In this document: piece by piece, positions 1-24,287 of the stretch
Layout of the letters: every line of letters begins with the position of its first letter
Position numbering within the stretch: the stretch's first letter is position 1
Assembly: GCA_964583985.1 (NCBI GenBank)
Contig: CAZOYD010000052.1
Coordinates: 1-24,287, forward strand
Reading direction: 5' to 3'
From: an uncultured archaeon
GTDB lineage: Archaea > Asgardarchaeota > Lokiarchaeia > Sigyniarchaeales > SOKP01
Length of the DNA stretch: 24,287 nucleotides
Program-made: the position numbers and the translations under genes
Notes under the pieces: model-generated
The model's input: only the letters and a program-made list of their open reading frames with translations
What the model was told of the DNA's origin: nothing
Database searches by the model: none

Positions 1-2
1 TC

Positions 3-1367
3 GCTTTTGATGTTGCACATAAGCCCAGAGGAAGACTCGATGAGAATTTTACCGAATTAAAAGATTTTCTTAATTCAAATGGATTTGAATGCTACAATTT
101 TTTAGAAGCTCCTATTACCAAGTCATCTCTCAAACCATATGATGTATTAGTCTTTGTATGCCCAGATTTTTCTAAAATCTCTGCTTTAGAAATATCAGAA
201 ATAAATAATTGGGTTCGCGAAGATGGCGGTGGACTATTGTTATTATCACATGCGGGAGGAGATCGAGGAAGAAATAGTAATCTAAGCGAGTTAAGCCAAA
301 ACTTTGGGATGTCATTTGAGAATGATCAAGTGCTCGACGAAACTAACAATTTAGGTATGGAGAACATGCCAATTATTACAACTTTCATTCCGCCTCATCC
401 TATAACTAATGGAATTTCTTCATTATGTTTTCGATCCGGGTGTTCCCTAATGGTTATAGGAAATGCAATTTCTATAGTATCTTCAAATGATACATCAGAA
501 CCTTTTTCGTCTCCTTTAATTTGCGTAGCGGAACCAGATAACGGACGCGTTTGTGCTATTGGCAGTTATGAAATATTCCGAGATAAAATAGGTTGTGGTT
601 TTAATTCTGATGATCATCCAAGTTTAGCTTTTAACATATTTACTTGGTTAGTATCAGAACATCGTTTAGAATTAAGAGAGAGAGGAGAAATCCCTGAAAT
701 CTCTCCAAATCAAGTCATATCCCCTCAATTTACTGAAACCCTTTCTTCCTCTGAACAATTAATTGAGAACAAAAACGTAGATATTGATTTTTCAATGAAA
801 ATTTCTCGCAAAAGCGAGTTGTTTGAATTATTAAAAATCTTTCAAAATCAGATTAATACCATTAAGACCACGATAGACAAGCTTATCAAGACTACTGGAG
901 CATCTGAAGATGAAATTCTTGAACTCAAAGAGAATTTTTCATCTATGTCTTCACATCCTCAAATTACTGACCCTCCCACAATAGAAGATGATTATGATTA
1001 TAAGCCCTCCCTACAACCTGTAAGTATATTTGATGAGGAAATAGATCCTACGCTAACCGAATTACCTCCCAAACCATTTGAACTGCAATCTAACCCATCA
1101 GATATTTTTTCGGGGTTTGATAACGCTCAGAAACCAAAGAAAATAATCTCTTCGCAAAAAAAGAAGCTTAAAAAAAGTGAATTGCTTTCTCAAAAAAATA
1201 GTTTAGAAAGCAAAATAAATTCGGTGAAAAATTTGATTGACTTTGTCGAAAAGAAACATGCTGCTGGTGAATTAGATGATGAAACCTACACTAAAAGAAT
1301 CAAACAGCTAAAAAATGATATAAAGCAAACTCAAAATAAGATTGATGATATTAATAAAATATTATAG
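3..1367 (+). CDS. GIFT (GldG/IFT52)/DUF4350-like domain protein with acidic/Pro linker and C-terminal coiled coil; 5'-truncated by the window edge
   Basis: The frame of ORF 237..1367 is open back to base 3 (AFDVAHKPRGRLDENFTELKDFL...YDVLVFVCPDFSKIS...WVREDGGGLLLLSHAGGDRG). GGGLLLL..GG..SNL..L...FGMSFENDQV, GRVCAIGS..IF.D and NIFTWL match the GIFT/IFT52 N-terminal pattern. The C-terminus is Lys-rich and helical. Confidence 0.7.
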   Translation, partial: AFDVAHKPRGRLDENFTELKDFLNSNGFECYNFLEAPITKSSLKPYDVLVFVCPDFSKISALEISEINNWVREDGGGLLLLSHAGGDRGRNSNLSELSQNFGMSFENDQVLDETNNLGMENMPIITTFIPPHPITNGISSLCFRSGCSLMVIGNAISIVSSNDTSEPFSSPLICVAEPDNGRVCAIGSYEIFRDKIGCGFNSDDHPSLAFNIFTWLVSEHRLELRERGEIPEISPNQVISPQFTETLSSSEQLIENKNVDIDFSMKISRKSELFELLKIFQNQINTIKTTIDKLIKTTGASEDEILELKENFSSMSSHPQITDPPTIEDDYDYKPSLQPVSIFDEEIDPTLTELPPKPFELQSNPSDIFSGFDNAQKPKKIISSQKKKLKKSELLSQKNSLESKINSVKNLIDFVEKKHAAGELDDETYTKRIKQLKNDIKQTQNKIDDINKIL

Positions 1368-1378
1368 GCACTCTAATG

Positions 1379-2722
1379 TTAATTATCATCATTATTAGTT
1401 CCATTTTTTGGTTTAAACTCATCGGGAACATATGGTTGAGCGTATTTGTTAACGATTTCAAAAAATTCCTTGTCCGTTACTCCTCTAGTGATTTTTTTCA
1501 TCTCTTCCTTGATGATATTGAATGATTTCCGAAGTTCTTCTTTTGAAGTTTCCTCATGTTTCTTTTTCACTTCTAATACAATCTTCTTAATGATTTTATC
1601 TGGAATATCTAAATCCAGTACTTTAATTTTCTGTTGAAGTGCATTTAAAATGGATTTAGAGCCTGAAAATTTACCGAGATAAAAAGTTCTTCGTCTGCCG
1701 ACCATACGAGGATTAATTGGTTCATATGTTAAAGGATGTGCTAAAATTGCTGCGATATGAAGTCCACTTTCATGAGAAAATGCATTTTCACCAACAATTG
1801 GTTTATATTGAGATAATGGTTTGCAAAAATATCTTTCGCAAACCTCACTTAATTCTGGAAGGCGAGTCAATTCAATTCCGGTATTTATACCCATTCTTTC
1901 CAAAATTGTAGCCACTTCTTCTAACGCGGCATTTCCTGCCCTTTCACCATAACCATTTATACAGGTGTGAGGATAAGTACATCCCTCAAATACACCAGAA
2001 ATTGTATTAGCAACTGCTAAACCAAAATCATTGTGCGTGTGAATTCCCATGGGAATTTCTTTCTTCAGTGGTTTTAGGACTTCATTTTTAATTTGCTTGA
2101 TTAAGTATGAAGTAGAAATCGGCGTTAAAACGCCCACAGTATCTCCAAGGACGATCCTTTCAGCTCCTGCGTTTATTGCCATTCTAAAGACATCTTTTAA
2201 ATGATCAAAATCGCATCTAGTCCCATCTTCTGAAACCCAATTAACTTTAAACCCGTTGTCTTTCGCGTAATGAATGCCTTCTTCAATTATTTCCAATTGC
2301 TGTTCAGGTGTTTGTTTTAATGTTTTTCTGAAAATTGGAGAAATTGGCATGAAAATAACGATTTCATGCAGATCTGCATCGATACATGCATTAATGTCTT
2401 CCTTCTTTGGACGAGCTATTCCAAGGATAGTAGCATTTTTAAAATTTTCATTTACTATCGCTCTAACGATTTTTTTTTCGGATTTTGAAACGGCTGGAAA
2501 CCCAACTGCTATCAATATTACTCCAATTTCATCCATTAATTTGGCTAAATGGATTTTTTCATCTAAATTAAGGTAAACAGTAGGGCTTTGTTCTCCATCC
2601 CTTAAAGTTTCATCCCATATGCAAACTTTAGAAGGTGGATCGACTTTTTGCTCTTTTAAAGCAATTTTATTGTAATCAATTAAAAGTTCTTCCAATTCCT
2701 CTTTTGAAAATTTATAGCTCAT
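1379..2722 (-). CDS. DRE-TIM metallolyase, 2-isopropylmalate/homocitrate/citramalate synthase family (no obvious LeuA regulatory domain)
   Basis: Motifs DETLRDGEQ, LGDTVG, HTHNDFGLAVAN, GYGERAGNAALEE, FSHESGLH, YEP, LGKFSG. Confidence 0.9.
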   Translation of the reverse strand: MSYKFSKEELEELLIDYNKIALKEQKVDPPSKVCIWDETLRDGEQSPTVYLNLDEKIHLAKLMDEIGVILIAVGFPAVSKSEKKIVRAIVNENFKNATILGIARPKKEDINACIDADLHEIVIFMPISPIFRKTLKQTPEQQLEIIEEGIHYAKDNGFKVNWVSEDGTRCDFDHLKDVFRMAINAGAERIVLGDTVGVLTPISTSYLIKQIKNEVLKPLKKEIPMGIHTHNDFGLAVANTISGVFEGCTYPHTCINGYGERAGNAALEEVATILERMGINTGIELTRLPELSEVCERYFCKPLSQYKPIVGENAFSHESGLHIAAILAHPLTYEPINPRMVGRRRTFYLGKFSGSKSILNALQQKIKVLDLDIPDKIIKKIVLEVKKKHEETSKEELRKSFNIIKEEMKKITRGVTDKEFFEIVNKYAQPYVPDEFKPKNGTNNDDN

Positions 2723-2890
2723 CGTTGATTATTAACGGAGACAATTTAATTATTTGTAAAAATTATCTAAAACAAATAAAATTGTTTATTGCCTTTTACT
2801 CAATTTCTTTTCTGAAATTTGAATTTCTTTCAAAAGAATTAGCAATAAAAGGAAAAATTAGATAAAATTATCTTTTACTGGGGCTTTTTT

Positions 2891-3376
2891 TTAATCGTGC
2901 TCACAACCACATCCGCATTCATGAGCTTCATATGGATCTGGTTCGCAACCGGTTTCAAGAATTTTTATTTTAAAATTTAAGGTTTTTCCCGCCATTGGGT
3001 GATTCATATCAAGCGTTACAAACTCATCATCAACATCCTTAATCCAGATCAAGGATTGTGTTCCGTTGGCATCTTGCGCGCTTAACATCATCCCTGGTTC
3101 GGGATCAATTTCTTCTGGAAGTTGATCTCTTGAAATTACTTGAATTAACTGTGGATCTATCTCTCCATAAGCTTCAGAAGCCTTTAAAGTAATGGTAAAT
3201 TCATCTCCAACCTCCTTACCTATAACAGAATCATCAAAACCTCGAATTAAGAAGCCAGCACCAACTTCAAATTTCATTGGTTCTCCACCTTGAAGTTCAG
3301 TGCTGTCAAATATCGAATTATCTTCTAATCGCCCTTCGTATTCTACTTTAATTATATCGCCTTTCTTGATAGCCAT
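2891..3376 (-). CDS. slyD: FKBP-type peptidyl-prolyl cis-trans isomerase, SlyD-like, with a short Cys/His tail
   Basis: VEYEGRLEDNSIFDST, VGAGFLIRGFD, AYG, LDMNHPMAGKTLNFKIKI; C-terminus HECGCGCEHD. ATG at 3376 preferred over TTG at 3388. Confidence 0.9.
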   Translation of the reverse strand: MAIKKGDIIKVEYEGRLEDNSIFDSTELQGGEPMKFEVGAGFLIRGFDDSVIGKEVGDEFTITLKASEAYGEIDPQLIQVISRDQLPEEIDPEPGMMLSAQDANGTQSLIWIKDVDDEFVTLDMNHPMAGKTLNFKIKILETGCEPDPYEAHECGCGCEHD

Positions 3377-3579
3377 TATATATTTCAACTTTTTTGATAT
3401 TAATAATATAAAGAAAATAATGCTTATTATCTCGCGGTTTATTTTTTAAAAATCATAACTGATATCGCTCTTTCAATTTAAAATAAATTATCTCTAGTTT
3501 ACGATAAAAGATAACAATGATTTAAATATAGAGATGTGTTTTTTACTCTCAGAATCCTAAAATTTTGTTAGTGCGTTTT

Positions 3580-4422
3580 ATGAACCTAAAAGAAAAATTA
3601 TCCTCTTATAATGCTGAAAATCTAGTTTTCAATAAAGATCTAATTGATTTTTTTAAGGGTTTTGATGATATTGTAGAAGAAATTGAAAGAGATTATCACC
3701 GATTAGACGATCTACTTGAAGAAGGGAAGATAAACTTTTCAGAATTTCAATCTTTAAAATCGATTGGATCTAATTTTAAAAAAAATTTTGAAAATTTAGA
3801 AAAAATGTTCAAGAGGAACAAAGATAAAATTGAGATTTTTAAGGAAATTAGGGACAATTCAACGGGTATTATTGAAGAGTTTAAGATAGTTAAAGATTTA
3901 GATACATCTGGTTGGGGGGATTATGTATTCGACGTTAAGAAAGATACTTTATGCTCTGTAAATTCTCAAAAATTAGAATTATTATTGGATTCCTTTGTTA
4001 AGGTATCATCTTATGCTGAAAATAAGGTAGAATATGAAGAATTGCCTAATACGTGTAATTTATTTATAATTTTAGCTAATTTACTTAGTAAATTTGAAAG
4101 TGAATTTGTTTTAAATGTAGTTTACAGATATCCAACCGAAATTATGCGAGAACTTATCAATATCTCTAAAGATATTGACTATAAGTTTAGTTTCTATAAG
4201 AAATCTATAAATCGCAGTTATTTTAAAACAAGTATCGAAAATTGTTTAGCGAGTATTGAGGCTTTAGAATCAAAATTCCTTGTTCCAGTAAATAAGACAG
4301 AAGAACAGTACAAAATGGTAAAATTAAAAGATATCGTGGGTCCAAAAAAAATTGCGAGTAGTCTCTACGACTTTAGAGATTCTTTGAAGTATGGGTTTGG
4401 ATTTTCTGAAGTTAATAGTTAG
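3580..4422 (+). CDS. hypothetical helical protein
   Basis: 280-aa ORF from ATG 3580; no recognisable motif. Confidence 0.7.
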   Translation: MNLKEKLSSYNAENLVFNKDLIDFFKGFDDIVEEIERDYHRLDDLLEEGKINFSEFQSLKSIGSNFKKNFENLEKMFKRNKDKIEIFKEIRDNSTGIIEEFKIVKDLDTSGWGDYVFDVKKDTLCSVNSQKLELLLDSFVKVSSYAENKVEYEELPNTCNLFIILANLLSKFESEFVLNVVYRYPTEIMRELINISKDIDYKFSFYKKSINRSYFKTSIENCLASIEALESKFLVPVNKTEEQYKMVKLKDIVGPKKIASSLYDFRDSLKYGFGFSEVNS

Positions 4423-4578
4423 TTGAAATATAATATTTGCAATTCTTATTTCTCTTTTTTCATTCAGAATAATTAATGCTAATTAATTTCCCGCTATCAA
4501 ATAATCTCTTTGATTATATCTATTAAAACATTATTTGGAATAGAAGGGACAGGAATTTTCAAATACATAAAGTAGAGA

Positions 4579-4917
4579 TTACGTCATCTGTTCAAATAAG
4601 GCTTGTAATTCTTCTTTCACATTAGTCAATCCCAGAACCTTAAGCAATTGATCAGAGCGATCACTTAAAGAGTAGAAGGATCGTGGTTCAGAACGCTTAT
4701 ATTCTGCAACTTTCTTGTTTTTAATAAAATCATTCTCTTTCAAGATTTTAATGTGGTAATTTAAATTATTTTCTGGTATTGATGGTAATAGATTTCTTAA
4801 TTGGCTAAAGGAAAGTGGTTGCTTTGCCAAGAGTGTAAGCAATATTTTATATCTGGTTTTTTCAGATATAAATTCTAATTCTTGTCGTTTATCTTCAAAT
4901 TTCGTTGGAAGGTTCAA
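4579..4917 (-). CDS. ArsR-like winged-helix transcriptional regulator
   Basis: TRYKILLTLLAKQPLSFSQLRNLL...NNLNYHIKILKENDFI...RSFYSLS pattern; GAGGG upstream of the TTG start. Confidence 0.8.
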   Translation of the reverse strand: MNLPTKFEDKRQELEFISEKTRYKILLTLLAKQPLSFSQLRNLLPSIPENNLNYHIKILKENDFIKNKKVAEYKRSEPRSFYSLSDRSDQLLKVLGLTNVKEELQALFEQMT

Positions 4918-5090
4918 ATCATTTCCCTCTTATTATTTATATTAGTTTTTTCATTTAGTATCAGAATTAATATGTATAATTACATATTTAAATCTAACTC
5001 AAATCTAATAGAGCCAATTATCATTGATATATAATAATTAATAAGATTAATGAATTTCTTAATTGTTTATTATGTTTTAGGGGGAATTGA

Positions 5091-5579
5091 ATGGAAATAT
5101 CACATCATAGCGCATGGGACGAATTTTTAGATGAATTTATTGATGTTTTTTCCGTGTTTGATTTAATTAAGAAAAAAATATTCATTTGTGGCTCGTATAA
5201 TGATGATACATTTGCTACCCTTCAAGAAGTGCAAAAAATAATAAATATTAACGAAAATAATCTCGGGTTCTTTGAAAAAGAGTTTAGACGCACGCATATT
5301 GAAAATCTCATTTTAAAATTTGATCTTATTGCCAAATTCTCAGATGAAATCATCATGATTATTGAACATGATAAAGGAGGACACATGATTGAGATGGGTA
5401 TAATACTTTCTTTTAAAGAATACTACAAAAAAACAAAAGTGTTTGTTCTTAAAGATGTAGAAATTACGGAAGTATTAAATAGGGGTGGTCTATTGTCTCC
5501 ATTCTTTAAGGAAAATATCAGTCTATTTTATTTCGAAGATATATTACAATTAAAAAGAGATATTGATAAAATATATTAA
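5091..5579 (+). CDS. nucleoside 2'-deoxyribosyltransferase (NDT)-like/flavodoxin-fold protein
   Basis: KIFICGSY first strand; SDEIIMIIE..GGHMIEMGII resembles the NDT 'sD.ii...G...ElG' catalytic Glu motif; GGGGG RBS upstream. Confidence 0.5.
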   Translation: MEISHHSAWDEFLDEFIDVFSVFDLIKKKIFICGSYNDDTFATLQEVQKIININENNLGFFEKEFRRTHIENLILKFDLIAKFSDEIIMIIEHDKGGHMIEMGIILSFKEYYKKTKVFVLKDVEITEVLNRGGLLSPFFKENISLFYFEDILQLKRDIDKIY

Positions 5580-5603
5580 AAAGTCATTTTCAAAATTATT
5601 TGA

Positions 5604-6023
5604 TTATTTTATAATATCCGTAATAAAACAAGTTTCCACGATTTTGCACCCTTTAATCTGAGAAATCTTCTCTTCAATTAAAGGATTAAATTTTTCAATC
5701 GACTCAATCTCAACCTTGATAAATATTCCACAATTTCCACTCAATCTCCAGATATTCGTGATTTCATCAATATCCTTTAACTCCTTAAGAATATTCTTGA
5801 TTTCCTTGAAATCAGGTTCAATTTTGAGTGTAGCACGTGTTTTTGGTTTTGAATTTATTGAATAATCAATAGTGAATTTTCGGATAACATTATCATCTAT
5901 TAATTTGTTCACACGTCTTCGAACCGTTGCCTCTGTTTTCCCAACCCCATCAGCAATAATATTAAATGATTTTCTACTGTCTTTTTTTAATTCTTCTAAA
6001 ATTTGAATATCAATGGCATCCAA
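5604..6023 (-). CDS. Lrp/AsnC family transcriptional regulator
   Basis: MDAIDIQILEELKKDSRKSFNIIA..VGKTEATVRRRVNKLIDDNVIRKFTI HTH plus a RAM domain (WRLSG); GAGGTTGA RBS before TTG. Confidence 0.92.
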   Translation of the reverse strand: MDAIDIQILEELKKDSRKSFNIIADGVGKTEATVRRRVNKLIDDNVIRKFTIDYSINSKPKTRATLKIEPDFKEIKNILKELKDIDEITNIWRLSGNCGIFIKVEIESIEKFNPLIEEKISQIKGCKIVETCFITDIIK

Positions 6024-6276
6024 AAATTTTCAACCTCATGTTAAAAAACAAACTTGATATTATTAATAACGATAAATGAATAATTAATTTTATTCATTTC
6101 GTATTCAAAAATAATTATTTATTATTATTTTTTTCGAAAAAAAGCGTTTTTGTCGTGCTAGAAAAAATATCATGTGCAATGAAATCAATTTATCATATTG
6201 AAATAGAAAAAATAATAATTGTTATCATATCAATAAAATTGATTATATCTTGAAAAATAAAAATTAATAGAATCGC

Positions 6277-7905
6277 ATGAAGGAGCTATTTTTAGGGTTA
6301 GATTGTTCCACGCAAGGACTAACTGCTATAATAATTGATTTTAACTCTTTTCGAATTCTTTATAAGTATGAGATCAATTATGATCGAGATTTAGCGCATT
6401 ATAAGACTCATAATGGAGTCTATATCCATGATGATGGAATTACAGTTCATTCAAACCCCTTGATGTGGGCAGAAGCTTTAGACCTAATATTTTTTAACAT
6501 GGTGAAGGATGATGTGCCTTTACAGTCTGTTTTAGCTATTTCGGGATCGGCTCAACAACATGGTACCGTTTATCTCAACACTAAGTTCGAAAAAAATCTT
6601 AAAAATGTGAGTCCTGATTCTAATTTGGCCCATTTTTTACTCAACTCATTTTCACGAAAAACAAGCCCAGTTTGGATGGATTCAAGCACGTCAAAACAAT
6701 GTCAAGAAATTAGAGAAAAATTGGGAGGCATGAAAAAAGCCATTAAGCTCACCGGCTCAAACATAACTGAGCGATTTTCAGGACCTCAAATTAGAAAATT
6801 CTACCAACAACAATCCGAGAAATATGAAAAAACACACATAATTCATTTGATCAGTTCATATATGGCTTCTTTATTATTAGGAAAGAATGCTCCTATCGAT
6901 CATGCCGATGGAACAGGAATGAATTTAATGAATATTGCTCGAAATCAATGGGATCGAGAGGCTGTGGAAATAACAGCACCAAATTTGATGATAAAACTTC
7001 CTCCTCTTATCAAATCTTATGAGATTATTGGAAATATTGCCCCATATTTTACAGAAAAATATGGTTTTTCTCCAGAAACCTTACTTATTGCTTGGTCAGG
7101 AGATAATCCAAATAGCCTTGTAGGAGTGGGATTGATCTCTAAAGGGAAAGCAGCAATAAGTTTAGGTACTAGTGATACATTTTTTGGATACATGGAAAAC
7201 TTACACTTTGATTTTACAGGAGAAGGACACGTGTTTGGTACCCCTACAGGTTATTATATGAGCTTGATATGTTTTAAGAATGGTTCCTTAGCAAGAGAAC
7301 GAATTAAAAATCAATTTAAATTGACCTGGAGTGAATTTTCAGAGTTATTACTTCATACTCCACCAGGTAATGACGGAAATATAATGTTACCCTATTTTTT
7401 TCCAGAAATTGTTCCACTAGTATTAAACTCAAAACCCTATAGATTTGGATTCAGTGAAAATGATCCAAAAGCTAACGTGAGAGCCGTTATAGAAGCACAA
7501 TTCTTATCGATGAAATTGCATTCATCATGGATTAAAGAAAAAGCCACTGAAATCCATGCTACTGGAGGAGCATCAATAAATACAGAGATAATGCAGGTTG
7601 CTGCTGATGTTTTTAATATACCTGTACGCATTTTTGAACAGGCAAACTCAGCAGCTATAGGTGCTGCTATAAGAAGTGCAAAATCATTTTATGACTCGAT
7701 AGGGCAATATACCTCCTGGATTGAAATTAACGAAAAATTATCGCAGTTACTCATTAAAGAGATTCTATACCCAAATGAAAATGTTACGAAATTATATGAA
7801 GAAATGCTTTTTTTGTATGAAAAATATGAGGATTATGTGCTCAGAGGGAGTGAAAATCCCGAATATTTTAGACAGAGATTTAAAGATAAATACGGAAAGA
7901 AATAA
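6277..7905 (+). CDS. xylB: xylulokinase, FGGY carbohydrate kinase family (eukaryotic XYLB/XKS1-like subtype)
   Basis: LGLDCSTQ, SGSAQQHG, SPVWMDSST, ERFSGPQIRK, IDHADGTGMNL, SGDNPNSL, ISLGTSDT, CFKNGSLARE, TGGAS. Confidence 0.88.
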   Translation: MKELFLGLDCSTQGLTAIIIDFNSFRILYKYEINYDRDLAHYKTHNGVYIHDDGITVHSNPLMWAEALDLIFFNMVKDDVPLQSVLAISGSAQQHGTVYLNTKFEKNLKNVSPDSNLAHFLLNSFSRKTSPVWMDSSTSKQCQEIREKLGGMKKAIKLTGSNITERFSGPQIRKFYQQQSEKYEKTHIIHLISSYMASLLLGKNAPIDHADGTGMNLMNIARNQWDREAVEITAPNLMIKLPPLIKSYEIIGNIAPYFTEKYGFSPETLLIAWSGDNPNSLVGVGLISKGKAAISLGTSDTFFGYMENLHFDFTGEGHVFGTPTGYYMSLICFKNGSLARERIKNQFKLTWSEFSELLLHTPPGNDGNIMLPYFFPEIVPLVLNSKPYRFGFSENDPKANVRAVIEAQFLSMKLHSSWIKEKATEIHATGGASINTEIMQVAADVFNIPVRIFEQANSAAIGAAIRSAKSFYDSIGQYTSWIEINEKLSQLLIKEILYPNENVTKLYEEMLFLYEKYEDYVLRGSENPEYFRQRFKDKYGKK

Positions 7906-7961
7906 AAATATTCAATCCTAAATACCGTATAATACTACAAAAAAAATTTTAATTTAACATC

Positions 7962-8162
7962 ATGACATCTGAACTAATAGACCTTTCTCGCAAGAAAAAG
8001 AAGATATACCTTCTACTTGCCATAATTCTCATAACGGCAATCTCAATCACCTTAATTTCTTTAGGAATCGCAAATTCAAATCCAATAGATGAAGGAGGTG
8101 GATGAGGATGTTTAATTATCCCACACATTGCCAATTTCTTAGAATTAATCCTTTATTTTTGA
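7962..8162 (+). CDS. putative small membrane selenoprotein (66 aa, Sec48 encoded by UGA 8103-8105, UxC motif)
   Basis: Manual translation: MTSELIDLSRKKKKIYLLLAIILITAISITLISLGIANSNPIDEGGG-U-GCLIIPHIANFLELILYF*. Basic N-region plus hydrophobic TM helix; in-frame TGA in GGG*GC; SECIS-like hairpin immediately downstream. Confidence 0.7.
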
Positions 8163-8198
8163 ATGATTCTCGTGAAAAAATGATGGTCACGAGAGGAC
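8163..8198 (+). promoter_or_regulatory. eukaryote/Lokiarchaeota-type SECIS element
   Basis: ATGA(8163-66)-T-TCTCGTGA(8168-75)-loop AAAAATGATGG-TCACGAGA(8187-94)-G-GA(8196-97)-C. This gives an AUGA/GA core, a perfect 8-bp helix II and an A-rich apical loop. Confidence 0.75.
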
Positions 8199-8360
8199 TG
8201 CCCTGCACGGGTAAATTAAGGAGAAAAATTAATTTGAGTGTTTCACAAAATTTTTAATATGATTACTAGTATAATAAGTATTATTTGTCTGTAAATTAAA
8301 AATTCTTATAAATTTTCAAATCCTCATAAATTGAATTAATAGAGATTTAGGTGAAAAAGC

Positions 8361-9158
8361 ATCTCGAAAGAAATTCCCGAAAAAGTAAAAGAAGCGCTTC
8401 GATCTATTGGACTCACGGACTATGAAATTGCCATATATCTCACATTAATTAGCAAAGGACCAATGGACGCGAGAGAATTATCTGATGCTTCAGGAGTTCC
8501 ATACTCGCGAATATATAACATTTTAACTCAACTCGAAAAAGATAAAATGTGGATTTTAAAAGAAGAATCATCACGCCCTTCCAAATATTTTTCAAAAAGT
8601 CCAGATGAAGCATTAGTAATCGCAAAAAAACAATATAATGAAAGTTTTGATGAACATTCAAACAATATAATCCATGAACTCACTCCAATATACGAATCAC
8701 ACGATACTCCCATTAAAGTTGCGCTATATATCCATCGCGGTCGAAATGCATGCATTAGTCGTGGACTCTCGCTTATTAACATAGCAAAAACCGCCATTTA
8801 TTTAGTCTGTCCCGAATATGAGTTCTTAGACATATTCTATGAGGATGCTAAAAAAGCCAGAGCTCGAGGTGTAATTGACATTAAGATTTTAATTGAGGAA
8901 AAATCGCTTGAGGACAAGAAATTCCTCGCAATACTCAAAAAGTATTCTGAAATAGCAATAATTCGATCCAGAGATCAAGTATTTGGAACATGCATAGTTA
9001 TGGATGAAGGAGAAGATGCATTTATTATTTTAACTCAAAAATTTTTCAAGGGGTTAAGTTATTTCGGCGCATTAACAGATCACGTAGCTTTTGGCCCCGC
9101 TGCTAATTATTACTTTGATTATTTGTACAGATCCGCAAAAGAAGTTGAATTAAAATAA
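8361..9158 (+). CDS. TrmB family transcriptional regulator (probable non-AUG start, ATC 8361)
   Basis: ALRSIGLTDYEIAIYLTLISKGPMDARELSDASGVPYSRIYNILTQLEK is the TrmB wHTH; its first half lies upstream of ATG 8463. AGGTGA RBS at 8349-8354. Confidence 0.85.
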   Translation: MSKEIPEKVKEALRSIGLTDYEIAIYLTLISKGPMDARELSDASGVPYSRIYNILTQLEKDKMWILKEESSRPSKYFSKSPDEALVIAKKQYNESFDEHSNNIIHELTPIYESHDTPIKVALYIHRGRNACISRGLSLINIAKTAIYLVCPEYEFLDIFYEDAKKARARGVIDIKILIEEKSLEDKKFLAILKKYSEIAIIRSRDQVFGTCIVMDEGEDAFIILTQKFFKGLSYFGALTDHVAFGPAANYYFDYLYRSAKEVELK

Positions 9159-9216
9159 ATTACCCATTCTATTTTTGATCTTCTTTAAAAAAAGTAATAG
9201 TAAAAAACAAGTTTCA

Positions 9217-9507
9217 TTACCAAGATATCGTTATTGCTTTTTCCGGACAAACTTCTATGCATTTAAAACATCTCGTACAAAGTGAGCCCCATATTGGAGT
9301 TATCCTCCAGTCTTGCGGATCGAATGGATCTTCCTGTTTCTTTTCTGTACCAAGGGTGGGATGCATGACAAACACTGCAGGATCACACGATCTCATGCAG
9401 AGGCTACAATCGCGCGGATCAACTTTACCTCTTTCCCCACAAATTGAATAATCAATTTCAATTTTCGTTCGTTTCTTCTTGCTTTTAGATTTACTCATCA
9501 TTATCAC
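9217..9507 (-). CDS. 4Fe-4S dicluster ferredoxin-like protein
   Basis: C-x10-CxxCxxxC and CTRCFKCIEVCP; abuts the stop codon of the upstream Fe-S gene. The true start is probably one of the nearby ATGs. Confidence 0.82.
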   Translation of the reverse strand: MIMMSKSKSKKKRTKIEIDYSICGERGKVDPRDCSLCMRSCDPAVFVMHPTLGTEKKQEDPFDPQDWRITPIWGSLCTRCFKCIEVCPEKAITISW

Positions 9508-10395
9508 CTAATATGTTCCATCAAATCCCGGGAATTCCTCCCTTGGTATTAATTTTAACGCATCATGCTTACATGCATGACGACATATTCCGCACCCAAA
9601 ACACTTGTCATAATCAATAATTACTCTATTCATTGAAGGAATGAAACGAATCGCATTCATCTGGCACATGGAAACGCATTGCTTGCACCCTTGGCAGTTG
9701 TCTTGATTTAACTGAATGATATACTCTGCTTTATACATGACGTGCAGATCAAAGTTATTCCTCAATGTAAATCCACCACATTCAGGGCTCTCACATGAAC
9801 AGATAGCATTTATATATGGAACTGGTTGAAACCAAACCGATGAAATATATCCCTTCTTGTTAAACTCCTCTAATTTTTCCATCGCGGTTTCTCTATCAAT
9901 TGTATAAGTTCTGTCTTTAGGAATGAATCGGGGAAGTTTTTCTATCACCTCAGATAAAACACCAAAATTAATACAGACTGCTTCTTTTTCCTTCCTTTGC
10001 ATCCATCTACACATGCAATAATTACAGATTATTGGTTCGGCGGCAAGCTCGGACATGATAAGTTGAGCATCTTCTAAAGGAATTACTTGTCCAAAATGCC
10101 CATCTGCATTTTTCGCATTTCGATTTGGTTTTTCGCTATGGATCATTTTCTCTGCTTGTGATCGCAAAATTCGACCAATTATAGGCATCTTTAACTTATA
10201 TCCCAAATCTTTGGAAGAGAAACCCGCGATTTTGCGAATATAGATCTGTTCAAAATTCATCCATTGTTCTGTTAGATACTCTGTCATCTCCGCTTCTGAG
10301 GAAATTTGATCGGCATGATAATTGCGAGAATTTAGATACCATTTCTTGCCAGCACCATGTTTTAAACACCATTGACACATAAAAATTATCTCCAA
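9508..10395 (-). CDS. 4Fe-4S binding protein (C-terminal 2x[4Fe-4S] plus extra Cys clusters)
   Basis: CQGCKQCVSMCQ and CFGCGICRHACK; additional CQWC..HG, CNYCMC and ICSCESPEC. Confidence 0.85.
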   Translation of the reverse strand: MEIIFMCQWCLKHGAGKKWYLNSRNYHADQISSEAEMTEYLTEQWMNFEQIYIRKIAGFSSKDLGYKLKMPIIGRILRSQAEKMIHSEKPNRNAKNADGHFGQVIPLEDAQLIMSELAAEPIICNYCMCRWMQRKEKEAVCINFGVLSEVIEKLPRFIPKDRTYTIDRETAMEKLEEFNKKGYISSVWFQPVPYINAICSCESPECGGFTLRNNFDLHVMYKAEYIIQLNQDNCQGCKQCVSMCQMNAIRFIPSMNRVIIDYDKCFGCGICRHACKHDALKLIPREEFPGFDGTY

Positions 10396-10507
10396 ATATT
10401 GATATATAGATTCTATGTTTTGAAAGTTAATAAACCTTAGACTTTATATTGGTTTGAACATCAATTATATTTAAATTAATTTTATGCAGTTCACCTAAAA
10501 AAATCTC

Positions 10508-11107
10508 ATGTCGCAAAAAATCATCGAGATTGAAGTTCAAAGCCATTTAATAACGATTTCGGGAGCGATTTCTCTAAAATTGTTAGTATCGGATGAATTT
10601 GAATATATTGGTTGTCAAGAGATCATAATTTATGGCACGAGTAAAGTGTACCATTATGTCTTTGCTAAATCCACTAAAAATGACCAAGATAAACGAATTA
10701 TCTCGAAACTATTCTTTCTCCAATATGAATACTACCTTCCGGAATTTATACATTCTTATAATTATAAATCGACGGATATTGTCGAGTTTGGTGGGATTTT
10801 ATGGCAAAGAGACAATTTCATCGATCCAGCAACTTATGATGACTGGGATCCTCAATCAGATTTTTATCAATTACTTACTTTTTTAGAGAAAAAGAATCTT
10901 AAACATCCAGATATGGCTTGGAATAATCGTTTTGCAACGATGCTCAATAAAGAAAAAAGCCAAGAACTTCTAATTTTGTATATTGAAGGTATACCAAAGG
11001 AGAAGCTAGAAACGCTTTTTGTAAATGATAAACTAGTAGATGATGAATGGGAAAAAGAAAAGATCGGTATAAAAGAAAGAAGTCTTGCTGCTTTTTCAAT
11101 TCCCTGA
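10508..11107 (+). CDS. hypothetical protein
   Basis: 199-aa ATG-started ORF; no recognised motif. Confidence 0.65.
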   Translation: MSQKIIEIEVQSHLITISGAISLKLLVSDEFEYIGCQEIIIYGTSKVYHYVFAKSTKNDQDKRIISKLFFLQYEYYLPEFIHSYNYKSTDIVEFGGILWQRDNFIDPATYDDWDPQSDFYQLLTFLEKKNLKHPDMAWNNRFATMLNKEKSQELLILYIEGIPKEKLETLFVNDKLVDDEWEKEKIGIKERSLAAFSIP

Positions 11108-11235
11108 TTCTCATCCAATTATTACGTTAAATCTCATTTTTTGTAAATTTAATTTCTATGTTTAGCAAATATTACAAATTAGTTTTCTAACTAAGAAATT
11201 ATTGTTTATAGTTTCATTGATCTTAATTAAGAGAT

Positions 11236-12885
11236 TTATTTTTCTAATCTCTTTTTTTCTAATTGAACTAACTCTCTACGTAAAATTTTACCAGATCCTG
11301 ATTTTGGGATTGAATTGACAAATTCAACTTCCCGTATCTTTTTATAGGCTGAAATCCGTTCAGCTACCCACTGGATGATATCCTGTTCGTTCACTTTTCC
11401 TTTGGATTCCTCATTTAAAATGATAAAAGCCTTTGGTATCTGTCCGATATCGAGTTCTTTTGATGGCTTGCCTATCACTGCTGCATCAAATACAGCGGGA
11501 TTTTTAAACAGTAAATCTTCGAGTTCAGCGGGAGCAATGCTCCATCCCTTATATTTAATCATTTCCTTGATGCGGTCTGCAAGATGTTCATATTCATCTT
11601 CGTCTATATGAGCCATATCACCGGTTCTCAGCCATTTCTCACCCGTTGTAGGATCAATCCAGAAGGCAGCTTCGGTAGCTTCGGGTTTATTCCAATATCC
11701 CTTCATGACTTGAGGTCCTTTAATGACTAGTTCACCAACCTGACCGCGTTCTGGTAATTCCATGCCCGTTTCCACATCAATGATTTTATGATAGGTGTCG
11801 GGAACGAGAGTTCCTTGCGATTCCATTTTGGGACGATACATGGGATTGACAGCAACCACGGGAGAAGCTTCAGTTAAGCCCCATCCGTGTTGTACTGTTA
11901 CTTCTCTTGCGTTGCATTTTTCTTTCGCGAGCTTGTCAAATCTTTCGAGGAGTTCAAGAGGAATGGGTGCTGCACCATTATTAAAGATTTTAAGATCACT
12001 CCAATCATATCCCTTGTTATTTGGGTCTTCGAGGTGACGAACAACTGCTAAAAATATGGGAGGAACGCATAAGCTATATGATACTTGATATCGTTCAATG
12101 AGCTGGCAAAATTCTTTTACTTCAAATCTAGGCATCACTACTTGTGCTGCTCCTAACCAAATTGACTGGTTCATGCCAACATTCAATCCATAAATATGAT
12201 ATAGTGGTAATACAATTATGGCAATATCAAGCTCACTTAACTCGAATAGCTGTGAGATCTGTACCACGTTTGAAACAATGTTATAGTGGGTGAGCATGGT
12301 ACCTTTTGGGAGACCAGTAGTTCCACTGGTATATACCAATGCCGCAAGATCTTCTTTCACATCATAAATATATTTTGGAGGGTTTGAAATTGTGGAATCC
12401 ATTAGTTTCACCCACCCTAAAGTTCCTTCGGGTAAATTTTTTCCACTTTCTCTTGATTCAATAATTATAACATGTTTAAGATTCGTTTGCTCTTTTATGG
12501 TTTTTACATTGGAATAAAGGAAGTCAGAAACGACTATGGTTTCAGCACCCGAATCATTCAATTCATATTTTACTTCAGTTTCTTTAAATTGTGGATTCAT
12601 CGGAACCAAGATTGCTCCTGCTTTCTCCAAGCCATAAAATGAAATCTCCCATTCAATTGAATTAGGTGCGAATAAAGCTACCCGGTCTCCCTTTTTCACG
12701 CCTAAATTTTTCAATATGGTTGCAAAAATATCTACTTTTTCTTTAAATTCTCGAAAAGTCATTTTAATGGGAAATAAAAACGCGTATCTTTCAGGAAACC
12801 TTTCTGCGGTGTCTTCTAAAATAGTACTTACAGAAATTTTAGGATAATAGAGGTGACCTCTTTTAAATTTTACCAATTTTTTCAC
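11236..12885 (-). CDS. long-chain fatty acid/acyl-CoA ligase (ANL/AMP-binding family)
   Basis: YTSGTTGLPKG, PLYHIYG, GWGLTEASP, GELVIKGPQVMKGYW, WLRTGD, DRIKEMIKYKG, IPKSGSGKILRR. The GTG at 12885 lies inside the AGGTGA RBS, so the real start is probably TTG at 12876. Confidence 0.93.
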   Translation of the reverse strand: MKKLVKFKRGHLYYPKISVSTILEDTAERFPERYAFLFPIKMTFREFKEKVDIFATILKNLGVKKGDRVALFAPNSIEWEISFYGLEKAGAILVPMNPQFKETEVKYELNDSGAETIVVSDFLYSNVKTIKEQTNLKHVIIIESRESGKNLPEGTLGWVKLMDSTISNPPKYIYDVKEDLAALVYTSGTTGLPKGTMLTHYNIVSNVVQISQLFELSELDIAIIVLPLYHIYGLNVGMNQSIWLGAAQVVMPRFEVKEFCQLIERYQVSYSLCVPPIFLAVVRHLEDPNNKGYDWSDLKIFNNGAAPIPLELLERFDKLAKEKCNAREVTVQHGWGLTEASPVVAVNPMYRPKMESQGTLVPDTYHKIIDVETGMELPERGQVGELVIKGPQVMKGYWNKPEATEAAFWIDPTTGEKWLRTGDMAHIDEDEYEHLADRIKEMIKYKGWSIAPAELEDLLFKNPAVFDAAVIGKPSKELDIGQIPKAFIILNEESKGKVNEQDIIQWVAERISAYKKIREVEFVNSIPKSGSGKILRRELVQLEKKRLEK

Positions 12886-13003
12886 CTAAATTAAGTAGTG
12901 ACAAATCTAATACGTCTCTAAATTATTTATAATTTTCTTTAGATTATTACGAAATATGCCCTAAACATCTCAATTAATTTTTAATATTGCTTTGCGGACT
13001 TCT

Positions 13004-13921
13004 CTAAATTTTTATCGTTCTTAAATGTTCCATCATTCCCGTTCCAATTTCTCCCGTTTTCAAATCCTCCATGATTACCATTTGTTCAAATAATTCGGTG
13101 AAACCCCCTGGGAAATCACGAACAAATCGAATATAGGAGGTTTTAAACATTCTGCTTGATTTGATCTTGTATGAATGCCCCTTATTATCCTCAAACTCAT
13201 AAGTGGCTGATATCGGGCTTTTAAATTGATCCCTATCGTTTAGAGTTTCGATTTCTAAGGAGGATAATAAGGTATTACCCTTTTCCCTTGCAATATGTCC
13301 CGATAAATCGATATTCTCCTTGGAATAATCTTTCCTAAATGCGCACGACCAATCTTTAAACTGAAAATGACCTGCATACCACTTATCAAACTCATGCCAA
13401 TCCCGAAACCCCCAACTTTTATCACGTTGCCCGTACCCGCTTACTTGGATGATCTCTCCATCACTATTAGCTAACTTCCCCGTGATAATGCCTGAGGATT
13501 CAAAATGCTGGTGCCAAGATTTAGAAGAGTTCAACCCAAAATTATGAGTTGGAAATCTCGTTTCAAATGCTAGTTCAAGTTGCATTTTCCGCGACTGGTA
13601 GGATATACTCCATTTTTTAAATGGCTTGATGAGATGGTACGAGAGTCTTTTATCCTGCAACATGATATTTATATCTTGATTGTATTCTCTCAAAGGGGGT
13701 TCTTTGTAATAAATCTCATTTCGATCTTTTAAGAAAAGTAAAAATACGAATTCTCTTCTCTTTTCATTTGGAAGAATCCCAATCGTAGAAAACCCCGAAA
13801 TTTTATTATCTAAGTCGCTCCAATTAAAATAATATGATTCTCGCCATTTTATTTGATTGGTGGGCTGATGTAATAATTCATCTTTCTCATTTAATCCAGA
13901 GGGTAAGTAATTATTGTTCAT
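13004..13921 (-). CDS. hypothetical beta-rich protein (CrtC/tocopherol-cyclase/lipocalin-like double barrel)
   Basis: WRESYYFNW, HFESSG..TG, G.GQRDKSWG.RDW and terminal GTGMMEH motifs are typical of this superfamily. Confidence 0.5.
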   Translation of the reverse strand: MNNNYLPSGLNEKDELLHQPTNQIKWRESYYFNWSDLDNKISGFSTIGILPNEKRREFVFLLFLKDRNEIYYKEPPLREYNQDINIMLQDKRLSYHLIKPFKKWSISYQSRKMQLELAFETRFPTHNFGLNSSKSWHQHFESSGIITGKLANSDGEIIQVSGYGQRDKSWGFRDWHEFDKWYAGHFQFKDWSCAFRKDYSKENIDLSGHIAREKGNTLLSSLEIETLNDRDQFKSPISATYEFEDNKGHSYKIKSSRMFKTSYIRFVRDFPGGFTELFEQMVIMEDLKTGEIGTGMMEHLRTIKI

Positions 13922-13924
13922 GCA

Positions 13925-15088
13925 TCATTCCTCTGGAAACAAATATAAGGATGGACCTTCTCTCTTCTTTTTCCCTTTACTTCTCATTAAACGAGGAATA
14001 CCGGGGTCAAAATCGGATTCCATGAATTCTGGAATATAGGTATTCATTGTTTTTTCAGTCAGATCCCAATTGAAATTGTGTGTAATGCCAACTTGATTAG
14101 TATAACGTGAATAGCCATAGCAGTATGCGTAAGCTCCAGCAATAAGTCGTTGCTTGCGGTCCCATTTTGAAAATTTTAAAAAGAGCTCCTTGTTTGCTTT
14201 TGTGGCGTAATCATTAAAACCTTCTAATACTTCAAAATCTAATGGTTTCACATTGTTGTTATCACGGGTGAAGATTGCAGCTCCAGTAATATGATCTGTA
14301 AAATCTTCGGGAACCGTTTCCATTGTAGCGAAATCATCGAATTCGACATTAATATCTTTTAAACGATATGCAAATGCAATATTATTGAAAGGAGCAGTCG
14401 CTTTAGTTTCAGACCATGGAAAATGGGGTTCTTTTCCATCGAATAGATGAGATATTTCACGAAATATTAAAATTTCATTATCATTAATGGGATATGGGCC
14501 GTGATCGCATAACTTTGCTCGCGCTTCACACTCATCAAGGAAAGAAACAATTTCAAGATTTGCCATGGTTCGTTTCATGAATCCAGCACTTTCCTTATTT
14601 ATGTCCACTAAATGATCAATAGTCCAATCAACATCTTTTTGATTAATCGCAATATTTTTCTTATCTGAATCAAAAACCGATAAATTGCCTTGAAAATAAG
14701 ATTCTGCCAATCTTTTCCAAAAATCTAAGACAAATAATGTCTCTTCACGTTTTTTTAAAGACTCACTTCCAGGATCTCCCTTATTTCTGTGAATTTCTCC
14801 CATTCTTCCTACCATGTAATATAATGGAATGTAAAAGATACTTAAAGCTTGAATTTCAGACAAAATTTTTCTGCTTTCAAAGCCTAATTGTTCAGGAGTC
14901 ATCTTTTCTGATACTTTTTTCAAGATATCATACAAAATATCATACGCATTATAGAAAGAAACGCATATGTAAGCAGTCACTGGAAATAACTGGGTTTCTA
15001 ACAGACCTCTCTTCGACACTTGATAATCTACTAATTCTGATGCATGAGCTATCAGTTTATTTGCTTCTTGCACGTTCATTTTAATCAA
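13925..15088 (-). CDS. conserved hypothetical protein, candidate substrate-binding partner of the split dikinase
   Basis: 387-aa ORF, 3 bp from the next gene; enzyme-like conserved-looking segment FLDECEARAKLCDHGPY. Confidence 0.7.
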   Translation of the reverse strand: MIKMNVQEANKLIAHASELVDYQVSKRGLLETQLFPVTAYICVSFYNAYDILYDILKKVSEKMTPEQLGFESRKILSEIQALSIFYIPLYYMVGRMGEIHRNKGDPGSESLKKREETLFVLDFWKRLAESYFQGNLSVFDSDKKNIAINQKDVDWTIDHLVDINKESAGFMKRTMANLEIVSFLDECEARAKLCDHGPYPINDNEILIFREISHLFDGKEPHFPWSETKATAPFNNIAFAYRLKDINVEFDDFATMETVPEDFTDHITGAAIFTRDNNNVKPLDFEVLEGFNDYATKANKELFLKFSKWDRKQRLIAGAYAYCYGYSRYTNQVGITHNFNWDLTEKTMNTYIPEFMESDFDPGIPRLMRSKGKKKREGPSLYLFPEE

Positions 15089-15234
15089 TCGTAAAATTTT
15101 ACTAAAAATTATTCTATAATACTACTATTGTTAATTAAATATTTGAAGCTATAATTCGATAAAAATTTTAAATCTTAGACAAAAATACAACATACGAGTA
15201 TTGAGTAATTGAATTATTAACAGGTGGATGTATT

Positions 15235-15594
15235 ATGAAATTGATAGGGGAAGGATTATCTTGTTCTTCAAAAAAGGATGCAATAGGAGAACTAGTCCAC
15301 GTAAAAACTATTGAAGATGTGATCGAATTATTTGATTCAGCTCAAGGAAAAATATGCCTAGTTGATGATGCTGGTATTACTACTCTTGGACCAATATTAT
15401 CAGAGCTTTCAGGTACGATTTGCACCACAGGAGGCGCGGGATCCCATCTAGCTATAATATCAAGAGAATTTGGAATTCCATGTATTATGGCAACAAGACT
15501 ACATGTCACCGATGCCTCAATTCTCATAGGAAAACAAGTTCAAATAAAATATGATGGAGAAAATAAGGGACTTATTTATGTTTTAGATGATTAA
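15235..15594 (+). CDS. stand-alone PEP-utilising enzyme mobile (phospho-His swivel) domain
   Basis: TTGGAGSHLAIISREFGIPCIM is the PEP-utiliser phosphorylation-site signature; AGGTGG RBS. Confidence 0.88.
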   Translation: MKLIGEGLSCSSKKDAIGELVHVKTIEDVIELFDSAQGKICLVDDAGITTLGPILSELSGTICTTGGAGSHLAIISREFGIPCIMATRLHVTDASILIGKQVQIKYDGENKGLIYVLDD

Positions 15595-15614
15595 AACCTT
15601 TAGATGGGAGAAAA

Positions 15615-16598
15615 TTGAATCACGATAATTATTTTTCATTTTTAGAAGAAAAAAAACTCAATACGAACCTTTTGGGGAGTAAAGGTAAGAATCTATTTAA
15701 GCTTCATGATAACGGGATTAATATTCCTCATTGTTTCGTATTAAATTCACATGCTTACACCGAAGCAATCACAAAATTGGAAATTCCTAAAAAACTAAGA
15801 TTATTCTTTTCTAGATCTAATCCCCCTACACGGGTAATAAATTTTTCAAATAATATCACGACAGAAATCCTTAATTATGAATTCCCAAAAAGACTCATAC
15901 TTGAATTACAACAAGCCGTTACAAGATTTAATGATGATATGGGTGGAGAGATCTCTTTTGCAATACGCTCTTCAGCAAATATCGAAGATCAATTAAAATT
16001 TTCCTTTGCGGGACAAGCAGAGAGTTTCCTATTTAATAGTTCTTTAATCGAAATAATTCACTCCATAAAAAGCTGTTGGGCATCTCTTTTTTCACCTCTA
16101 AGCTTGTTATACATATTGAAATGTAATCAGCGTGGAATTGAATTACCTACCATAGAGATGGCAGTGATAATACAGGAGATGATTGATTCTGATATAGCAG
16201 GCGTACTATTCACGATAAATGTATTAAATAATAACGTTAATCAAATGTTAATAAATAGTAGTTGGGGTTTATGCGAAACAGTTACTAATAACTCCGTAAT
16301 ACCCGATTTAATTATTCTGGATAAAAATGAATTCATTGTAATAGACAGCAAAGTTGGAGATAAAGAAATTAGACGTGTAAAGAACCCTAATGGGCCATCA
16401 ACAATTATTGTTAAGAACGAGCCTGAGATAAAAAAATTCCTTTGTTTAAAACATGAACACTTGTTAAAGATTCATGATTTAGGTTTAAATATCGAAAAGA
16501 TATTCGGGTATCCTCAAGATATTGAATGGGCATTTAAAAACGACGTTTTATATACTTTACAATCACGCCCAATAACAAACTTCTCCTTGGACGAATAA
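15615..16598 (+). CDS. stand-alone PEP synthase/PPDK N-terminal ATP-grasp domain protein
   Basis: LGSKGKNL, AIRSSANIED..SFAGQ, CWASLFS, MAVIIQEMI, AGVLFT, SSWGLCE, PQDIEWA, LQSRPIT; the protein ends right after this domain. Confidence 0.9.
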   Translation: MNHDNYFSFLEEKKLNTNLLGSKGKNLFKLHDNGINIPHCFVLNSHAYTEAITKLEIPKKLRLFFSRSNPPTRVINFSNNITTEILNYEFPKRLILELQQAVTRFNDDMGGEISFAIRSSANIEDQLKFSFAGQAESFLFNSSLIEIIHSIKSCWASLFSPLSLLYILKCNQRGIELPTIEMAVIIQEMIDSDIAGVLFTINVLNNNVNQMLINSSWGLCETVTNNSVIPDLIILDKNEFIVIDSKVGDKEIRRVKNPNGPSTIIVKNEPEIKKFLCLKHEHLLKIHDLGLNIEKIFGYPQDIEWAFKNDVLYTLQSRPITNFSLDE

Positions 16599-16628
16599 AA
16601 AGAGAGAATAGAAATAGTTAAAATTAGT

Positions 16629-17075
16629 TTATTTTAAGAATGCCCGCTTGCCTAAGAATATAAAAAGTTCACCTAACTCAAATGTAGTAAGAGGGAATAT
16701 CAATTTTGCCATATCTTCTCGGAGTTGCGCTTTATCTGCTCCAGAGACAATTAATTTCTTTATATCCTCGACATAATCATCCATATTGAGAAATAATATT
16801 TCAATCTTAGCAGTACCCGTTAATTCCTCAATATCTTTGTCTAAATGTAATTCCACTTGATTTAATAATTCTAATTTAAGTTTGGGATTTAATTCATATT
16901 TAGAAATGAGCCTATTCATCTCTTCTAAGATGATATTTAAGCTCAAGTTCCAATCAGCATTCTCTTTATATCTTGGAATGAGAATTTCACTTATGATGAT
17001 CTCAAGAAGTGTTATTGGGGCTTTCTCGTCAAATTCAACTTCTAAATCATTGCTTAATTTGAGTGTTTGAACCAA
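16629..17075 (-). CDS. hypothetical helical protein
   Basis: 148-aa acidic/Leu-rich ORF with TTG start; convergent with the ATP-grasp gene. Confidence 0.65.
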   Translation of the reverse strand: MVQTLKLSNDLEVEFDEKAPITLLEIIISEILIPRYKENADWNLSLNIILEEMNRLISKYELNPKLKLELLNQVELHLDKDIEELTGTAKIEILFLNMDDYVEDIKKLIVSGADKAQLREDMAKLIFPLTTFELGELFIFLGKRAFLK

Positions 17076-17372
17076 CTAATATTTCAACTCTAAATAATTA
17101 TTTTTTATTCTTATAGAGATAATAGACTATTTTTTTTTTATATTTTTGGAGAATTTAGAGAAAAATTTGATTTATCATCTTTATTCACATTCCATTCAAA
17201 AGAACATTCCAAAGATCTCCATGTAAAAAATTATTGATTAAGATAAAGTAATCTAATCTTAGTACATTATTTTAACGAATTTTGTCAAATAGTTTTATAA
17301 AAGAAAGGAGTTAATCGGATACCAAGATAAATTTAAAATTTTAAAAGAGGAGATTGTATTTATCTAATAACA

Positions 17373-17440
17373 GGGTTAAGGGTTTGCCCCGATTGGTCGA
17401 AGCGACTCGTCGCTGAGGTATTGGCCGATTCATCGGCTTT
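17373..17440 (+). ncRNA. candidate structured RNA (GC-rich tandem hairpins in an AT-rich intergenic region)
   Basis: GGG-TTTG-CCC, CGA-TTGG-TCG, AGCGA-CTCG-TCGCT, GCCGA-TTCA-TCGGC; no known family recognised; strand uncertain. Confidence 0.35.
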
Positions 17441-17607
17441 AGGTATAAGAATATATATTGATTTATCATGGTTTCCGATCATTATAGTAACTTTGAATGG
17501 CTATCTATTTAAAATTATCTTTTTCACGGGACGAAAGGGAAAATCTAATTAGTGAGAGGAGGGGTCTATTTTCTAAAAATTTAACTATTTTTTACAGTTT
17601 TCATGAA

Positions 17608-17752
17608 TTTTAGCCATAGAAATCAATAAATCTAACAAAATTTTAGCATTTTTTTATATTTACTAAAGTTTAACCGAAAAAAAAACCTAATTATCATTTT
17701 TTAGCCATTTTACTCTTTAGAAATTTTATGTCTTTCTTTACATTTTTAGCAT
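17608..17752. repeat. four dispersed TTTTAGC(C)AT direct repeats
   Basis: Copies at about 17608, 17641, 17699 and 17744, alternating TTTTAGCCAT and TTTTAGCAT. Confidence 0.4.
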
Positions 17753-17840
17753 CCAAATCTGATATATTTAATCTTTATGCCAGTATATTATTTTAAATGT
17801 AAAAAATAAGCGTTTATTTCGATTGGTCCTTGATATACCA

Positions 17841-18653
17841 TTAGAGAATTATCTTTTTAATCTTTTTTAATAGCTTGGTATCAAAAATAATTCTTTTTTC
17901 ATTTGCCAAATCCAACATTACTTCGAAGATTAAAAACTTACCAAATCTTTTGTGAAACTTTCTCATGATTTTTTTCATTATGGTTTTGGTAATAACTTCA
18001 TTTCGTTCTTGACAATAGGATTTGATGCTTGATTTTAACATGCTTTTAAAATTTTTATCATAGAATCGGGCAATTTTATAACCTAAAAAAGTCGTGCATA
18101 AAATGTTAAAATTTGGTAAACTAACGTGGTGAGCATCTCTTATATAAAAACTGTAGAATTGAGTCTTGAACTTATTTCGTAAGTTCTTCTTTATTGGTTT
18201 ACTATAATGTAATGCGAAAAAAGCAGATATGGAAGGATTTTTCTTCAAGTCAATATTAGCATAATAAACTCGTCCACCATACATTCCATGAAGAAAAAGC
18301 TCTGCAGGACTGATTCTCACGCGTTTCTGATCTTTGGGATATTTAAATGAAGGAGTGCATTTTCCTTCTCCATGGAGAATCCAAAGGACATGTGCTCCTT
18401 TTTCATTATAATCTTTAGTCCTTTGCCTTATTTCATTTACAGAGATATTGGAATTTTGAACCTCAACAACAACTTCATATCCTCCTTTTAACTTGAAAAA
18501 TATATCCGCAAATCGATTGCCAAAATATTTTTCAAGAGATCTGTCAATGATTGAGCCGTTTGTTGATGCTAGAAAATCGTTTAATAAATGTTTCATTGCT
18601 TTATGAGATTGGGATTCAGAATGAGTATTCTTCAATGAAGTAATGTCCAGCAT
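17841..18653 (-). CDS. CoiA-like PD-(D/E)xK nuclease family protein
   Basis: SESQSHKAMK, RFADI...VVVEVQNSNIS..EI.QRT.DY...G..VLWI. Confidence 0.75.
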   Translation of the reverse strand: MLDITSLKNTHSESQSHKAMKHLLNDFLASTNGSIIDRSLEKYFGNRFADIFFKLKGGYEVVVEVQNSNISVNEIRQRTKDYNEKGAHVLWILHGEGKCTPSFKYPKDQKRVRISPAELFLHGMYGGRVYYANIDLKKNPSISAFFALHYSKPIKKNLRNKFKTQFYSFYIRDAHHVSLPNFNILCTTFLGYKIARFYDKNFKSMLKSSIKSYCQERNEVITKTIMKKIMRKFHKRFGKFLIFEVMLDLANEKRIIFDTKLLKKIKKIIL

Positions 18654-19004
18654 TAAGAAAAAATCTCTCTTCTTTAATTATCACTTTAATATTCTTAATC
18701 TTTAATATAATTGACCAGTATCCTTGATTTTTGAATTATATCTTTCATTGATTTAATAATCCTTTTTTATCAATGAATCTAAAATTATATCTATTCTTTT
18801 TGAAAATGGACTCTATTACTAATTTGGAGTAATTAATAGAATAGTAGAAAAATTTTATTTGATTCTTTCATTATAAAAATTATTGTTAAGAAGTTTTCGA
18901 TAAAATTTATTAAGATACATAGGTAATTTTAAATTGTATTATATTTTGAGAGATGAGTTAATATAAGGACTCAAAAAGAGAGAAATAGGAATTATATAAT
19001 CAGT

Positions 19005-19670
19005 TTGATCATCTGTATGATAATACTAGTGATTTTTAATTATGTTGCATTTAACTTTAGAGCCATTTTTGGCTTTGGAATTTACAATTTAGAGGATGAG
19101 TATAGCAACTCTTATAGCGATGGTACCGCGGGTATTAGTTTACATATACATATAGATCATATCCAAGACAATCGACATTATATTTCTACTCACATTGAAC
19201 CGATCTCAACTGGAAATGTTGTTAATTATGGTCTTTTATCGATTCAAATTTATTTTTTAGGTGATAACCACTACATATACACAACATCAGTTCAATTTGA
19301 CCCTCCATCAGGCATTTATTCTATAGATAGATTATCTAATGATCTCTATAAAAATGAAAATTTTTCTTGTAATGGTATGGCTGTTGTATCTTATGAAACA
19401 GGAGGGATTCTAAAAAATGATACTATTAATTTTCAATTGGACTTTATTATCCCTTATGGTTTAGAAGATTATATGAATCTTGACCTAGCGCTTTATGTAT
19501 TATTCTTCTCTCCATTCTTCCTCTACGTTCTCGTTCCTATTGTATTAAATTGGATATTTAGACCTGTATTCGGATTACATTACGACGAGGAAGAAGAGAA
19601 AAGGGATGAAAAATATTTGCAGTATCTTCATGAACATATTAAGCAAAAAAGAAGAGAAGAAGTGCATTAA
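19005..19670 (+). CDS. membrane-anchored extracellular protein (N- and C-terminal TM helices)
   Basis: Hydrophobic N-terminus, beta-rich middle with N-x-S/T sequons (NFS, NDT), TM LALYVLFFSPFFLYVLVPIVL, charged tail. The frame is open upstream to 18957. Confidence 0.7.
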   Translation: MIICMIILVIFNYVAFNFRAIFGFGIYNLEDEYSNSYSDGTAGISLHIHIDHIQDNRHYISTHIEPISTGNVVNYGLLSIQIYFLGDNHYIYTTSVQFDPPSGIYSIDRLSNDLYKNENFSCNGMAVVSYETGGILKNDTINFQLDFIIPYGLEDYMNLDLALYVLFFSPFFLYVLVPIVLNWIFRPVFGLHYDEEEEKRDEKYLQYLHEHIKQKRREEVH

Positions 19671-19910
19671 TTAAATTCATATATACCACTTAATTGAACA
19701 AGTAGAACTCCCTTATTCTTCTCCTTGTTAAAATTTTTTTCTAATTTTAACAAATCACCTAATTCATTATACAATTTCACCGTGATTAGTTTTATTACAA
19801 CTTGATTGGCGAATTTACTTTGCTTTTCACAAGATGTTCTGGTCATAATATAATAAATTGGCAATCCGCATGTAATTAAAAATAATAAATTGTTCACAGA
19901 ATGTGATATC

Positions 19911-20633
19911 ATGGTAGATAAGCATAGTCAAAGCTTTTTTGGTAAATCATCCGGATTGACCATTCAAAGTTCTTCTAAAAATGAACCCTTTATTTTCTTG
20001 AAATGTATTAAAAAAAAGGGTGATGGGTTCTGGGAAAAACCATCTAAAGGTGAAGGTAAGACAATTAAATGCAGCTTAGATGAAATGGTCATGATAAATG
20101 AAATCTTGCATAAACGAATAGAAAATTGGTCAAGTTATCATAATTTTAATGATACTAAGACCCAGATTACTTTTAAATGGGAAAATGAGAGAAAAGAGAG
20201 GCTATATATTAATATTGGAAGTTATTCTAAAATGCTAAATTTCCCTCAATTTGAGATCCTCAGATTATTATTAAATCATATGCTCATTGAGAAAATTGAG
20301 TTTGCTACATCTTCAAGTTTTTCAGAGGGTCAAAATGGAAAACAAAAAACGAATAATAAAAATGGTTTTGTTAAAACTGATAAACATAAATCAGAACCCC
20401 CCGTGTCAGTTTTCCAGGAGAAAATAGACACAAGAGAAAAACCTTCTTGTCAAGTAGAAGGATCGATAAAAAATGAAACGCAAAAAGCACTATTGATTAT
20501 GTTTCAGAATGATCGAGAATGTTGGATTCCAAAATCTGCAATTCGATCAAACTACGTATCTGATCAGGAAAAACAACAATCTTTCGTGATTGATTCTTGG
20601 TTATTGGAAAAAAATAATTTAATAATTCCTTAA
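19911..20633 (+). CDS. hypothetical protein with possible Whirly/PC4-like nucleic-acid-binding domain and a C-terminal ET.KA...W.PKS domain
   Basis: Repeated beta-beta-beta-alpha pattern in the N-terminal ~135 aa, a low-complexity linker, then NETQKALLI...ECWIPKSAI; ATG 19911. Confidence 0.55.
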   Translation: MVDKHSQSFFGKSSGLTIQSSSKNEPFIFLKCIKKKGDGFWEKPSKGEGKTIKCSLDEMVMINEILHKRIENWSSYHNFNDTKTQITFKWENERKERLYINIGSYSKMLNFPQFEILRLLLNHMLIEKIEFATSSSFSEGQNGKQKTNNKNGFVKTDKHKSEPPVSVFQEKIDTREKPSCQVEGSIKNETQKALLIMFQNDRECWIPKSAIRSNYVSDQEKQQSFVIDSWLLEKNNLIIP

Positions 20634-20640
20634 TTGTAAT

Positions 20641-21837
20641 TTACAGTCTTGATACGATTCCAGGAATATATTCCTCATCACAAATTCGTTTTAAATCATT
20701 ATTATAATCAATCATCTTTTTAGCTATCTCGGGGTGTGATAGCAATTGAACTTCGGATTTATCATCCCTATCCCAAAGCAAAATTGGCACATCCTCGTAT
20801 GGTACCTCTTTTTTTACTTCTGTCATCCAAGTTTCGGGTAATTCATTTTTTAGATCAACATCAAGCATTTTCGCCAAAAAGATCGTCCAAGCCCTTGGTA
20901 CAACGGTCATTGAATATCCGCCACCTCCAAAAGCAAGCCAGCGATTTTGACAATAATCTCGTGCACTTGTTCGCATAGTTTGTGCGATGTCTCTATATAC
21001 TGCAATTGAAAGACCCATTTGAGTAAGCGGATCGTTATAATGCATATCCACGCCTAATTGTGTCAATAAAATATCTGGTGAATATACTTGTAATATTTTA
21101 GGGATACAGTAGCGGAATAATTTTATGAACATCCTATTTGAAGTTCCTGGTAAAAGGGGGAAATTCAATGAAAAACCTTTGCCTCGGCCCTCTCCAATTT
21201 CGTTCGTGTTGCCCGTTCCTGGAAATAAAAATTTTCCACTCTCATGAAAGGATATTGTTAAAACATTTGGATCATTATAAAATAACTCTTGAACTCCATC
21301 TCCATGATGCGCGTCGATATCTAAATATGCAATTTTTATATCTGGTTTAAGTTTTTTCAAATAATGAATGGCTACAGCAATATCATTAAATATACAAAAG
21401 CCTGCGGCCCTATTCTTATGAGCATGATGGAGTCCTCCTGCAAGATTAAACGCTATGTGAGTCTCTTCTTCGTTCCAAACTAAATCAGCTGCTGTAATAC
21501 TAGCACCACAGACTAATGCTGATGCTTCATACATATTTTTAAAGATTGGATTATCCCCAGGTCCTAAACCATAGACATGAGGTGATATGGATCTATCTTC
21601 TGGATTCTCACTGAGTCTTTTCACTGCTGTTACATAATCAGATGAATGAGCACGTTCTATTTCTTCTCTTGTTGCCATTCGCGGTTCTAATAATATCAAA
21701 TCTTGATGGTCTAAAAGATTCAAATCTCTCATCAAATTATACGTAAGCTTTAATCTTAGTGGGCGTAAAGGATGTCTTGGTCCAAAATCATAAGATTGAT
21801 ACTTATCAGTATATACAAGACCGACTGCATGTACCAT
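20641..21837 (-). CDS. acuC: acetoin utilisation AcuC / histone deacetylase family protein
   Basis: HPLRPLR, GPGDNP, GGLHHA, GFCIFND, YLDIDAHHGDGVQ, SFHE..FLFPGTG, QLGVD.H..DPL, GGGGY. Confidence 0.93.
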   Translation of the reverse strand: MVHAVGLVYTDKYQSYDFGPRHPLRPLRLKLTYNLMRDLNLLDHQDLILLEPRMATREEIERAHSSDYVTAVKRLSENPEDRSISPHVYGLGPGDNPIFKNMYEASALVCGASITAADLVWNEEETHIAFNLAGGLHHAHKNRAAGFCIFNDIAVAIHYLKKLKPDIKIAYLDIDAHHGDGVQELFYNDPNVLTISFHESGKFLFPGTGNTNEIGEGRGKGFSLNFPLLPGTSNRMFIKLFRYCIPKILQVYSPDILLTQLGVDMHYNDPLTQMGLSIAVYRDIAQTMRTSARDYCQNRWLAFGGGGYSMTVVPRAWTIFLAKMLDVDLKNELPETWMTEVKKEVPYEDVPILLWDRDDKSEVQLLSHPEIAKKMIDYNNDLKRICDEEYIPGIVSRL

Positions 21838-21998
21838 GATAAAGATATAAATTAGCGAGTTATTAATGTTTTTTATAATAATAAATACAACTTATCAAAA
21901 TATACATCAAACCAAAGAGTTATAATATTTAAATATCATATTAAAAAATAAGGATGGTTGAGAATAGGTCAATTTAAAATTAAGCTTTCTTTTTGATC

Positions 21999-22553
21999 AT
22001 GAGCCAGAGATTTAAAAAATTTGTTATAAGGGTTGGGGGAGATAACGAATTTAAACCCATTAAAAATAAATTATTGAGTTATCTCCAAAAAGAAAGTGAA
22101 AACAAATACAAAAATTACCCCCGGCTTTTAGAAATGATGGAGAAATATTGGCCAACTTATAAGAACGGATCTCAAATTTCTTACTTGCTAAAGGATCATT
22201 ATGAAGAAATTTTCACTTTTTACCTCAATACCATCTTTCCGTTCCGAAAAAGGGGTTTAAATCTTGAAGATCCAGAGGCCCCAACTCCTGTTGATTTCAA
22301 GCTTGTTTATAAGTATCATTACAATGAGGGTGAAATTGAAGCAGTAAAAGATGTAATGAAAAAGATGAACATTGAAGGCAAAATAGAGGGTATTTTAAAA
22401 AGACTTTTAATTTTCGCCGTTAGTTCCTTCAGCCCAATGATTGAACAAATATTTAAACGACCTTTTGCTTTTCAATTCTCAAGTATTGATGCGAATCCCC
22501 TTGATAATGGAGAATGGGAAGTTGTAGCTGTAATTTCAGCTCGGGAACAATAA
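21999..22553 (+). CDS. hypothetical protein
   Basis: 184-aa ORF from ATG 21999; no recognised motif. Confidence 0.65.
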   Translation: MSQRFKKFVIRVGGDNEFKPIKNKLLSYLQKESENKYKNYPRLLEMMEKYWPTYKNGSQISYLLKDHYEEIFTFYLNTIFPFRKRGLNLEDPEAPTPVDFKLVYKYHYNEGEIEAVKDVMKKMNIEGKIEGILKRLLIFAVSSFSPMIEQIFKRPFAFQFSSIDANPLDNGEWEVVAVISAREQ

Positions 22554-22569
22554 TTAATACTTGTTTTCA

Positions 22570-23013
22570 TCATTTTTTGGTCAAATAGGATCCCAAATCC
22601 ATGACTTCGCCATCGCCTTGCTTAACTTTTATCGAACTTTTAATTCCCTTGACCTTTCGCTCCAAATAAATGATAGCATCTAAAGGGATTTGCCTGGGGA
22701 CTCCTCCTTGTTGTCTTATAACTGATATAAGATAATCCAAGCTTTGAAATACATCCGGACTAATCAATTCATTAAAAATCCCTTGATAGACTGCGGGCTC
22801 TTCCTTTTTAAGTTTCTCAAGATGAGAATATGCTGAGGGGTGCAAAACTGCTCTTAGAATGAAGTCTACTTTCTCATAAAAGCTTCCTACCCTTTCTTGA
22901 TTTGCTTGTTGCGATTTTTGGGCATCTAGCATGTCTCTCATTTTTTTTAATCTGATCTTGTCCAATTCATATTGTTCATGGTCTTCATTATTCTCGTTCA
23001 TTTCATCTTTCAC
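22570..23013 (-). CDS. PDCD5-related DNA-binding protein (divergent)
   Basis: ELDKIRLKKMRDM...ILRAVLHPSAYSHLEKLKKEEP resembles PDCD5 'eL..iR.rrl.el...lrqiLtpeAr.RL..ikl.kPe'. Confidence 0.6.
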   Translation of the reverse strand: MKDEMNENNEDHEQYELDKIRLKKMRDMLDAQKSQQANQERVGSFYEKVDFILRAVLHPSAYSHLEKLKKEEPAVYQGIFNELISPDVFQSLDYLISVIRQQGGVPRQIPLDAIIYLERKVKGIKSSIKVKQGDGEVMDLGSYLTKK

Positions 23014-23037
23014 GTTTTATTAATGCTTATTATATTT

Positions 23038-23955
23038 CTATAAATCTATGATCTTCAGTGCAATTTCTAAAGCTCTGATTCCATCATCTAAATTAACTTT
23101 TAACTCCTTATCATATAAAAAATTAATGATTTCCCGTTTCAGAGGTTCATCTTCTCTCAAGGGTGTGTAATTTACATCTTTAGTTATTGGTCTTTCTCCT
23201 TGTAAATCAATGCCTGTTCGAATATTCACTTGTTGCGTGATAAAATCAATGGATATGCCTCCATATTCTCCGTTTACGTACATACTTCGTGCTTTAGACG
23301 GCGTGAGCCAATTTGATTCTATTTGACCAATTGCATTTCCAAAATTCAGTATTATGAACACGGCATCAGCATGGGCACTGTCTTTAAAACATTTTTTGAC
23401 TCCAAATGCATTTATAATGCTTCCCTTACCCATCAATTTCTCTTGAAGATAAATGTCATGGATTGATAAATCAAGTATCACTCCCATATCCCAATCACGC
23501 TTTGGATATAGCCCCACTCGTTTGGATACAATGGATATAATCTCTCCTATTTGAGGTACATACTCAAGTAATTTATCAAATACGGGATTGAACAATTCGA
23601 TAAAACCAGGCATGATTCGAAGATTATCATATTGTTTGAAGATTGTTAGATCCTCAAGTTTTAGCGCCATGGGCTTTTCCATCAAAATGTCCATGCTGGC
23701 ATCAACCAATTTTTTTGCAATAGATGGAATAAATTTTGGTGGAGTTACAATACTGACGGCATCAATATCTTCGTTTTTAATCAAGTCGTTAATATCCGTG
23801 TAAGTATTGACTGTATCATATTGAGCTGAAATGGCTTCAAGTTTTTTCTCATCCTTGTCGCAAACCGCCATTAAATTTGAAAGTTCATGAAAATTTCTCA
23901 CGTGTGCTCGACCAAACCATCCAGCACCTACTACAGCTGTATTCTTTTTTTTCAT
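23038..23955 (-). CDS. Gfo/Idh/MocA family NAD(P)-dependent oxidoreductase (UDP-sugar dehydrogenase-like)
   Basis: VVGAGWFGRAH, DAVSIVTP, LMEKPMA, GFIELFNP, GVILDLSIHDI, NWLTPSKAR. Confidence 0.9.
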   Translation of the reverse strand: MKKKNTAVVGAGWFGRAHVRNFHELSNLMAVCDKDEKKLEAISAQYDTVNTYTDINDLIKNEDIDAVSIVTPPKFIPSIAKKLVDASMDILMEKPMALKLEDLTIFKQYDNLRIMPGFIELFNPVFDKLLEYVPQIGEIISIVSKRVGLYPKRDWDMGVILDLSIHDIYLQEKLMGKGSIINAFGVKKCFKDSAHADAVFIILNFGNAIGQIESNWLTPSKARSMYVNGEYGGISIDFITQQVNIRTGIDLQGERPITKDVNYTPLREDEPLKREIINFLYDKELKVNLDDGIRALEIALKIIDL

Positions 23956-24074
23956 TCAACTCAAATGATTCTTATTGTTATGCTATAGTGTTAAATAATT
24001 ATAACCAAAATAAGAATTTTGTGAAGTTAGGAATTTATTTTTAATTTTAAAAATCGTAAATAATAGAAAATTAG

Positions 24075-24227
24075 TCCCCCCACCCGGAATCTCATTCCTT
24101 CCACAAGGGAAAGCAAGTTTGAGCCGGGGACCTCACGGTATCGGCTGACATGGCATCATCGGCGTGTGCCTTAGCATGCGAATCAAAATCTACAGCCGCG
24201 CGCTCTAACCAACTGAGCCATGGGGGG
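24075..24227 (-). tRNA. tRNA-Tyr(GTA) with two introns (37/38: 24140-24189; 59/60: 24089-24117)
   Basis: Acceptor CCCCCCA/TGGGGGG with discriminator A (C1-G72, A73 Tyr identity). D arm GCTC-AGTTGGTTA-GAGC. Anticodon stem CGCGG/CCGTG with GTA at 24193-24191. T stem CCCGG/CCGGG. BHB at the T-loop intron. No encoded CCA. Confidence 0.9.
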
Positions 24228-24287
24228 TTTGTATATAAATTTAAATAAAGCGATTAATATATTTTTTACGCTTTTTTTATGATATCT

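Follow-up and report, generated by a model that had tools for sequence, protein, structure and literature searches.

We identified a small gene, at positions 7962 to 8162 (+), that, from its sequence and that of its relatives, almost certainly is a real coding gene in which the UGA at 8103 is decoded as selenocysteine (Sec). The gene lies in a 24,287-nt contig (the window), which comes from an uncultured archaeon of the Lokiarchaeia. The account that best explains the observations as a whole, and that we consider very probable, is of a gene in which UGA 8103 specifies Sec and is decoded by means of a lokiSECIS, with a bitopic membrane product that has a Sec/Cys function. The gene and its relatives appear to constitute an eighth Asgard selenoprotein family, Lokiarchaeia-wide and absent from published lists (PMC11227280, PMC13188914). 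Decoding via lokiSECIS elements is already known; the protein is new.

A short open reading frame can be extended past an in-frame UGA

In the open reading frame (ORF) listing, which uses genetic code table 11, the frame that begins at ATG 7962 has 47 codons (7962-8105). When TGA 8103 is read as Sec, the ORF is extended by Gly, Cys, and 16 more residues, up to the TGA at 8160. A first-pass annotation of this DNA had proposed this same gene (ATG 7962, TGA 8103, GGA-TGT, 16 codons, TGA 8160), with a basic RKKKK stretch, a hydrophobic helix of ~21 residues, and a hairpin that starts 60 nt past the first UGA and abuts the second. All of these coordinates were confirmed; RKKKK corresponds to residues 10 to 14 and the hydrophobic run to residues 15 to 37 (23 residues), and the AUGA of the hairpin starts at 8163, exactly 60 nt past the first UGA. 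A polar, acidic linker, NSNPIDEGGG, precedes Sec, and the G-G-G-U-G-C motif spans residues 45 to 50. The features of the locus are as follows.

6277-7905 (+): FGGY-family (xylulokinase-like) kinase gene, flanking the selenoprotein gene
7962-8162 (+): predicted selenoprotein coding sequence, from ATG to the second UGA with the stop included; 66 residues; has homologs with one TGA
8004-8072 (+): single transmembrane (TM) helix, residues 15-37, seen in the sequence and predicted as a helix by AlphaFold2; RKKKK precedes it
8094-8111 (+): G-G-G-U-G-C motif, with predicted Sec codon TGA 8103-8105 and Cys codon TGT 8109-8111
8112-8159 (+): hydrophobic C-terminal tail, 16 residues past U-G-C, with a substitution pattern like that of the part before the UGA
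8150-8221 (+): possible outer helix around the SECIS, tentative; 8150-8158 with 8213-8221, 8 of 9 pairs, from the MFE fold; the 5′ strand consists of the final coding codons
8160-8162 (+): terminating UGA, abutting the SECIS core directly (0-nt gap to AUGA)
8163-8197 (+): lokiSECIS core: AUGA, 9-bp stem, 11-nt A-rich loop ending in G, then GA (putative kink-turn)
8200-8212 (+): mini-hairpin GCCC-UGCAC-GGGU, 4 bp, just 3′ of the SECIS core; paired in relatives
8463-9158 (+): TrmB-type regulator gene, flanking the selenoprotein gene

The order kinase, selenoprotein gene, TrmB holds throughout the organism's own genus. Another genus has the gene in two contexts, one with an alpha/beta hydrolase and an ARMT1-like protein and one with a 340-amino-acid (aa) membrane protein and an MFS transporter. 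Comparison of the neighborhoods in these genera revealed no gene partner conserved across them, and the neighborhood therefore leaves the function unconstrained. The sequence upstream of the ATG is AT-rich, and we found no conserved promoter or ribosome-binding-site motif in it. Neither the protein nor its 29 dissected relatives (described below) had a Pfam match beyond TM-composition noise, and a PDB profile search returned designed coiled coils and generic TM helices and nothing else.

We also considered 13004-15088 (−) in the window as a second selenoprotein gene, which would encode 694 aa if its TGA specified Sec. This candidate was rejected. The region consists of two adjacent genes, the first ending at the TGA and the second, which carries DUF7065, beginning with an ATG two codons later; no SECIS was found downstream.

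The hairpin at the end of the gene conforms to the lokiSECIS definition

According to Mariotti 2016, a lokiSECIS comprises AUGA, a 9-bp stem, an 11-nt apical loop, and GA and is located near the end of the coding sequence; the first five bases of the loop are mostly A, and the last is an ultraconserved G (PMC4989117). The element at 8163-8197 agrees with this definition on every point. Its stem pairs 8167-8175 with 8187-8195 through eight Watson-Crick pairs and one U-G pair, the 11-nt apical loop is AAAAAUGAUGG, and the GA is at 8196-8197.

We scanned the whole 3.8-Mb genome (31.7% GC) and five shuffles of it with a strict lokiSECIS pattern. The genome contains nine pattern sites, versus 0, 1, 0, 3, and 0 in the shuffles (mean, 0.8). 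Six of the nine are just downstream of known selenoprotein genes: four are 4 to 13 nt past HdrA-VhuD pairs, one is past VhuU, and one is past a Prx-like gene (PrxL). The other three sites are behind a 148-aa ORF with two TGAs, behind an unconserved small ORF, and at 8163-8197.

The two ORFs associated with pattern sites elsewhere in the genome differ in their conservation. The 148-aa ORF (C126:649-1092, +) has two adjacent in-frame TGAs (..HAD-U-U-ADN..) and a lokiSECIS 28 nt past its stop. It has no Pfam family; of 39 genomes of the genus, 33 contain homologs with two TGAs, and some genomes have two copies. Its sequence suggests a further selenoprotein family, marked by a U-U dyad, that the published Asgard lists do not include. 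The small ORF (C9:23300-23470, +) encodes 56 aa with two helices, ends ..EKE-U-NF, and has a lokiSECIS 23 nt downstream. It has only one weak relative among the 39 genus genomes and is either lineage specific or a chance pairing with a SECIS.

We trained a covariance model on just the six SECIS elements behind HdrA-VhuD, VhuU, and PrxL and scanned the window with it, filters off. The sole strong match in the window was at 8157-8201 (+), with 41.4 bits (E = 1.5e-7, a rough E-value); the next-best match scored 15.7 bits. What had been called a SECIS-like hairpin in the first-pass annotation thus has the full lokiSECIS definition and a high score with a model of known elements. A search with all 4227 Rfam families at E <= 10 gave no SECIS match in the window. 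Because the SECIS models of Rfam do not cover the Loki form, this silence is not evidence against the element.

The in-frame UGA and the sequence past it are conserved across Lokiarchaeia

We searched the six-frame translations of 134 genomes from the same taxonomic family for the protein. Almost all of the matches have exactly one in-frame TGA. Twenty-nine matches were dissected, and every one of them has a basic N terminus, one helix, a G-rich run, U, a nearby Cys, and a lokiSECIS. In all 29, the frame stays open beyond the UGA for a further 7 to 33 codons. The Cys is at +2 from U in 28 of the 29 aligned homologs and at −2 in the other (G048); the +2 Cys codon is TGT in 20 and TGC in 8. The ratio of synonymous to nonsynonymous changes is 58:199 (0.29) after the UGA and 191:610 (0.31) before it, and the codon-position counts after the UGA match those of the part before it.

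The first-pass annotation had proposed that relatives be examined for a conserved in-frame TGA, for conservation past it, and for Cys-containing homologs (GGGCGC). The TGA is present in the relatives, where the first stop is always TGA and never TAA or TAG, and the codons past it evolve like coding sequence. The predicted Cys form did not materialize: there was none among 17 database matches or in the genome searches; only 8000 word-sharing candidates were scored. Cys-containing homologs are the usual corroboration of new selenoproteins; the reading of these genes as a selenoprotein family is not refuted by this result.

When 160 genomes of the class were searched with a profile built from the 29 members, at least 70 matches reached E <= 2e-6, and each has an in-frame TGA; given a short protein of low complexity, the E-values of distant members lean on the TM segment. 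Matches at E <= 0.01 were found in 37 of 40 genomes of the organism's own genus and in 45 of 54 genomes of a second genus. Three genomes of another family in the class have GGGG-U-G/V-C genes with a SECIS. We also assembled a synteny-anchored set that was not selected on the feature itself, consisting of 59 loci found via the neighboring TrmB gene in metagenome-assembled genomes mostly labeled Promethearchaeota. The gene is present at the same spot, upstream of the TrmB ortholog, in 35 of these 59 loci. Counted by genome, at least 70 Promethearchaeota (Lokiarchaeia) contain a homolog with a single in-frame TGA.

The relatives vary around the Sec codon. A nearby Cys is not universal; it is at +1, +4, or +8 in some relatives, and one has none nearby. 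In one subclade (L100, L104, L113, and others), which includes TrmB-anchored loci, the motif is U-P-S-T-C or U-P-N-I-C, with Cys at +4. The length of the tail ranges from 0 to about 33 residues, and that of the product from 57 to 90 residues. Among tail-less relatives, the frame closes with ..G-U-G-stop in G085 and with ..GGGG-U-C-stop in G003 and G005; judging from these sequences, some lineages can do without the hydrophobic tail. Two relatives have another codon at the Sec position, CGA (Arg) in L090 and TGG (Trp) in P0010, each one base from TGA. These are probably decayed copies or sequencing errors.

The SECIS stem and a small 3′ hairpin are maintained by compensatory changes

In all 29 dissected relatives, the offset of the AUGA from the second stop is −1 to +23 nt, and the distance from the Sec codon to the SECIS is 47 to 118 nt. 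The second stop is TAA in 16 relatives, TGA in 12, and TAG in 1. In four homologs, L027, L029, L034, and L045 (G119, G123, G095, and G114, respectively), the offset is −1 and the stop UGA is the UGA of AUGA, a single triplet being both stop codon and part of the kink-turn.

In the alignment of relatives, the SECIS stem is 90% paired, with changes on both sides (compensatory changes) in seven of the nine pairs. None of 500 shuffles reached the observed covariation score, and pairing fell to 38 to 48% when the partners were slid by 1 to 3 columns. The mini-hairpin just downstream is paired in 90% of cells across the relatives, with a compensatory change in three of its four pairs. It is also found with the VhuU, PrxL, and HdrA-VhuD SECIS elements of this genome (C11, C23, C43, C60, and C77). 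This gene and the known selenoprotein genes thereby share a small hairpin of ~4 bp, with a ..GCAA.. loop, 3′ of the SECIS GA. The outer helix is tentative, because pairing of its equivalent in another genus, CCGA/UCGG, reaches only 61% across the full alignment. The outer CCGA/UCGG helix often encloses the mini-hairpin, which suggests a three-way junction and not a simple stem-loop.

The genome encodes Sec machinery

The first-pass annotation had pointed to the Sec machinery (tRNA-Sec, SelD, PSTK, SepSecS, and EFSec) as something that the genome should contain, and this machinery was found, in part as candidates. A tRNA-Sec gene is at C27:19492-19584, adjoined on the same contig by SepSecS (467 bits), and SelD carries an in-frame TGA. 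An EFSec candidate lies ~4 kb from the tRNA-Sec gene, with a score of 232.6 bits that is just under the curated cut-off and a match to positions 1-293 of 581. A PSTK candidate matches its model over the full length, with 158 bits, which is under the curated cut-off. The organism clearly uses Sec. ARAGORN found only 10 tRNA genes in this 3.8-Mb genome, which is rated 100% complete; most tRNA genes presumably carry introns or unusual structures that escape the default search.

Charge distribution predicts an outward-facing Sec

Across the family, K and R make up 128 of 458 residues of the N-terminal flank versus 3 of 360 residues of the linker, and D and E account for 35 of the 360 linker residues. 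The linker consists of 8 to 14 acidic or neutral residues (about 10 in this protein). Given a basic N-terminal flank and an acidic linker, the positive-inside rule predicts that the N terminus is inside and Sec on the outer face, and we infer from the sequences an N-in/C-out topology. AlphaFold2, run with the 29-row alignment, predicted a helix at residues 3 to 38 (core pLDDT, 78 to 84), a loop at the motif, and a low-confidence helix at residues 52 to 65; with a mean pLDDT of 65, the model is weak.

These observations suggest how the gene may be expressed and what its product may do. By analogy with the other Loki selenoprotein genes, the lokiSECIS at 8163-8197, with the mini-hairpin at 8200-8212, would recruit the Sec-specific elongation factor together with Sec-tRNA(Sec), and UGA 8103, 60 nt upstream of the SECIS, would be decoded as Sec. 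UGA 8160 would terminate translation because it abuts the SECIS, which would be unfolded or occluded when the ribosome reaches that codon. The product would be a 66-residue bitopic membrane protein with a short basic cytoplasmic N terminus and one helix that spans the membrane. The acidic, Gly-rich linker would present G-G-G-U-G-C at the outer face, and the short hydrophobic tail would be embedded in the membrane or rest on it. With a single residue between them on a flexible Gly linker, Sec and Cys may cycle between the selenol/thiol and selenylsulfide forms, which would make the motif a putative membrane-surface redox site, comparable to the GCUG of thioredoxin reductase, or else a site that binds soft metals or chalcogens. 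The simplest suggestion from such a Sec/Cys arrangement is a reversible selenylsulfide, acting as a redox centre, or else a site for soft metals on the surface of the membrane.

Mammalian thioredoxin reductase has a C-terminal GCUG redox centre that forms a reversible selenylsulfide. There, too, Sec and Cys are at most one residue apart, flanked by Gly, in a flexible segment. In thioredoxin reductase, a large flavoenzyme carries the motif as its mobile tail and reduces it, whereas no reductase domain or conserved partner gene is evident here. The FeoB-associated Cys-rich membrane protein (PF12669) is likewise very small, with one TM helix followed by a Gly/Cys-rich motif, but its charge polarity differs and it is without Sec. 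Membership of PF12669 is not supported; only 2 of the 29 members match, insignificantly, with a best E-value of 0.18.

Alternative explanations

Could the locus be explained without Sec? The spacer between the xylulokinase and TrmB genes is AT-rich, and the ORF is short and without a Pfam match, so that the ORF and its TGA might have arisen there by chance. The ORF, the TGA, and the SECIS are kept across genera, however, in three different genomic contexts and with constraint at the protein level; the conservation data refute an absence of any gene, and this explanation retains virtually no probability. Alternatively, translation might stop at UGA 8103 to give a 47-residue membrane peptide, which is exactly what gene callers output, and the hairpin might be an unrelated terminator or regulatory structure, as hairpins behind short genes are common. 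We find this highly improbable. No sequence-specific feature of a lokiSECIS is missing from the hairpin, which a model of genuine elements scores at 41 bits; the Cys two codons past the supposed stop is kept with synonymous TGT/TGC variation, the frame is open up to the SECIS in 29 of 29 relatives, and the first stop is TGA throughout, never TAA or TAG. A further proposal accepts Sec but takes the N-terminal segment for a cleavable or anchoring export signal, the product being a short, exported, and possibly modified selenopeptide. A basic n-region followed by a hydrophobic h-region does resemble a signal sequence, the linker has small and polar residues, and the part past the helix is very short and variable (10 to 50 residues). 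Yet, for a signal peptide, the hydrophobic run of ~23 residues would be long, and no other part of the protein is as well conserved or as well predicted; we recognized no lipobox or cleavage motif, and no modifying or export genes lie nearby. An exported selenopeptide is accordingly unlikely, and we favor the membrane-anchored selenoprotein.

The resemblance of this membrane selenoprotein to SelK (PF10961) and SelS/VIMP (PF06936) raises the question of whether the family is an archaeal homolog or ancestor of these eukaryotic endoplasmic reticulum membrane proteins. They are likewise small and single pass, with a single N-terminal TM helix (seen here in the sequence and in the AlphaFold2 model), a Gly-rich linker, and Sec in a probably flexible G-G-U-G context. 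A few relatives (G085, and G003 and G005) end at the motif, with Sec penultimate or antepenultimate, as SelK and SelS do, and no archaeal lineage is closer to eukaryotes than that of the host, whose SECIS type is already shared with them. Against this, the Pfam models of SelK and SelS gave no match to any of the 29 members, even at a cut-off of E <= 10, and the PDB profile search returned only generic TM helices. Most members carry a tail beyond Sec, with 18 residues following it in this protein, whereas the Sec of SelK and SelS is 2 to 3 residues from the C terminus. The linker of 8 to 14 acidic or neutral residues differs from the ~50-residue basic Pro/Gly-rich cytosolic domain of SelK and SelS, and the charge distribution predicts the reverse topology, with the Sec-bearing segment outside here by the positive-inside rule and cytosolic there. 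What is common to the motifs amounts to 3 to 4 Gly around U, which could easily be convergent. We consider descent from a common ancestor with SelK/SelS very unlikely and, from the sequences, the resemblance probably convergent, with only a small residual chance of homology; the caution of the first-pass annotation, that homology to SelK/SelS was not established, was well placed, there being no profile match among 29 members and an opposite predicted topology. There is similarly little chance that the Asgard family is an evolutionary precursor of SelK/SelS that kept the GGUG-type tail while its topology and cytosolic domain were remodeled. If that were true, at least one “eukaryote-specific” selenoprotein family, beyond the SECIS type, would have been inherited from the archaeal host.

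Relation to known Asgard selenoproteins

The HdrA-VhuD, VhuU, and PrxL genes of Lokiarchaeia have the same type I lokiSECIS, the same placement of it only a few nt from the stop, and the same mini-hairpin (PMC4989117, PMC11227280), and they are found in the same organisms with the same Sec machinery. The present gene differs from these in its very short UGA-SECIS distance (47 to 118 nt in the family). Huang 2024 used homology to known selenoprotein families to survey more than 400 Asgard genomes and listed seven Asgard families: SelD, FrhA/VhuU, HdrA, FrhD/VhuD, Prx-like, AhpF-N-like, and DsbA-like (PMC11227280). A 2026 review repeats this seven-family list (PMC13188914), and the SECIS-first search of Mariotti 2016 reported only HdrA, VhuD, VhuU, and PrxL (PMC4989117). 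Compared with the seven listed families, the protein described here is unrelated, is predicted to be membrane anchored, and is without a soluble catalytic domain. Full-text literature searches gave no description of this membrane selenoprotein family, and its absence from the lists of Huang 2024 and the 2026 review bears out the suggestion of the first-pass annotation that it is an unannotated family outside the HdrA/VhuD/VhuU/SelD/Prx set. A collection of 5.8 billion proteins contains members only as “hypothetical proteins” of 44 to 49 residues whose last codon directly precedes the TGA; one further entry, of 73 residues, has Trp in place of Sec.

The family escaped surveys based on homology because it has no known Cys homologs and no known domain. 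As a putative selenoprotein family, it would be the first of the listed Asgard families to be a membrane-anchored microprotein without a known Cys form, and it marks a blind spot: searches based on homology and on Cys homologs miss such genes, and SECIS-first scans of Asgard genomes can still find selenoproteins, such as the candidate with the U-U dyad in this genome. In annotation, the family is systematically misrepresented as truncations of 44 to 49 aa. With its UGA-SECIS gap of only 47 to 60 nt and a stop that can overlap the SECIS core, it may offer a compact system for studying the eukaryote-like SECIS of archaea.
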